Of a DNA stretch of 64,000 bases, positions 1 through 64,000 are shown piece after piece. Made by a program: the position numbers and the translations under genes. Under the pieces are notes generated by a model. That model was not told the DNA's origin, made no database searches, and worked only from the letters and a program-made list of their open reading frames with translations. The stretch lies in IMG/VR virus record IMGVR_UViG_2918982202_000003, one strand, 5' to 3'. The DNA is from a virus (lineage: Duplodnaviria; Caudoviricetes). Every line of letters starts with the position of its first letter. The first letter of the stretch is position 1.

Positions 1-355
1 GCCAGGCACTCACGCGTGAACGCATCGACCACGTTGAGCATCCGGAACTTGCGCCCGTCATGGGTGCGAGCCTCGACGAAGTCGTAGGACCAGACGTGAT
101 CGCGATGCTCTGCTCGCAGTCGCAGGCAGGAGCCATCCCCGTCCCAGATGCGGTCACGCTGGGGCTGCTTGGCCGGGACCTTCAGGCCTTCCTGCCGCCA
201 GATCCGCTCCACGCGCTTGTCGTTGACCAGCCAACCGGCGGCCTTCAGCAATGCGCTGATCTTCCGATAGCGGTAGCGGCCATACCGCGCCGCCAGCTCG
301 ACGAGATCGGCTGTCAGGGCGGCCTCGTCGTCTCTGCCCCGCGGCGCCTTGCGCA
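1..355 (-). pseudogene. IS3-family (IS407-like) transposase OrfB fragment, 5'-truncated, continuing left beyond the window
   Basis: Minus strand reads RKAPRGRDDEAALTADLVELAARYGRYRYRKISALL...VWSYDFVEARTHDGRKFRMLNVVDAFTRECLA, typical of IS3 OrfB up to the first DDE aspartates; homology stops abruptly near 355. Confidence 0.85.
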
Positions 356-357
356 GC

Positions 358-900
358 CGCTGTTTCACACCTGGACCGAGGAAGAAGTCGCGCGCTTCGA
401 GGCGCATTGGCCCGTCGGCACCCGCGAGCGCCTTGCGCTCGACATCCTGCTCTACACGGGGCTGCGCCGGGGCGACGCGGCGCGTCTCGGCCGACCGCAT
501 GTCCGCAACGGCGTTGTCCGCATTCTTACGGAAAAGACCAGCCAGGAGGTAACGATTCGTATCCTGCCGCCGCTGGCTGCTTCGATTGCCGCGAGCCCGA
601 CGGGGGATCTGACCTTCATCGCGGGCGAACGTGGCCGGCCGATGACCAAGGAGAGCTTCGGCAAATGGTTCAGGGACGCGTGCGTCGCTGCCGGCGCGCC
701 GGGCCAAGCGCACGGCCTGCGCAAGGCGGGGGCACGCCGCGCGGCCGAGAGCGGGGCGGCGGAAGCCGAATTGAACGCATGGTTCGGGTGGGCGGACGGC
801 AGCCGGGAGAGCGCGACTTATGTGCGCGGCGCCAACCGGGCGAATCTCGCGGAGCGGATCGCCGGGCGCTGGAACGAGGACGCTATCACCGCACATTCCG
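358..900 (+). pseudogene. Tyrosine integrase catalytic-domain remnant from an older element at the same tRNA
   Basis: FHTWTEEE...TGLRRGD...TEKT...AHGLRK...FGW...ATYVRGANR gives R-K-H-R-W-Y residues; N-terminal domains are missing, replaced by IS3 sequence. End coordinate approximate because the frame reads through the att site. Confidence 0.8.
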
Positions 901-957
901 ACCCAATGTGGGGCTCGGAGCTAAAAGTGCAACATTCTCAAGATTTAAGAAGGTTGT

Positions 958-1004
958 TGGCTCCCCGAGCAGGACTCGAACCTGCGACAAAGCGATTAAC
1001 AGTC
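958..1004 (-). other. att core: 3' half of tRNA-Asn(GTT), left prophage boundary
   Basis: Reverse complement GACTGTTAATCGCTTTGTCGCAGGTTCGAGTCCTGCTCGGGGAGCCA contains the anticodon loop GTT, T-arm GTTCGA and a CCA end; there is no 5' half or D-arm. Confidence 0.88.
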
Positions 1005-1127
1005 GGGGTGATGCCATTGATTTCATTGGACGACGTTACCGCGGGGGAGGGCTTTCGCTCTGACGAAACCTGCCCCGCGGTGACCCATTGCCTCGCTTCC
1101 CTAAGGAGGGCGGGATAGGGTCGGAAA

Positions 1128-1394
1128 ATGGCTGATCCCAACCCCACCGTCGGCGAACTCTTCAAGGCCAAGGCCGTCACCGACGACCAAGTCAGCGTCG
1201 CGGTCGCGGCCTACTTCGCGAACCCCGATGCCAGCGCGTACCCGATCGCGGACGGCTACAGCCTCGACCTCGCTGCGGCTGTCGCTGGCCATAGCTGGGC
1301 GAGCCAAGTCGTCGCCAACCCTGAGAGTAGCCCCGGCTTGAAGCGTGCCGCCACCCGCACCGCTATCCTGCTGGCGCGGGCTAGCAAGAAATGA
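1128..1394 (+). CDS. Hypothetical protein (paralog of 1474-1740)
   Basis: 88-aa ORF sharing PTV...AYPIA.GYS.DL.AAV..H.W...LKR....TAILLAR with the next ORF. Confidence 0.7.
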   Translation: MADPNPTVGELFKAKAVTDDQVSVAVAAYFANPDASAYPIADGYSLDLAAAVAGHSWASQVVANPESSPGLKRAATRTAILLARASKK

Positions 1395-1473
1395 ACACTG
1401 ATCGTCTCACGGGTGGAACTCGACTGGCCTGGACGTCTTAGGTGCTGGCGCATCTCTCCAGGCCGATCGAACC

Positions 1474-1740
1474 ATGAACATTGATCTGCCTACAGTTGAT
1501 ACGCTGCGCAAACACAGGATTGTTCTCGCAGAACAGATAAATAGCGCGGTTGAGGCCTACTTAGATAACCCAGACATTACCGCGTATCCCATCGCTACAG
1601 GTTACAGCATCGACCTCAAAGCAGCTGTCAGAAACCACGAATGGATCTGGAAGATCGCTCGTGATCCTGCCGCAAGCGCGAGGTTGAAGCGGGGCACAAT
1701 TTGGACCGCGATCCTGCTGGCACGGGTGCAAAAGGCGTAA
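1474..1740 (+). CDS. Hypothetical protein (paralog of 1128-1394)
   Basis: 88-aa ORF, same length and motifs as the upstream ORF. Confidence 0.7.
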   Translation: MNIDLPTVDTLRKHRIVLAEQINSAVEAYLDNPDITAYPIATGYSIDLKAAVRNHEWIWKIARDPAASARLKRGTIWTAILLARVQKA

Positions 1741-1814
1741 GCCCGATCGGCCGGTAAGCTTGAGGCAACCGGACACCCCTATGCCGTCGGCCCCGCCATC
1801 AGCCGGCAGTCGTA

Positions 1815-2210
1815 ATGCTCCTTCCCGAACTCGCGCCCGATCATCTGCCGCCTGAGGCGGCCGAGTGGCGGAAAGCCTTCGGCGCCCTGCGCCCTACCTC
1901 CTCGCCGTGCCGCTACCTGAACCCCACTGTCTGGACGAACATTCACGAGGCCTGCACCGACTTCATCGAGCGTTTCGGCGCCGACGCCGTGCGCCTCGGC
2001 TGGACGGCACCGCAGCTCTTCGGCGTCCATCCCCAGCACGGAACGTTGCGCGTGGATTGGTGCGGGGTGATGGTGACGGGAGGGCACAAGGCGATCGGCA
2101 TCGAGCCAAATCGGGTCTTGTTCGGCAACGTGAGCGGCTACCGGGATACACCCGGTGCGCCGGTCGGGATCCCGATCTGGGAGTTTGCGGCCCGTCGCGA
2201 AGGGAAGTAA
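1815..2210 (+). CDS. Hypothetical protein
   Basis: 131-aa ORF with host-like codon usage; no recognised motif. Confidence 0.6.
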   Translation: MLLPELAPDHLPPEAAEWRKAFGALRPTSSPCRYLNPTVWTNIHEACTDFIERFGADAVRLGWTAPQLFGVHPQHGTLRVDWCGVMVTGGHKAIGIEPNRVLFGNVSGYRDTPGAPVGIPIWEFAARREGK

Positions 2211-2576
2211 CCGAAGCCTTTGGCGACGCGCTAGCCGCGCTCCTCGCGCACAGTTCGATGCGCGCTGCAGCACCTCAGCGCCCACGCCAGCGTCCCCACA
2301 TTTGTAAATGAATTATATGTTCAAAATGCCAATGCTGCGCCCTGTACCATGCTGCAGGGCGGGTGTTGTGGTCGGGCTGTTGCTAATGGTCGCGTTCGCA
2401 TCGGACGCAACGATGATGGCTTCGAGCGATCGACATGCCAGTCTCGTATGGGCAGGTCTCGCCGCGATTGGCATTGCAGTTTTCACGCTGGGCTTCGAGT
2501 AATGGGTGCTGCGCGTTTGCCCCGCATCATCGGCCGCGGTGATGCCATCTCCGCCATCAGTCAGGAAACACCCTGA

Positions 2577-3908
2577 TCAGGCTTGCGCTACCGGAAGCTC
2601 CTCGACCTGTGTCGTGTAGCGCGGCGTGCGCATCTCGAACTTCGTCGTCCAGGCCCGCCGCTGCTGCGCCAACCCGGCCCGTGCCGGCACAACGGTGCCG
2701 CGGCCGAAACGGGCGTTGCAGGCGTCCATCGCGCCCATGAGCCGTGTCGAGCGCTCACGATCGAGCCGGCCGATCAGCGCCCGTTGCGAGGCGGCGAGCG
2801 GCACGAGATCGACGGTCACCACGCCCGCCTTCGAGTAGCGCCAGGGCGGGCTGCCCTGCTCGCGCCAAGTGCGGGCCACGCCGTGCAGCGCCGCGGGGAT
2901 CAGCGCCAGCGTGTCGTTGGTCGCCTCCGGCAGCGTCACCACCGTCGAGACCGAGCGCATGGGTTCGCCGCGGTCGTGCTCGCTCGTGTGATAGAAGACC
3001 GTGATGTGGTCGGTGCCGAGGCCTTCGCGCCGCAGCTTTTCGCCGAGCCGTGTCGCATGGGCGGCCACCGCCTGCTCCAATTCGGCCCGCTCCGTCACCC
3101 GGCCTGAGAACGAGCGGGTTACGGCGCAGCCCTTCCGCCGGGCCGGCACCAGTTCGAGCCCGAGGCAGGACACGCCGCGCAACTCGTGGATCATGCGCTC
3201 GCCGACCACGGTCAGAGCCTTGCGCACCGGCCGCGGGTCGATGTCGCGCAGGTCCGCTACGGTGTCGATGCCCATCGCCTCGAGCTTCGGCAGCGAGGCG
3301 CGACCGACGCCCCACAGCTCGCCGACATGGATCCGGCAGAGCCAGTGATCGTAGGCCGTCGGCTCGGTCAGATCGCATACCCCGTCGAGTTCGGGCACCG
3401 TCTTGGCGATGTGGTTGGCGAGCTTGGCGAGCGTCTTGGTCGGGCCGATGCCGACGCAGGTTGGGATGCCGGTCCAGGCTCGCACGGTGGCGCGGATATC
3501 GCGGGCGAGCGCAACGCGATCCCGGCGGACGAAGCCTGTCAGGTCGAGGAAGCTCTCGTCGATCGAGTAGACCTCCACGTCGGGCGTGGCGTCGCGGTAG
3601 ATCGCGTTGATGCGCGCTGACATGTCTCCGTAGAGGGTATAATTTGACGAGAACACGCGCACGCCCTGCGTCTCGCAGAGCTGACGGATCATGAAGTAGG
3701 GCGCGCCCATCTTGATCCCGAGCGCTTTGGCCTCGGCGGTGCGGGCTATCGCACATCCATCATTATTGCTCAGCACGATCACCGGCACGCGGGCGAGCTT
3801 GGCGTCGAACACGCGCTCGCACGAGCAGTAGAAGCTGTTGCCGTCGATGAGGGCGAGGGCTCGCCCGCCGCCGATCCGATCCCGCAGGCGCGCCTCGGCG
3901 CCGCTCAT
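2577..3908 (-). CDS. umuC: Y-family DNA polymerase (UmuC/RumB-like)
   Basis: [26 protein letters not shown] catalytic motifs; C-terminal SPRYTT-like tail (TPRYTT); start ATG at 3908 overlaps the umuD stop. Confidence 0.92.
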
Positions 3909-4360
3909 CGACCCTGTCCAGCGCGCGCGACGTGCCAGCGGATGGTGAAGCGCACCACGCCCCAGACATCGACTTCGGCCAGTTCCTCCAGCGCGTAGAC
4001 CGGCAGGTCGGCGTTGTCGAAGGAGAGCCGAGCCGTGTTGCCCTCGACCACCATGCGCTTGATCGACATCTCGCCATCGACAGCCGCTACGACGACGCTG
4101 CCGTGCGCGGGCTTGAGGCTGCGATCGACGCAGGCGAGATCCCCATCGAAGATCCCGGCATCGCGCATCGAATCGCCCGCGATGCGCCAAAGGAAGGTGG
4201 CGGGCGGGTTCGGTACGAGCCAGCGCGGCAACTCCAGGGCGTTCTCGACGAAGTCGTCGGCCGGCGACGGGAAGCCCGCGCAAAGCGACGGCCCCATCAG
4301 CGGTACGCGAACGGTGGAGAAGCCTTGGTCCGGTAGTTCGTTGACCCGAAACAGGCTCAC
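3905..4360 (-). CDS. umuD: UmuD/RumA-like S24 autopeptidase subunit
   Basis: CAGFPSP cleavage site, GDSM serine and SIKR lysine; GTG start with GGAG RBS. Confidence 0.9.
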
Positions 4361-4381
4361 GCCGTGCCCTCTCCCGTGATA

Positions 4382-4396
4382 GAACGAAAAGAGAAC
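4382..4396. promoter_or_regulatory. Alphaproteobacterial LexA (SOS) box
   Basis: GAAC-GAAAAGA-GAAC is an exact GAAC-N7-GAAC, 22 nt upstream of the umuD start. Confidence 0.85.
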
Positions 4397-4499
4397 AAGC
4401 AGCCCGACGGTTCCGGGTCAACGTGAGCATAAACGTGACCGTGCCGCCCTGTGGAAAACGTGGACAACGCCCGATCGGGGCTTGGTGAGGGTATCAGCG

Positions 4500-4754
4500 A
4501 TGACGATGCGGACGACCTTCCTGGTGCAGACCTTCGTGCTGAAGCGGAAGCGGCTCATCCCCGGCGATAGGCAGGTCTCAACGACGAGCAGTGCGGCGCT
4601 GAAGCGAGCCGAGGCGATGGCAGCACGGATGCCAGGGACGGCCGCCCTGCAGATCGTGGCCGATGACGAGACGGGCGAATTAGAGAGCGCCACGATCCTC
4701 GGCCAGTACGGCGAGGTGCCAGATGATTTTGCTGAGAGCCTGCAGGCGGCTTGA
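4500..4754 (+). CDS. Hypothetical protein, divergent from umuDC (homolog of 50133-50390)
   Basis: 84 aa; VQTFV...RL..G...GE...L..YG.VP shared with the 50133-50390 product. Confidence 0.75.
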   Translation: MTMRTTFLVQTFVLKRKRLIPGDRQVSTTSSAALKRAEAMAARMPGTAALQIVADDETGELESATILGQYGEVPDDFAESLQAA

Positions 4755-5050
4755 CCGTGGGGGTGAGCATGGGCCTTCCGACCCATCCCTACTTGCTCCT
4801 GGCCCTGCCTGACGACCCGCCATCGCGCGAGGTAGTCAGGTTGAGCGTGGGCGAGTCCGACGGTCAGATCGAGATCGGCGGCACGGATCATCCTGAGTCC
4901 TTCGATCTCCGGACGCTCATCTGCGCACCGATCAAGGGGCAGACGACCATGGGCAAGGTGCTGGCGCTTCCACCACGGCACCCGCTCTGGCGCGAGGCAC
5001 GCAGGCTGACGGGTGTGTGGGCTGAGTTCGATGCGAGCTCGGAAGCCTGA
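4751..5050 (+). CDS. Hypothetical protein
   Basis: ORF coupled to the upstream stop; no motif recognised. Confidence 0.5.
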   Translation: MTVGVSMGLPTHPYLLLALPDDPPSREVVRLSVGESDGQIEIGGTDHPESFDLRTLICAPIKGQTTMGKVLALPPRHPLWREARRLTGVWAEFDASSEA

Positions 5051-5131
5051 CGGCGGCGAATGGTTCGCACCACCGCCACGGCATCTGGACTACTTCAGCG
5101 TGCGTGCGCATCCTCTCGAAAACAGGAGGAA

Positions 5132-5377
5132 ATGCCCGTGATTCGGACTGCTATCCTGGCGCTGTTCGGCGCCGGTGCACTCATGCTTGTCGACCTGTCT
5201 CAGGCGCCTTCCGCGAGCGCGACGCCTGGCATGGTCCGAGCCGACGGCTGCCATGGACGTCCACGCCACTGCCACAGCCGCGGCGATCTTCGCCCCAACA
5301 CAAGAGGAAGACTCTATGTCCCGGGTGCGTTTGACGGCGGTCGCGGCCATCATCACCGTCGCGGTCGGCGCCGGTAG
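5132..5377 (+). CDS. Small secreted His/Arg-rich protein
   Basis: AGGAGG RBS, signal-peptide-like N-terminus, CHGRPRHCH; overlaps the SNase start. Confidence 0.5.
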   Translation: MPVIRTAILALFGAGALMLVDLSQAPSASATPGMVRADGCHGRPRHCHSRGDLRPNTRGRLYVPGAFDGGRGHHHRRGRRR

Positions 5378-6047
5378 CGCTCGCGCCGAGACCGTTACAG
5401 GCCGCGCCTCCGTCATCGATGGCGATACGATCGAAATCCGGAACGAGCGGTTCCGCCTGCAGGGCGTCGATACGCCAGAGAGCGCTCAGATGTGCGGCGA
5501 CGCGGCCGGCAAGGACTATCCCTGCGGCCGGACGGCGGCGCTCGCCCTCTCCGACAAGATCGGTCAGAGCAACGTTGCCTGCGAGCCGATTGAGAAAGAC
5601 CGGTACGGGCGCACCGTTGCGGTCTGCCGCCTCGGCGCGCTCGACCTCAACGGCTGGCTGGTCGAGGAAGGGCTCGGCATGGCCTACCGGCGCTACTCCA
5701 CCGCCTATGTTGCGCAGGAGGATGCGGCCAAGCGGGCAAAGCGCGGGATTTGGGCCGGCCAGTTCACTCCGCCATGGGATTGGCGGAAGGGCGAGCGGGT
5801 GCAAGGTGTGGGCATGGCGGCGTCTGGCGGCCCGGACGGACCGATCCCCGCTCCGAAGACGCCGCCGGCCGCAGCGGTGAGTGCCTGCGCCATCAAGGGC
5901 AACATCTCGCGCAAGGGTGATCGGATTTATCACCTGCCCGGCACACGCGACTACGAGCGCACGCAGATCGACGAAGCCTCGGGCGAGCGCATGTTCTGCT
6001 CGGAGGATGAGGCGAAGGCGGCCGGTTGGCGGGCACCGCGAGGCTGA
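5316..6047 (+). CDS. Secreted thermonuclease (SNase family) with C-terminal Cys-containing domain
   Basis: Signal peptide, VIDGDT, RLQGVDTPE, DRYGRTVA motifs; C-terminal CAIKGNIS...IYHLPG...FCSEDEAKAAGWR. Confidence 0.88.
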   Translation: MSRVRLTAVAAIITVAVGAGSARAETVTGRASVIDGDTIEIRNERFRLQGVDTPESAQMCGDAAGKDYPCGRTAALALSDKIGQSNVACEPIEKDRYGRTVAVCRLGALDLNGWLVEEGLGMAYRRYSTAYVAQEDAAKRAKRGIWAGQFTPPWDWRKGERVQGVGMAASGGPDGPIPAPKTPPAAAVSACAIKGNISRKGDRIYHLPGTRDYERTQIDEASGERMFCSEDEAKAAGWRAPRG

Positions 6048-6122
6048 CGATCGCACGGCCGAGGTGCGGAAGCGGATGCTCGCAGCGGCGCGTGACAGGT
6101 CGAATTTGCTTAGGGGAGCACA

Positions 6123-6725
6123 ATGAACGCGAATGGGTATGAAGCTGCAGCGACCGCACTGAGACGGGCCGAAGAGGGCTTCGTGCGGCTCAAAGGCTCG
6201 AAGAGTATCGCCGAGCTAAAGGATGCCTGGTCGGACTTCTTAGTACAATACAACAGAATTTTTACAAAACTCGAACAGGCAAGCAAGACAGGTGGCAGCT
6301 CTCCTTGGTACGGGAGGATCAAGCATGAGCGTAAAAAATCAGTATGCCTAGCTTATCTTCTGCATGCTCGTAATATTGATGAGCACGGCATAGTGCCAAT
6401 CTATGAAGAAGCAAATGCTGATATGCGAATTGGTGCCCCTACAGACGACCTGAGCAACGTCAGCATCACTATTATCGGCGGAGTGATTACTTGGAGTTCT
6501 GGTGGGGACGGGAAGCCGCTGAGCGTAGTTCGGCGTCCAGCGCGGATTGAGCTTAGGTCGGTAATTGATAGAGGCGAGGAATATGCTGCGCCGATCAACC
6601 CCAACTCGAAGTTCAGAGATAATTATAGCCCGGTTGAGGCCGCTGAAATTGGGCTGAACTTTGCAAGGAAAGTCGTATCAGAGGCGAAGGAAAGGGTGGC
6701 GCCTGACGAGGCTCCAAGGCCCTGA
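6123..6725 (+). CDS. Accessory protein with a HEPN-like Rx4H motif
   Basis: 200 aa, visibly AT-richer than flanks, helical N-terminus, ARNIDEH motif. Confidence 0.6.
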   Translation: MNANGYEAAATALRRAEEGFVRLKGSKSIAELKDAWSDFLVQYNRIFTKLEQASKTGGSSPWYGRIKHERKKSVCLAYLLHARNIDEHGIVPIYEEANADMRIGAPTDDLSNVSITIIGGVITWSSGGDGKPLSVVRRPARIELRSVIDRGEEYAAPINPNSKFRDNYSPVEAAEIGLNFARKVVSEAKERVAPDEAPRP

Positions 6726-6819
6726 TCCGTTGAGCCAAGTTCGCCGTCCGCCATCGGTTGCTGGTTTAAGGCAGCGTCCGCTTGATCGGTCGCCCCATTT
6801 CCGGGCAGGTGTGCGTACG

Positions 6820-6849
6820 AAAAACCCCGCCGCGGCGAGCCGGGCAGGG
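6820..6849 (-). terminator. Putative intrinsic terminator
   Basis: AAAAACCCCGC...GCAGGG imperfect hairpin followed by a T-run on the minus strand; first 13 bp identical to 7371-7383. Confidence 0.45.
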
Positions 6850-6946
6850 CAAGGTGGGTATCGAGATGGAAGGACCCGCTGGAGGGCGGGCATGAGGCAG
6901 ACGGGCTGCGGTGGGCGGATAGTCCAGCTCAACGCTCCCAGGCCGA

Positions 6947-7195
6947 TCACTCCTTCATGATCGCCTCTACGTTCACCAGCGTGCCCCGCGCCGTCTCCGC
7001 GCGCTCGTGCGAGGCCGAGTCGAAGCCCCATGCTTCGTGCACCTCAATCCCTCCGTGGGTCGGATAAGCCGGATCGGCCGCGGGCCCTTCATCGCGGATG
7101 GTTTCGAGACCGCCGATCGCCTCGGCGAGGGCGCGCTCATATCGATCAGTCGGGAGATCGCTTTCCACGTTCGCTGTCGGATTGGTGCTGACCAT
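6947..7195 (-). CDS. Hypothetical protein
   Basis: 82-aa acidic ORF. Confidence 0.5.
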   Translation of the reverse strand: MVSTNPTANVESDLPTDRYERALAEAIGGLETIRDEGPAADPAYPTHGGIEVHEAWGFDSASHERAETARGTLVNVEAIMKE

Positions 7196-7372
7196 ACTGC
7201 GCCTCTACCGGCGGGGATTCGCCGAGGGGACGAGACTGCATAATCAATTATATGTTGCATAGCGTCTAACAGCACATCCTGTTTCGATGTGCCGGGACTG
7301 TCTGGCCGCCCGGCGCCTTTCGCCCCGGCGGCGGTCCGCCGATCCCAAGCGTCCCCGTGCGCCAAGCGCACG

Positions 7373-7402
7373 AAAAACCCCGCGCGGCGGGTGCCGGCGG
7401 GG
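7373..7402 (-). terminator. Intrinsic terminator after the membrane-protein pair
   Basis: CCCCGC(7378-83)/GCGGGG(7397-402) stem followed by TTTTT on the minus strand. Confidence 0.6.
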
Positions 7403-7426
7403 CTGATATGGGCGCCGAATTTGGGG

Positions 7427-7957
7427 CTATGCGGCTACGAGATCAGGAGGCAACGAATGGTCTGAGCGAGTGACTTCTCGGGCTGCCACCGATGCAAGAT
7501 CCGTGACCTGAGCCTGCCCTTTGTAGAGGCGGGCCATCGCACCGCGCGCACGTTCGCCAGACCGTAAATCTGCGTAGCTGGTGGCCATTATGGCCGCGAA
7601 CAACGTCTCTGAGACCAGTTGGGCCAGAGCGTCGTCGCCCTCGTAGAACGGCGTCCCATCGGAGTTCAGCGCCGTTGATTGAGATGGGCGGTCAGGCGAG
7701 GTGAAGACCTTGTAGAGCAGCAGCGTGGAGCTTCGATCAAGCATGGCCGCATTGAGCCCGGCCAAGGTCTCCAAGAACGACTGAGGCACGCGATCATCGT
7801 CCATCAGAAGGCGCGAGCCCCGAGCGAAGCGCCCGACCCAATGCTCTTGCTGGCGAAGTCGATCGAGGTCCGCACACGCGAACGCGTGCCACTTGCCAAC
7901 GGCAAGAGCCGCGGCGGCGGCTGTGACAATAATCAAGAGTGCGAGTTGCAAGCTCAT
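7427..7957 (-). CDS. Membrane-anchored hypothetical protein
   Basis: N-terminal hydrophobic helix LALLIIVTAAAAALAV; coupled to the upstream gene by ATGA overlap. Confidence 0.65.
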   Translation of the reverse strand: MSLQLALLIIVTAAAAALAVGKWHAFACADLDRLRQQEHWVGRFARGSRLLMDDDRVPQSFLETLAGLNAAMLDRSSTLLLYKVFTSPDRPSQSTALNSDGTPFYEGDDALAQLVSETLFAAIMATSYADLRSGERARGAMARLYKGQAQVTDLASVAAREVTRSDHSLPPDLVAA

Positions 7958-8295
7958 GGGTTCAAGTCCTGCCGTGCCTCCAACCGTCTAACCCCTTGGT
8001 TCTGGAACTCTAACGCAAGGCGGTCACGTTCCCGCGCCGTTTCGTCTTTGATGCGGCGGCTTTCCCGCCGGTGTTCCAAGATCGTACTCAAGACTCCATT
8101 CAACGCGCTCACGAATTCGGGCCCGCGGGTTGCGAGCCCTATTGCAGCGCCGATAGCCAGAACGAGAATGACAGCACCGCCCAGGCCGATCTTAAGCGCA
8201 ACATCCGCCCAGGCTCCCGCGTCAATCCCCGTCATTCTCGCCACGCTACTCATCAACCCATTGCGAAAATATGGCAGAACCGGGGCAAATTCCAT
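7954..8295 (-). CDS. Membrane hypothetical protein with charged coiled-coil tail
   Basis: TM segment IGLGGAVILVLAIGAAIGLA followed by an Arg/Glu-rich helix. Confidence 0.6.
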   Translation of the reverse strand: MEFAPVLPYFRNGLMSSVARMTGIDAGAWADVALKIGLGGAVILVLAIGAAIGLATRGPEFVSALNGVLSTILEHRRESRRIKDETARERDRLALEFQNQGVRRLEARQDLNP

Positions 8296-8365
8296 AGGAC
8301 AAAAGAGTTGGGCGCTAAGTCGCTGAGAAGAAGACGAAACTCGGCGCTCCTTTTCGTCCTCGCAC

Positions 8366-8824
8366 TCACGGCTTCCGCTCGATCTGGAACTGCACCACGT
8401 TCTGTGCCCGCGTGATCGGCCAGTAATATCGCTGCAGTGGGTTGCAGGCGTATTCCGGCGCCGCGTGGTACTCGCCTGGGCCGGGCTCGAACTCGTCAGG
8501 CACCGTGAAGCATGTGGTGATGACGCGCAGCCCGAGCCCCTGCGGCGGGCGCTCGTATTTGATCGGAGGCAGGATCACCCGGTGCGTGTGGGCGTCGAAC
8601 AGCGCCCGATCGACGTTCCCGCGGCAGTCGCGGAGGTAGTCGACCCTCTGCCGGATGCAAAGGCGTCCGCCGGGTCGGACGGTGGGCGTCAGCACGGTGG
8701 TCTCGGGCACTTCGACGGGGAGGCCGCGGTCCGCGATGAACCAAGCCATTACGCCTGCGGTCGCAAGGATCGCCGCCGAGATGATGCCAAGGCAGGCGTA
8801 GCCGAAGAGGCGCAGCCCCATCAT
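8366..8824 (-). CDS. Phage membrane-anchored protein, lysis-module associated
   Basis: N-terminal TM helix and a Cys-containing periplasmic part; coupled to the upstream ORF. Confidence 0.65.
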   Translation of the reverse strand: MMGLRLFGYACLGIISAAILATAGVMAWFIADRGLPVEVPETTVLTPTVRPGGRLCIRQRVDYLRDCRGNVDRALFDAHTHRVILPPIKYERPPQGLGLRVITTCFTVPDEFEPGPGEYHAAPEYACNPLQRYYWPITRAQNVVQFQIERKP

Positions 8825-9276
8825 CGCCCCCCTCTCACGATCGAGAACAGGTCGATGCCGTTCTTCGCGAGCGCCGTGACGCCGGCAACGAAGGCGACCG
8901 CCGTGCCACCGATCCAGATCAGCACTTTCGCTGCGGTCCGCGATGAGGTGATGAAATCCACGGCCCCGTCGAGGTTGCGCAGCTCGCGATCGTTCTTGCC
9001 GTCGATCCAGGCGACCGTCTCGGCCTTCACCGCCATGAGGCGTTCCAGCTTCATCACGTCCGCCTCGCTGAGCGTGTCGAACCATTTGCGGAGGTGAGCT
9101 GGGAACATATGGATGTCCCGGCCATCGCGACGGCCTTGGCTTTCCATCAGCTGCCGGTCGAACCGTTCGCCGAGTTCGGTGTTCGGTGGCGCCGGCATCC
9201 GGTCAGGCATCTGCCCCTCGAGGAGACGGACGAGTTCGCGCGCACGCTCAAGGGACACCTCTTTTCGATCCGGCAT
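8821..9276 (-). CDS. Phage membrane protein (possible holin-related)
   Basis: C-terminal TM VLIWIGGTAVAFVAGVTALA; located in the lysis cassette. Confidence 0.55.
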   Translation of the reverse strand: MPDRKEVSLERARELVRLLEGQMPDRMPAPPNTELGERFDRQLMESQGRRDGRDIHMFPAHLRKWFDTLSEADVMKLERLMAVKAETVAWIDGKNDRELRNLDGAVDFITSSRTAAKVLIWIGGTAVAFVAGVTALAKNGIDLFSIVRGGR

Positions 9277-9284
9277 GCCATCTC

Positions 9285-9491
9285 TCAGCGTCCACCCGCA
9301 GCCGGGGCTTCACACGCCGCCCGCCACTTCGCGTTCAGGCCCCGGAGCTGCCGGCGGGTCTCCGCCGTGTCCTTCGCCGAGTAGAGGACCGGCGCCGTCA
9401 TCGTCCGGCAGAACCGGGCGGCGGGCGGCGTCGGGTCGGGGCTCTGGCAGGCGAACACGAAAAAGCCCGCTACGGTGCAGGTGATCAGCAC
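9285..9491 (-). CDS. o-spanin-like (Rz1-like) lipoprotein
   Basis: Lipobox-like FVFAC, Pro-rich linker, two further Cys; follows an Rz-like gene. Confidence 0.6.
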   Translation of the reverse strand: MLITCTVAGFFVFACQSPDPTPPAARFCRTMTAPVLYSAKDTAETRRQLRGLNAKWRAACEAPAAGGR

Positions 9492-9494
9492 GGC

Positions 9495-9725
9495 TCAGTC
9501 CTTCCGGAGGTCTCGGGAGTCGTCGGCCTCGTCCGCTGCGGCCGCACCAGCGCGTTCGGCGGCGGCTTCCTGGCGCTCGGCCTCGGCGCGGGCGGTGTTC
9601 GCCTGCGTTGCCGCGCCGAGGTCGCGCAAGACCTCCTCCGCGCGCTGGCGGGCCGCCCAATCGTTGACGGCCCGCACGAGGAAGGTGATGAACGCGGACG
9701 CCCACCACGGGAGGGTGAACGGCAC
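9495..9725 (-). CDS. i-spanin-like (Rz-like) protein
   Basis: N-terminal hydrophobic segment plus Ala/Glu-rich coiled coil; downstream of the holin. Confidence 0.55.
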   Translation of the reverse strand: MPFTLPWWASAFITFLVRAVNDWAARQRAEEVLRDLGAATQANTARAEAERQEAAAERAGAAAADEADDSRDLRKD

Positions 9726-9726
9726 G

Positions 9727-10023
9727 TCAGCGCACCGTCACCTTGGCGTCGTCCACGCGATCGACGAGCTTCGGGGCAGCCTTAATCGCGGACACCTCGG
9801 GGAGCTTCGCGGCGGACGCGACGATGCCGGCCGGGCGGCGCATCCACACGCCGTAGACCGCGGCGGCAAGGGCTGCGACGCCGCCGATGACGGCGGTCAG
9901 CAGGGTCGCGTCGCTGATGAAGTCGACCTGCTCCTGCGTGGCCCAGCCACGGCCGACGAGGATGCTGCCGACGGCAACGATGAGGATACGCGCCAGGGAC
10001 GCGATTTGCGCGGTGTTCATCAT
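9727..10023 (-). CDS. Putative holin
   Basis: Two TM helices, basic C-terminus, dual Met-Met start; between endolysin and spanins. Confidence 0.7.
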   Translation of the reverse strand: MMNTAQIASLARILIVAVGSILVGRGWATQEQVDFISDATLLTAVIGGVAALAAAVYGVWMRRPAGIVASAAKLPEVSAIKAAPKLVDRVDDAKVTVR

Positions 10024-10216
10024 GGTGATGTCCTGATGGTGGGGATGCACGGCGGGCCCGGCCGGCTCGGGATCACGAATTGGTCAAGCAAGGTCGAGGC
10101 GGCTTGAGCGCTGGCGGTCGGTCGCGCATGAGGCGACGCCGCTGGCTCTGCCCGATCAGTCCTGGGTCAGCGGCCGGCGGGCCGGCTCGTACCCCCCTAG
10201 CGGCCGGCTCGCTGAA

Positions 10217-10915
10217 CTATGCTTCGCTCACGCCCGAGCGCGCCCCGGCGATCGTCGTCGGCAGCGTGTGCGGCGCCGGCAGCGGCACGTCGGCCGGCCA
10301 GCGGAAGGCGGTGAACTCCTTGCGGGGGAAGGCCGCGACGGACCACGCATCGCCCTGGTTGCCGCCCAGCAGGAAGATCTGGCTCGCGTTGGCGCCGACG
10401 ACGAAGCCGACATGCCCCTGCCAGGACGAGTTGCCCCGCTTCTTCGTGGCGACGGCGCCGAGGGCCGGCTCCTTCAGCCCGACGCCCCACGCCTCGTAGG
10501 ACCGCGCCGCGAGGCTGCCCGACGGCTTATGGCCGGCCCGCTTGAGCATGGCGCCGACCGCTGCCGCGCACCACGCGACCGAGTCCTGCTTGATGCCGGA
10601 GAAGCCCGCATCGGCGAAGAGCTGCACGACCCGCGGGTTGTTGGCCGCGCCCGGTCCCTCGCGCACGCCGAGTTCGCCCTCGGCGAGCACAAGCCAGCCG
10701 GGTTTCTCCGGCGCCTCGCGCCGTTCGCTGATGTCCGCCTTCTGCAGGGCGGCCTGCGTCTTCGGCCCGGCAATACCGTCGGCCACGAGCCCCGCCGAGC
10801 GCTGGAACGCGGTCACGGCGGCGATGGTGCGGGGACCGGCATCGCCGTCCGCACCCGAGGGTCCGAGGTCATACCCGCGCGCCAAGAGAGCGCGCTGAAT
10901 CACAGCGACGTCCAT
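10217..10915 (-). CDS. Endolysin: peptidoglycan-binding domain plus TIGR02594-type CHAP/NlpC-P60 peptidase
   Basis: DGDAGPRT and DGIAGPKT PG-binding repeats; WCAAAV catalytic Cys, GHVGFV His, GGNQ. Confidence 0.88.
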   Translation of the reverse strand: MDVAVIQRALLARGYDLGPSGADGDAGPRTIAAVTAFQRSAGLVADGIAGPKTQAALQKADISERREAPEKPGWLVLAEGELGVREGPGAANNPRVVQLFADAGFSGIKQDSVAWCAAAVGAMLKRAGHKPSGSLAARSYEAWGVGLKEPALGAVATKKRGNSSWQGHVGFVVGANASQIFLLGGNQGDAWSVAAFPRKEFTAFRWPADVPLPAPHTLPTTIAGARSGVSEA

Positions 10916-10986
10916 GAGGGTGTTCTCCGATCATGTTGGGGGGTCGTCTCAGGCTCGGGCCGGGTGGCGCGGCGAGCGAGTCGGGA

Positions 10987-11283
10987 TCAGGCGGCTTCGA
11001 GGTTCGCCGTCTGCACTGGGAATTGGATCGTCATCCCGGTGGTGTTCACGCCCATCAGGGTGGTGAGCGGCGAGAACTCGGGATCGCACAGCATCACCGT
11101 GCCGATATCGCCGACCATGAACTCGGGCGGGATACCGTCGCGGCGGGTGATCCGGACCCGGTCGCCGAACTTGAACGGCGCCGCCTCGACGCGCCGCAGG
11201 AACTCGGCGTGCACGTGGTCGGCGATGGCCTCGGGCGTATCGAGCGTTTCCGTCGTCGTGACGGTCTTGGTCAGGGTCAGCAT
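10987..11283 (-). CDS. Hypothetical protein (KOW/SH3-like FKFGDRVRIT segment)
   Basis: 98-aa ORF with GGAG RBS. Confidence 0.55.
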   Translation of the reverse strand: MLTLTKTVTTTETLDTPEAIADHVHAEFLRRVEAAPFKFGDRVRITRRDGIPPEFMVGDIGTVMLCDPEFSPLTTLMGVNTTGMTIQFPVQTANLEAA

Positions 11284-11293
11284 GGATCGCTCC

Positions 11294-11743
11294 TCACAGG
11301 GCGGCGGCGCGGGACCACAGCGCATCGAGCGCCGCGGGGTCGTAGGGTTGGCCGGTGGCCGGGTTGGTGAGCAGGCCGCCGAGCTGATCGGTGAGCGGGT
11401 GGTCGCGCTCGAAGGTGGTCGCGCCGGCCAGCATCATGCGCGCGCCGAAGCGGTGGCCGCCCGCCTCGGGGATCTTCGCCAGCGCGGCTTCCATGGCTTC
11501 GGGAAGATCGCCCCGCGCGGCCCAGGCCAGCGCCTCGACTTCGGAGATGGTGCCGGCAAGCGCGAGCGCCTGCGCGAACTGGCGGTCCGAAATCGCGTTG
11601 GCCGGCGCCGTCCAGAGCGGAGCGTCATCGGCCGGCTCGATCGCCCATCCATCCGGCAGGGCTGGCTGGGTCTCCCCTTTCTCGATCACGAGGCAGGTGA
11701 TCTTGCGGCCCTGGTCGTCGCGGATCTGAAGGAACTCGGGCAT
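11294..11743 (-). CDS. Tail-fibre-associated protein
   Basis: ISDRQFAQAL...FERDHPL...LDALW pattern; directly follows the fibre gene. Confidence 0.6.
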   Translation of the reverse strand: MPEFLQIRDDQGRKITCLVIEKGETQPALPDGWAIEPADDAPLWTAPANAISDRQFAQALALAGTISEVEALAWAARGDLPEAMEAALAKIPEAGGHRFGARMMLAGATTFERDHPLTDQLGGLLTNPATGQPYDPAALDALWSRAAAL

Positions 11744-13005
11744 CAGTCGGTCGCCTCGAAGAGCATGGAGAACAGGATGTTGCTCGCGTCCGGGGCGCCC
11801 GCGCTGGCTTCGACCTTGATCGACCAGCGCTCCCCCGCCGCGAACTCGACGCTGTTGACGAGATCGGACGCTTGGTTGGAGCCGGAACCAGAGATCGTGC
11901 AGGTCAGCGCCGTGTCGGAGAACAGCTTCTCCAGCGTGAACTTGTAGGTCTGGTTGGCGCCGGGCGCCCCGCCCGTGATGACCCGCAGGTTCTTGAAGCG
12001 GCCCGCACGTCCCGCCGGCACGTAGGCGAGGGCCGCGTTGATGCCGACCAGGGCGTTGGTGAAGTAGCGGGTCGTGCCGGCCGGCACCGGCGTCGTACCG
12101 CTGTTGCCCGAGACCACCTGCGGCGCGATCACCGGATAGCCGCTGGCTCTCTGATAGTGCCGCACCGTCCAGTTGCCGGCGGCGTCCGACGTGGCCAGGG
12201 CCGTGTCGCCGCCCTGCGTGACGATGTTGCGCCCGCCGGGCAGGACGAGGCTGGGGGCGCTATGGGTGAGGGTCGCGCCCTCGGTGAAGCGCAACAGGCG
12301 CACGAGGTGCTTGCCCGGCCCGAACGACGTGATGACCGCCCCGCCGGTGATCGTCACCTTGCCGGCCGGGGCCGAGCCGAGATCGACCATCGCCGCCGAG
12401 GCCATCGTGGCGCTGCCCTGGCGCAGATCCCCCGTGCCGTTGGCAAGATCGATCAGCAGCGCGTCGCTCGGCGTGGCGCCGTCGGGGAAGGCGCGCAGGG
12501 CCAGCGTCTCGATTGTGGCCACCTGCCCGCCGGTCGGGGTGTAGCTGAGGCTGCGCTGGGAAATGTCGCCCCAGGTCCGGCCGGCGATGGCAAAGGCGAT
12601 GCGCCCGATCGCAGTGCTCGCCACCTTGTCGAGCACGAGCTGACGCGATCCCGCAAACAGGTTGGTGGCGGTGCCGAGCAGGTTGGTGAGCGTCGCCAGC
12701 AGCTTCAGGCTCACCGCCGCCGCGAAGCTGGAATCGGTGCCGTTGAACCCCCGCGTGTCGATCAGGAAGGGCACGCTGTTGTAGGCGGTCGGGATGCTGC
12801 CCGCGGTGGTGAGCGTGCCGCCGTTCGTGCCGTTTGGGACCACCGTGTTGATGATCCAGGCGTCGCCGACAGCCCGATCGCGAGCGCCGAAGCTAATCGT
12901 CATGCCCTGCTGGACGACGGCATTCAGATCCATGCCGGTGATCGCCACCGAGTTGGTGTTCGCGGTGACCGTCGCGGTGGCATTCGAAGGACCGTAGAGA
13001 GGCAT
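11743..13005 (-). CDS. Tail fibre / receptor-binding protein
   Basis: 420 aa, Gly/Thr/Ala-rich beta character, directly after the J-like gene. Confidence 0.75.
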   Translation of the reverse strand: MPLYGPSNATATVTANTNSVAITGMDLNAVVQQGMTISFGARDRAVGDAWIINTVVPNGTNGGTLTTAGSIPTAYNSVPFLIDTRGFNGTDSSFAAAVSLKLLATLTNLLGTATNLFAGSRQLVLDKVASTAIGRIAFAIAGRTWGDISQRSLSYTPTGGQVATIETLALRAFPDGATPSDALLIDLANGTGDLRQGSATMASAAMVDLGSAPAGKVTITGGAVITSFGPGKHLVRLLRFTEGATLTHSAPSLVLPGGRNIVTQGGDTALATSDAAGNWTVRHYQRASGYPVIAPQVVSGNSGTTPVPAGTTRYFTNALVGINAALAYVPAGRAGRFKNLRVITGGAPGANQTYKFTLEKLFSDTALTCTISGSGSNQASDLVNSVEFAAGERWSIKVEASAGAPDASNILFSMLFEATD

Positions 13006-13088
13006 AGGCGAGCGTCCTCAGAAGCGAGGGGATGGCAGAGCGGAGTTGTTCGCGGGGTCGGGCGGAAGGCGCTCAGAGGCGCGGCGGC

Positions 13089-16000
13089 TCAAGAGCCGGT
13101 GATCTCGAAGAAGGTGTAGGCGACGCCGGCTTGGCCGTTGGTTGCGGCAATCGTGTAGGTGCGCTCGCCGGGCGGCGGCACGTCGCGGTAGAACGCCTCT
13201 GTGCCGAGGGTTTGGACCGTGTTCCCGTTGGCCGCGCGCGTTACGTAGTAGTTCATGCCCTTATCGCGCAGAGCGACGCCATCGCGCGCGATGCGCAAGA
13301 TACCTTGCTGGCCCGGCGCCAAGGGTTGGTCCGGTTGTCCGTAGAACTCGGCAAAGATCAGCACCGCGGACCCAGGCCGAACATTCACCTTGAAGCTAAT
13401 GGAGTTGGAGTTGGGGTCGAAGCCGGCATTCGACTGAGAGATACTGTTCGGCAGCAGATTGCCCGGCCCGACACGAAGAGTGTCGATGTACGTCTCGGCA
13501 CCGGTAAAGCGGAACGGATAGGTCGTCCCTCCGTTGGCGGTGAAGGCGATCAGGTTTGCGTCGAACAGGATCCGGGACGAACCATCGCCCAGGATGTCCA
13601 TGAACAGGCCGGAGTTGCGGTAGAAGCCATTCCGCTCGGTCGAAAGCTGGATCGAGAACCGGACCGCCACACCGGCCGGCGCCGACACTCCCTCGAACCT
13701 GATCCGGCCGAACGCGGTGCCGGCATCCGAGCGCGCATACAGATCGATGTTGGTGCCAGCCTGCGCCTGTACCGTGTTCGAGAGCGCGGTGGAGACTTGG
13801 TTGATCGTGCCTTCGTTGTTCCCGACCCGCGCGCCGAGGCCGCCGATCTGCTGACTGAGCGCCCCCTCCGTGTCGATGCGAGCACGCTCCGAGGCGAGAA
13901 AGTAGGCCCGGTCGCTGTCCGTTTGCCTACCGAGGCCTTGCAGGAAGTTCCGGTCACCGTCGGTCTGCGCCTCCAGACGGGTGGTGCGCTCCGCCTGCGC
14001 ACTGACGGCGTCGGCCCGCGCCCTCTGTTCCGTGACCAATCCTGCCTCGACGCCGCCGACACGCGCATTCGTCGTGTCGATGCGCTGGCTTAGCGCGCTG
14101 TCGCCGTCGGCATAGGCCCTGAACAGCGTCTGGATGTTGCCTTCGGCCGTAGCGACCTTGCCCTCCACGGTCCCGAAGCGCGCGTTGACGCCCTGGAACT
14201 GCGAGGCGGTGGCGCTCTGATTATCCGTAACGGCCCTGCCGAGGCTCGTGATGCCCGCCTCGTTGGTGCCGGTTCGGGCCTCGAGGCTGGCGGCACGCTG
14301 CGATAGGGCGCCGGTCTCGCTGGCGCGTGTCTGCTCCTCCGTCACGATCCGCGCTTCGGCGGTCCCGATCCGCGAGACCGCCCCGTCGATGCGGGTCGTC
14401 TGCGCCGCATCGGCCGCGGCCCGCACCTGGATCTCTGAGGTGACGTCGGCCGCGACCTTGCCGACCTGCGCCGAAAGCAAGGTCTGGCTCTGCACCAGGG
14501 CTTCGCCGTTGCCGGCAATCGCCCGCGTGACGGTCACGAACTGCGCCGCCGTGTCGCCCTGGAAGGCGAGCAACCGCGTGGACACCTCGGCGACGGACCG
14601 GCCCGCCTCGTCGAAGTTGGCGGAGGTGGCGGTCTCGGCGCGGGCAACGTGCTCGTACAGGCCCCCGGTTTGCTCGCCGAGGTAGTCGAGCATCTGCGCC
14701 AGCGTGCCGACCATCAGCGGCAGATCGACGGCGCTCGTGCCGGCGGCGGTGACGACGTTGCGGATGCTGCCCTCTGTCGCTGAAATGCGGGTCTCGGCGC
14801 TGCTCAAGCGCACGCCTTGCGCATTGACCGTAGTGAGCGTGGCCCGCTGCTCGATCGCCGCGCCTTGTGCGGTGATGGTCTGCTCGGCCGTGCCGAGACG
14901 TGCACTCACCCCGTCGAACTGCGCCGAGGTCGCCAGCGTCGAGACCGTCGCGGCCACGGCATCGAGGCGAACGCGGACGGCGTTGATGTCGGTGACGAGG
15001 CCCGACACGTCCTTGCCCTGGACCGAGCCGTAGAGGTCGATCTGCCCCTTGAGCGCATCGACCAGCACGGAGAGCGAGGTCAGGCGCTGGCCGGTCTCGG
15101 CCTCCAGCTTCGCCACGGCAGCGATGCGGACGCGGCCTTCGTCCGGCAAGATCTCGATGCCGGCCGCCGCCTGATTGTCGCGCAGGGTCGCCACGTCGGC
15201 GAGCAGCCGGAAGGTCGCCTCGTTCAGAAGCGAGATGTCCTTGCGGACGTCGCCCATGACGGCATCGACGAACCCGATCCGCACGGACGGGTCCGCAGCG
15301 AGCGCGCGGCGCAGGTCGTCGAGACGGCCATAGGCGCTGGCGAGGGCGCTGGCCGCTTCTTGGCTCGCGGCGTCGGCGGCTTCCTGCGCCGCATCGGCCG
15401 CGGCTTGGGCGGCGGTGATGAGCCCCTGCGCATCCGGACCCAGCTTCTCGTAGGGGAGCGGCTCCAAGTTGGTGACGTCGATCAGACCGCCGTCGATCAC
15501 GAGGCTCGGCGCTTCGACCCGAACGATCGACCAAGCTCCGCGCGGCCCGGCGACTGTCACGCCACGGACGCGCACCATCATCTGGTCCGAGCCGCCGACG
15601 ACAGCCTCGAACGTGGTCCGGTCGCCCTCGTAGGCCCCGATCCACGACCCGCCGTTATCGTAGGAGACCTGCGCCTCGTAGCTCACCGCGTTCTTGGCCG
15701 GCTGCCAGCCGGCGGTGAGGATGAGCGCCGCCTGCCGCTGGGCGATGTTCGCCATCAGCGCGGCAATCACCGGCAGCGCGGAGGAGAACAGGTCGGGGAT
15801 CTGCAGGAGCGGCGGAACGCCGTCCTCGTTGGTCGTGTAGACCTCGGCGGCGTCGATCACGCCGGACAGGTGGATGTGCTCGCCGTCCTGATCGGGATCG
15901 CCGTCGGTGATCAGCACCGGGAACGAACGGGGCTGGCCCGGCGAGAAGGCGAGCCATGCCGGCTCCTGTGTGTCGGAGCGGCCCACCGCATCCGCCAGGG

Positions 16001-18167
16001 TCACGCCGCCCGCCTGTGAGACGCTGACGATCGCCTCGGCGTCGTTGGCGCCGCGGGTCACCCGCACCGGTCCCCACGGGCTTCCGTCGCGGCGGCGGAT
16101 CTCGGCGTAGTGGTTGGCGCCCGCCTCCCATGCCGGGGCCGGGTCGAGCGTCAGGCGCCGCGACGCCGACTGGAACCCCACGACCTCGCAGGACTGCCCC
16201 CAGGTCTCCGGCTCCTCGGTCGTGATGCGCACGAGGTCGCCGCGCTTGAGCAACCGCCCTTCCATGCGGGCGGTCCACGACACGGTGATGCGGCGGTACT
16301 GGCTCTCGGCCGCCATCATCCGGACCATGCCGGCGGCCTGCTTGCGGTTGACCACGCCTTCGAGCTGCACGCGGGCCGGCTTCAGTAGGACCACGCCATC
16401 CGGCGCGGACGAGACCTCCGCGAGGCGCCACGTCGTCTCGTCGACGTACTCGCCCACCATGCCGTCGGCCCAGGCCTCGTCCGAGAGCGCGTAATCGATT
16501 TCCAGCGTGTCGCGGACGATGTCGTTGTCGGTGAACAACATCCGCGGCAGGGCGCGCGGTTCGTCACGGGTGATCGTGAGCTTGTCGCCCACCGGCGCCG
16601 GGAAGGCGCGACCCGCCTTCAGCACGGTCTCGAGTACGTCGTCGAGGAGCGGAACCTCGGTGAAGCGGTGATCGAAGGTGTGGCCGAGTGCGTCCCAGAG
16701 CGCGGCGTGGCGCACGAAGTCGGAAAACTCGATATCCGAGATGCTGAGCCCGGCCGCGTAGTCGCCGTTGCGCCACCAATCGAGCGCGGCCCAGGCGATG
16801 GAGCGCGTCGGCTCCTCCACGAACTGCCCGTCCCGCCAGACCGGCAGGATGCGGGTGCCAATTACGCGCATCTGGCCGCCCGAGACGCCGGATAGCTGTT
16901 TCGAGGCGACGCCCTTCACCGCGAGCGTCGTGACGCGCGGGAAGGACTGCGGCCCGTCGATGTGCGCCCGCAGCGCGGTCCACGTTACGTCGTCGGTGCC
17001 GCCGATCTTGGCGATGCCGCTGTCGTTGACGCTCGGGTTGCGACGGCGCCCGCGGACCTCGTACCGGCCCGGCGCTACGTCGACCCGTTCCGTGACCCGG
17101 ATCTGGCTCTGCTTCGCCTGGCTGTAGACCTTCTGGAAGACGGTGACCCATCCGCCGGTGGCCGCGCCGGCATCGTTCACCGTGCGCGCCTGGACCTCGA
17201 TGTCCGTGTTGGCGGCGAGCGTCCGGTCCTTGAAGGTGACGTAGGCGCCGCCCGGCCAGACGAAGTCGAGCAGGAGCTGCTTGGCCTGCGTGCCTGCGGC
17301 GTTGACGATGTAACCCGGCGTGAACTCGGTCGCGAGTTCGGCCCCGCTCAGCTCGTCGGCCGTGACAACGTTGACCGGGTAGAGCGTGACCTGCGCGCCG
17401 GGCTCGACGATCTGGATCTCGATGCCGGGATAGTCGGGGCTGGGGCCGCTCTCGTAGTGCCAGATCGGGGTGTCGCCGATCAGCAGCTGCTCCACCCGCA
17501 TCCGACCGCAGGTCAGCGCGTAGAGCGCGTAGTCGGTCATCGCGTCGCCGGCATACTCGCTGTAGGTCGGCGCGGCGTAGTCGGGGGCGAAGCGCAATCG
17601 GCCGTTCAGCACCGGGATCGGCTGCATGGGTCGCGCGGCGTTGCCTTGGAGCCCGAACGAGTAGAGCGCGTCGGTGCTGTTGGTCTTGCCGCCGGACTTC
17701 GGCTGGAGAAAGTGCGAAATCGCGAGCGAGCCTGCGCCTACGATGACGGCCGACGCAATTGAGGTCGCGACCGTCAGCGCGGTGCCCGTGAGGCCCGCAG
17801 CCCCCGCGATGGCGCCCCCGAGCGGCCCGGACACCGCGGTGAGCGCGACCAGAGCGACGACGGACAGGATCGTCTTGCCGGCAGAGGGGCCGTTCGAGCC
17901 TCCGCCGAGCGGACGGCTGACGAACTCGACGTTGTCGTTGACCGCCAGCGCCCGCGTCTCCCACTCGGCCCGTGCATAGAACTCGCCGTTGATCCGACAT
18001 ACGGTCGGCAGGTCGAACCGCCACGCGACGCGCGCGAGGTAGGCGGCCACGGTCTCGCCCATGGCGGCCTGCGCCTCGGCGATCGGCAGCACGATGGCGC
18101 CGCTCTCGCAGAGCGAAGGGTCCGCCGGGTCGAAGACCTGGAGGTTATGGCGGACGGCAATCTGCAT
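13089..18167 (-). CDS. Tail tip / host-specificity protein (lambda J-like)
   Basis: Likely start MQIAVRHN at 18167; N-terminal I-like part with PIPVLNGR, central FnIII-like WQPAKNAVSYE, long helical region, C-terminal fibre domain. Confidence 0.88.
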   Translation of the reverse strand: MQIAVRHNLQVFDPADPSLCESGAIVLPIAEAQAAMGETVAAYLARVAWRFDLPTVCRINGEFYARAEWETRALAVNDNVEFVSRPLGGGSNGPSAGKTILSVVALVALTAVSGPLGGAIAGAAGLTGTALTVATSIASAVIVGAGSLAISHFLQPKSGGKTNSTDALYSFGLQGNAARPMQPIPVLNGRLRFAPDYAAPTYSEYAGDAMTDYALYALTCGRMRVEQLLIGDTPIWHYESGPSPDYPGIEIQIVEPGAQVTLYPVNVVTADELSGAELATEFTPGYIVNAAGTQAKQLLLDFVWPGGAYVTFKDRTLAANTDIEVQARTVNDAGAATGGWVTVFQKVYSQAKQSQIRVTERVDVAPGRYEVRGRRRNPSVNDSGIAKIGGTDDVTWTALRAHIDGPQSFPRVTTLAVKGVASKQLSGVSGGQMRVIGTRILPVWRDGQFVEEPTRSIAWAALDWWRNGDYAAGLSISDIEFSDFVRHAALWDALGHTFDHRFTEVPLLDDVLETVLKAGRAFPAPVGDKLTITRDEPRALPRMLFTDNDIVRDTLEIDYALSDEAWADGMVGEYVDETTWRLAEVSSAPDGVVLLKPARVQLEGVVNRKQAAGMVRMMAAESQYRRITVSWTARMEGRLLKRGDLVRITTEEPETWGQSCEVVGFQSASRRLTLDPAPAWEAGANHYAEIRRRDGSPWGPVRVTRGANDAEAIVSVSQAGGVTLADAVGRSDTQEPAWLAFSPGQPRSFPVLITDGDPDQDGEHIHLSGVIDAAEVYTTNEDGVPPLLQIPDLFSSALPVIAALMANIAQRQAALILTAGWQPAKNAVSYEAQVSYDNGGSWIGAYEGDRTTFEAVVGGSDQMMVRVRGVTVAGPRGAWSIVRVEAPSLVIDGGLIDVTNLEPLPYEKLGPDAQGLITAAQAAADAAQEAADAASQEAASALASAYGRLDDLRRALAADPSVRIGFVDAVMGDVRKDISLLNEATFRLLADVATLRDNQAAAGIEILPDEGRVRIAAVAKLEAETGQRLTSLSVLVDALKGQIDLYGSVQGKDVSGLVTDINAVRVRLDAVAATVSTLATSAQFDGVSARLGTAEQTITAQGAAIEQRATLTTVNAQGVRLSSAETRISATEGSIRNVVTAAGTSAVDLPLMVGTLAQMLDYLGEQTGGLYEHVARAETATSANFDEAGRSVAEVSTRLLAFQGDTAAQFVTVTRAIAGNGEALVQSQTLLSAQVGKVAADVTSEIQVRAAADAAQTTRIDGAVSRIGTAEARIVTEEQTRASETGALSQRAASLEARTGTNEAGITSLGRAVTDNQSATASQFQGVNARFGTVEGKVATAEGNIQTLFRAYADGDSALSQRIDTTNARVGGVEAGLVTEQRARADAVSAQAERTTRLEAQTDGDRNFLQGLGRQTDSDRAYFLASERARIDTEGALSQQIGGLGARVGNNEGTINQVSTALSNTVQAQAGTNIDLYARSDAGTAFGRIRFEGVSAPAGVAVRFSIQLSTERNGFYRNSGLFMDILGDGSSRILFDANLIAFTANGGTTYPFRFTGAETYIDTLRVGPGNLLPNSISQSNAGFDPNSNSISFKVNVRPGSAVLIFAEFYGQPDQPLAPGQQGILRIARDGVALRDKGMNYYVTRAANGNTVQTLGTEAFYRDVPPPGERTYTIAATNGQAGVAYTFFEITGS

Positions 18168-18197
18168 GGTATTGGCGGCACAACCTGGGAGGCTGAG

Positions 18198-18533
18198 ATG
18201 AAGTACGCGGTGGCGGCTATCGTGTGTGCCGCGGCGCTGGCGGGGTGCGCGGGCACGCAATCGCAGATGCGCCTTCTGGAAAATCAAAACGCTTTGCGTA
18301 TCGAGCCGACTAGCGGTCCGGGTTACGACTACACTGTCGTCGTCAAGAATGTGAAAGATGTCGGCTACAACCCAGACAACAAAGCTGACCGCGACGACAT
18401 TGCTCTGCGCGCTATTGCCGCCCAATGCCCGAACGCAGCAATCACTAAGGAAGAAGCGATTGAGACGGGCACTTACCTGCTAGGTAATCCGTCGCGAGAT
18501 TACTTCATGCGGATACGGTGCCGGCCCACCTGA
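18198..18533 (+). CDS. Lipoprotein moron, antisense within the tail operon
   Basis: GGGAGG RBS, lipobox LAGC, two further Cys; AT-richer than flanks. Confidence 0.75.
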   Translation: MKYAVAAIVCAAALAGCAGTQSQMRLLENQNALRIEPTSGPGYDYTVVVKNVKDVGYNPDNKADRDDIALRAIAAQCPNAAITKEEAIETGTYLLGNPSRDYFMRIRCRPT

Positions 18534-18939
18534 AGATCCGCAGGTAGTGGAAGCCGATCGCGCGCAGCGATGGCAAGTCGTCCGCCACCACGCCGGCCCG
18601 CTCGTTGATGTGCAGCACCACGCCCGCGGTCGCCGGCACGACGTAGGTGCCGAGGTGGAAGTCGCGGCCGGCCACGTTCCCCATCAGCACGAGGTCGCCG
18701 TCTTGGGCCTCGTGCTCGGGGATCTCGCGCCAGTTCTTCCGCTCTGCGTGGCTCAGCATCGCCTCGGCCTGCTGCCGGGTCGTAGCTGCCACGAAGGGCA
18801 GTTCCGGCATCGGCACGTCATACAGCGCCGCCTGGACGTGACGGGCGAGGCCGTAGCAGTCGAAGGCGTCTGGTCCCAACGCGCCGATCAGGTAGGGGCG
18901 GCCGATCAGGTCGGAGAGGAAGGCGATGCGATCGGTCAT
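18505..18939 (-). CDS. NlpC/P60 tail tip protein (lambda K-like)
   Basis: IGRPY...FDCYGL, GDLVLM, FHLG, VLH motifs. Confidence 0.85.
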   Translation of the reverse strand: MTDRIAFLSDLIGRPYLIGALGPDAFDCYGLARHVQAALYDVPMPELPFVAATTRQQAEAMLSHAERKNWREIPEHEAQDGDLVLMGNVAGRDFHLGTYVVPATAGVVLHINERAGVVADDLPSLRAIGFHYLRIFRWAGTVSA

Positions 18940-19478
18940 GCGCCGGCTGCCACCATCAGCGCCGGGAATCGCTGGCTGTCGTAGATCTCGCGCATCACGC
19001 GCAGCTTGGTCGGGTCGGCCATGGTCAGCGTCCCGTCGAGTCGCGCGCCCTTGCGCTTCACGCTGCGCAGCAGGAGCCGGAACGGCCCGTGCCCGACGGT
19101 GTCCGGGTCGCTGGCAAGGTAGCCGCGGAAGATCACCACCACGCTCTCGTTCAGCTTGGTCGCCGGTTCGAGGTAGCGGGCCACCTCCCGGTTCACGTTG
19201 TCGATCCAGATGGGCGCCTCGACCCCAAGCTTGCCGATGCGCGGGTACTCGATACCGAAGGGCACCGCCTTGAACAGCACGCGTTGGCCGGCGTTCAGCG
19301 GCGCGCCCTCGTCCAGGCGGAAGGTCTGGTCCTGCGTGTCCATCACGGCCCGGATCGGCGACGGCTGGCCGTTCTCGATGAACTGTGAGTGGATCATCTC
19401 CAGGGTCACCAGCATCCGCTGCGACACGTCCACGGTCGCGGCGGCCTCGGCCCAAGCCTGCGTTGCGGCGATCGGCAT
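18936..19478 (-). CDS. Minor tail protein (DUF1833 / lambda L-like)
   Basis: Position between Dit-like and NlpC/P60 genes; TLEMIHS...IDNV...YDSQRFPAL. Confidence 0.7.
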   Translation of the reverse strand: MPIAATQAWAEAAATVDVSQRMLVTLEMIHSQFIENGQPSPIRAVMDTQDQTFRLDEGAPLNAGQRVLFKAVPFGIEYPRIGKLGVEAPIWIDNVNREVARYLEPATKLNESVVVIFRGYLASDPDTVGHGPFRLLLRSVKRKGARLDGTLTMADPTKLRVMREIYDSQRFPALMVAAGA

Positions 19479-19481
19479 GCG

Positions 19482-19859
19482 TCAGAGGTTCCGGACGTCG
19501 AGCGTGAAGGTGACGCGGGTCTTCGTGATGCCGTGTGGCTCTTCCGCGATGCCCTCGGCGCCGTTGCGGATCTGGACGAGGCGATCTTCGTGCGCGTTTC
19601 GATCCGCGACCCACACCGGCATGGTGAACTCGGCGCTGGCGTCGCCGGTCTGGCGCACAAAGTCGTGGAAGGCACCGAGTTGCGCGGGCGTGAACAGGAT
19701 CGAGACCTGCATCGCCGTGATGCGAAGGGTGAACTGCGGGCGCTGGCGCACCTTGCCCGACTGCATCGGCGAGCGGGCGGGGGCGAGCCCGAGGCTCGAC
19801 ACCTTGTGCGCATCGCGTTGCCCAGCAAAGGGCAGGCGGTTGGGCCACGCAAGGGGCAT
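19482..19859 (-). CDS. Distal tail protein (lambda M-like)
   Basis: MPLAWPNRLP...MQSGKVRQR...F..F...F.MP; follows the tape measure gene. Confidence 0.65.
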   Translation of the reverse strand: MPLAWPNRLPFAGQRDAHKVSSLGLAPARSPMQSGKVRQRPQFTLRITAMQVSILFTPAQLGAFHDFVRQTGDASAEFTMPVWVADRNAHEDRLVQIRNGAEGIAEEPHGITKTRVTFTLDVRNL

Positions 19860-22800
19860 CAGCCGGTCCGCCGCAGACCGTAGGCCCTCAGCGCCTTCTG
19901 CACGTCGGGATCGTTCGCGATGGCGCCTGCAATGGTCTTCCCGATCACGATGGTATCCCGTGGCCCGCGCGGACCCGTGGCGCGCTCGGTTTGCACCGGC
20001 TGTCCCGTCATGTTGATGATGACCGGCGGCTCGGCGGCGATTGTTGCGGCGTTGCCGTTGGCCGCGCCACCCTGCATTGCCACCGGGATGCGCCGCCCGT
20101 CCGGCAACGGCACGTAAGCCTCAGCCATTGATCCCTCGCCGTAGATCGCGGCCTGTGGGGTGTCGGCGATGCCGCCACGAGCATAGGTTCGCAGGGGCAC
20201 CTCACCGAGCGGGGTCATAATGCCGCCGTTGGCGAACAAGCGGACGCCACCGGTGGGGGACGCTGCGCTGGCCGCGCCGCCGCCGAAGATCGAGCCGAGA
20301 AAGCCGCCAATCCCGTTGCCGCTGCCGGAGCCGCCCCCAAATGCCGCACCGATCGCCGAATCCAGTGCCGAGTTGATGAGCTTATCGGCAATCCGGCCTA
20401 AGGCGTTGGTCATGGCGTCGGCCGCCGTGGCGCCGCGGCGCAAGTCGGAGGCAAAGCTCGTCGCGGCGTCGGTGAGCGTATAGCGCGCATCGGCCAGGAT
20501 CGCGTTCTGCCTCGCCTGCTCGACATAGGCCTGCGCTTGGGGCGTGGTGACGTCGCCATAGATGCTGCGGGCGCGGCCGTAGGCGGTCTGGTCGTAGCGG
20601 TCTCGCCCGAGCTGGTCGCGATCAAACTGCAGATCGCGTCCGGCGCGCGTGGAAGCGAGGGCGCGTGAGGCAGCCGCCATCGCCGCCGCGCTGCGCTCAA
20701 CGCTGGCGCGGTACTCGGCCGTGATCTCGATGCCGCTCGCCTGCGCGGCGCTCAGCATCTGCTGCGCCCGGGTGGCCGCGTCATAGGCCTCGCCGTTGCG
20801 ATCGAGATACCGATTGGCGACGTCGATCTTCTGCCGCTCGTCATCGAGAGCGGTGTTCCGCTCCACCTGCGCCTTGATCTGCTGTTCGGCATTTGGCGGA
20901 GGTGTGGTGATATTCCTGACGTAGCCCCTCGTTTCGTCTGGGAGCGTCGAGACATCGCTGCCGCTGGCAAGGAAGCGGTCAGCGCGGCGCGGGCCTGCAT
21001 TGTAAGCCACCAGGGCGGCGGTCTCGTTTCCGTTGTACCGCTGCAGCAGGTCGCGCATCAGGCGCCCCTGCGCGTCAATCGACGCCGCCGGATCGAACGG
21101 ATCATTCAACCCGTATTGCCGAGCCGTGCCCGGCATGAACTGGGCGATGCCCTGCGCGCCCGCTCGCGAGACCGCGCGCGGATTGAACCGGCTCTCCTGA
21201 TAGCCCTGAGCCACCAGCAGATCTGGGTTCACGCCGTACCGGGTGGCTGCGTCGTAGTAGAGGCTCCGATACTGCTCCGGCGCCTGTCCAAGCCCCCGCG
21301 AATAGCGACCGCTGCCGGACGAGGTGTCGTAGACCGCCTGCTGCCGGGCGGTTTCGAGCTCCAGGCGCTGCCGCTCTCGGATGGCGTTGACCTGAAAATC
21401 GCGTAGGAGCGGATCGTTCGGGTCGGCGTTCAGTCCCCGGATTTCGTTCTCAGCGCGCTCGTTGATGCCGGCGACGCGCTGCGCCTGTGGGGAAAAGCCG
21501 ACCGTGCGCAGGGAGAACTGAGCCTCGCGGATCGCATTCGCGAACTGGCTTCCACCCTGCGAAAGCTCCTCGCGGATACGGCGCGCTGAGGCCTCCAGTC
21601 CGTCAGCTGTCCGCCTCGACTCGCCGGTTGGGTCCAGCACCCCGGCGGCAAGCTCGGTCCGGATGCGCGTCGCGCCCTGCTCGATCTGCTTCAGCCGCTC
21701 CTGGGCCGGATTGAACTGCTTCACGAGGTCATCGACCGCCGTGCTGCGCTGCGCGAGATCTGCCTGTCGCGATTGTGCCTGCCGGCGAGCCTGCTGAGCG
21801 AGAAGCGTGTCGAGATATGCGGTCGCCGTACCGACGTCGCGCTCGCCGAGACCGAATGGGAGATAATCCTGGCGGGCTTGGGCGTTTGCGAGCGCCTTCC
21901 GCGCTGTCTCGATCTGCGTTTCGAGATCGCCGCCGGAAATAACTCGATCAACGCTGCGCCCGACCGCATCCCATGCATCCGAGATCGTTCTGCCAGCAGC
22001 GCCTGTTACCTTCGCCCAGCCGCTGGTAAGCTCCGTCGCGTTGGTTAAGCTTCCCTTGTATGCCTCGAACAGAACCCGCTGAGCGCCAAGCCGATCCCCC
22101 TGCGCCGAAAGCGTTTCAATGCTCTCTCTGGTTGCTGCGTCAAGAAATCCGAGCTGTTTGTTGAGCGCATCGGCGCCCTTTACAGGATCAGAAAAGGCTG
22201 CGGCAAGTGCCTTGGTTGCATCCGGCAATTCTTGTCCGGTCGTTGCCGCGTAACTCTTGGCCGTCCCGATGAGGCCGACGTACATCTCGGAGCCAATCCG
22301 ACCCGTGGCAGCGAACTCGCCCGCCATCTCGCGTGCAGACCGGACTGAGACGCTGCCGGCGGCTGCAGCTGCGGGCGCCAGCGCGTTGATTTGTCCCGCG
22401 GTCACGCCCGCAGCGCGCCCCACCCCAGAAAGCTGCTGAGCCAGAGCGGTCTGCGTCGACGCATATGATTGCTGCGCAACTACACCCGCAACCACGACAG
22501 CGGTTAACCCGCCAATGGCTCCACCTACGACACCAATCCGAGATGCAAGGCGCGCCGCAGCGCCGCCCATCCTCTCTGTTGACTCGCCAAATCGGTCGGC
22601 GCCGCGAGAGATCACCTCCTCTTGCAGCGCGCCTGATGCCGTACCGCTGTTCTCACCTTCAGGGCGCGCCTGCTCCCGCTGACCAATCTTCAACTTGTCG
22701 AGAGCACCTTCAATGGTGCCGGCGACGCGATTCCCGATATCGCGCAGGGCCGCGCCGATACCCACTCCGCCCTCACCCATGAACATCGGGGCGATTTGGC

Positions 22801-23377
22801 CTCCCTGTTGCAGCGCGACCGTCAGGGGGTTCATGCCGCCCTGAAGGGACGTGACGACATCAATGCCCTGAAACGTCAGGTTCTGAATCTCATCCGCACG
22901 GAGGCTTCGATTTTGCTGGGAGGCTGAAGCGCTCGGAACGGCTGAGGCCGAAGCCATACGTCTAGCGACGTCTAATCGCTGCGCCGTTGCAGCACCCATC
23001 GCTCCGAGGGCGGCCCAGGCGGCCGTCGCATCGCGTGCCGTGGTGGTGACGCTGTTCAAATCGTCTCGAGTCTCGATCAGCGATCGGTCGAGGCGCACGA
23101 CGTTGGTGGTCGCCGTCGCCGCGCTCGTCCCGACCTCTGAGATGGCACGCCCAGCCCGGCCGCCGGCAGCCTCGACTTGCGCGAGGGCGGCCGTCACGGC
23201 GTTCGTCGCCACCGTGTTTCGGTTCAGCGCCGCGATCAGCGCATCGGCGGCCGTCCGAATCTGCCCGACCTTGCTCTCGCCACGCGCAGCCGCTTCGCCC
23301 ATCTTATCAAGGGCGTTTGCAGCCTCGACGACCGGACGGCTGTCGATCGCAAGAGATAGGGTAGCAAGATCGGTCAT
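19859..23377 (-). CDS. Tape measure protein with a lytic transglycosylase (SLT) domain
   Basis: 1172 aa, Ala-rich helical; QESRFNPRAVSRAGAQGIAQFMPGTA...AYNAG...ETRGYV. Confidence 0.92.
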   Translation of the reverse strand: MTDLATLSLAIDSRPVVEAANALDKMGEAAARGESKVGQIRTAADALIAALNRNTVATNAVTAALAQVEAAGGRAGRAISEVGTSAATATTNVVRLDRSLIETRDDLNSVTTTARDATAAWAALGAMGAATAQRLDVARRMASASAVPSASASQQNRSLRADEIQNLTFQGIDVVTSLQGGMNPLTVALQQGGQIAPMFMGEGGVGIGAALRDIGNRVAGTIEGALDKLKIGQREQARPEGENSGTASGALQEEVISRGADRFGESTERMGGAAARLASRIGVVGGAIGGLTAVVVAGVVAQQSYASTQTALAQQLSGVGRAAGVTAGQINALAPAAAAAGSVSVRSAREMAGEFAATGRIGSEMYVGLIGTAKSYAATTGQELPDATKALAAAFSDPVKGADALNKQLGFLDAATRESIETLSAQGDRLGAQRVLFEAYKGSLTNATELTSGWAKVTGAAGRTISDAWDAVGRSVDRVISGGDLETQIETARKALANAQARQDYLPFGLGERDVGTATAYLDTLLAQQARRQAQSRQADLAQRSTAVDDLVKQFNPAQERLKQIEQGATRIRTELAAGVLDPTGESRRTADGLEASARRIREELSQGGSQFANAIREAQFSLRTVGFSPQAQRVAGINERAENEIRGLNADPNDPLLRDFQVNAIRERQRLELETARQQAVYDTSSGSGRYSRGLGQAPEQYRSLYYDAATRYGVNPDLLVAQGYQESRFNPRAVSRAGAQGIAQFMPGTARQYGLNDPFDPAASIDAQGRLMRDLLQRYNGNETAALVAYNAGPRRADRFLASGSDVSTLPDETRGYVRNITTPPPNAEQQIKAQVERNTALDDERQKIDVANRYLDRNGEAYDAATRAQQMLSAAQASGIEITAEYRASVERSAAAMAAASRALASTRAGRDLQFDRDQLGRDRYDQTAYGRARSIYGDVTTPQAQAYVEQARQNAILADARYTLTDAATSFASDLRRGATAADAMTNALGRIADKLINSALDSAIGAAFGGGSGSGNGIGGFLGSIFGGGAASAASPTGGVRLFANGGIMTPLGEVPLRTYARGGIADTPQAAIYGEGSMAEAYVPLPDGRRIPVAMQGGAANGNAATIAAEPPVIINMTGQPVQTERATGPRGPRDTIVIGKTIAGAIANDPDVQKALRAYGLRRTG

Positions 23378-23822
23378 GCGTCAGGTTCTCTTCATGGCAG
23401 CGGCCATCGCTATGGCAGCAGGCACAGCCTCGGCCGCACCGCCGTCTGCTGACGCTGAGTACGAGCGCCTGCAGGCCTTCTGTCGGAAAGGAGACGTCGG
23501 ACAGGACAGGATCACGGGCTGCATGTTCGACAGGGTTGACCGATTAAGGAAGGACCTCGCCGGGGCCGTTCGGAAGAAGCTGTTCGAGATCAGCGAAGTG
23601 GAGAAGGAAGAGGCCGGCCCAGGTGTCCTTAGTGGAAAGGAGGATGCGGATCGGTGGCGGACCGCCTTCGAATTGGAGCAGTCGGCATGGGCGAACTATG
23701 AGCGCGCGCGATGCAAGAACATCCTCGACTTTGAGCGCTATGGCGGTAGCGGCGCTGGACAGGCCCAGGCGGCGTGCTCGATCAGACTGATCCTGCGCCG
23801 CATCCATGAACTGCGCGAGTAG
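23376..23822 (+). CDS. Secreted LprI/DUF1311-like lysozyme-inhibitor protein, antisense moron
   Basis: Signal peptide; EQSAWANYERARC...GGSG...AC...RRIHEL with four Cys. Confidence 0.65.
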   Translation: MRQVLFMAAAIAMAAGTASAAPPSADAEYERLQAFCRKGDVGQDRITGCMFDRVDRLRKDLAGAVRKKLFEISEVEKEEAGPGVLSGKEDADRWRTAFELEQSAWANYERARCKNILDFERYGGSGAGQAQAACSIRLILRRIHELRE

Positions 23823-23825
23823 ACG

Positions 23826-24248
23826 CTAAGCGTCCCGCACGTCCCCAAACCCGTCCAGCATCCGCTCGACCGCGCTTGCGTTGCTGAACGACACGACGTG
23901 CCGCGGCGCCTCGCCATTCGGCCCCTGGGGGCGTCCGTCATCCTCGTCCCGTTGCTGCCCCCACACCTCGCGGCGGGCGCTGTCCATCGCCATCAGCGCC
24001 TCGACCTCCCAGGGAGCGAGAGCCTGATTGGCAAGCCGGGTCCAGGCCTCGACCTCGGCATAGGTGAAGGCCTGTGCCCCGCCCATGCCGCCCTGACGGG
24101 TGCGCTCGATCGCCCAGAACGCCGCCCAGGCGCCTTCCCCAAGGGGCGGGAAGCGGTGGGCGGCAGCATCGGTGATGCGGCCTGCGGCCTGGTCCAGGGT
24201 GACCCTGCGCACGGCGGCGCAGAGCCGTTGGATCAGACCTTGCCGAAG
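23826..24248 (-). CDS. Tail assembly chaperone, C-terminal (T) part, reached by -1 frameshift
   Basis: Open in the -1 frame from the slippery site at 24254-24248; EVEAW...PWEVEALMAMD motif. Confidence 0.75.
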   Translation of the reverse strand, partial: LRQGLIQRLCAAVRRVTLDQAAGRITDAAAHRFPPLGEGAWAAFWAIERTRQGGMGGAQAFTYAEVEAWTRLANQALAPWEVEALMAMDSARREVWGQQRDEDDGRPQGPNGEAPRHVVSFSNASAVERMLDGFGDVRDA

Positions 24249-24658
24249 TTTCCCCGGTTGGCCGTGTAGGCGAGCACCTGATCCGCGAGCCAGGGATAGG
24301 CCTTCAGCACTTCGACGGCGGCTTCCGGCGAGTAATCGACGGGCTCACCCTTCAGGGCGATGCCGGACCAGCCGGTGATCGCGGCGGCGGCGGACCGGGC
24401 CCGGCCCAGGATCAGCGCGTCGTCCTCGTCGGTGGGCTCGCGCTCCATCTCGCGGGCGGCAGCGTCGCGGATCCGACGCAGCGCGACCCGGTAGGCGCGG
24501 GCGTCGGCGCCGTAGACCTGCAGCGTGGCGCCGGTCTTCTCGCCGGTGCGCGGGTTGGCGACGGGCATGGCCGCGCCGCGCTCCGCCTCGCTCTGCAGGT
24601 CGAACTCGGCAAGGTCCAGCATGGCGGGCGGGGCGCTCTCGGTGGCGGGTTTGGTCAT
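24233..24658 (-). CDS. Tail assembly chaperone (G-like)
   Basis: ITGWSGI...YSPEAA...YPWLADQV; ends with in-frame G-GGA-AAC. Confidence 0.8.
   Translation of the reverse strand: MTKPATESAPPAMLDLAEFDLQSEAERGAAMPVANPRTGEKTGATLQVYGADARAYRVALRRIRDAAAREMEREPTDEDDALILGRARSAAAAITGWSGIALKGEPVDYSPEAAVEVLKAYPWLADQVLAYTANRGNFGKV
24248..24254 (-). promoter_or_regulatory. Programmed -1 ribosomal frameshift heptamer GGGAAAC
   Basis: Phased X-XXY-YYZ (CGG GGA AAC); a -1 shift gives LRQGLIQRLCAAVRRVTLDQ... with no stop. Confidence 0.8.
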
Positions 24659-24675
24659 GGGGTGCGCAGGGCTCC

Positions 24676-25155
24676 TCAGGTCGCGGCGACGCGGAAGATC
24701 GGCGTGTTGATGCCCACGCTGATCGTCATGGTGACGGGGTTGTTAGCGGCGCCGACGCTCTCGCGGCAGGACATGACCTGCCCCGCGAAGTAGCGCTTGC
24801 CGTTGGTGCCGCCGGTCGTCTTCTTGTTCGGAAGCTCGACGTAGAAGGCGTAGTCGAAGGGCTGAGCTTCGGCCGCGAGCGCGGCGTCCTGGCCGGGGTC
24901 GCCCTCCTTGCGATCGACGACGAAGCCCGGCGTGCCGGCGTCGCGGGTGCCCTTGGCCTTCAGCGTGCGGTTGGCGCCGAGTTGGTTGGAAGTGATGGCG
25001 GCCGACTCGTCGCCGAACGCCGCGAGATCCTTCAGGCCCTTCACTTCGGTGAAGCCCGTCAGGCCGGAGAGGTCGGTCGCGTCGTCGATCTCGTCGATGT
25101 TGATCACGGGTCCGATGAAGAGCTTGGAGCCGTTGGAGGGGGTGAATCCGGCCAT
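24676..25155 (-). CDS. Major tail tube protein
   Basis: FTEVKGLKDLAAFGDES...KGTRDAG...YFAGQV; canonical position. Confidence 0.85.
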   Translation of the reverse strand: MAGFTPSNGSKLFIGPVINIDEIDDATDLSGLTGFTEVKGLKDLAAFGDESAAITSNQLGANRTLKAKGTRDAGTPGFVVDRKEGDPGQDAALAAEAQPFDYAFYVELPNKKTTGGTNGKRYFAGQVMSCRESVGAANNPVTMTISVGINTPIFRVAAT

Positions 25156-25230
25156 CGCGGTATCCTTTCGGGCAGGGCTGGAAACCGCGCTGAGGCGGCG
25201 GGTACGGGCGAGGCCCGGATCGGTGAAGGG

Positions 25231-25692
25231 TCAGGCGTCGGCGGCGATGCCGGCGCGCCAGCGGATCGTGACCGGGATCTGCACGAGGTCGCTCTCCTGA
25301 AGCGGACCGGCGACGGTCGGCAGGACATCGATGCGGACGACGATGCCGTTGCGCTCGAACGCCCGACCCGGCGGAAAGGCGTCGACGATCAGGGCGGCGG
25401 CCTCGAGCGGCTTCACGATGCCGTCGCCTGAGGGCCAGAACACCGAGACCTGAAGCAGGCCGATATGCGTCTCGTCGCTGTCGAAGGGCAGCCCGTCGAG
25501 GCTGGCGCCGTTCGGCATGTAGGTGACCGACAGGTACTCTTTCCGCTTGCCGCCGGCGCCCTTGGGCGGGGTGAAGCCGACGTTCGGGAGAGCGATGCCT
25601 GTCTTGGCCGGGAAGCCCGCCGCCTCGCCGGCTGCGACCGCCGCCGCCATCAGCGCGTCGTAGATCTTCGCTTCGGCGCCCGTCACCGGCAT
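25231..25692 (-). CDS. Tail terminator protein
   Basis: IALPNVGFTPP...GLLQVSVFWP...IPVTIRWRA; upstream of the tube gene. Confidence 0.75.
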   Translation of the reverse strand: MPVTGAEAKIYDALMAAAVAAGEAAGFPAKTGIALPNVGFTPPKGAGGKRKEYLSVTYMPNGASLDGLPFDSDETHIGLLQVSVFWPSGDGIVKPLEAAALIVDAFPPGRAFERNGIVVRIDVLPTVAGPLQESDLVQIPVTIRWRAGIAADA

Positions 25693-25710
25693 GTGCTACC
25701 GTCCTTCGCG

Positions 25711-25926
25711 ATGACTGAATCGCTGCGCCCGCTGACCGACAATGAGGTGCATGACCGCCTCGTAGCGGCAGTCGAAGCACTGGGTACTCGGCCCGGAGCG
25801 ACCGTCCGTGGCGACACCTCCCTCTTGGCCGCCCGCCGGGCCCTCTCCCTGTTCCAGCTGGCCCTTCTGATGGCCGTCGAGCAGGAAAGTGACGAGATGC
25901 CCGCCTATCGGCCGCCGGGTGCCTGA
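25711..25926 (+). CDS. Small antisense hypothetical protein
   Basis: 71-aa helical ORF filling the gap between two late genes on the opposite strand. Confidence 0.5.
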   Translation: MTESLRPLTDNEVHDRLVAAVEALGTRPGATVRGDTSLLAARRALSLFQLALLMAVEQESDEMPAYRPPGA

Positions 25927-26375
25927 CGCGCCTCGACCCGGCCCTGCAGCTCGGCGCTGACCTGCGCAACGATCGTGGGCCACCGCTGCGCTGCCATGGT
26001 GACCCACTGGCGGCCCGGCCGGCCCTCGCGCCCGTAGTGCACGAACCCCGCATAGTTGGCCGTGTACGAGGCGAAGAGCGTGTCGCCGATGCCGGCCCCG
26101 GCGAGCACGAGCGAGGCTGCGGTCGGGTTGTAAGCGTAGGTTTTGGCGTCGTCCGGCCGGCCCGCGCCCATCGGTAGCGGCGCGTCCTTCGTGATCCGCA
26201 GCGATGCCCGCAGGAAGCCGGTGTCGACCGGCATGTTGCCGCCCTGCGCGACAGGCGTCTGCATTTCGGTGATGACCCGCTGCGCGCTCTCGCGGAACAC
26301 CGCCTCCATCCGGCGCTGGGTCTGGCGCACAAAGTCGTTGACCTGGGCGGCGAAGCTGACTGTCTGGACCGCCAT
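25905..26375 (-). CDS. HK97 gp10-like neck/tail completion protein
   Basis: PVDTGFLRAS, YAGFVHYG, QRWPTIV motifs. Confidence 0.8.
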   Translation of the reverse strand: MAVQTVSFAAQVNDFVRQTQRRMEAVFRESAQRVITEMQTPVAQGGNMPVDTGFLRASLRITKDAPLPMGAGRPDDAKTYAYNPTAASLVLAGAGIGDTLFASYTANYAGFVHYGREGRPGRQWVTMAAQRWPTIVAQVSAELQGRVEARQAPGGR

Positions 26376-27388
26376 CAGTCGACGTTCGCTAGGAAATCGA
26401 TCCGGTACTCGCACCAGCACCGGCACTGGATGATTTCGGCCGCCGGGGCGCGGGCGTCGCCTGGGTAGCGCAGACGAGCACCAGATGGGCTGGCGAAGGA
26501 CTGCGTGAAGCCGACCGATTCCCCGTTCAGGATCCTGTGGGTGTCGCGGACGCGGCGGTCGCCAGCCGAGTGCCAGATTTTGCGCACGTCGCGGGCATCG
26601 ACCTGACCCGCGGCAATCGCCTGCCGGAAGCTCTCGTCCTGCGCCTGATGGAGCGCCGCCATCGCCTCGGTTCGGCCGATTGCCTCTCCTCGGTAGCGGA
26701 GCGCCCTGTTGCGATAGGCAGCCACCATCTTCGCGAGCGTCTCGGCCGGGATCGGCGTGCCCTCGCGGATCGCCTTCGCCACGGTGCGGTCGAACCGCTT
26801 ATCGCGCAGGGTGCGGGTCAACGCCTTCGGATCGCCGGCAGCCAACTCGGCCTCATAGTTCCTGACCCACGCCTCCTGGGTTGCCGTGAGCCCGATCGCG
26901 CCGCCCTCGCGCCGCCGGGTCGTCGCGTTGATCCGGCCGACAAGGTCGAGCGCCACGGTGCGCGGATTGCGGCCCGCCCCCATACCAGCGGTGAGTGCCG
27001 CGCGGATCATCGAGCGCTGATCCTCAACGATGTCGCTCACCAAGGTGGCGGAGTGGCTGCGCAGCCAGTTCTCGGCCTCAGGGTTGCGGGCGTTGAACAG
27101 GATGTCGAGCCGGTGCCCGACCGCCGTGCGCGAAGCCGGGATTTTGGTCGTGGTCGCGTTGCCGCCTGCCTCGAACGCCTGCGCGACCGCCACATCGAGG
27201 CTGCGGAAGGCGGACGGGTCGAGCCCAACGGCCCGCAGCGCGCCGTCGACGTCGCCGCGCTCGAGCATCGTCGCGATCTGGCCGATCTGCGCGCGGTCGC
27301 GGATGAGGGCGATCGCTTCGAGGAACGCTCGCGCCAGCCGGGGCGCCCATGCCTCGACCAGGGCACCGATATCGGGACCGGAGGCCAT
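26375..27388 (-). CDS. MuF/gpF-like minor head protein
   Basis: EAIGRTEAM...KIWHSAGDRRVRDTHRILNGE...YPGD...IIQCRC. Confidence 0.88.
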   Translation of the reverse strand: MASGPDIGALVEAWAPRLARAFLEAIALIRDRAQIGQIATMLERGDVDGALRAVGLDPSAFRSLDVAVAQAFEAGGNATTTKIPASRTAVGHRLDILFNARNPEAENWLRSHSATLVSDIVEDQRSMIRAALTAGMGAGRNPRTVALDLVGRINATTRRREGGAIGLTATQEAWVRNYEAELAAGDPKALTRTLRDKRFDRTVAKAIREGTPIPAETLAKMVAAYRNRALRYRGEAIGRTEAMAALHQAQDESFRQAIAAGQVDARDVRKIWHSAGDRRVRDTHRILNGESVGFTQSFASPSGARLRYPGDARAPAAEIIQCRCWCEYRIDFLANVD

Positions 27389-27825
27389 CAGCGCGAGATG
27401 GTCCGGACTTCGCCGAAGGCGTTCGGCCCGTGCGCCAGCGCGGCCTGTATCGCCTGGGCTGCCGTCGCTCCCATGAAGAGCGCGCCGAATGCCGTGACGG
27501 CCGCCGCCCCAATCGCGAAGTACGGCGCGTCGTAGCTCTCCACGCCGTGGGCGGTGACGAGTTCTACCGGACCGCCCGGCCGCACGCGCAGGACGATGAA
27601 CGAACTGTCGTCGTCGCCCTTGCTGCGCGGGCCGGGCATGTCGCCCTGCTCGCCCTCATCAACCCACCGAAGGAATGCCTCGCTCTCGGCTGCACTGCCA
27701 GCGCAACCATAGAGCGCGCCGTCCGCGCCGCGAGCCAGCTTCCGCGCCCAGCCATGCGACGCCTCGCCGTACCAAGCGCCGCTATCGGCTGCCATGGTGC
27801 CGTTGCGATAGGCGATGACCGTCAT
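27388..27825 (-). CDS. Ntn-hydrolase / proteasome-beta (HslV-like) fold protein
   Basis: M-T1-V-I-A...AADS...ARKL...GCAG...AIGAA...GALFMGATA; coupled to both neighbours. Confidence 0.6.
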   Translation of the reverse strand: MTVIAYRNGTMAADSGAWYGEASHGWARKLARGADGALYGCAGSAAESEAFLRWVDEGEQGDMPGPRSKGDDDSSFIVLRVRPGGPVELVTAHGVESYDAPYFAIGAAAVTAFGALFMGATAAQAIQAALAHGPNAFGEVRTISR

Positions 27826-28193
27826 GCTCTGCACCTCAGCACCCACGTTGCATTCGCCGGGTCGCTCGTGACCGCCGGCTGCGAACCGCCCTCCGAGACC
27901 ACGGTGAGTGTGATGCCCTCCAGCACGATCCTGTCACCCTCCACCGGCTCCACACCGAGCGTCGCGGCGAGCACGAGGATCTTCCAATCCTTGCCGGTCA
28001 CGAGGCCGCCCGAGCGGTAGGAGGCGCCCCACTCGTCGTGAATGGCCCGGCACGGGTAGCGTTGCTCGCTCGGTACGCCGGGGTTCCACGGGCTGTCGCC
28101 ATCGGCCGCGGCGCTGCGGATCAGCGTCGCCTCGCGGAAGTCGTCGCCCAGCGCGTCGGCCAGGATCTCAGGCAGGTCGTCGAGGAAGGACAT
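27822..28193 (-). CDS. Head closure / head-tail adaptor
   Basis: PWNP...GDRI...DPANATW; canonical position. Confidence 0.7.
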   Translation of the reverse strand: MSFLDDLPEILADALGDDFREATLIRSAAADGDSPWNPGVPSEQRYPCRAIHDEWGASYRSGGLVTGKDWKILVLAATLGVEPVEGDRIVLEGITLTVVSEGGSQPAVTSDPANATWVLRCRA

Positions 28194-36916: not shown

Positions 36917-38407
36917 TTAGCGCCGTACCGAGTAGGTGCCGGCGGCAGCTGCGGGGGCTTCACGCTTCATGACGAGCCTCCCGAACGCCCCCGAGGACGC
37001 ATCTACTTGGTCCTTGAACTTGCCGGTCGGAAACGCGGCGAGTTCGTCGAGGTAGGCCTCGTTCCAGGGCCCTGCGATCAGCGACACGTTGCCGGCCTCA
37101 CACTGCGCAGCGAAGGGGCGAGCCCGATCCACCTTGTCGCCCGTTTCGGGCTCGGCATGCGCGGTGAAGCCGGCAAGCAGCGCGATCATGTCTGACTTCT
37201 GCACCTTGCCGGCCTGCCCGGGATCCTGCGGCAGGCTGACCTCGACCCCGTGTCCGTCGGTCTCGGCGGTGGCCTTGATCAGCCTACGCACCGCGTCGCC
37301 TTCCTGCTGCTCGGTGACGACGTGGGCGACGACGTAGCGCCCATCCGGTGTCCGCCCGAGTTTCACGCCAGCCGTACGCGCCGCCGTGACCTTCTTAGTC
37401 GCCGCCAGATCCCAGTGGCGCACCCACCGGGTGCCGGCCGGCGCGGCGGCGATGATGCGCCCCTCGAACCAATGGCGCTGGAAGATGCTGCCCTGCCGCG
37501 GCCCAGGCCGCTGCTGGAACTGGCCGGCGATCGCGTAGGAGCCCATCGGGATCTTGTCCCGCTCGACCGTCGCGCGCGGGAAGCGCTCGGGGAAGAGCAG
37601 ATCGCCCTCAGCTTGCCGGGGATCGGCGAACCCAATGGAGGTCCGGCACGCGCGTTCCGGCTCAAACTCCATCGGCAGCATCAGGTGCTCGTAGCCGAGC
37701 CCGAGCGAGAGGATCTGACCCGAGATGTCCTTCTCGTGCAGGCGCTGCATGATCACCACGATGGCCGACGACACCGGATCGTTCAGGCGGGTCGGCACCG
37801 ATTCCCGGAAGATGCGGGTGGTGCGCTCGCGTTCGGCGTCCGATTCCGCGGTCTCGGTCGAGTGCGGGTCGTCAATGATGACGCGATCGCCGCGACCGCC
37901 GGTGAGGCTCTGGAACGGCATGCCCTCGCGGGCACCGCGGCGGGTGTTCTCGAAGCTGATCTCGCCGGCCCGGCTGAGCACCACCTCGGGCCACAGCGCC
38001 CGATACCAATCCGAGGTGACGAGGTCGCGCATTCGGCGGGAATCGCGCTTTGCGTAGTTCTCGGAATACGAGGTCGTCAGGTAGCGTAGGCTCGGCCGGC
38101 CTGTCGGACCCCATTCCCAGGCAGGCCAGAACACCGAGGCGATGAGAGACTTCATCGTGCCCGGCGGAATGTTAATCAGCAGCCGGGTCAGGCGACCGTC
38201 GGTGATCGCTTCGAGGTGCTCGCACACCGCATCAATGTGCCAGCCGTGCAAGTAGGGCTGGCCGGGTTCGAGGACGTGCCAAGCCTCGCGGACGAAGCCG
38301 GAGAGACGCTGGCAGCGGGACCGGATGCGCTCGGCGTCGTGGGCGAGGGCAACCCGTTCAGCCTCATCCTGTCGCCGAGCCTTCTCCGCCCGGATCGCCC
38401 TCATCAT
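36917..38407 (-). CDS. terL: Terminase large subunit
   Basis: INIPPGTMKSL Walker-A variant, VIIDDPH Walker B, HWDLA nuclease, DQVDASSGAF; start is one of the ATGs near 38407 (alternative 38464). Confidence 0.92.
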   Translation of the reverse strand: MMRAIRAEKARRQDEAERVALAHDAERIRSRCQRLSGFVREAWHVLEPGQPYLHGWHIDAVCEHLEAITDGRLTRLLINIPPGTMKSLIASVFWPAWEWGPTGRPSLRYLTTSYSENYAKRDSRRMRDLVTSDWYRALWPEVVLSRAGEISFENTRRGAREGMPFQSLTGGRGDRVIIDDPHSTETAESDAERERTTRIFRESVPTRLNDPVSSAIVVIMQRLHEKDISGQILSLGLGYEHLMLPMEFEPERACRTSIGFADPRQAEGDLLFPERFPRATVERDKIPMGSYAIAGQFQQRPGPRQGSIFQRHWFEGRIIAAAPAGTRWVRHWDLAATKKVTAARTAGVKLGRTPDGRYVVAHVVTEQQEGDAVRRLIKATAETDGHGVEVSLPQDPGQAGKVQKSDMIALLAGFTAHAEPETGDKVDRARPFAAQCEAGNVSLIAGPWNEAYLDELAAFPTGKFKDQVDASSGAFGRLVMKREAPAAAAGTYSVRR

Positions 38408-38741
38408 CGCCGCCGGATCCGGCAAGCGGACCGAAGACAGCCTCAAGGGTGGCGAGCTGATCATTCGACAACCTGCTCAGATCCGCCACCGCGATGGGGC
38501 CGCCGTCTCGGCCGGTGTGCTGCACGGCGGCGAGCCGCGGGTGCATGTACGGCGCGGCGTCCTTCGCGAACCCAGCCGCCTCGTCGAAGCGGTCGGCCGC
38601 CCAGTGGTGCCGCATCGCGCCGAGGATGACTTCGAGGGGAGTGATGCCTTCGGCCGCGGCCTTCTCGGCGATCTGCCGCGTGCGCCGCGTCGCCGAGCCC
38701 TGCTTTCGTCCGGCCCCCGGCCGCTTGCCGCCGCGTGCCAC
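38364..38741 (-). CDS. terS: Terminase small subunit
   Basis: RGGKRPGAGRK...GITPLE...AKDAAPYMHPRL. Confidence 0.85.
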   Translation of the reverse strand: MARGGKRPGAGRKQGSATRRTRQIAEKAAAEGITPLEVILGAMRHHWAADRFDEAAGFAKDAAPYMHPRLAAVQHTGRDGGPIAVADLSRLSNDQLATLEAVFGPLAGSGGDDEGDPGGEGSATG

Positions 38742-38786
38742 GTTTGATTACCTTTGATTTTTTTCCACGATGAGGATGGAAATCAA

Positions 38787-39017
38787 ATGTCACTGACCGG
38801 CACAGCGATCACCCATAGCCACCAGTCAGCAGGGACCGCCTCTACCGCTCTCGTCGTGCACCTGATGAAAACGCTCGTAACCAACGGAACGCTGACGCAG
38901 GAGCAGGCTGCGGATATTGTTCAAGCAGCGATGAGCGATCTTCGTCACTCAGACTACAGCGTCGCTCGCGGAGCGGTCGATATCCTGCGGGAAGTGGCAG
39001 TCCCGGCGTTCGAGTAA
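38787..39017 (+). CDS. Hypothetical protein
   Basis: 76-aa helical ORF, opposite strand to the late genes. Confidence 0.55.
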   Translation: MSLTGTAITHSHQSAGTASTALVVHLMKTLVTNGTLTQEQAADIVQAAMSDLRHSDYSVARGAVDILREVAVPAFE

Positions 39018-39151
39018 GCGCTCGGACAGAATCCGAGCAAAGAGGCGAGTCGTCCAAGATGCGTCGTGCTAAGCCACCTGCCTAAAAGGCTGATTACGTT
39101 TCACGGTTCTCAATTAGAATCAGCCCGCTACGCTCACTAAGGCGCGATAAA

Positions 39152-39865
39152 ATGCCTGAACGCGAAATGGTTTTGGCGCATTGCAACAAATGCCGACAGA
39201 AAACGAAGCATGACATAGTTCATCGCGAGATGACAGAGGGTAGAGAACCCGACGATGAGTCTGGCCATTATACTTGGTGGACGGATACGTATGATATGCT
39301 GGAGTGCAGGGGTTGTGGAGAGTTCCACTTACGCCACATCAGTTCGTTCTCCGAAGCCGAGCAGTCCGACATCTATGAGTATCCGCCTCGTATCTCTCGC
39401 TCAAAACCTGAATGGCTTGGTAAATTCCCCGGTCCATTTTGGGGAGGAGAAACCGAGATAGAACAGTTGTTGAATGAGGTGTACGCCGCTGTGCATAATG
39501 GATCACTCCGCTTGGCGGCGATCGGCACCCGAGCCCTACTAGAACATGTTATGATCGACAAGGTTGGTGATACGGGGACTATCGCCGGCAATATCAAGGC
39601 GTTCTTAAGCGCAGGGTTCGTTGCGCCTGCCGATCAGAATAGGTTTCGTGATAAGCTTATCGAAGCAGGCCACGCCGCTATGCATCGAGGCTATCGTCCG
39701 AAAGCTAAAGATTTAAATATCCTGCTTGATCTTACCGAGGCCCTAATCGCATCTATCTATGTACATCCGTTTTTCGAAGGCCAGCTTGAGGCTGGGATTC
39801 CAAAACGCAACAGTTTGGCTGCACCGTTGTCTACAGTACTCCCCTCGTCACGTCCTAAGAAATAA
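39152..39865 (+). CDS. DUF4145 (HEPN-like) protein with N-terminal zinc ribbon
   Basis: CNKC...CRGC, YPP, LAAIGTRALLE, EAGHAAMH; AT-richer than flanks. Confidence 0.8.
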   Translation: MPEREMVLAHCNKCRQKTKHDIVHREMTEGREPDDESGHYTWWTDTYDMLECRGCGEFHLRHISSFSEAEQSDIYEYPPRISRSKPEWLGKFPGPFWGGETEIEQLLNEVYAAVHNGSLRLAAIGTRALLEHVMIDKVGDTGTIAGNIKAFLSAGFVAPADQNRFRDKLIEAGHAAMHRGYRPKAKDLNILLDLTEALIASIYVHPFFEGQLEAGIPKRNSLAAPLSTVLPSSRPKK

Positions 39866-39877
39866 GCTGAGGCAGCC

Positions 39878-40573
39878 TCACATGGTTGGCTTGCTAGCCC
39901 GGAAGGCGTCGAGCTCCTGCCGTGATTGTCTGCCGCTCCGACGCCGCGTGTAGCGCAACCGCTCCTTTGTTCCGCGCAGGGCATCGACCCAGTCGAGTAC
40001 CGGCGGGGTGGCGGCGCCTTGCAAACGCGCCGCGTTCCGCTCGATCTCTCGAAGTCGGGCGTGCTCGCGTTCCCTGGATCGTGCCAGCGCCAACTTCTTG
40101 TCCCGAACGATCTGCCGGCGGGTGATCTGTTCTGGGGTTTGCGCAGCACCGATACCGCCGGGCATAAGGTTTGTAAGACGGGGCATGCCGTCGATTAGGC
40201 GCCATTCGTGCTCAAGGGCATCGCTCTCAAGTGTGTAGGCCGCCTCAACCTCGACGATGACGCGACTGTCTGCTGCGAGGATCTGCGAGATGCGAGCGCA
40301 CTTCGCAGGATTGCCAGCACTCCTGCCGGCTCGAACAAGCCGCTCGTGGTGCCAAGCGCGCGATCTCTGTCCCTTGCCGACGTAGAAAGTCTCACCGTTG
40401 CTGGGATCGACCAGCCTGTAGACGTAGAACCCAGGTGGGACGTCACCATCGACGCCCGTCCATGCCGTGAGCTCAATGATACTTTCGGGCTGCGGAACGT
40501 CGAGGAGTGCGATCAGCTTTGCAGCTCGCCGCTTGGCTCCTCTGCCTGCTCGAGCACCGCGCTTTCTCGACAT
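39878..40573 (-). CDS. GIY-YIG nuclease (LEM-3-like)
   Basis: FYVYRLVDP...FYVGKG...R...E..LI...LTN. Confidence 0.8.
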   Translation of the reverse strand: MSRKRGARAGRGAKRRAAKLIALLDVPQPESIIELTAWTGVDGDVPPGFYVYRLVDPSNGETFYVGKGQRSRAWHHERLVRAGRSAGNPAKCARISQILAADSRVIVEVEAAYTLESDALEHEWRLIDGMPRLTNLMPGGIGAAQTPEQITRRQIVRDKKLALARSREREHARLREIERNAARLQGAATPPVLDWVDALRGTKERLRYTRRRSGRQSRQELDAFRASKPTM

Positions 40574-40744
40574 CGTGAGTGATCTGCTGCGGACAGAGTC
40601 CAAACTATGTATGCCGAACGTGGGCAGATCGTCCCGACGCAGGCACGTGACCCGGTAGTTCCGGCAGGGAGCACCCCATAGGGAGCGCACACACGCACAT
40701 CCGGCCGTCCACGGGGGCCATAGATTCAGAACCCGATTCGCGAG

Positions 40745-41386
40745 TCAAGCGGGGGCCAGCTGATGCGGCTCGAACTGCACAGGCGTCGCCCGGCCGAAGA
40801 TCGAGACCTCGGCGAGGATGTGCCCCGACTGCAGCAGCTCGGTCACCATGGCGTAGAAGCTCGCGAACGGCCCGTCGGCAACCCGCATCGTCTCGCCGAC
40901 CCGGTAGAGCGCGGCGGCCTGCATCCGCTCGGACTTCACGTCGCCGGAGAAGGCGTCGGCGATGGCCTGCATGACGCCGTGCGGGATGCGCAGGGGCTTC
41001 TCGACGCCGAGGATCGCCGCCACGGCCTGACAGCGCCGCAGCCGGTGCAGATCGTCCTCGTCGGCCTTCAGGATGGCCTGCCCCGTCTTGGCGTCGCGCT
41101 CGCCGGGCACGGTCCCGACCCCGACAAACAGGTAGCCCGGAAACAGGTGCAGCACCGTGTCGATCTTCCGTCCGCGGCGGACGATGGTGCTCTCGTAGAC
41201 CGGCATCCACACGTCGAGCCCGACCTCGCGCAGCGCCGCCTCGGCCTGGCGATCGGGCTCGCCCTGCGCCTCGTAGGTCGGCGCGCCGATGTCCCAGGTC
41301 GCGGCGACGAACCACGCCCGGGCCGGGTCGATGATCCGGCGCTCGCCGAACCGGATGTGCTGACGCTTCCCGCGGCTACGGCTCAT
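40745..41386 (-). CDS. NusG-family late-gene antiterminator
   Basis: WFVA..., LFPGYLFV, C-terminal KOW VGETMRVADGPFASF...VSIFGRATPV. Confidence 0.88.
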   Translation of the reverse strand: MSRSRGKRQHIRFGERRIIDPARAWFVAATWDIGAPTYEAQGEPDRQAEAALREVGLDVWMPVYESTIVRRGRKIDTVLHLFPGYLFVGVGTVPGERDAKTGQAILKADEDDLHRLRRCQAVAAILGVEKPLRIPHGVMQAIADAFSGDVKSERMQAAALYRVGETMRVADGPFASFYAMVTELLQSGHILAEVSIFGRATPVQFEPHQLAPA

Positions 41387-41423
41387 TTGGCGCTCTCCTG
41401 CCCCTTGCAAATCGTGGTCGAGT

Positions 41424-41675
41424 TCAGACGAAGCGCGGCACGCAGACGTCACCCTGACGCTGCGGCTTGTGCTTCTGCCCATCGTCGAGAACCGTGACGA
41501 CGCGGCCTTCGGCCATGACGAATCCAGCAGCGCGGGGAATGAGTCTGCCGTCGAAGGCCTTGAGCGAAGCGGTGACCTCGTCACGCATCAGGGCACGCCA
41601 GCCCTCGACATCCACCCCGTGGATTCGCTCCATCCAGCGCAGCAGGGCGTGGTCGGTGATGGAAATATCGCTCAT
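41424..41675 (-). CDS. Phage hypothetical protein
   Basis: ITDHALLRWMERIHGVDV...GRVVTVL. Confidence 0.6.
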   Translation of the reverse strand: MSDISITDHALLRWMERIHGVDVEGWRALMRDEVTASLKAFDGRLIPRAAGFVMAEGRVVTVLDDGQKHKPQRQGDVCVPRFV

Positions 41676-42271
41676 CCAAACCTCCTGACGTCCTTGGTGA
41701 CGTGATGGGCGTTGCGCTCGGACACGGACCCTTGGCCCCAGACGCGGGGCAGGTGCTCGTCGCACCACGATCCGTGGAGGTTGCCGGGCCCGACGAAGGT
41801 GCGGCGGCCGCAGAACCGGTGCTGGTCGCGGGGCACGTCGTCGGCGGTGCAGGCGAACCGGCACTGGCGCGGTCCGAGGGCGAGCGTCGGCCACTCGCCG
41901 TAGGGATGCTCGATAATTTTTGGGCTCACGATCGTGGCGGCAAAAATTAACGTGGGGTCAGCAGCCGGCCCTTCGTCGCTTGTCGACAAGGCTGCAGACT
42001 GGCGCAGACTACCGCCCCCAACCCCCTGATCCTGTTCCGATATCGGCATACCGATGGCGGCTTCGGCACCACCCGGCCCCGCGGCCTCCGGTTGACAAAT
42101 CGGCCCTAAAATCGGTTCCGGTTGCGCGACGGCCTCGGGCTCCATCGCCGCCTTCCGTGAGGCCTCCTGCCGCCGCCGCTCGACGATCAGCTTCCGGCCC
42201 TGGCGGACGGCCTCGGCGGGCGTGAGGGGGCGGGTGTGGCGGGTCTGGCGGGCCATCATGCGGCCCGCCAT
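41672..42271 (-). CDS. GcrA-like protein (C-terminal Cys/His domain)
   Basis: TLALGPRQCRFA...FCG...SWCDEH. Confidence 0.65.
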   Translation of the reverse strand: MAGRMMARQTRHTRPLTPAEAVRQGRKLIVERRRQEASRKAAMEPEAVAQPEPILGPICQPEAAGPGGAEAAIGMPISEQDQGVGGGSLRQSAALSTSDEGPAADPTLIFAATIVSPKIIEHPYGEWPTLALGPRQCRFACTADDVPRDQHRFCGRRTFVGPGNLHGSWCDEHLPRVWGQGSVSERNAHHVTKDVRRFG

Positions 42272-42304
42272 GTGATTGTCGAGACTGCGTGAGCAGATTG
42301 AGCG

Positions 42305-42679
42305 TCAGGCGTCGCCGCGACGGCTCTCAGCGGCCCAGTCGAAGGCTGCCAGCATATCGCGCGCCCACTGGCACTCCTCGATCTTGGCGAACTCGGACAG
42401 CGCAGCACGGACCGACGCGGGAGAGGAGCCTTTTGAAAGCCAGTTGAAGGCGAAAGTGCCGGCCGGAGTGTCGAGCGGGTGACCGCTGGTGAGCCAGCCT
42501 GAGCCCATCGCACCGGTCGATTGGTCGAGATGCTCAGGGTCGCCGTGACCGACGCCGCGTCCAACCGTTTCGCGGCGGTCGAGGACGAGCACTTCCGAGC
42601 CGCCGGCGCGGCGGTACGGCGATTCGTCGTTCCAAAAAATGTCGGCGTGCTTCGCTGGGATGAGCTTTGCTTCGGGCAC
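42305..42679 (-). CDS. Hypothetical protein
   Basis: 124-aa ORF in the early-right operon. Confidence 0.5.
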   Translation of the reverse strand: MPEAKLIPAKHADIFWNDESPYRRAGGSEVLVLDRRETVGRGVGHGDPEHLDQSTGAMGSGWLTSGHPLDTPAGTFAFNWLSKGSSPASVRAALSEFAKIEECQWARDMLAAFDWAAESRRGDA

Positions 42680-42746
42680 GAATTCGCTCCTCGGTGTGGT
42701 GGTCGAGCATTCGACGCGAAAGGCGGGTGGCGCTCAAGGGGCAGCA

Positions 42747-43721
42747 TCACGCGGCCTCGCCGATCAGCAGCCGTGCCGGAATGCGGCATCCAGGCTGTCC
42801 AGGGGGCGGCCCGACCATGTGGTCGAGCCACTGGCCGTTTTCGCGATGCTTGGCGATGAACACTCGCAGCACCGCTTCGCCGTAGGACCCAAAGGGCGCG
42901 CCGAGGTCGACCATCTCGCCCGGCTTCGGCGGAGCCGACGCTTTGGCGCTCAGACCCTGCGCAGCACGGGCTTGCCGCTGGACGTCGACGCGCTCGGCGA
43001 CGGCATTGGCGAGGATCGACCAAGTGCGAATTGGCGTGCGGCGAGCCGCGACGAGGTCGATGATGGTCGGGATGATCTCCGCTTCGAGGTCGAGCCCGTC
43101 GGCCTCCAGCCGAGCCATCGGGCTGACGACGAGGTCGTTGACCCAGGCTGCCGGCAGCACGGCGCGGCAACGCCGTTCGACCCGGTCGAAGTTGTCCTTC
43201 GTGGCCCAGCCCTGAGACCTCTCGGCCGCGGCAACGGCTTCGGCGACCGGCGGCTCGGCAGGTGCCCGGTTGATCGTGGGTCGCGCGGGGTGAGAGTCGC
43301 CGCCGCCGCCGTTTCTAGAATCCTTTCCCTTCCCTTCTGTATTCCCTTCCCTTCCAGCGCCGATCGTTCGACGAACGGGTGGCGGGTCATGCTCCGGTGG
43401 CTCCGGGGTTTTTGGCTTTTGCGGCCGATCAATCTTCTGATGATGCCAGCCAGTCACCGCCAGAAACTCTTTTTCTTCAACGACATAAAGTCGTATCAGG
43501 CCGTTCCGCTCTAGTTCGTCGATCATTCCCCGAACGTTCGCTGACGTAAAATCGTCAGACGGGAACACCAGCGCCTTGATCTGCTTCGCCGAGGCCGGCA
43601 TGCGGCCCGCGTCGTCGCAGAAGTTCCAGATGCCGATGAACGCGAGGCGCGCATTCGTCGAACACTCCATCACCTGTTCTGAGGTCCAGAACTCCGGCTT
43701 TATCGTGCGGATACGAGCCAT
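42747..43721 (-). CDS. Phage replication initiator (O-like)
   Basis: MARIRTIKPEFWTSE...IGIWNFCDDAGR...WHHQKIDRP; next to DnaB. Confidence 0.82.
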   Translation of the reverse strand: MARIRTIKPEFWTSEQVMECSTNARLAFIGIWNFCDDAGRMPASAKQIKALVFPSDDFTSANVRGMIDELERNGLIRLYVVEEKEFLAVTGWHHQKIDRPQKPKTPEPPEHDPPPVRRTIGAGREGNTEGKGKDSRNGGGGDSHPARPTINRAPAEPPVAEAVAAAERSQGWATKDNFDRVERRCRAVLPAAWVNDLVVSPMARLEADGLDLEAEIIPTIIDLVAARRTPIRTWSILANAVAERVDVQRQARAAQGLSAKASAPPKPGEMVDLGAPFGSYGEAVLRVFIAKHRENGQWLDHMVGPPPGQPGCRIPARLLIGEAA

Positions 43722-45184
43722 CAGACGGCCCCTCGTGCATGTTGAGCGATGGTGGAGGAGGCCACGTCGCACCACAGATCGAGGGTGCATTCCGGGCCAG
43801 AGCGGTTCTTGCCGAGGATGATCTCGAGGCTGTTCTGCTTCTCGAACAGCTTCGCCGCGATCTCGGGATCGCCGCCGCCGCGGAGCTTCTTCTGCAGGTA
43901 GAAGGCGTCGCGGTAGAGCAGCAGGACGCAGTCGGCAGCCTCTTCAAGCTCGCCGGAGTCGCGCAGGTCCGACACCATGGGTCGGCGGTCCTGGCGCTCC
44001 TTAGCCTCGACGCCGCGGTTCAGCTGGGCGAGCAGGACGACGCAGATGTCCTCGCGCTTGGCGAGCTGCTTCAACTCGCCGGCGATCTGCCCGATTTCGA
44101 GGACGCGCTGGCCGAGATACCGGTCTGAGACCTTGATGTATTTGAGGTAGTCAATGAACACGACGCCGAGGCGGACGCCCTTGGCCGCGAGGCGCTTCTT
44201 CTCGGCCTTCACCTTGTAGGCCAGCTGCGCGAGCGAGATGCTGGGCTCGCATTCGACCTTCAGGTGGAGCTGCTGCAGGCGCTTCTGCGCATCCCGCAGC
44301 CGCCACACGTCCTCGTCGCTGAGATCGACGCCCTTCATGATCTGGCCGAAGGTCAGCGGCCGGTTGTGGACGTAGGACAGGTCGGCGAGGTAGCGGGCGA
44401 ACTGCTGATCGCGCGTCACCTCGAGCTGAAAGACCAGCACGCCGGCTTCGCGCGCCGCGTACCGGCTGAGCGAGGTCATGACGACCGTCTTTCCCATGCC
44501 GGGGCGTCCGGCCATCAGGTAGAGCTGGCCGCGTTGGAAGCCGCCGCTCGTCGCACGGTCGAGGTCGGGCACGCCGGTGGAGATCGCGTTGGACAGGATG
44601 GTGCCGGACCGAAGCTCGTCGATCCGGCCCAGCATCCACTCGGCGCCTTCACCGGCGGTCATGCCGGCAAGATGCGCATCGGGGGACTCGGCGCGCACTG
44701 CGAGCATCTGCGTCTCGGCGTCATCGATGAGGCCGGCACCGACCGTTCCGTTTTCGTCGATCGGGTCGTGCCGGGCGCGCGTGGCGAGGTCCTCGCCGAT
44801 TGCGACAAGGCGGCGGCGCTGGGCGAAGTCGCGCACGATGGCGGCATAGCCCGGCACGCTCGCACTGACGGCGGACGACGTGCCGAGGTGGGCGAGGTAG
44901 GTCATGGCCGGCTGACCGGCGATCTCGGCCTTGGGGAGGTAGCCCTTGACCGCCGGCGCGGTCGGCGCGGCGCCTGCCGCCGCCAGCCGGGTGATGACGG
45001 TGAAGATCTCTTGGTGGTCGGCGAAGAAAAAGTGCTCGGGCTGAAGCGTCGCGATTACCTTCTCCAGCGCGCCGGGCCACACCATCAGCGCGCCGAGCAG
45101 CGCCTGCTCGACCTCGATGTTGTGCGGCGGCGCCTCGGCCTCCGGCTTCTGATCCTGACGGAAGGGAACGACAGCGGTGCTCAT
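43721..45184 (-). CDS. dnaB: Replicative DNA helicase, DnaB-like
   Basis: PHNIEVEQALLG, AGRPGMGKT, FIDYL, LAQLNR, SDLRDSGELEEAAD, GKNRSG. Confidence 0.93.
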   Translation of the reverse strand: MSTAVVPFRQDQKPEAEAPPHNIEVEQALLGALMVWPGALEKVIATLQPEHFFFADHQEIFTVITRLAAAGAAPTAPAVKGYLPKAEIAGQPAMTYLAHLGTSSAVSASVPGYAAIVRDFAQRRRLVAIGEDLATRARHDPIDENGTVGAGLIDDAETQMLAVRAESPDAHLAGMTAGEGAEWMLGRIDELRSGTILSNAISTGVPDLDRATSGGFQRGQLYLMAGRPGMGKTVVMTSLSRYAAREAGVLVFQLEVTRDQQFARYLADLSYVHNRPLTFGQIMKGVDLSDEDVWRLRDAQKRLQQLHLKVECEPSISLAQLAYKVKAEKKRLAAKGVRLGVVFIDYLKYIKVSDRYLGQRVLEIGQIAGELKQLAKREDICVVLLAQLNRGVEAKERQDRRPMVSDLRDSGELEEAADCVLLLYRDAFYLQKKLRGGGDPEIAAKLFEKQNSLEIILGKNRSGPECTLDLWCDVASSTIAQHARGAV

Positions 45185-45372
45185 CCGAGGATCCTCCGGC
45201 GCTCGGCTTCGGAGAGGCCGGCGATCTGCATCCACGTCTCGAAGGCGCGGACGGCCGCGGCCATGTCGGGAAGGCGACCGCTGGCAACGGCGCGCTCGTG
45301 GAGGCTGGCGTAAAGCCGGAAGGCTTCCTCGGAGCGGGCGTCGCGTTCGGCTTGGAGGTCGATCACCGGCAT
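45181..45372 (-). CDS. Small hypothetical protein
   Basis: Coupled ORF in the early-right operon. Confidence 0.5.
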   Translation of the reverse strand: MPVIDLQAERDARSEEAFRLYASLHERAVASGRLPDMAAAVRAFETWMQIAGLSEAERRRILG

Positions 45373-45376
45373 GGCT

Positions 45377-46078
45377 TCATTCCGCGGCATGGGTGAGCAA
45401 CGGGCCGGCGTCGGGCTGCATGGCGAACCGGCGGCGGTCGTCGGGGCGGGTCAGCGCCTTCCGACAGCCGGGCGGGATCCAGAACGGCGCCATCGGGGCC
45501 CGGCTGCGCACCCACACGAACCACGCGTAGGACGTCGCCGTGGAGGCGTCGGGATCCCACCGCCCCTTTGTCATCGGCACGCGCTCGACGAAGGGGGCGA
45601 ACAGCGTCGGCGGCTGGTCGCGGAACAGCGTCTCGTATCGATCGACGCCCTCAATCCAGGCGGTGCGCAGCAGCATTGCCACGACTGGCGCCAGCGTCAG
45701 GGCGCGCCGCACAAAGAGAGAGGCCGGCCGGAAGGGCGGGTTCGAGACGATGAACTCGGGGTGCGGCCCGTCTGGCGGTGAGCCGATCACGGTGCCCTTG
45801 TCGAGGAAGTCCTCGACGCGGTAGCCGCGCCCATAGTCGAAGATGTCGGTGCCCCAGCCCCCGCCGCCGAAATACTCCAGCAGCACCTCGAACATGTGGC
45901 CTTCGCCGCAGGCCGGATCCCAGCAAGCGGAAAAATCCATCGCTTGCTGCAGGCCCAGATGCGGGAGGACGTGCTCGCACAGGGCGCGCGTCGCCCACGG
46001 CGGGGTCGGGAAGAACTCAAGGCTATCCGGCGGCTCGCGGCGCGAGGCCATGACGGCGGTGTGACCGGAGGGGATCAT
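45377..46078 (-). CDS. Orphan amino-DNA (N6-adenine) methyltransferase
   Basis: FFPTPPWA, WDPACGEG (SAM-binding), SNPPF (catalytic). Confidence 0.85.
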   Translation of the reverse strand: MIPSGHTAVMASRREPPDSLEFFPTPPWATRALCEHVLPHLGLQQAMDFSACWDPACGEGHMFEVLLEYFGGGGWGTDIFDYGRGYRVEDFLDKGTVIGSPPDGPHPEFIVSNPPFRPASLFVRRALTLAPVVAMLLRTAWIEGVDRYETLFRDQPPTLFAPFVERVPMTKGRWDPDASTATSYAWFVWVRSRAPMAPFWIPPGCRKALTRPDDRRRFAMQPDAGPLLTHAAE

Positions 46079-46320
46079 GCCGCAGCCCTCCGCGCGAGCT
46101 GCGCCACCGGGGCAATCGACCAGCCGCGATCCAGGCGCGCCGCGATCTCGGTGCCGTCCTCGGTGAAGCCGCGGCCCGGCACCATGACGCGCTCGGACTT
46201 GCCGCCCATCTCGACGGTGACGAGGTGGTAGAGAACGCCGAGGCGCTCGGCCGCCGCGAGGGCGCCCTTGTAGGAGCCGCGGTAGATCTCGCGACCGTCG
46301 TTGCAGAGGCGCCAGATCAT
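46075..46320 (-). CDS. Hypothetical protein
   Basis: Coupled ORF. Confidence 0.5.
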   Translation of the reverse strand: MIWRLCNDGREIYRGSYKGALAAAERLGVLYHLVTVEMGGKSERVMVPGRGFTEDGTEIAARLDRGWSIAPVAQLARRAAA

Positions 46321-46573
46321 GCCGCCCTCCGCGGCTGCTGGCCGATCATTTCAGCGCGGGCGACGATGTCCCCGCGCATGTCGACGGGAAGCGCCTGCAG
46401 GGCCGCCAGCGCGGCGGGCACGGCATCGGCCTGAAGCGTGGCGCGCCAGACGTGCGGAACGGCTGCGGCGGCGGCCAGGGGGAGCACGGCCCAGATGTCG
46501 CGTAGATCCTGGACCTGCAGGCTGCGCGGCCGGCCGGGGGTGAAGGCGCGGTGATCGGTGAAGGAGGCGCTCA
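46317..46573 (-). CDS. Hypothetical protein
   Basis: MSASFTDH... coupled ORF. Confidence 0.45.
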
Positions 46574-47086
46574 TGCGGCCTTCCTCCCGACGACACGAAC
46601 GTTGAACCGCTCGGCGTGCTTCGGCGCGACGGTCCTGACGGCGCAGCACCAAAGACCGAGGGCATCAGCAGCGTTATCGTCCTTGGGATTCCAGCCCCGG
46701 CGCTGCGCCGCGGCGATCATCTCGTGCTTCTCGGCCCGGCCGTTGCCGGCGAACGCGGCCTTCACGCTGCTGTTGTTGTGCTCGAGGCAGCGCGTCTCGC
46801 GGCGGTAGCAGGCGATCTCCGTCTGCCAGCATAGGCCCATCAGCTTGCGGGCCGTGTTCGCGTTGCCGGTGCCGCTGACGAAGGGGGCCTCGAAGATGAC
46901 GAGGGCCGGCTGAAAGAAGGTCAGCCGGTCCAGAAGCCATTGGTCGTAGGCGTCGCCGAAGCGCCCGAGGCTGGCGCTCGCCGACGGCAGCGGGTGAGTC
47001 CCATAGACGGGCTCCTCGTCGGGAGCGCCGACGGCGAACCCGATGCGCGTGGCGAGGTCCAGCGCCAGGATTTTCGGCAGCGCCAT
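46571..47086 (-). CDS. RuvC-like Holliday junction resolvase
   Basis: ILALDLAT, VIFEAP, KHEMI, DDNAADALG. Confidence 0.8.
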   Translation of the reverse strand: MALPKILALDLATRIGFAVGAPDEEPVYGTHPLPSASASLGRFGDAYDQWLLDRLTFFQPALVIFEAPFVSGTGNANTARKLMGLCWQTEIACYRRETRCLEHNNSSVKAAFAGNGRAEKHEMIAAAQRRGWNPKDDNAADALGLWCCAVRTVAPKHAERFNVRVVGRKAA

Positions 47087-47089
47087 GGC

Positions 47090-47503
47090 TCAGTGCACCG
47101 CGTCGAGCGACTTGATGCCCTTGGCGATCTTCTTGCCGTTCTCGGCCGCCTGATCGTCCTGCGCCTGCTTGTCGGCCTGAGCGGCGCGGCGCTGCTCCTC
47201 GTCGCCCTGACCGTCGGCGAACATGTCGGGCAGCGGATTGAGGTCGAGCTTCGCGCGGTAGTCGTCGAGCGAGCGGAGGAAGTCGGAGCGCTTCGTCTCG
47301 TCCATGCGGCTCAGCGACATGGCAAGCTTGAAGGCCTTTCGGTTGATGCCGTGGGTCTCCTCGGCATCCTTCACGGCCGCGCCGAGCTCGCCGCGCGCCT
47401 CGTCCATGTCGGACCGCATCTCGTCGCACTTGTTGATGAGGGCGCGAAGGACGTCGGCGCGGATGCCGTCCTTCTTGCCGGCGGTGTTCAGCTTATCGGC
47501 CAT
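47090..47503 (-). CDS. GapR/DUF2312-like nucleoid-associated protein
   Basis: LRALINK...coiled coil...G.NRKAFK...RMD....D....LDDY..KL; GGAGG RBS. Confidence 0.55.
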   Translation of the reverse strand: MADKLNTAGKKDGIRADVLRALINKCDEMRSDMDEARGELGAAVKDAEETHGINRKAFKLAMSLSRMDETKRSDFLRSLDDYRAKLDLNPLPDMFADGQGDEEQRRAAQADKQAQDDQAAENGKKIAKGIKSLDAVH

Positions 47504-47548
47504 GCGGCCCTCCATGATGCGCGGGGACGCCCCGCGGCGGCGGGAGCG

Positions 47549-47809
47549 TCAGCTCCGGGAATCGGAGGGCTCGGTGCGGCGAGGGACGCGCGGCTCGACC
47601 GGGTTGGCGGCAACCGTGCTCTCGACTTCGGCAGCCTTCAGAAGCAGGCGCTCGGCGAAGTGACGGGCGGCGTACGGCGGCAGATCAATCGACGCGAAGC
47701 CGCCTCGGTCAGCGAGGTGGACGCGCACCGCGCTGTCGGCGTCGGCGACAACCGCAGCCGCATCGTCTGTGCGGACGCCCGCGCCCATGAGGATGACAGG
47801 GTCGCTCAT
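47549..47809 (-). CDS. Hypothetical protein
   Basis: MSDPVIL... coupled ORF. Confidence 0.45.
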   Translation of the reverse strand: MSDPVILMGAGVRTDDAAAVVADADSAVRVHLADRGGFASIDLPPYAARHFAERLLLKAAEVESTVAANPVEPRVPRRTEPSDSRS

Positions 47810-48009
47810 GGCCGGCGCTCCTCGGCGTCGGAGCGCGGATCCTCGTCGCGATCCCAGAGCCGGGGCTCCCACTCGCGTGCGCGGTCACCGCACCAGCGAG
47901 CAGCTGAGAGGACCATGCGGCCGCACCACACGACGGCGGCCCCGATCTCGACGATGAGTTGCCCGACGACCTGAAGCGCGACCTCCGCGCAGACGAGAAG
48001 CGTGCGCAT
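47806..48009 (-). CDS. Hypothetical protein
   Basis: Coupled ORF. Confidence 0.4.
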   Translation of the reverse strand: MRTLLVCAEVALQVVGQLIVEIGAAVVWCGRMVLSAARWCGDRAREWEPRLWDRDEDPRSDAEERRP

Positions 48010-48449
48010 CAGAGCCGGCCCTCGCGAAGATCGTTGATCTGCCGCAGCAGCGCGTCAGCCTTGGCCTCGAGCCGGTCCTGACGCTGCTGGCGGGCGACGT
48101 CGGCGAACCAGGAGCCGGACTCTTCCGGATGGACCGCGCAGAGGAACGATGCCCCGTAGCGACGCACGAGCGCGTCGTAGGCCGAGCCGCTGGGTGCGTT
48201 GCCCTGCTCCAACCACTTCCGGACCGTCGCCGCGGGCACGCCGGTCTCTGCCTCGACGCTCTGCGGGGTCTTCAGCGGGTGCCGGTCACGCAAGAACGCC
48301 GAGATACGTTCTGCGAATGTTCGGGCATCGACTTGCCCAAACTTTCCCTGTTCTTGTCCAGACTTTCCCATGCCCTTCCCCAATGCTGTGTCTCGCATCG
48401 GGGAGAGCCGGGTGGGCAGGAAGTTGGGGGTGAAGGACGCAGCGGACAT
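48009..48449 (-). CDS. HTH regulator (cII-like position)
   Basis: VEAETGVPAATVRKWLEQGNAP helix-turn-helix. Confidence 0.65.
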   Translation of the reverse strand: MSAASFTPNFLPTRLSPMRDTALGKGMGKSGQEQGKFGQVDARTFAERISAFLRDRHPLKTPQSVEAETGVPAATVRKWLEQGNAPSGSAYDALVRRYGASFLCAVHPEESGSWFADVARQQRQDRLEAKADALLRQINDLREGRL

Positions 48450-48638
48450 TTCAGCGGGGCCCGATCAGGTGGAGCGGGTACGCAGCACACAGGACAGCGC
48501 GACCGCCGCGGGCTTGGCGGCAGGGGCGGGCGCGCAGGACACGAAGACGGTGAAGCCCGGTGCAGCGCGCCGGGCTCGTCAGATGATGGGGAGGCTGATC
48601 GGCCTGTATGGCGGGCGCGTGCAGCGCGGATGAGCCGG

Positions 48639-48770
48639 TCATCTGAACGACCACGGCATCGGCGGCAGATCGACCATGCCGAGCGCGAGCCAGCCGAGGG
48701 CGCACAGCACCGGCGGCAGGATCAGCAGGATCACGGGCAGGTCGAAGAGGGGGGAGCGCGGCCGGGTCAT
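48639..48770 (-). CDS. Small membrane peptide
   Basis: 43 aa with one TM helix; ATGA overlap with cro. Confidence 0.45.
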   Translation of the reverse strand: MTRPRSPLFDLPVILLILPPVLCALGWLALGMVDLPPMPWSFR

Positions 48771-49018
48771 GCGGCGGCCCCATCGACTGCACGGGAGGGG
48801 CGCGGAACGCCGACCGGCCAATCCGTTTCTGCCGGCCAATTGTCGGCGAACCACTGGAGGCCATTATGCAGGCGCTCGGAACCCATGTCGGCACCGGCGC
48901 GCAGGCGCGAGATCGAATTGCCCGACCCGAACACGATGGTCGAGACGCGCGCCTCCGAGCGGCCAACGGCCTGCGCGTAGGCTTCGGACACGGTCAGGAG
49001 CTGGTCGCGGAGTCTCAT
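48767..49018 (-). CDS. Cro-like repressor
   Basis: Divergent from cI; SEARVSTIVF...ISRLRAG...WFADNWP...WP. Confidence 0.75.
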   Translation of the reverse strand: MRLRDQLLTVSEAYAQAVGRSEARVSTIVFGSGNSISRLRAGADMGSERLHNGLQWFADNWPAETDWPVGVPRPSRAVDGAAA

Positions 49019-49031
49019 GGCTGCGAAAACT

Positions 49032-49105
49032 GCGCGATATTTCACGCACTGTCAACGTGATATCTAGCGCTTCGCCCAATCCGCTCCATGCGCTAAATTT
49101 TACGC
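49032..49105. promoter_or_regulatory. OR-type operator triplet with PR -35
   Basis: 16-bp variants GCGCGATATTTCACGC (49032-47), ACGTGATATCTAGCGC (49055-70), GCGCTAAATTTTACGC (49090-105); TTGACA on the minus strand at 49055-50. Confidence 0.8.
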
Positions 49106-49855
49106 ATGACTGAAGTCGATGCCGATGGCGTCCTCGCTCGCATCCAGCGGCGGTTGGATGCGCTCCGATTGAGCGAGCGGAAAGCAGCTGAGGACGCCGG
49201 CCTCGGACAGTCGGCGATTCGCAACATCCGCGAGGGCAAGTCTCGCTCCCCGCGCCTGGAGACGATTATTAAGCTCGCGCCGATTTTGCAGGTCTCTCCG
49301 GAATGGCTGGCCTTCGGCGGAGACGAGGCGATCGATGCGGCGAAGGAGGCTTCAGCTGCGTTGCCGCCGGCATCCCTGCCGGTGGTCGGCGAGGTGGCTG
49401 CAGGCCGTTGGCTGGAGGCTGACGACCACGTTGACGTGCCTCTCTACGACCCGGTGCCGGTTCAGCCCGACACGCGGTGGCCGATCGAGTCGCAATACGG
49501 TTTGGTGGTACGTGGTACGTCGCTGAACCGCGTCGCGATCGACGGCGATATTCTCGCCTGCGTCGACGCCATCACTGCTCGCTATCAGCCGAGGGAAGAC
49601 GACCTGGTCATCGTCGAGATGACCCGGAACGCCGGACTGCTCCGGCAGATGACGGCAAAGCGATACATGCGGCAGGGCACGCACGTCGAATTGTGGCCGG
49701 ACTCGGACGACGAGCGTTGGCAGACGCCGATCATCATTCCGCTGCCTGAGGAAGGGCTATCGTCATCGATCGAGGATGACGACGGCCGTATCGAGGTGCG
49801 GATCAAGGCAATGGTGACGTGGATCCATCGCCCGGTGCAGAAGCGCCGCCGCTAG
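49106..49855 (+). CDS. cI: CI-like repressor (HTH plus S24 autopeptidase)
   Basis: HTH AAEDAGLGQSAIRNIREG; VAAG cleavage site, RGTSL serine, TAKRY lysine. Confidence 0.92.
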   Translation: MTEVDADGVLARIQRRLDALRLSERKAAEDAGLGQSAIRNIREGKSRSPRLETIIKLAPILQVSPEWLAFGGDEAIDAAKEASAALPPASLPVVGEVAAGRWLEADDHVDVPLYDPVPVQPDTRWPIESQYGLVVRGTSLNRVAIDGDILACVDAITARYQPREDDLVIVEMTRNAGLLRQMTAKRYMRQGTHVELWPDSDDERWQTPIIIPLPEEGLSSSIEDDDGRIEVRIKAMVTWIHRPVQKRRR

Positions 49856-50121
49856 AAGGGGATCGACGCCTCGTCGACCGCGATGCCAACGAGGCTTGCC
49901 CGTCCACCATCGCAGCTGAGGCAGCAGAACGGGGCGTCCCGCAGCATACCGGCCACGTCAGGCATCGTAAGCGGTGCGGTCTCTACGAGGATAGGCTCCT
50001 CGATAGCAGCGAACCTCAGCGGACGAGACCAGAACGACCGTACGTCCTCATTGCCGCAACCGTTGCAGCGCCGAGTAGCGATGATGTCGTAACCGAGGGG
50101 GTTGTCCCAGGTGAACGTCAT
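49852..50121 (-). CDS. Zinc-finger hypothetical protein
   Basis: CNGC...CLSC; ends DEASIPF. Confidence 0.6.
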   Translation of the reverse strand: MTFTWDNPLGYDIIATRRCNGCGNEDVRSFWSRPLRFAAIEEPILVETAPLTMPDVAGMLRDAPFCCLSCDGGRASLVGIAVDEASIPF

Positions 50122-50132
50122 AGCATCCTTCC

Positions 50133-50390
50133 TCAGAACGGCAGCTGATCGGACACGCTGGGCGGAACGGCCCCATAGGTCTCGAGGGTGATTGCTTCGC
50201 CTTCATCGAACTCTCCGCTGCCGCGGCGCAGGAAGGCGGCCGAGCCAGCCGCATGCCCGCCCTCGACCTTTGACGCCGCGACGCGGCGCGCCTCGTCAGC
50301 GTTCTTGCAAGACGTGAATCGCCCATGGGCGAGCCTCCCATTCTGATCCCGCACGAAAGTCTGGACGCCGTACAGATCGCTGCTCGCCAC
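50133..50390 (-). CDS. Hypothetical protein (homolog of 4500-4754)
   Basis: GGAGG plus GTG; VQTFV...YGAVP; ends DQLPF. Confidence 0.7.
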   Translation of the reverse strand: MASSDLYGVQTFVRDQNGRLAHGRFTSCKNADEARRVAASKVEGGHAAGSAAFLRRGSGEFDEGEAITLETYGAVPPSVSDQLPF

Positions 50391-50434
50391 GTGTTCCTCC
50401 CGCCGGGCTACCTCGAAAGGATGGGCGGGTATGA

Positions 50435-50449
50435 GAACAAAGCAAGCAC
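50435..50449. promoter_or_regulatory. Possible degenerate LexA box
   Basis: GAAC-AAAGCAA-GCAC, one mismatch from consensus, 45 nt upstream of the 50390 start. Confidence 0.45.
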
Positions 50450-50477
50450 GATTTCCGGGCCTGTGGAAAAGCCGAAT

Positions 50478-50528
50478 GCGTGAAATTGCGCGCATGACGC
50501 TTGACGCGTGAAATTTCACGCGCATACT
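50478..50528 (+). promoter_or_regulatory. PL-like promoter with OL operators
   Basis: GCGTGAAATTGCGCGC (50478-93) and perfect palindrome GCGTGAAATTTCACGC (50506-21) nested between TTGACG (50501-06) and CATACT (50523-28). Confidence 0.82.
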
Positions 50529-50560
50529 AAACCCATCGCCGCCAGCGATGGAGCCGCCCA

Positions 50561-50773
50561 GTGCCCGCCGCCACCCCCGCCTTCTGGTCCGAGTTCAACG
50601 CTCGCACCGGCCTGTACGAGGTCCACGACGACCGCGGCCCGGTGCTCGGTTTCGAGCACATCGACTGCCGCGCTGACGCCGACCACCACGCCCTCGACCT
50701 GATCGCTGCGGCGGACGCGGATCGCGCCGCGCTGGACGATCACGAGGCGCAGATCCTGGCGGAGGCGGCGTAG
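50561..50773 (+). CDS. Hypothetical protein, first gene of the early-left operon
   Basis: 70-aa ORF downstream of PL. Confidence 0.5.
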   Translation: MPAATPAFWSEFNARTGLYEVHDDRGPVLGFEHIDCRADADHHALDLIAAADADRAALDDHEAQILAEAA

Positions 50774-50775
50774 CC

Positions 50776-51108
50776 ATGGCCGCCCGTCCCCGCTTCACCT
50801 CCCGCCAGCAGGCGTTCAGCGCCGCCGCCGCTCTCGGCCGGGCTTTCGCCGCGGTCGGTGGCCGCGCCGCTCTGGCTCAGCGCCTCGGCATGAAGGGCGT
50901 CCCCCAGGCTTGGGGCTTCTGCCCTGAGGCCCGCGTCGAAGCCGTCGCCGCCGTCACCGGCGTGCCCGCCCACGAACTGCGCCCCGACCTGTTTTCGGCT
51001 CCTGCGGCCGCCCCGCGCAACGACGCCGAGCAGGCGGTCGCCTCGCACCTCGCCGCCGGCCGGCACTTCGCCCTGACCGGCCGCACTCTTTCCTCCGAAA
51101 GGCACTGA
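50776..51108 (+). CDS. Cro/YdaS-like HTH protein
   Basis: GGRAALAQRLG...QAW...VAAVTGVPAHELRPDLF. Confidence 0.75.
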   Translation: MAARPRFTSRQQAFSAAAALGRAFAAVGGRAALAQRLGMKGVPQAWGFCPEARVEAVAAVTGVPAHELRPDLFSAPAAAPRNDAEQAVASHLAAGRHFALTGRTLSSERH

Positions 51109-51249
51109 GATGACCGACGTTCTGCTCTCCATGCCTGCGTGGCAGGCTCTGGCAATCTCGGCCGTCGCTCCGGGTGTCGTGACCCTGTCGGTGATCTGGA
51201 TCGTCGCTGAGACCGTCCGCCTCGTCCGCCCGGCGCTCACGGAGCGGCT

Positions 51250-51534
51250 GTGATGGCCGAGCCTCTGTCCGTCCTCATTCAGAACGAGCGCGACGCCGCT
51301 CGCACCTTCGGCCTCGCTGCCGGGCTCCTGATCGGCGGCGCCTCGCAGGCCGATGCCGGGATCCGCGCGCTCGGGTCCGGAATCGACCTGATCGCCCAAG
51401 CCTCCCGCGATGGTGGTGATCCCGCGGCTGTGGCCGCCCAGGTCGCCCGGCTCGAACGCGAGGCCGCCTACCTGCTCGACCGGCTCGTCGCGATGCGGGC
51501 TCCCGCCACCGCTAGCACCCGCGAGGCCGCATGA
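51250..51534 (+). CDS. Hypothetical protein
   Basis: Coupled early ORF. Confidence 0.5.
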   Translation: MMAEPLSVLIQNERDAARTFGLAAGLLIGGASQADAGIRALGSGIDLIAQASRDGGDPAAVAAQVARLEREAAYLLDRLVAMRAPATASTREAA

Positions 51535-51752
51535 GCACGGACATGCCAACACCCGCCGCGCTGCTCGGCCCCCAAGCCGTCGCGATCGCCGCCGCCGACT
51601 ACCTCCTGATGTCGGTCGGGCTGCCGACCTACACGGCGCTCGCCCTGCGGGTCGTCCCGATGGTGGTGAGCGAGCTACCCGATGGCGTCGTCTCGCTCGA
51701 CGCGGCCCGCGCTGACCGGCGCCCGGCTGGAACGGTCGGGAGGCGCCTGTGA
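51531..51752 (+). CDS. Hypothetical protein
   Basis: Coupled early ORF. Confidence 0.5.
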   Translation: MSTDMPTPAALLGPQAVAIAAADYLLMSVGLPTYTALALRVVPMVVSELPDGVVSLDAARADRRPAGTVGRRL

Positions 51753-51946
51753 GCGAGAATGCGGCTTGCTCTCTCACGGTGGAGCGCGGCGCTTCCGGCT
51801 GCGCGAGCCTGACCATCGACCTCGGCGAGTGCGAGGCGGTCATCGACCTGCCGCACGCCGAGACCCGCAAGCTGATCCGCGCGCTGTCTGCCGCGCTCGG
51901 TGACGGATTCGAGCGGACGCACGGGACGGAGGCGAGCGATGCGTAG
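51749..51946 (+). CDS. Hypothetical protein
   Basis: Coupled early ORF. Confidence 0.45.
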   Translation: MSENAACSLTVERGASGCASLTIDLGECEAVIDLPHAETRKLIRALSAALGDGFERTHGTEASDA

Positions 51947-52214
51947 CGCTGCCCTCGCCCGCCCCTTCACCGCCGAGGAAGCGGCTCGTTGGCTCGTCGC
52001 AGCCGGCCACGGCCTCCTCATGGTCTCGACCGACGAGGCGCTCGCCCGGCGGTTGGTCGAGGTCATGATCCGCGAGGGGAAACGGCTCGGCCGCGCCCCG
52101 AACGACTTCGACGCCATCCGCGCCGAGATGCGCCGCCTCTGGGGCGAGCACGAGCGGGCCGGGCGCTCGCGGGAATGCCGACGCTTCCATCCTGATCCGA
52201 GCCGGAGGGGCTGA
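51939..52214 (+). CDS. Hypothetical protein
   Basis: Coupled early ORF. Confidence 0.45.
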   Translation: MRSAALARPFTAEEAARWLVAAGHGLLMVSTDEALARRLVEVMIREGKRLGRAPNDFDAIRAEMRRLWGEHERAGRSRECRRFHPDPSRRG

Positions 52215-52217
52215 GCC

Positions 52218-52598
52218 GTGATCCTCAAGCGCACGAAGAACAAGCTTCAGGTGGGCAACCTGATTGTGACCGCGAGCCGCTGGCCCTGGCAGGGGTATGG
52301 CTGGCGCTCCACGGGTGGGCCGACCGCACCGCTCAACACCTTTGGCGCGCGCTTCGGCGGCGGCTGGCAGTACAAGCTGGGCATCCAGATTGGGGGCACC
52401 ACGGTGCTGCTGGATCTGCTCTTCGGCATCCTGACCTTCCGCTGGGAATCCACTGCAGCACGGGCGGCGCAGTCCCGCCGAGAGGCCGAGCATGCAGAGT
52501 GGCTTCGACGCTTCGACGCAGAGCGAGCCAAACACGAGGCCGAGATTGCCGCGATCCGCGCCGGCCGGCGTCGCGTCTCCGACGACATTCCGTTCTGA
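52218..52598 (+). CDS. Hypothetical protein ending in the SSB-like tail DDIPF
   Basis: 126 aa, immediately upstream of YqaJ. Confidence 0.6.
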   Translation: MILKRTKNKLQVGNLIVTASRWPWQGYGWRSTGGPTAPLNTFGARFGGGWQYKLGIQIGGTTVLLDLLFGILTFRWESTAARAAQSRREAEHAEWLRRFDAERAKHEAEIAAIRAGRRRVSDDIPF

Positions 52599-52606
52599 GG
52601 CGCGCC

Positions 52607-53548
52607 ATGAAGATCGAGCGCATCCCCTACACCACGCGCGAGGCGTGGTTCGCGGCCCGGCAGCAGGACGTCACCGCCTCCGTGGCGGGCGCTCTGCTCG
52701 GCGTCCATGAGCACACGACCGCCTTCAGCCTCTGGGCGCTGAAGAGCGGCCTGCTCGCCGAGGACCCGACCGAGTCCAAGCCCGCCCGCCGCGGACGGCT
52801 CCTCGAGGACGACGCCCTGCAGGTGCTCGTCGAGGATCGGCCTACCTGGACCGTCACAGCCGGCGGCAACGAATACCTGCGCGCACCGGCCCTGCGCATC
52901 GGGGCGACTCCCGACGCCTACGCCGTCGATCCCGACCGGCCCGGCCGCGGAATCGTGCAGGTGAAGACCACTTCGGATTTCGTGTTCCGGAAGAAGTGGC
53001 GCGACGAGGCCGGCGACCTCGTGCTGCCGCTCTGGATCGCCTGCCAAGCGATCGTCGAGGCGAAGCTGACCGGCGCGTCCTGGGCGAGCGTGGCACTCCT
53101 CGTCGTCGGGCACGGTCTCGACCTGCATGTGATCGACGTGCCGCTGCACGAGGGCATCTGGCACCGCCTCGTCGGCGAGGCGAAGCTGTTCTGGGAGCGG
53201 GTCGCAAGCGGAGAGGCGCCGGCCGCCGACTATGCCCGCGACGGCGAGACCATCGCCGATCTGTGGCCGCCTGACGCCGCCGCCGAACCGCTGGACCTCT
53301 CCGCCGACAACCTCCTGCCCGCTCTTCTCGACGAGCGCGAGGCGATCAACGCCCGCGTGAAGTCCGACGAGAAGCGGCTCGCCGAGATCAAGGCCGAGAT
53401 CACCGCGAAACTGGCTGGCGCCACCGCCGCGCAACTCGCCGACGGCCGCGTCATCACGCGGACCCTCCAGAGCCGGGCCGAGCACACGGTCAAGGCCAGC
53501 ACCTTCCCCGTCCTGCGCGTCCGCGCGCCTCGAAAGGCAGCAGCATGA
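52607..53548 (+). CDS. YqaJ-like viral recombinase exonuclease
   Basis: WFAAR...TAS...G...E...GATPDA...QVKTT. Confidence 0.85.
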   Translation: MKIERIPYTTREAWFAARQQDVTASVAGALLGVHEHTTAFSLWALKSGLLAEDPTESKPARRGRLLEDDALQVLVEDRPTWTVTAGGNEYLRAPALRIGATPDAYAVDPDRPGRGIVQVKTTSDFVFRKKWRDEAGDLVLPLWIACQAIVEAKLTGASWASVALLVVGHGLDLHVIDVPLHEGIWHRLVGEAKLFWERVASGEAPAADYARDGETIADLWPPDAAAEPLDLSADNLLPALLDEREAINARVKSDEKRLAEIKAEITAKLAGATAAQLADGRVITRTLQSRAEHTVKASTFPVLRVRAPRKAAA

Positions 53549-54519
53549 GCAACAACGCCCTCGCCATCTCAGAGACCGAGAAGCGGATCGCCGAGCGCAT
53601 CGACCCGCAAGCAATGGGCGGCCTCGCGGTCTCGGCCCAGGCCGGCGGCGTCATCTTCGCCAACGCCGACGAGGTGATGAACTTCGCGAAGATGATGGCG
53701 GTCTCGGCGGCCGGCGTCCGCAAGCACCTGCGCGGCAACCCCGGGGCCTGCCTCGCGATCGTCACGCAGGCGGTCGAATGGGGCATGTCGGCCTACGCGG
53801 TTGCCAACAAGAGCTACTTCGTCAACGACCAGATCGCGTTCGAGTCGCAGCTCGTGCAGGCGGTGATCCTGAAGCGGGCGCCGATCAAGGGCCGGATCAA
53901 GTTCGAGTTCACCGGCGAGGGCGATAAGCGGGTCTGCCGCGCTTGGTGCCGGCTCGCCGACGATCCGGACGAGATGGTCGAATACGTCTCGCCCGCGTTC
54001 GGCCGGATCACGCCGAAGAACTCGCCGCTCTGGAAGAGCGACCCCGACCAACAGCACGCCTACTATTCCGGCCGCGCGCTCTGCCGCCGCCATTTCCCCG
54101 ACGTCCTGCTCGGCGTCTACACCGACGACGAGCTGCCGCCCGCGCATCAGGGCGCGGACCGGGCGCGCGACGTCACGCCGAAGGGGCTCGACGCGAAGCT
54201 TGATGCCCTGGCGGCGCGGCCAATCGCCGAGGAGTCGCGCGCCGGGCCGGCGGCCGATCTGGGCTTCGGTGACGTCGAAGCGCCCGACGGCGGTACGGGC
54301 GGCGAGGAACGGCCGACCTCCGACGAGGCCAAGCCCGACCGCGGCCAGGCGCCCGAGATCGACCGCGATCACGACGACTTCAAGCTCGGATGGGAGGGCG
54401 GGTTCGCTGGCCTGCGCAAGGGCTTCAACAGCGCGATCAAGGCCGCCCCGGTGCGGCTGGCCCACTACGAGGCCGGCTTTGCTGCGGGCCAGGCGCACGA
54501 TCCGGATGGGGAGGACTGA
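53545..54519 (+). CDS. RecT/ERF-like single-strand annealing protein
   Basis: HLRGNPGACLAI...QAVEWGMS...Y...RALCRRHFPDVLLGVYTDDE; paired with YqaJ. Confidence 0.8.
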   Translation: MSNNALAISETEKRIAERIDPQAMGGLAVSAQAGGVIFANADEVMNFAKMMAVSAAGVRKHLRGNPGACLAIVTQAVEWGMSAYAVANKSYFVNDQIAFESQLVQAVILKRAPIKGRIKFEFTGEGDKRVCRAWCRLADDPDEMVEYVSPAFGRITPKNSPLWKSDPDQQHAYYSGRALCRRHFPDVLLGVYTDDELPPAHQGADRARDVTPKGLDAKLDALAARPIAEESRAGPAADLGFGDVEAPDGGTGGEERPTSDEAKPDRGQAPEIDRDHDDFKLGWEGGFAGLRKGFNSAIKAAPVRLAHYEAGFAAGQAHDPDGED

Positions 54520-54522
54520 GCC

Positions 54523-54984
54523 GTGGCCGCTCCTCGCACCATCCCCGACGAAGCTGACATCATGCGCCTCGTGCGCGCCGGCCTGACATACACGGAGATC
54601 GAGTTTCGTCTTCGCGTCCCGCGCCATCGCGTCAGCCGCATCGCCACGGCCCACGGCTACGATAGCTCGAAGCGGATCAAGCTGAAGGCTCAGAAGCGGG
54701 CCGCGTTGCGCGCCCGGCAGAGGGCCAAGGCGGCATTCGAGAAGGCGAAGGCTGAAGCCGAGCGCAGACGGCGTCTGGGCGAGCGCGATCCGCTGCGGCG
54801 CATCCCGGCGGTGCCCGCATGGGCCGCGAACGCCGGCCTGACGCAGGACTATCGCGACTTCGCCCGTGAGTTCGACGAGGACCGCGCCGCGCGGGAATGC
54901 CGGAAGCTGACGGCAGAGCGGCGCCGGCAGGAAGTCTTCGCCGCCCTCACCGGCGCGAATCCTCGCAAGGGAGGGGCAGCGTGA
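54523..54984 (+). CDS. Basic HTH-containing hypothetical protein
   Basis: GLTYTEIEFRLRVPRHRVSRI. Confidence 0.55.
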   Translation: MAAPRTIPDEADIMRLVRAGLTYTEIEFRLRVPRHRVSRIATAHGYDSSKRIKLKAQKRAALRARQRAKAAFEKAKAEAERRRRLGERDPLRRIPAVPAWAANAGLTQDYRDFAREFDEDRAARECRKLTAERRRQEVFAALTGANPRKGGAA

Positions 54985-55817
54985 CCTCCCCTCCCACTGC
55001 GTCCCTCGTCTCCGCAGACGAGGGGAAGGCCCTTCGCGTGTTGGACCTGTTTTCCGGCATCGGCGGCTTCAGCCTCGGCTTGGAGCGCGCCAGCGGCTTC
55101 GAAACCGTCGCCTTCTGCGAAATCGATCCCTTCTGCCGGCGTGTGCTGGCGAAGCATTGGCCCGAGGTTCCCTGCTACGATGACGTCCATACGCTTACCA
55201 CTGACCGCCTCCGCTCAGATGGAATTGCCGTGGACGTCGTCTGTGGCGGCTTCCCCTGCCAAGATCTCAGTCTTGCGGGTCCCGGCTCCGGACTTGCCGG
55301 CGCCCGTTCCGGCCTCTTCTGGCAGCTGATTCGTGCCATTCGCATGGTTCGACCGACAGTCGCGGTCGTGGAGAACGTGGCGGCCCTCCTCGGGCGGGGA
55401 ATGGGCACCGTTCTCGGGGCGCTGGCCGAGGAGGGGTATGACGCGGAATGGGATTGCGTTCGCGCTGTTGACGCCGGCCGTCCGCACCCACGGGACCGGG
55501 CTTATCTTGTTGCCCACGCCCAGGGCGACGGATGGGGACCGGGGTGGCCGGGGGGACTTGCTGACGGCCTTGCGGGGCTACCAATCGAGCCATGTTGGAG
55601 CGGCGATCCGGTCGCGTGGTTCGAGGAAAGGTTCGCCCAACCCGCGCTTCTGGGAATGGATGATGGGCTTCCCGGAGGACTTCACCGCCTCGGACCCTGT
55701 GGCAACGCCGTCGTCCCGCAGATCCCGGAGCTAATCGGTCGCGCGATCCTGTCCGCGCGCCGAGCCTCCCACACCCCCATTTCATCCGACACCCCGACCG
55801 GTGGAGGTGCTGCATGA
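54981..55817 (+). CDS. dcm: C5-cytosine DNA methyltransferase, alpha polypeptide
   Basis: DLFSGIGG (motif I), GGFPCQD (IV), VENV (VI), HPRDRAY (VIII), GNAVVPQ (X). Confidence 0.9.
   Translation: MTSPPTASLVSADEGKALRVLDLFSGIGGFSLGLERASGFETVAFCEIDPFCRRVLAKHWPEVPCYDDVHTLTTDRLRSDGIAVDVVCGGFPCQDLSLAGPGSGLAGARSGLFWQLIRAIRMVRPTVAVVENVAALLGRGMGTVLGALAEEGYDAEWDCVRAVDAGRPHPRDRAYLVAHAQGDGWGPGWPGGLADGLAGLPIEPCWSGDPVAWFEERFAQPALLGMDDGLPGGLHRLGPCGNAVVPQIPELIGRAILSARRASHTPISSDTPTGGGAA
55438..55734 (+). CDS. Nested alternative-frame beta polypeptide of the C5 methyltransferase (M.EcoHK31I-like)
   Basis: Own GAGGAGG RBS; LLPTPRATDG and NPRFWEWMMGFPEDFT (motif IX-like). Confidence 0.7.
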   Translation: MTRNGIAFALLTPAVRTHGTGLILLPTPRATDGDRGGRGDLLTALRGYQSSHVGAAIRSRGSRKGSPNPRFWEWMMGFPEDFTASDPVATPSSRRSRS

Positions 55818-56524
55818 ACGCGAGCGTGAAGCCCGTGGGCAAGGAGCGGCCAATCATCATGAGCGGGCCGATAGTGCGGGCGATCCTGGCCGGGCGGAAG
55901 ACGCAAATTCGGCGCGTCCTGAAGCAACAGCCCGATCCGCTGGCGCCGGTTGGCTTCATTCAGAGTTACGAGGGTTCTCGGACTTTCGATCTGCACGCCC
56001 GACCGCGGTTCGCGAACGGACGCTTCATCGGCTCTGACCGGATGCAGATCGTGACGGCGCCTTACGCGCCTGGTGACCGGCTGTGGGTCCGCGAGACGTG
56101 GGCTGCCATTGGCGATCTGACGCACAACGACCCCGGCACGCGGGCGCTTGCTGAGGGCTGCTTCTACCGGGCAGACGACGGCACCGTTGAGGGCGAGATC
56201 CCGCGCTGGCGATCGCCGATCCACATGCCGCGAGCCCTGTCCCGCCTCACCCTTGAGGTGACGGAGGTCCGCGTCGAGCGGCTTCAGGGCATCAGCGAAG
56301 CAGATGCGGTCGCCGAGGGTATCGAGCGGTCGAAAGAGTTCCCCGATCGGTTCCTGACGCCCGCAGGCGATTACGCGGTGCCGGTGGTCGCATACCAGCG
56401 CCTCTGGAACAGCATCCACGGCAAGGACGCCTGGGACGCCAACCCGTGGGTCGCCGCGATCAGCTTTCGCCGCCTTCAAGCCGACGCCGTCTCGTCTCCT
56501 GCCGCTGAGGGGGAGAGGGCGTGA
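55814..56524 (+). CDS. ASCH/PUA-like phage protein
   Basis: RPIIMSGPIVRAILAGRKTQIRR...PGDRLWVRETW...WRSPIHMPR...VERLQGIS. Confidence 0.7.
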   Translation: MNASVKPVGKERPIIMSGPIVRAILAGRKTQIRRVLKQQPDPLAPVGFIQSYEGSRTFDLHARPRFANGRFIGSDRMQIVTAPYAPGDRLWVRETWAAIGDLTHNDPGTRALAEGCFYRADDGTVEGEIPRWRSPIHMPRALSRLTLEVTEVRVERLQGISEADAVAEGIERSKEFPDRFLTPAGDYAVPVVAYQRLWNSIHGKDAWDANPWVAAISFRRLQADAVSSPAAEGERA

Positions 56525-56889
56525 AGGTCCTTACCCCCGGCCACCGCTACGAACTCGACCACCTCGATGGCAGCGGCAAGACGATCCTGCAATTCGTCAG
56601 CCGCAAGCCGCTGCACGAGCCGCAGGAAGGCGTCATCAACCAAGAGGTTCTGCGCGCGATTATCGACCGCGTGCAGGTGCTCGATGGCGAAGTGCCTTGG
56701 GAGGGCAATCGCCAAATCCTGATGCACCTCCGCATGGCGCTCGCCCTACACGAGGCCCGCGCCATGCTGCGGCACGTCGAGAAGGGCGAGATCAAGCCCG
56801 AGCTTCTGCCGGTCGGCGCTGACGGGCACTTCATCGTCCAAGGCGCCTCTCACCCCGCCCCGTTCGAGATCGAAGGAGGGCGGTCGTGA
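56521..56889 (+). CDS. Tad1/Acb2-like candidate anti-defence protein
   Basis: GHRY...LQF...QEGVINQEVL..IIDR...N...MHL..AL...AR...R pattern. Confidence 0.55.
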   Translation: MKVLTPGHRYELDHLDGSGKTILQFVSRKPLHEPQEGVINQEVLRAIIDRVQVLDGEVPWEGNRQILMHLRMALALHEARAMLRHVEKGEIKPELLPVGADGHFIVQGASHPAPFEIEGGRS

Positions 56890-57107
56890 GCGCGTGGTCC
56901 GATGGCGCCCTGCGGCCGGGATCAACTTGCTCGTTCTGCCTCGGGCGCGGGGCCTTCTTCCATCTGCGCAATGAGCGTCCCGCGTGGCGAGACTGCCGCG
57001 CCTGCGACGGCCAGGGGTCACCGGCCGTCTGCGTCCCTGCCGAGATGCGTATCGGCGCCGCACAGGGACGCTTCCTCAAGCCGTACCCCGCCACCCCGGA
57101 GTCCTGA
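56886..57107 (+). CDS. Small zinc-finger protein
   Basis: CSFCLGRG and CRACDGQG. Confidence 0.55.
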   Translation: MSAWSDGALRPGSTCSFCLGRGAFFHLRNERPAWRDCRACDGQGSPAVCVPAEMRIGAAQGRFLKPYPATPES

Positions 57108-57108
57108 C

Positions 57109-58755
57109 ATGTCCATGACCCCCACCACCGAAGAGGCGAAGACGAAGGGGCAGGAGCCCACAACGAGCGCGGATCACGCCCCCAACAATGCGCCGTCGTT
57201 TTGGCGGTGCCCCGACTGCTGCTGCCATTCCTACGCGCATGTCCATGAGCAGAAGCAGGATGGCAGCTTTGGCCCTGGTCCAAAGATCCGCTGCGTGAAC
57301 TGCAAGGCTTTGTGGCCCGACCCCGCTCTCGCCGCACCCCGCGCGGACAGTGCCCTCGGAACGCTCGCCGTGCCGGACGGCTGGTTGCTCGTGCCGGAGG
57401 AGGTAACCGGCGCGATGTGGTCGGCAGGCCAGGAAGCCGATACGCACCCAGGCAACGGCTACAGCGCGGTCTGGCGGGCGATGGTCGAGGCCGCCACGGC
57501 GCCGCCTGTTCTCTGTTCCCCCGCGCCGCCGTCCGTGCCGGACAGTGCCGAGGGGACGGCGGGGGAGGATCGGAAACGGATCGCCGACCGGCTCGTGGTG
57601 GACGCCTGCGAACTGCCGGATCGCACGAGCCCCGAAGATCAGCCGGAAATGCTGCTCATCACGGGCGAGGAGCTTCACGGTTTCCTGATGCAGGCCATGG
57701 AGGAGGCCACCCCCGCCCCGTCATCGCCGGGCGTGCCGGATAGCGTGCGGAATTTCGCAGCCGAGGATTTGGCTCGCATCCGAGCGGCGATCCCCGCGTC
57801 GCTTCTGTTCGAGGTTCCAGATCTGGCGGAGGCGGTCGCATCGACCTTCCAGCAGTATGTGAAGGTCGCAGCCGAGGCGACGGGGCTTCGGAAGCAGGCC
57901 GCCGATCTCCGTACCGCCCTTGGAGAGCCGTTCCTAACGGCTCACGCTGGCGACGAGGGCGGCTCGTTTATCAGGCTCAAGTACAAGGCGCTTTCTGAGG
58001 CCCAGGCCGCTCACAACGCCTTGGTTCAGTTCTTCGCCGCCCATCCGGCCGGGCAGAGCACCGGGCAGGGGGCGGAGGCGATCGGCACTGCCATCCCCCT
58101 CCGGGCACTCAGCATTGCTGAGGAGCAGTGGGGCATCCGGTGGGTGGCGAACGAGGTCGAGGGGCTATCGAAATTCCTCCAAGCCGCGCACGTCAATGGC
58201 CGGCTGGATGTCGAGCCGCTGGTCTTTGACGGCGGCCGGTTTGCGGAGTGGAAGGCGGCGGATCTCGCGGCACAGTGCCGGGCGCAGGCACTCGGGATGA
58301 TGGACCCAGACTTCGGCAGGTTCCTCAGCGCGGTTGCTGATCGTCTTACGATTGCCCCCGACAGCACCCGCACGGGGCAGGTGGAGACGGGGCAAGACCG
58401 ACTGATCAGCCCCAAGATGACGCCCGAGCAAGAGCGGCGGATCGCTCACAACCTCTGCGGCGAGTTCGGGCCGGATGCTGTGATCGCGAACGCCACCTTC
58501 GTCAAAGCCTTCTACGACGAGCTTTACGCCGCCGCCCGCCAGGCAGCCCCGGAAGCGCAAGGGGCGTGGAGGCCGAAAGACGTGCGCGATCTTCGCGAGA
58601 AGGCCGCTCAAGTCCTGGCGGCCTGCGAAATCGACCAAGAAGTGGACCTTGCGCAGACCGGAGCGCAGCGACCTCATTACGAGGCGATCGACGCCATCAT
58701 GAAGGTGCTCGGGTTGCCCGCTCCCCCGGCCTCCTCCGGTCAGGAGGGCGCGTGA
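57109..58755 (+). CDS. Mosaic multi-domain phage hypothetical protein
   Basis: N-terminal CPDC...CVNC ribbon and VPDGWLLVP modules joined by Pro/Ala linkers. Confidence 0.65.
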   Translation: MSMTPTTEEAKTKGQEPTTSADHAPNNAPSFWRCPDCCCHSYAHVHEQKQDGSFGPGPKIRCVNCKALWPDPALAAPRADSALGTLAVPDGWLLVPEEVTGAMWSAGQEADTHPGNGYSAVWRAMVEAATAPPVLCSPAPPSVPDSAEGTAGEDRKRIADRLVVDACELPDRTSPEDQPEMLLITGEELHGFLMQAMEEATPAPSSPGVPDSVRNFAAEDLARIRAAIPASLLFEVPDLAEAVASTFQQYVKVAAEATGLRKQAADLRTALGEPFLTAHAGDEGGSFIRLKYKALSEAQAAHNALVQFFAAHPAGQSTGQGAEAIGTAIPLRALSIAEEQWGIRWVANEVEGLSKFLQAAHVNGRLDVEPLVFDGGRFAEWKAADLAAQCRAQALGMMDPDFGRFLSAVADRLTIAPDSTRTGQVETGQDRLISPKMTPEQERRIAHNLCGEFGPDAVIANATFVKAFYDELYAAARQAAPEAQGAWRPKDVRDLREKAAQVLAACEIDQEVDLAQTGAQRPHYEAIDAIMKVLGLPAPPASSGQEGA

Positions 58756-59123
58756 TGAGCGGCAACGTAGTCTCTCTCCCAGATGGCCACAGGGCTGGCC
58801 GCGTCCGCCGCGATCTGGCTCGACACCTGCGCGAGATCGCGGACCTCATCGAAGCCGACCAGGTCGAAACCGAACCACACGCCTTTTGGCTCGTACTCAC
58901 CGGAATGGCGCAGCACGAGGTGCTGTACGCGGGATACGCCGAGGACGGCGATGGTTTTCGCGGCGCGCTCTCTGCTGCCGGCTTCATTGGTGGGGCAGCT
59001 TTTCCAACGCGGGGCGGCCCTGTTCGTCGGCGCGAAGGCGAGGTCTACGGGCGCCCCTATCGCAACGAAAACGTCGTCGATTTCGGCGCCCCGCGCTCCA
59101 AGCCGAAGGATCGCCGCCCATGA
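58755..59123 (+). CDS. Hypothetical protein
   Basis: Coupled cassette. Confidence 0.55.
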   Translation: MSGNVVSLPDGHRAGRVRRDLARHLREIADLIEADQVETEPHAFWLVLTGMAQHEVLYAGYAEDGDGFRGALSAAGFIGGAAFPTRGGPVRRREGEVYGRPYRNENVVDFGAPRSKPKDRRP

Positions 59124-59776
59124 AGCCTGCCGCCACCCCAGAGGCGCTGGAACAGGCGCCCTACGTCCTGCTGAAGCGTGGGCTATTCGAGCGGCCAGAT
59201 CACCACGGCTACACCGGGGTTCTCCGCCATGCCGGCCGGTTCTCCTACAAGGAAGCGTCCGCCTACTCGGGCCACGGCGATGGCGTCACGATGATGCCGG
59301 CAAGTGAGGCCCCCGATTACTCGCCCGCCTGCTGGCATGAAACACAGGTCGAGGATCTACTCGACCTCTTGCGCATCGAGCGTGAAGCCAAGGACTCTGC
59401 CCTCGCCGACCTTCAGCGGGTCGAGGCCGAGAGGGACGAGGCGGACCGGCGCGCAGGTGCCGCCGAGCGTGAAGCCGAGAGCGACCGCGAAGGCACCCGC
59501 AAGCGAAACTCCTGGCTGCATCAGGCGAAGTTGCAGGCCGGCTACAGCACTGGCGTCAGCTTCGACAAGGTGTGGGCCGAGACACTTGAGAAGGCCGGCC
59601 GCGCAGACACCGCCACCGCCGAGGCCGCCAGCCTCCGGGCCGAGGTGGAGGCGAAGGACAAGGCGCTGAAGGAGATTGTGGGAGCGCAGCACCGGTCTTC
59701 GTCAGACTCGGAGGCTGTTGTGCGGATGGTCCGCATCGCCCGAGCCGCCCGCGCGGCCACGGCGGGGGAGGGGTAG
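59120..59776 (+). CDS. Hypothetical protein with C-terminal coiled coil
   Basis: Coupled cassette; HGYT...AGRF motif. Confidence 0.6.
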   Translation: MKPAATPEALEQAPYVLLKRGLFERPDHHGYTGVLRHAGRFSYKEASAYSGHGDGVTMMPASEAPDYSPACWHETQVEDLLDLLRIEREAKDSALADLQRVEAERDEADRRAGAAEREAESDREGTRKRNSWLHQAKLQAGYSTGVSFDKVWAETLEKAGRADTATAEAASLRAEVEAKDKALKEIVGAQHRSSSDSEAVVRMVRIARAARAATAGEG

Positions 59777-60075
59777 ATGGACCTCCTGTTTGGCCTTCGC
59801 CTGCATTGGGGCGATCCGAACCGCCCGACCGAAATCCGCGCTTGGACGACAGCGTTCAGTCGGAAGGATAGTCCTTGGCGACACGACTACATCACGCATC
59901 AGGTGTGCCGCTGGTACGGGCTCAGCCGTAAGCGCGACTGGTTCTGTGGCTTCTGCCGGCTCGGCAAGACCGAAATGTACAGCAGCCCGGAGAAGCCTCG
60001 CGTCGGCTGGCCGAGCGAGATGAGCGACCGCCCGTCCGACATTACGATGGGCGATGAGGCCACGGCGGGGGAGGG
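59755..60075 (+). repeat. 18-bp direct repeat GGCCACGGCGGGGGAGGG at consecutive gene ends
   Basis: Exact copies at 59755-59772 and 60058-60075. Confidence 0.85.
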
Positions 60076-60091
60076 TCGCAGCGATGGGTGA
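59777..60091 (+). CDS. Hypothetical protein
   Basis: Cassette flanked by the 18-bp repeat. Confidence 0.55.
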   Translation: MDLLFGLRLHWGDPNRPTEIRAWTTAFSRKDSPWRHDYITHQVCRWYGLSRKRDWFCGFCRLGKTEMYSSPEKPRVGWPSEMSDRPSDITMGDEATAGEGRSDG

Positions 60092-60416
60092 GGCACACGA
60101 AATCACCGACGAACTGCGCTTGATAGCCGCCATTGGCCGAGTCTCGCATCGGCAAATCATGGCTCGCGCCCGCGACCTTGCGGCCCCCTCCTATCGTGGT
60201 GATCCGAACTGGAGCTTCGCGATGCATCTATTCGGGCTCAGCGCCTTCCACTCGAAGTTCATTTGCGAGCGCATGGGCATCGATCCTGAAGGCTACGAGG
60301 TGCTGCCGCATCCGGAAAGCCTCTACCGCGACCCCGAGCCAGCATCCACCCTCCTCGCCCAGGCCGAAGCCCCTTCCACCAGCGCAGGTCGTCAGGAGGG
60401 CGAACATCATGGCTGA
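60084..60416 (+). CDS. Hypothetical protein
   Basis: Coupled cassette. Confidence 0.55.
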   Translation: MGEAHEITDELRLIAAIGRVSHRQIMARARDLAAPSYRGDPNWSFAMHLFGLSAFHSKFICERMGIDPEGYEVLPHPESLYRDPEPASTLLAQAEAPSTSAGRQEGEHHG

Positions 60417-60638
60417 TATCCCTGCTCAGATTGCGCGCCTTGAAGGCTTCACAGCCGAACAGCGAACGGCGCCCCACGGTTCGGCCCGGATGTACGCGGC
60501 CATGATGACCGCAGGGGCAGCAGACGGCTACCGTCTCGCTCTAGCCGACGTGGCCGAATGGCTCCGCAAGCGCGGCAACCACGGGGTTGCGGCAGACCTC
60601 GAAAGGCTCGGGCGGACCACCCCTTCCACCAGCGCAGG
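60370..60638 (+). repeat. 19-bp direct repeat CCCCTTCCACCAGCGCAGG at consecutive gene ends
   Basis: Exact copies at 60370-60388 and 60620-60638. Confidence 0.85.
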
Positions 60639-60657
60639 AGGGAAGACCGATGCGTAA
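60409..60657 (+). CDS. Hypothetical protein
   Basis: Cassette flanked by the 19-bp repeat. Confidence 0.55.
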   Translation: MADIPAQIARLEGFTAEQRTAPHGSARMYAAMMTAGAADGYRLALADVAEWLRKRGNHGVAADLERLGRTTPSTSAGGKTDA

Positions 60658-61741
60658 CGTGAAGTCAGGGGGCACTGATCGGCCGAACAATGCGCTGGTG
60701 CCAACCATCACAGTAAAGCTGCGCCTATGTGACAAGCACGCAGGCGGCTTAAATAGGCAGGCAAGATCTGTAAATTATGTTTGGAACTACTGCAACGAAA
60801 CGCAGAAAAAGGCAGCTCAAGCCAAGCGTAAATGGCTATTCGCGCAGGATTTTATGAAGTTGACTGCTGGGTCAGGCGGGGATCTCGGTCTCCACGCCCA
60901 TACAGTTCAGCGCGTTTGCCGCGAATACGACATCTCTCGCAAGAGAGATAGCAAGGCTTGGCTTCGCTGGAGGTCGAGAAAATCTCTTGGTTGGGTTCCG
61001 TTTAACACTGGGCATGTAAAATTTGATGGGTCTCGCTTTGTGTTCAATGGCGTTCACTACGAGCCGATGCATCTGCGCGAGCATTTGACGCCGGGCATGC
61101 GGTTTGGCGCTGGCAGCTTCAATTCCGATGCGAAAGGCCGCTGGTACATCAACGTTCCTGTCGCGGTGCCGTGTGCAGAGCCGAGGCCAGAGAATGCGGT
61201 CGGTATCGACCTGGGCCTGAAGACGCTCGCGACGCTATCTACCAGCGCGAAGATTGAGATGCCGCGCTTCTACCGCGAGAGCGAGAAGGCGTTGGCGACG
61301 TCGCAGCGCGCGAAGAAAACCAAGCGGACCAAGGCGATCCATGCCAAGGCGCGGAACCGCCGCAAAGACTTCCTGCACAAGGCGTCTCTCGCTTTGGTGC
61401 AAGAATACGGGACGATCATCGTTGGCGATGTGAGCCCGTCAAAGCTAGCCAAGACCACTATGGCGAAGTCGATCTACGACGCCGGGTGGGCAGGCTTCCG
61501 GCACATGCTCTCGTACAAGGCCATTAGGCATGGCGGGCGCTACGTCGAAGTCTCTGAGGCTTATAGTACCCGAACCTGTTCTGCATGCGGAAGCATCGGC
61601 GGCCCGACAGGGCTGAAAGGTCTCGGAATAAGAGAATGGCAATGCCTCGATTGCGGCTCGGTTCATGACCGGGACGAAAACTCAGCGCAAGTCATTCTCG
61701 GTATTGGGCTGAATACCCTTGCTGAAGGAGTCCAGAAATGA
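60650..61741 (+). CDS. tnpB: TnpB (IS200/IS605 OrfB) nuclease with rearranged RuvC-II site
   Basis: VKLRL...VWNY; GIDLG (RuvC-I); IIVGDVS (canonical E replaced by G); alternative E in VSEAYS; CSAC...CLDC; HDRDEN (RuvC-III). Confidence 0.9.
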   Translation: MRNVKSGGTDRPNNALVPTITVKLRLCDKHAGGLNRQARSVNYVWNYCNETQKKAAQAKRKWLFAQDFMKLTAGSGGDLGLHAHTVQRVCREYDISRKRDSKAWLRWRSRKSLGWVPFNTGHVKFDGSRFVFNGVHYEPMHLREHLTPGMRFGAGSFNSDAKGRWYINVPVAVPCAEPRPENAVGIDLGLKTLATLSTSAKIEMPRFYRESEKALATSQRAKKTKRTKAIHAKARNRRKDFLHKASLALVQEYGTIIVGDVSPSKLAKTTMAKSIYDAGWAGFRHMLSYKAIRHGGRYVEVSEAYSTRTCSACGSIGGPTGLKGLGIREWQCLDCGSVHDRDENSAQVILGIGLNTLAEGVQK

Positions 61742-62127
61742 GGGGCGCTATGGATAAAACCGTGTCCCGCAAATCTGGGAGCAGCCACGTGAAGAGCCTT
61801 GCCGCGGAGATTGAGGCGGACACGACCGCGCTTCGCCTCGCCGTCCACGCCTGGATCAGAGAGGACGCCCCGCTCGCCGCAAAGATGAACCTGCTACCAA
61901 AGCACGTTGATGCGCTGATGGCCCGCCTCGCCGCCGAGATCGCCGCCAACCAGAGCCGTGCCTTTGAGGACGGGGCGCGGTGGATGCGAGGGGTCGCGGC
62001 TCAGCGCGTAGTCCGGTCCTTTCGAGGCGACGCACCAACCGATGCCGAGCGGTACACGCTGAACGAGGCTGTCCGGTGCGTGCGGCTCCTCCCCCTCCAG
62101 CCCGAAGGGGAGCGGAGCGATGGGTAG
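61738..62127 (+). CDS. Hypothetical protein
   Basis: ATGA overlap with the tnpB stop. Confidence 0.55.
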   Translation: MRGAMDKTVSRKSGSSHVKSLAAEIEADTTALRLAVHAWIREDAPLAAKMNLLPKHVDALMARLAAEIAANQSRAFEDGARWMRGVAAQRVVRSFRGDAPTDAERYTLNEAVRCVRLLPLQPEGERSDG

Positions 62128-62362
62128 ACTCTCACCCTCCCGACTGCGTGTCCTGCGCACGCTCGCCGACTACCCGCAGGGCGGTTTGCTGACGCGCCAA
62201 CTCGCCGAGAAAATCGGCCTGACGACCGCCAGCGCCCGCCGCCTATGCCAAGCCATGCGGTTCTTCGGCCTCGTGCTGCGGTACGAGACCAACGATCAAC
62301 GCTGGTGGATCACCGACGCCGGCCGCGCCGCCCTCGCCGAACAGGAGAAGGGCGATGCGTAG
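62120..62362 (+). CDS. Winged-helix DNA-binding protein
   Basis: LTRQLAEKIGLTTASARRLC...WWITDAGRAAL. Confidence 0.7.
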   Translation: MGRLSPSRLRVLRTLADYPQGGLLTRQLAEKIGLTTASARRLCQAMRFFGLVLRYETNDQRWWITDAGRAALAEQEKGDA

Positions 62363-62537
62363 CACAATCGCGCTTTTCATCGTCACGTGGGGGCTGATCG
62401 AACTCGGTCGGCTCATCAGCGAGGGCTTCAGTTGGGGCTTTGCGGCAGGCTGTGCCTACGCCAGCCTCATCGCCTTCGTGTCCGTCCGCCGCCTCGCCCT
62501 CGCCAACTCGACAGAAGGGAGAACGGATCGTGGGTAG
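62355..62537 (+). CDS. Small membrane protein
   Basis: Two hydrophobic helices. Confidence 0.5.
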   Translation: MRSTIALFIVTWGLIELGRLISEGFSWGFAAGCAYASLIAFVSVRRLALANSTEGRTDRG

Positions 62538-62835
62538 CGTTCGCACCTCGGCTCCGGCCCAGGAGCCATCCTGCCTGTATCCCGACGAGGCCGAACTAGC
62601 GCGAGTCGTGCTCGGCCCTAAGCGGGCAAAGGCGTGGGGCGGTCTCGCCGCCGTCCTCGAGCGCAGCGGCCTCCCGAGGGTCGATCCGATGATGGGCGGT
62701 CGCTACTGGCCCGCCGTCCGAGAATTTCTGGACCGCTACCACCATACCGGCGACCATGCCTCCACCCGGCAGCAGGGCCGGAGGGAGGAGGGTGGCCATG
62801 CCAGCGGAGCACGAGTTGCACGCGCCCGGTCTTAA
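62530..62835 (+). CDS. Excisionase-like winged-helix protein
   Basis: LERSGLPRVDPMMGGRYWPAVREFLD; overlaps the integrase start. Confidence 0.65.
   Translation: MGSVRTSAPAQEPSCLYPDEAELARVVLGPKRAKAWGGLAAVLERSGLPRVDPMMGGRYWPAVREFLDRYHHTGDHASTRQQGRREEGGHASGARVARARS

Positions 62836-64000: not shown

Follow-up and report, generated by a model that had tools for sequence, protein, structure and literature searches.

A tnpB-only element fused to the start of a prophage early gene as a candidate RNA-guided homing or exclusion cassette

The balance of the evidence tilts towards reading the single tnpB gene of this prophage as a tnpB-only element of the IS200/IS605 type, of the rearranged-RuvC (RIIr-5/TnpB2) branch by its catalytic-site pattern, that has turned into a TnpA-independent homing or exclusion cassette of TnpB and omegaRNA fixed in the first codons of an early gene. 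We favour this reading because the element appears immobile as a transposon, yet keeps what a homing nuclease would need and has captured the start signals of a phage gene. TnpB is the ancestor of Cas12, and its accepted natural role is to restore the transposon after excision by TnpA.

The window, as we call the whole 64,000-nucleotide stretch of DNA analysed here, holds a prophage with virion genes on the minus strand and a plus-strand early operon running from about 50.5 kb to the integrase at 62756. The operon includes a YqaJ/RecE-like exonuclease gene and RecT, which together with the integrase confirm the prophage context assumed in the original prediction. A promoter and terminator scan of positions 59700-62800 gave no plus-strand site, with counts at chance level. 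The locus has the following layout:

60409-60657, plus strand: upstream phage gene of 82 aa, whose stop TAA (60655-60657) overlaps the TnpB ATG (from the ORF list)
60650-61741, plus strand: tnpB ORF of 363 aa, from ATG 60650 to TGA 61741 (from Pfam matches)
~60665-61788, plus strand: element-derived DNA, about 1.12 kb, with GC below that of the prophage (from composition, empty-site comparison and blastn)
61789-62127, plus strand: displaced phage gene of 112 aa counted from GTG (KSLAAEIEA...), whose homologs start M(A/S)xDKSLAAEIEA in L021, L053 and L055

The 363-aa protein matches the Pfam domains OrfB_IS605 (PF01385, 3e-17) and Cas12f1-like_TNB (PF07282, 3e-20), both passing the cut-offs. 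As originally described, its ATG overlaps the stop of the upstream gene (ATGCGTAA, TAA at 60655-60657) and its TGA overlaps a further ATG (ATGA, 61738-61741). The latter had been taken for the start of the next gene; the overlap is real, but this ATG lies inside the right end of the element, and an independent gene call (L141) puts the start of the displaced gene at GTG 61789. Being in frame, ATG 61738 could alternatively add a 17-aa leader to the displaced gene. The genome (5.26 Mb, 100% complete) holds exactly one tnpB, by DNA and by protein, and the lack of tnpA noted at the outset was confirmed: a search for Y1 TnpA (PF01797) found none in it, while control genomes did give matches. The residues of the catalytic site are encoded as follows:

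61208-61210, plus strand: D187 of RuvC-I
61424-61426, plus strand: Gly259, at the canonical RuvC-II position
61556-61558, plus strand: relocated Glu303
61577-61654, plus strand: zinc finger, C310 to C335
61673-61675, plus strand: D342 of RuvC-III

When aligned with ISDra2 TnpB (8bf8/8exa), Gly259 falls on Glu278, and Glu303 lies 44 residues further on. D187, G259, E303, D342 and the four zinc-finger cysteines (both CxxC pairs) are invariant in all 120 of the 120 best homologs. By these alignments the RuvC D-E-D triad is kept, in the published rearranged form with E303 for the canonical Glu, and TnpB looks catalytically intact; we regard it as a compact nuclease that is probably active, with TGAC as its putative TAM. 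The original prediction had read the Gly/Glu exchange, both aspartates and the zinc finger correctly. The rearrangement is neither new nor special to the window copy, since it is invariant across the homologs and matches published groups that have Gly in place of the RuvC-II Glu and carry a compensating Glu some 45 residues further along; RIIr-5 is the largest of these branches (PMC10691335). Jiang et al. name the rearranged-site group TnpB2, and for its member TvTnpB nuclease activity has been demonstrated, with NTGAC as the TAM (PMC10530073). This TAM matches the TGAC found at junctions and empty sites here, and the two together indirectly suggest RNA-guided, TAM-dependent cutting with TAM TGAC. 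TvTnpB belongs to a complete IS605 element with TnpA and both ends, unlike the window cassette. The TldR proteins, nuclease-dead TnpB repressors (PMC10705468), are likewise immobilised with their guide RNA kept, but D187, E303 and D342 are all present here, so that a repressor role is not indicated.

Base composition sets the element apart, with GC of 51-62% across about 60650-61790 versus 65-70% in the flanks. Within the gene, the 5' half had been noted as AT-richer, and indeed 60650-61050 has 51-56% GC without GC3 bias, with GC3 of 0.7-0.93 further on. This is explained by a three-part mosaic that blastn of segments brought out: for 60704-61050 no relative exceeds 70% identity, 61051-61370 matches L035 at 82%, and 61371-61788 matches L140 at 84%.

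The stretch beyond the tnpB stop had been described as having no non-coding flank and no right end. This proved wrong: 61742-61788 belongs to the element and is conserved among about 45 relatives, drawn from genomes, viral contigs and metagenomes, whose flanks all diverge beyond the terminal CAC, and in the window it ends in GGGAGCAGCCAC, identical to the termini of L038, L041 and L086 and fitting the family consensus GGGGAGC(A/T)G(T/C)CAC. The features of this end are:

61742-61788, plus strand: right end past the stop codon (47 nt), conserved in relatives, with its subterminal hairpin decayed
61777-61788, plus strand: right-end terminal motif GGGAGCAGCCAC, its GGAG 7 nt ahead of GTG 61789
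61642-61788, plus strand: predicted omegaRNA scaffold, overlapping the tnpB 3' end and stopping at the right-end terminus (covariance model R1)
61789-61808, plus strand: predicted guide/target GTGAAGAGCCTTGCCGCGGA, directly 3' of the right end, its first 6 nt being the right copy of GTGAAG

Covariance model R1 was built from relatives only, leaving out the window and its sister cassette L140. It gave a full-length match (1-141) at 61642-61788 with 99.7 bits and E 1e-26, contrary to the original premise of a missing or altered guide RNA. The consensus fold of 35 sequences has clear covariation, with a 6-bp hairpin in which 0 pairs are broken and each pair shows 11-20 double-sided changes; in the window this hairpin is preserved as GGTATT/AATACC (61700-61717). 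An Rfam scan of 60000-62600 matched nothing at E up to 10, which places the omegaRNA outside the curated families, and R1 found no omegaRNA-like locus elsewhere in the whole genome. On these predictions a canonical cis omegaRNA scaffold and its terminus are present and intact, with a defined guide from 61789 on. The earlier ideas of an altered cis RNA, an omegaRNA borrowed in trans or guide-free action thereby become unnecessary, and borrowing from the host was rejected outright, as the genome has neither another tnpB nor another model match.

In ISDra2-type elements the guide is the sequence immediately 3' of the right end. When the corresponding window sequence, GTGAAGAGCCTTGCCGCGGA, was searched in its own genome, the sole match with proper context was itself; a near-match with 2 mismatches (G000:C1:3671825) was set down to chance, as it lies inside a chemoreceptor gene, where it likewise encodes VKSLAA, and lacks a TAM. 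No natural target (TRAC followed by GTGAAGAGCC...) was found among 146 genomes of the genus. The common cassette-free alleles have no GTG codon and are therefore out of register with the window guide.

The domain order is that of ISDra2 TnpB, known with its right-end (omega) RNA from the IS200/IS605 family (PDB 8bf8/8exa/8h1j; PMC8612924), and the RuvC-zinc finger half matches it at E 2e-26 (residues 170-348). As in ISDra2, the scaffold overlaps the 3' end of the gene and stops at the element terminus, and the guide comes from the flanking DNA. Unlike ISDra2, the window copy has Gly for the RuvC-II Glu, with the Glu moved 44 residues, a putative TAM of TGAC instead of TTGAT, and neither tnpA, nor a left end, nor intact TnpA hairpins.

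What the element has lost is clear from its full-length relatives (L004, L034, L035 and L037), which carry a conserved left end of about 210 nt whose hairpin CGGCCTTCAGGCCG mirrors the right-end hairpin CCCCGG-CTTCAG-CCGGGG. The left end has no counterpart in the window, where phage sequence continues up to 60664. The right-end hairpin reaches -2.1 kcal/mol (z 0.17, no better than shuffled sequence) compared with -7.3 to -9.6 kcal/mol in the full-length relatives, in line with the predicted lack of an intact subterminal hairpin. With the left end lost, the right-end hairpin decayed, no TnpA in the genome and a single copy, the conclusion that the window copy cannot transpose by TnpA is supported, and the original view of an immobilised gene stands. 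Recognisable ends with near-identical copies in the genome had been named as the mark of an ordinary insertion; there is no second copy, although a recognisable right end is present. A single tnpB with a right end is also the plan of the tnpB-only IS1341 group, to which the full-length relatives with their matching end hairpins and CTTCAG loop are likewise similar. Unlike that group, the window copy lacks a left end, continues in frame from a host start codon and has a short duplication of target sequence at its two edges.

To reconstruct the insertion site, empty sites were obtained by protein look-up of the upstream gene in relatives; flank DNA searches in 60 relatives gave one mosaic match (G020) and no exact empty site. 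Homologs of the 82-aa gene occur in Methylorubrum rhodesianum prophages and metagenome contigs, where the next gene is one of 140 aa and tnpB is absent; two of them, P0122 and P0123, come from the cassette-free prophages L053 and L055-L057. The cassette-free 140-aa gene starts M-A-(S/P)-D-K-S-L-A-A-E-I-E-A directly 3' of an 84-aa gene, with TGAC abutting AAGAGCC, and the empty-site junction reads AGGAGG, 8-9 nt, ATG GCG AGT GAC AAG AGC CTC. In one RNA run, reads of a related strain span an empty site of this kind; the other RNA runs compared gave nothing usable. At the left junction the window reads AGGAGGG, 7 nt, ATG CGT AAC GTG AAG and then element sequence; beyond the right end it reads GTG AAG AGC CTT GCC GCG GAG. 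The left junction comprises:

60620-60638, plus strand: 19-nt gene-end motif CCCCTTCCACCAGCGCAGG, with a second copy at about 60351-60369; left edge of the block common to contig X1
60637-60664, plus strand: captured phage translation start, with GGAGG at 60637-60641, an 8-nt spacer and ATG CGT AAC GTG AAG at 60650-60664
60655-60658, plus strand: TAM-like TAAC, which is TGAC in X1 (G at 60656)
60659-60664, plus strand: left copy of GTGAAG (from the repeat test; the right copy starts at 61789)

The insert therefore interrupts the opening codons of the phage gene (MRNVKSLAAEIEA; codons 3-5, MRNVK/SLAAEIEA) as ATG CGT (G/A)AC GTG AAG / AGC CTT, and the Shine-Dalgarno sequence, ATG and five codons of that gene form an in-frame fusion to TnpB. 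The continuous frame shows that translation of TnpB would now begin at the ribosome site and ATG that belonged to the phage gene, and the proposed coupling into the early operon is borne out. At the other side, the right end supplies GGAG and GTG to the displaced gene, with a gap of 7 nt between them. Where X1 departs from the window, the 19 letters of the CCCCTTCCACCAGCGCAGG motif fit either of its two places, and the match with X1 starts at 60620.

Transposition of IS200/IS605 elements creates no target duplication. The window carries GTGAAG at both junctions (ACGTGAAG when the shared AC is counted), and four other left-end-less relatives (L038, L040, L067 and L124) have the same junction layout: a host ATG, a TGAC- or CGAC-type motif, a repeat of 8-11 nt of right-flank target (12-13 nt with the shared AC) and then element-internal sequence. 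For the 12-13 nt repeats, 0 background 22-mers matched as well in 200 trials; 7-nt repeats at the junctions of L004, L065, L079, L104 and L108 are what chance alone would give and were left out of the count. The right ends of the left-end-less relatives all terminate in GCCA(C/T), with hairpins decayed or deleted, and in L040 and L124 the host ATG is fused in frame to TnpB, as in the window. The window, L140 and L067 share an internal start, (T/A)CAGG..CAC, which fits poorly with random truncation and with the early-stop repair guess set out below.

The distribution of the family bears on how the cassette moves. The most similar proteins, at 73-76% identity, come from other phages, in which their genes occupy unrelated places: in an early region, behind the baseplate genes, or between those for portal and terminase. 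Metagenome contig L140 has a sister cassette inserted at the start of the same gene, reading TGAC / element ...GCCAC / AAGAGCC, and shares with the window the terminus, the decayed hairpin and the in-frame read-through. Its guide region equals the cassette-free L053 allele over 21/21 nt (AAGAGCCTCGCCGCCGAGATC) with TGAC in front, which is, judged from sequence, the configuration that a homing guide would need. Contig X1, from a DNA run, matches 60620-61819 at 99.1% identity and includes roughly 30 nt of flank beyond either edge of the cassette, after which its sequence differs; its left neighbour is a homolog of the 165-aa gene of L140, not of the 82-aa gene, and it reads TGAC where the window reads TAAC. 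No close copy of the cassette was found in the 145 other genomes of the genus searched, and a pattern search of viral contigs for the right end joined to AAGAGCCT matched no stretch. The presence of relatives at different places, of a near-identical cassette in another background and of cassette-free sister prophages is what a selfish homing element would be expected to leave, and the domestication proposed at the outset is not supported.

Selection was gauged from two comparisons. The window and X1 ORFs differ at 10 positions, 6 synonymous and 4 non-synonymous. The window and L140 genes are close only from about codon 240 on (pS 0.26-0.33) and saturated before; over codons 241-360 dN/dS is 0.13-0.28, in a region that also encodes RNA. 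These limited comparisons, of 10 differences in one case and a partly RNA-coding region in the other, point to purifying selection on the window tnpB. The dN/dS part of the check suggested at the outset is consistent with a maintained gene; the placement of relatives shows movement between sites rather than a single fixed gene.

For the homing or exclusion reading we propose the following sequence of events. The operon transcript would yield TnpB, which would process its own 3' region into the omegaRNA, with about 16-20 nt past 61788 as guide. The complex would cut cassette-free alleles of the same gene (TGAC then GTGAAGAGCC...) in sibling phages during co-infection or superinfection. Repair would draw on the cassette-bearing genome, plausibly via the phage YqaJ/RecT, and copy the cassette with short flanks (non-restorative homing); where repair failed, the rival phage would be lost (exclusion). 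The GTGAAG duplication would be the scar of copying that ran from the right flank through the element, stopped short of the left end and was joined to the TAM-side break end still bearing the first target bases; this duplication by repair is our conjecture. Against homing stand the TAM-like motif at the window's left junction, which has changed to TAAC, and a guide for which the 146 genus genomes gave no natural target. The 99% identical copy could also have reached its other background through ordinary recombination between phages at the 19-nt gene-end motif, which occurs twice, with no cutting involved.

Such a cassette would resemble the free-standing homing endonuclease genes of phages (T4 SegF and others; PMC13565253), in which a nuclease gene lies between conserved phage genes in only some siblings, short flanks are co-transferred and the predicted target is the cassette-free allele. 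Unlike those proteins, recognition here would rest on an RNA guide and TAM, and the insertion itself would mark self versus non-self. TnpA-independent, homing-like spread of TnpB has been discussed in a 2026 review (PMC13565253), and the literature searched gave no documented natural phage example. If the homing reading is true, the locus provides evidence from nature that TnpB suffices for gene-drive-like spread or phage-phage exclusion, so far mainly a matter of theory (PMC13565253), given that un-excisable copies keep nuclease and guide RNA under apparent selection and that a near-identical copy occurs in another phage background. More tentatively, and with doubt prevailing, we suggest that a TnpB/omegaRNA sub-lineage without TnpA spreads solely by RNA-guided cutting and repair between phage genomes; it would land just after start codons beside a TGAC TAM, take over the host translation start and return a ribosome site and start codon from its right end, so that the interrupted gene stays expressed, with duplications of 6-11 nt as the footprint of this non-transpositional route. 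Start-codon capture and short target duplications are testable predictions of how insertion can occur without killing the phage.

Three other explanations were weighed, and we rank an inert relic first among them, true domestication second and an ordinary mobilisable insertion sequence third. The relic would be an insertion of the IS1341 type that lost its left end by deletion and is decaying, frame and RNA structure surviving because the event is recent. It accounts for the missing left end, the decayed right-end hairpin, the lack of TnpA and the single copy, as well as for a guide with no target among the 146 genus genomes and for TAAC in place of TGAC. We consider it rather unlikely: the ORF is intact with all catalytic and zinc residues kept, synonymous changes are in excess against both X1 and L140, covarying RNA helices are preserved while the adjacent TnpA hairpin has decayed, L140 retains the same arrangement despite substantial divergence, and the captured start codon is exactly in frame.

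Domestication proper would mean that the nuclease is kept for the benefit of phage or host, for example in superinfection exclusion of siblings or stimulation of RecT, the spread of the cassette being incidental. That the cassette keeps to one gene start in the window, X1 and L140, three different backgrounds, that it is tied into operon translation and that YqaJ/RecT are co-resident all suit this view, as does the known action of homing endonucleases in phage competition (PMC11620839). The cassette is nevertheless absent from most related prophages, and family members occupy many unrelated sites, and we hold retention for such a benefit to be improbable; exclusion and homing predict identical sequence features, which these data cannot separate.

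That the cassette is an ordinary mobile insertion sequence, mobilisable by TnpA in trans, is very improbable: the conserved right-end terminus, the TGAC-type motif at the left junction and the existence of full-ended relatives, one adjoining a Y1 transposase gene, would fit it, but the left-end hairpin is absent, the right-end hairpin is at the level of shuffled sequence, the only copy lies in a genome without Y1 TnpA, and the flanking duplication of 6-8 nt is not one that transposition in this family makes. IS607-type membership, considered for the rearranged site, was dropped on account of the full-length relatives, which carry matching hairpins of the IS605 type and in one case lie beside a Y1 gene.

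RNA reads from a related strain (run X8) connect positions 59987-60160 of the window to 61901-62074 via 40 nt containing ATGGCCCCTGACAAGA. We therefore conclude that a version of the operon carrying neither the tnpB cassette nor the 82-aa gene directly upstream of it is transcribed in that strain.

The tnpB present in the window is itself composite, and at 60704-61788 it is a mosaic of three parts. The 5' segment has a low GC content and shares no more than 70% identity with any of the relatives found, the nearest relative of the middle segment is L035 (a full-length element that has a left end), and that of the 3' segment is L140 (the sister cassette inserted in the same gene start). This patchwork of affinities indicates recombination between members of the family.

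The left edge of the block shared with DNA run X1 coincides with one copy of a short direct repeat:

60351-60369, first copy of the 19-nt direct repeat CCCCTTCCACCAGCGCAGG
60620-60638, second copy of the same repeat

The block shared with the contig from DNA run X1, which lies in different flanks, starts exactly at the first nucleotide of the second copy (60620), and for this reason the repeat may serve as a recombination site at the module boundary. The two copies form the ends of two consecutive small genes, each ending ...PSTSAG..., shortly 5' of the next ribosome site.

Comparison of the predicted guide with G000, the genome carrying the prophage, returned a match with two mismatches at C1:3671825-3671844 (L059), within the coding sequence of a methyl-accepting chemotaxis protein, where it encodes the peptide VKSLAA. 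With CGAG in front of it instead of a TGAC-type motif, it is probably a chance match.

In four other left-end-less cassettes (L038, L040, L067 and L124), 8-11 nt of the right-flank target are duplicated immediately 3' of the host ATG plus a TGAC/CGAC motif; the duplication reaches 12-13 nt in L038, L067 and L124 when the shared AC is counted. In L040 and L124 the tnpB reads in frame from the start codon of the host gene, to which it is fused.

The phage contig of L035 also carries a separate complete IS605 (5980-7503; Y1 transposase and a different tnpB), located ~0.7 kb downstream of the full-length relative on the opposite strand. This second element could supply TnpA in trans to the full-length elements.

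In a comparison of the right ends of related loci, 27 in number and including L035:5223, L063 and L088, a frame that begins at an ATG close to the tnpB stop stays open out through the right end. In L088 the terminal CAT and the flanking G themselves make up an ATG. The long downstream ORF lies in the frame of the near-stop ATG in 17 of the 27 loci having such an ORF. The right end may provide the gene that it interrupts with a portable translation start.
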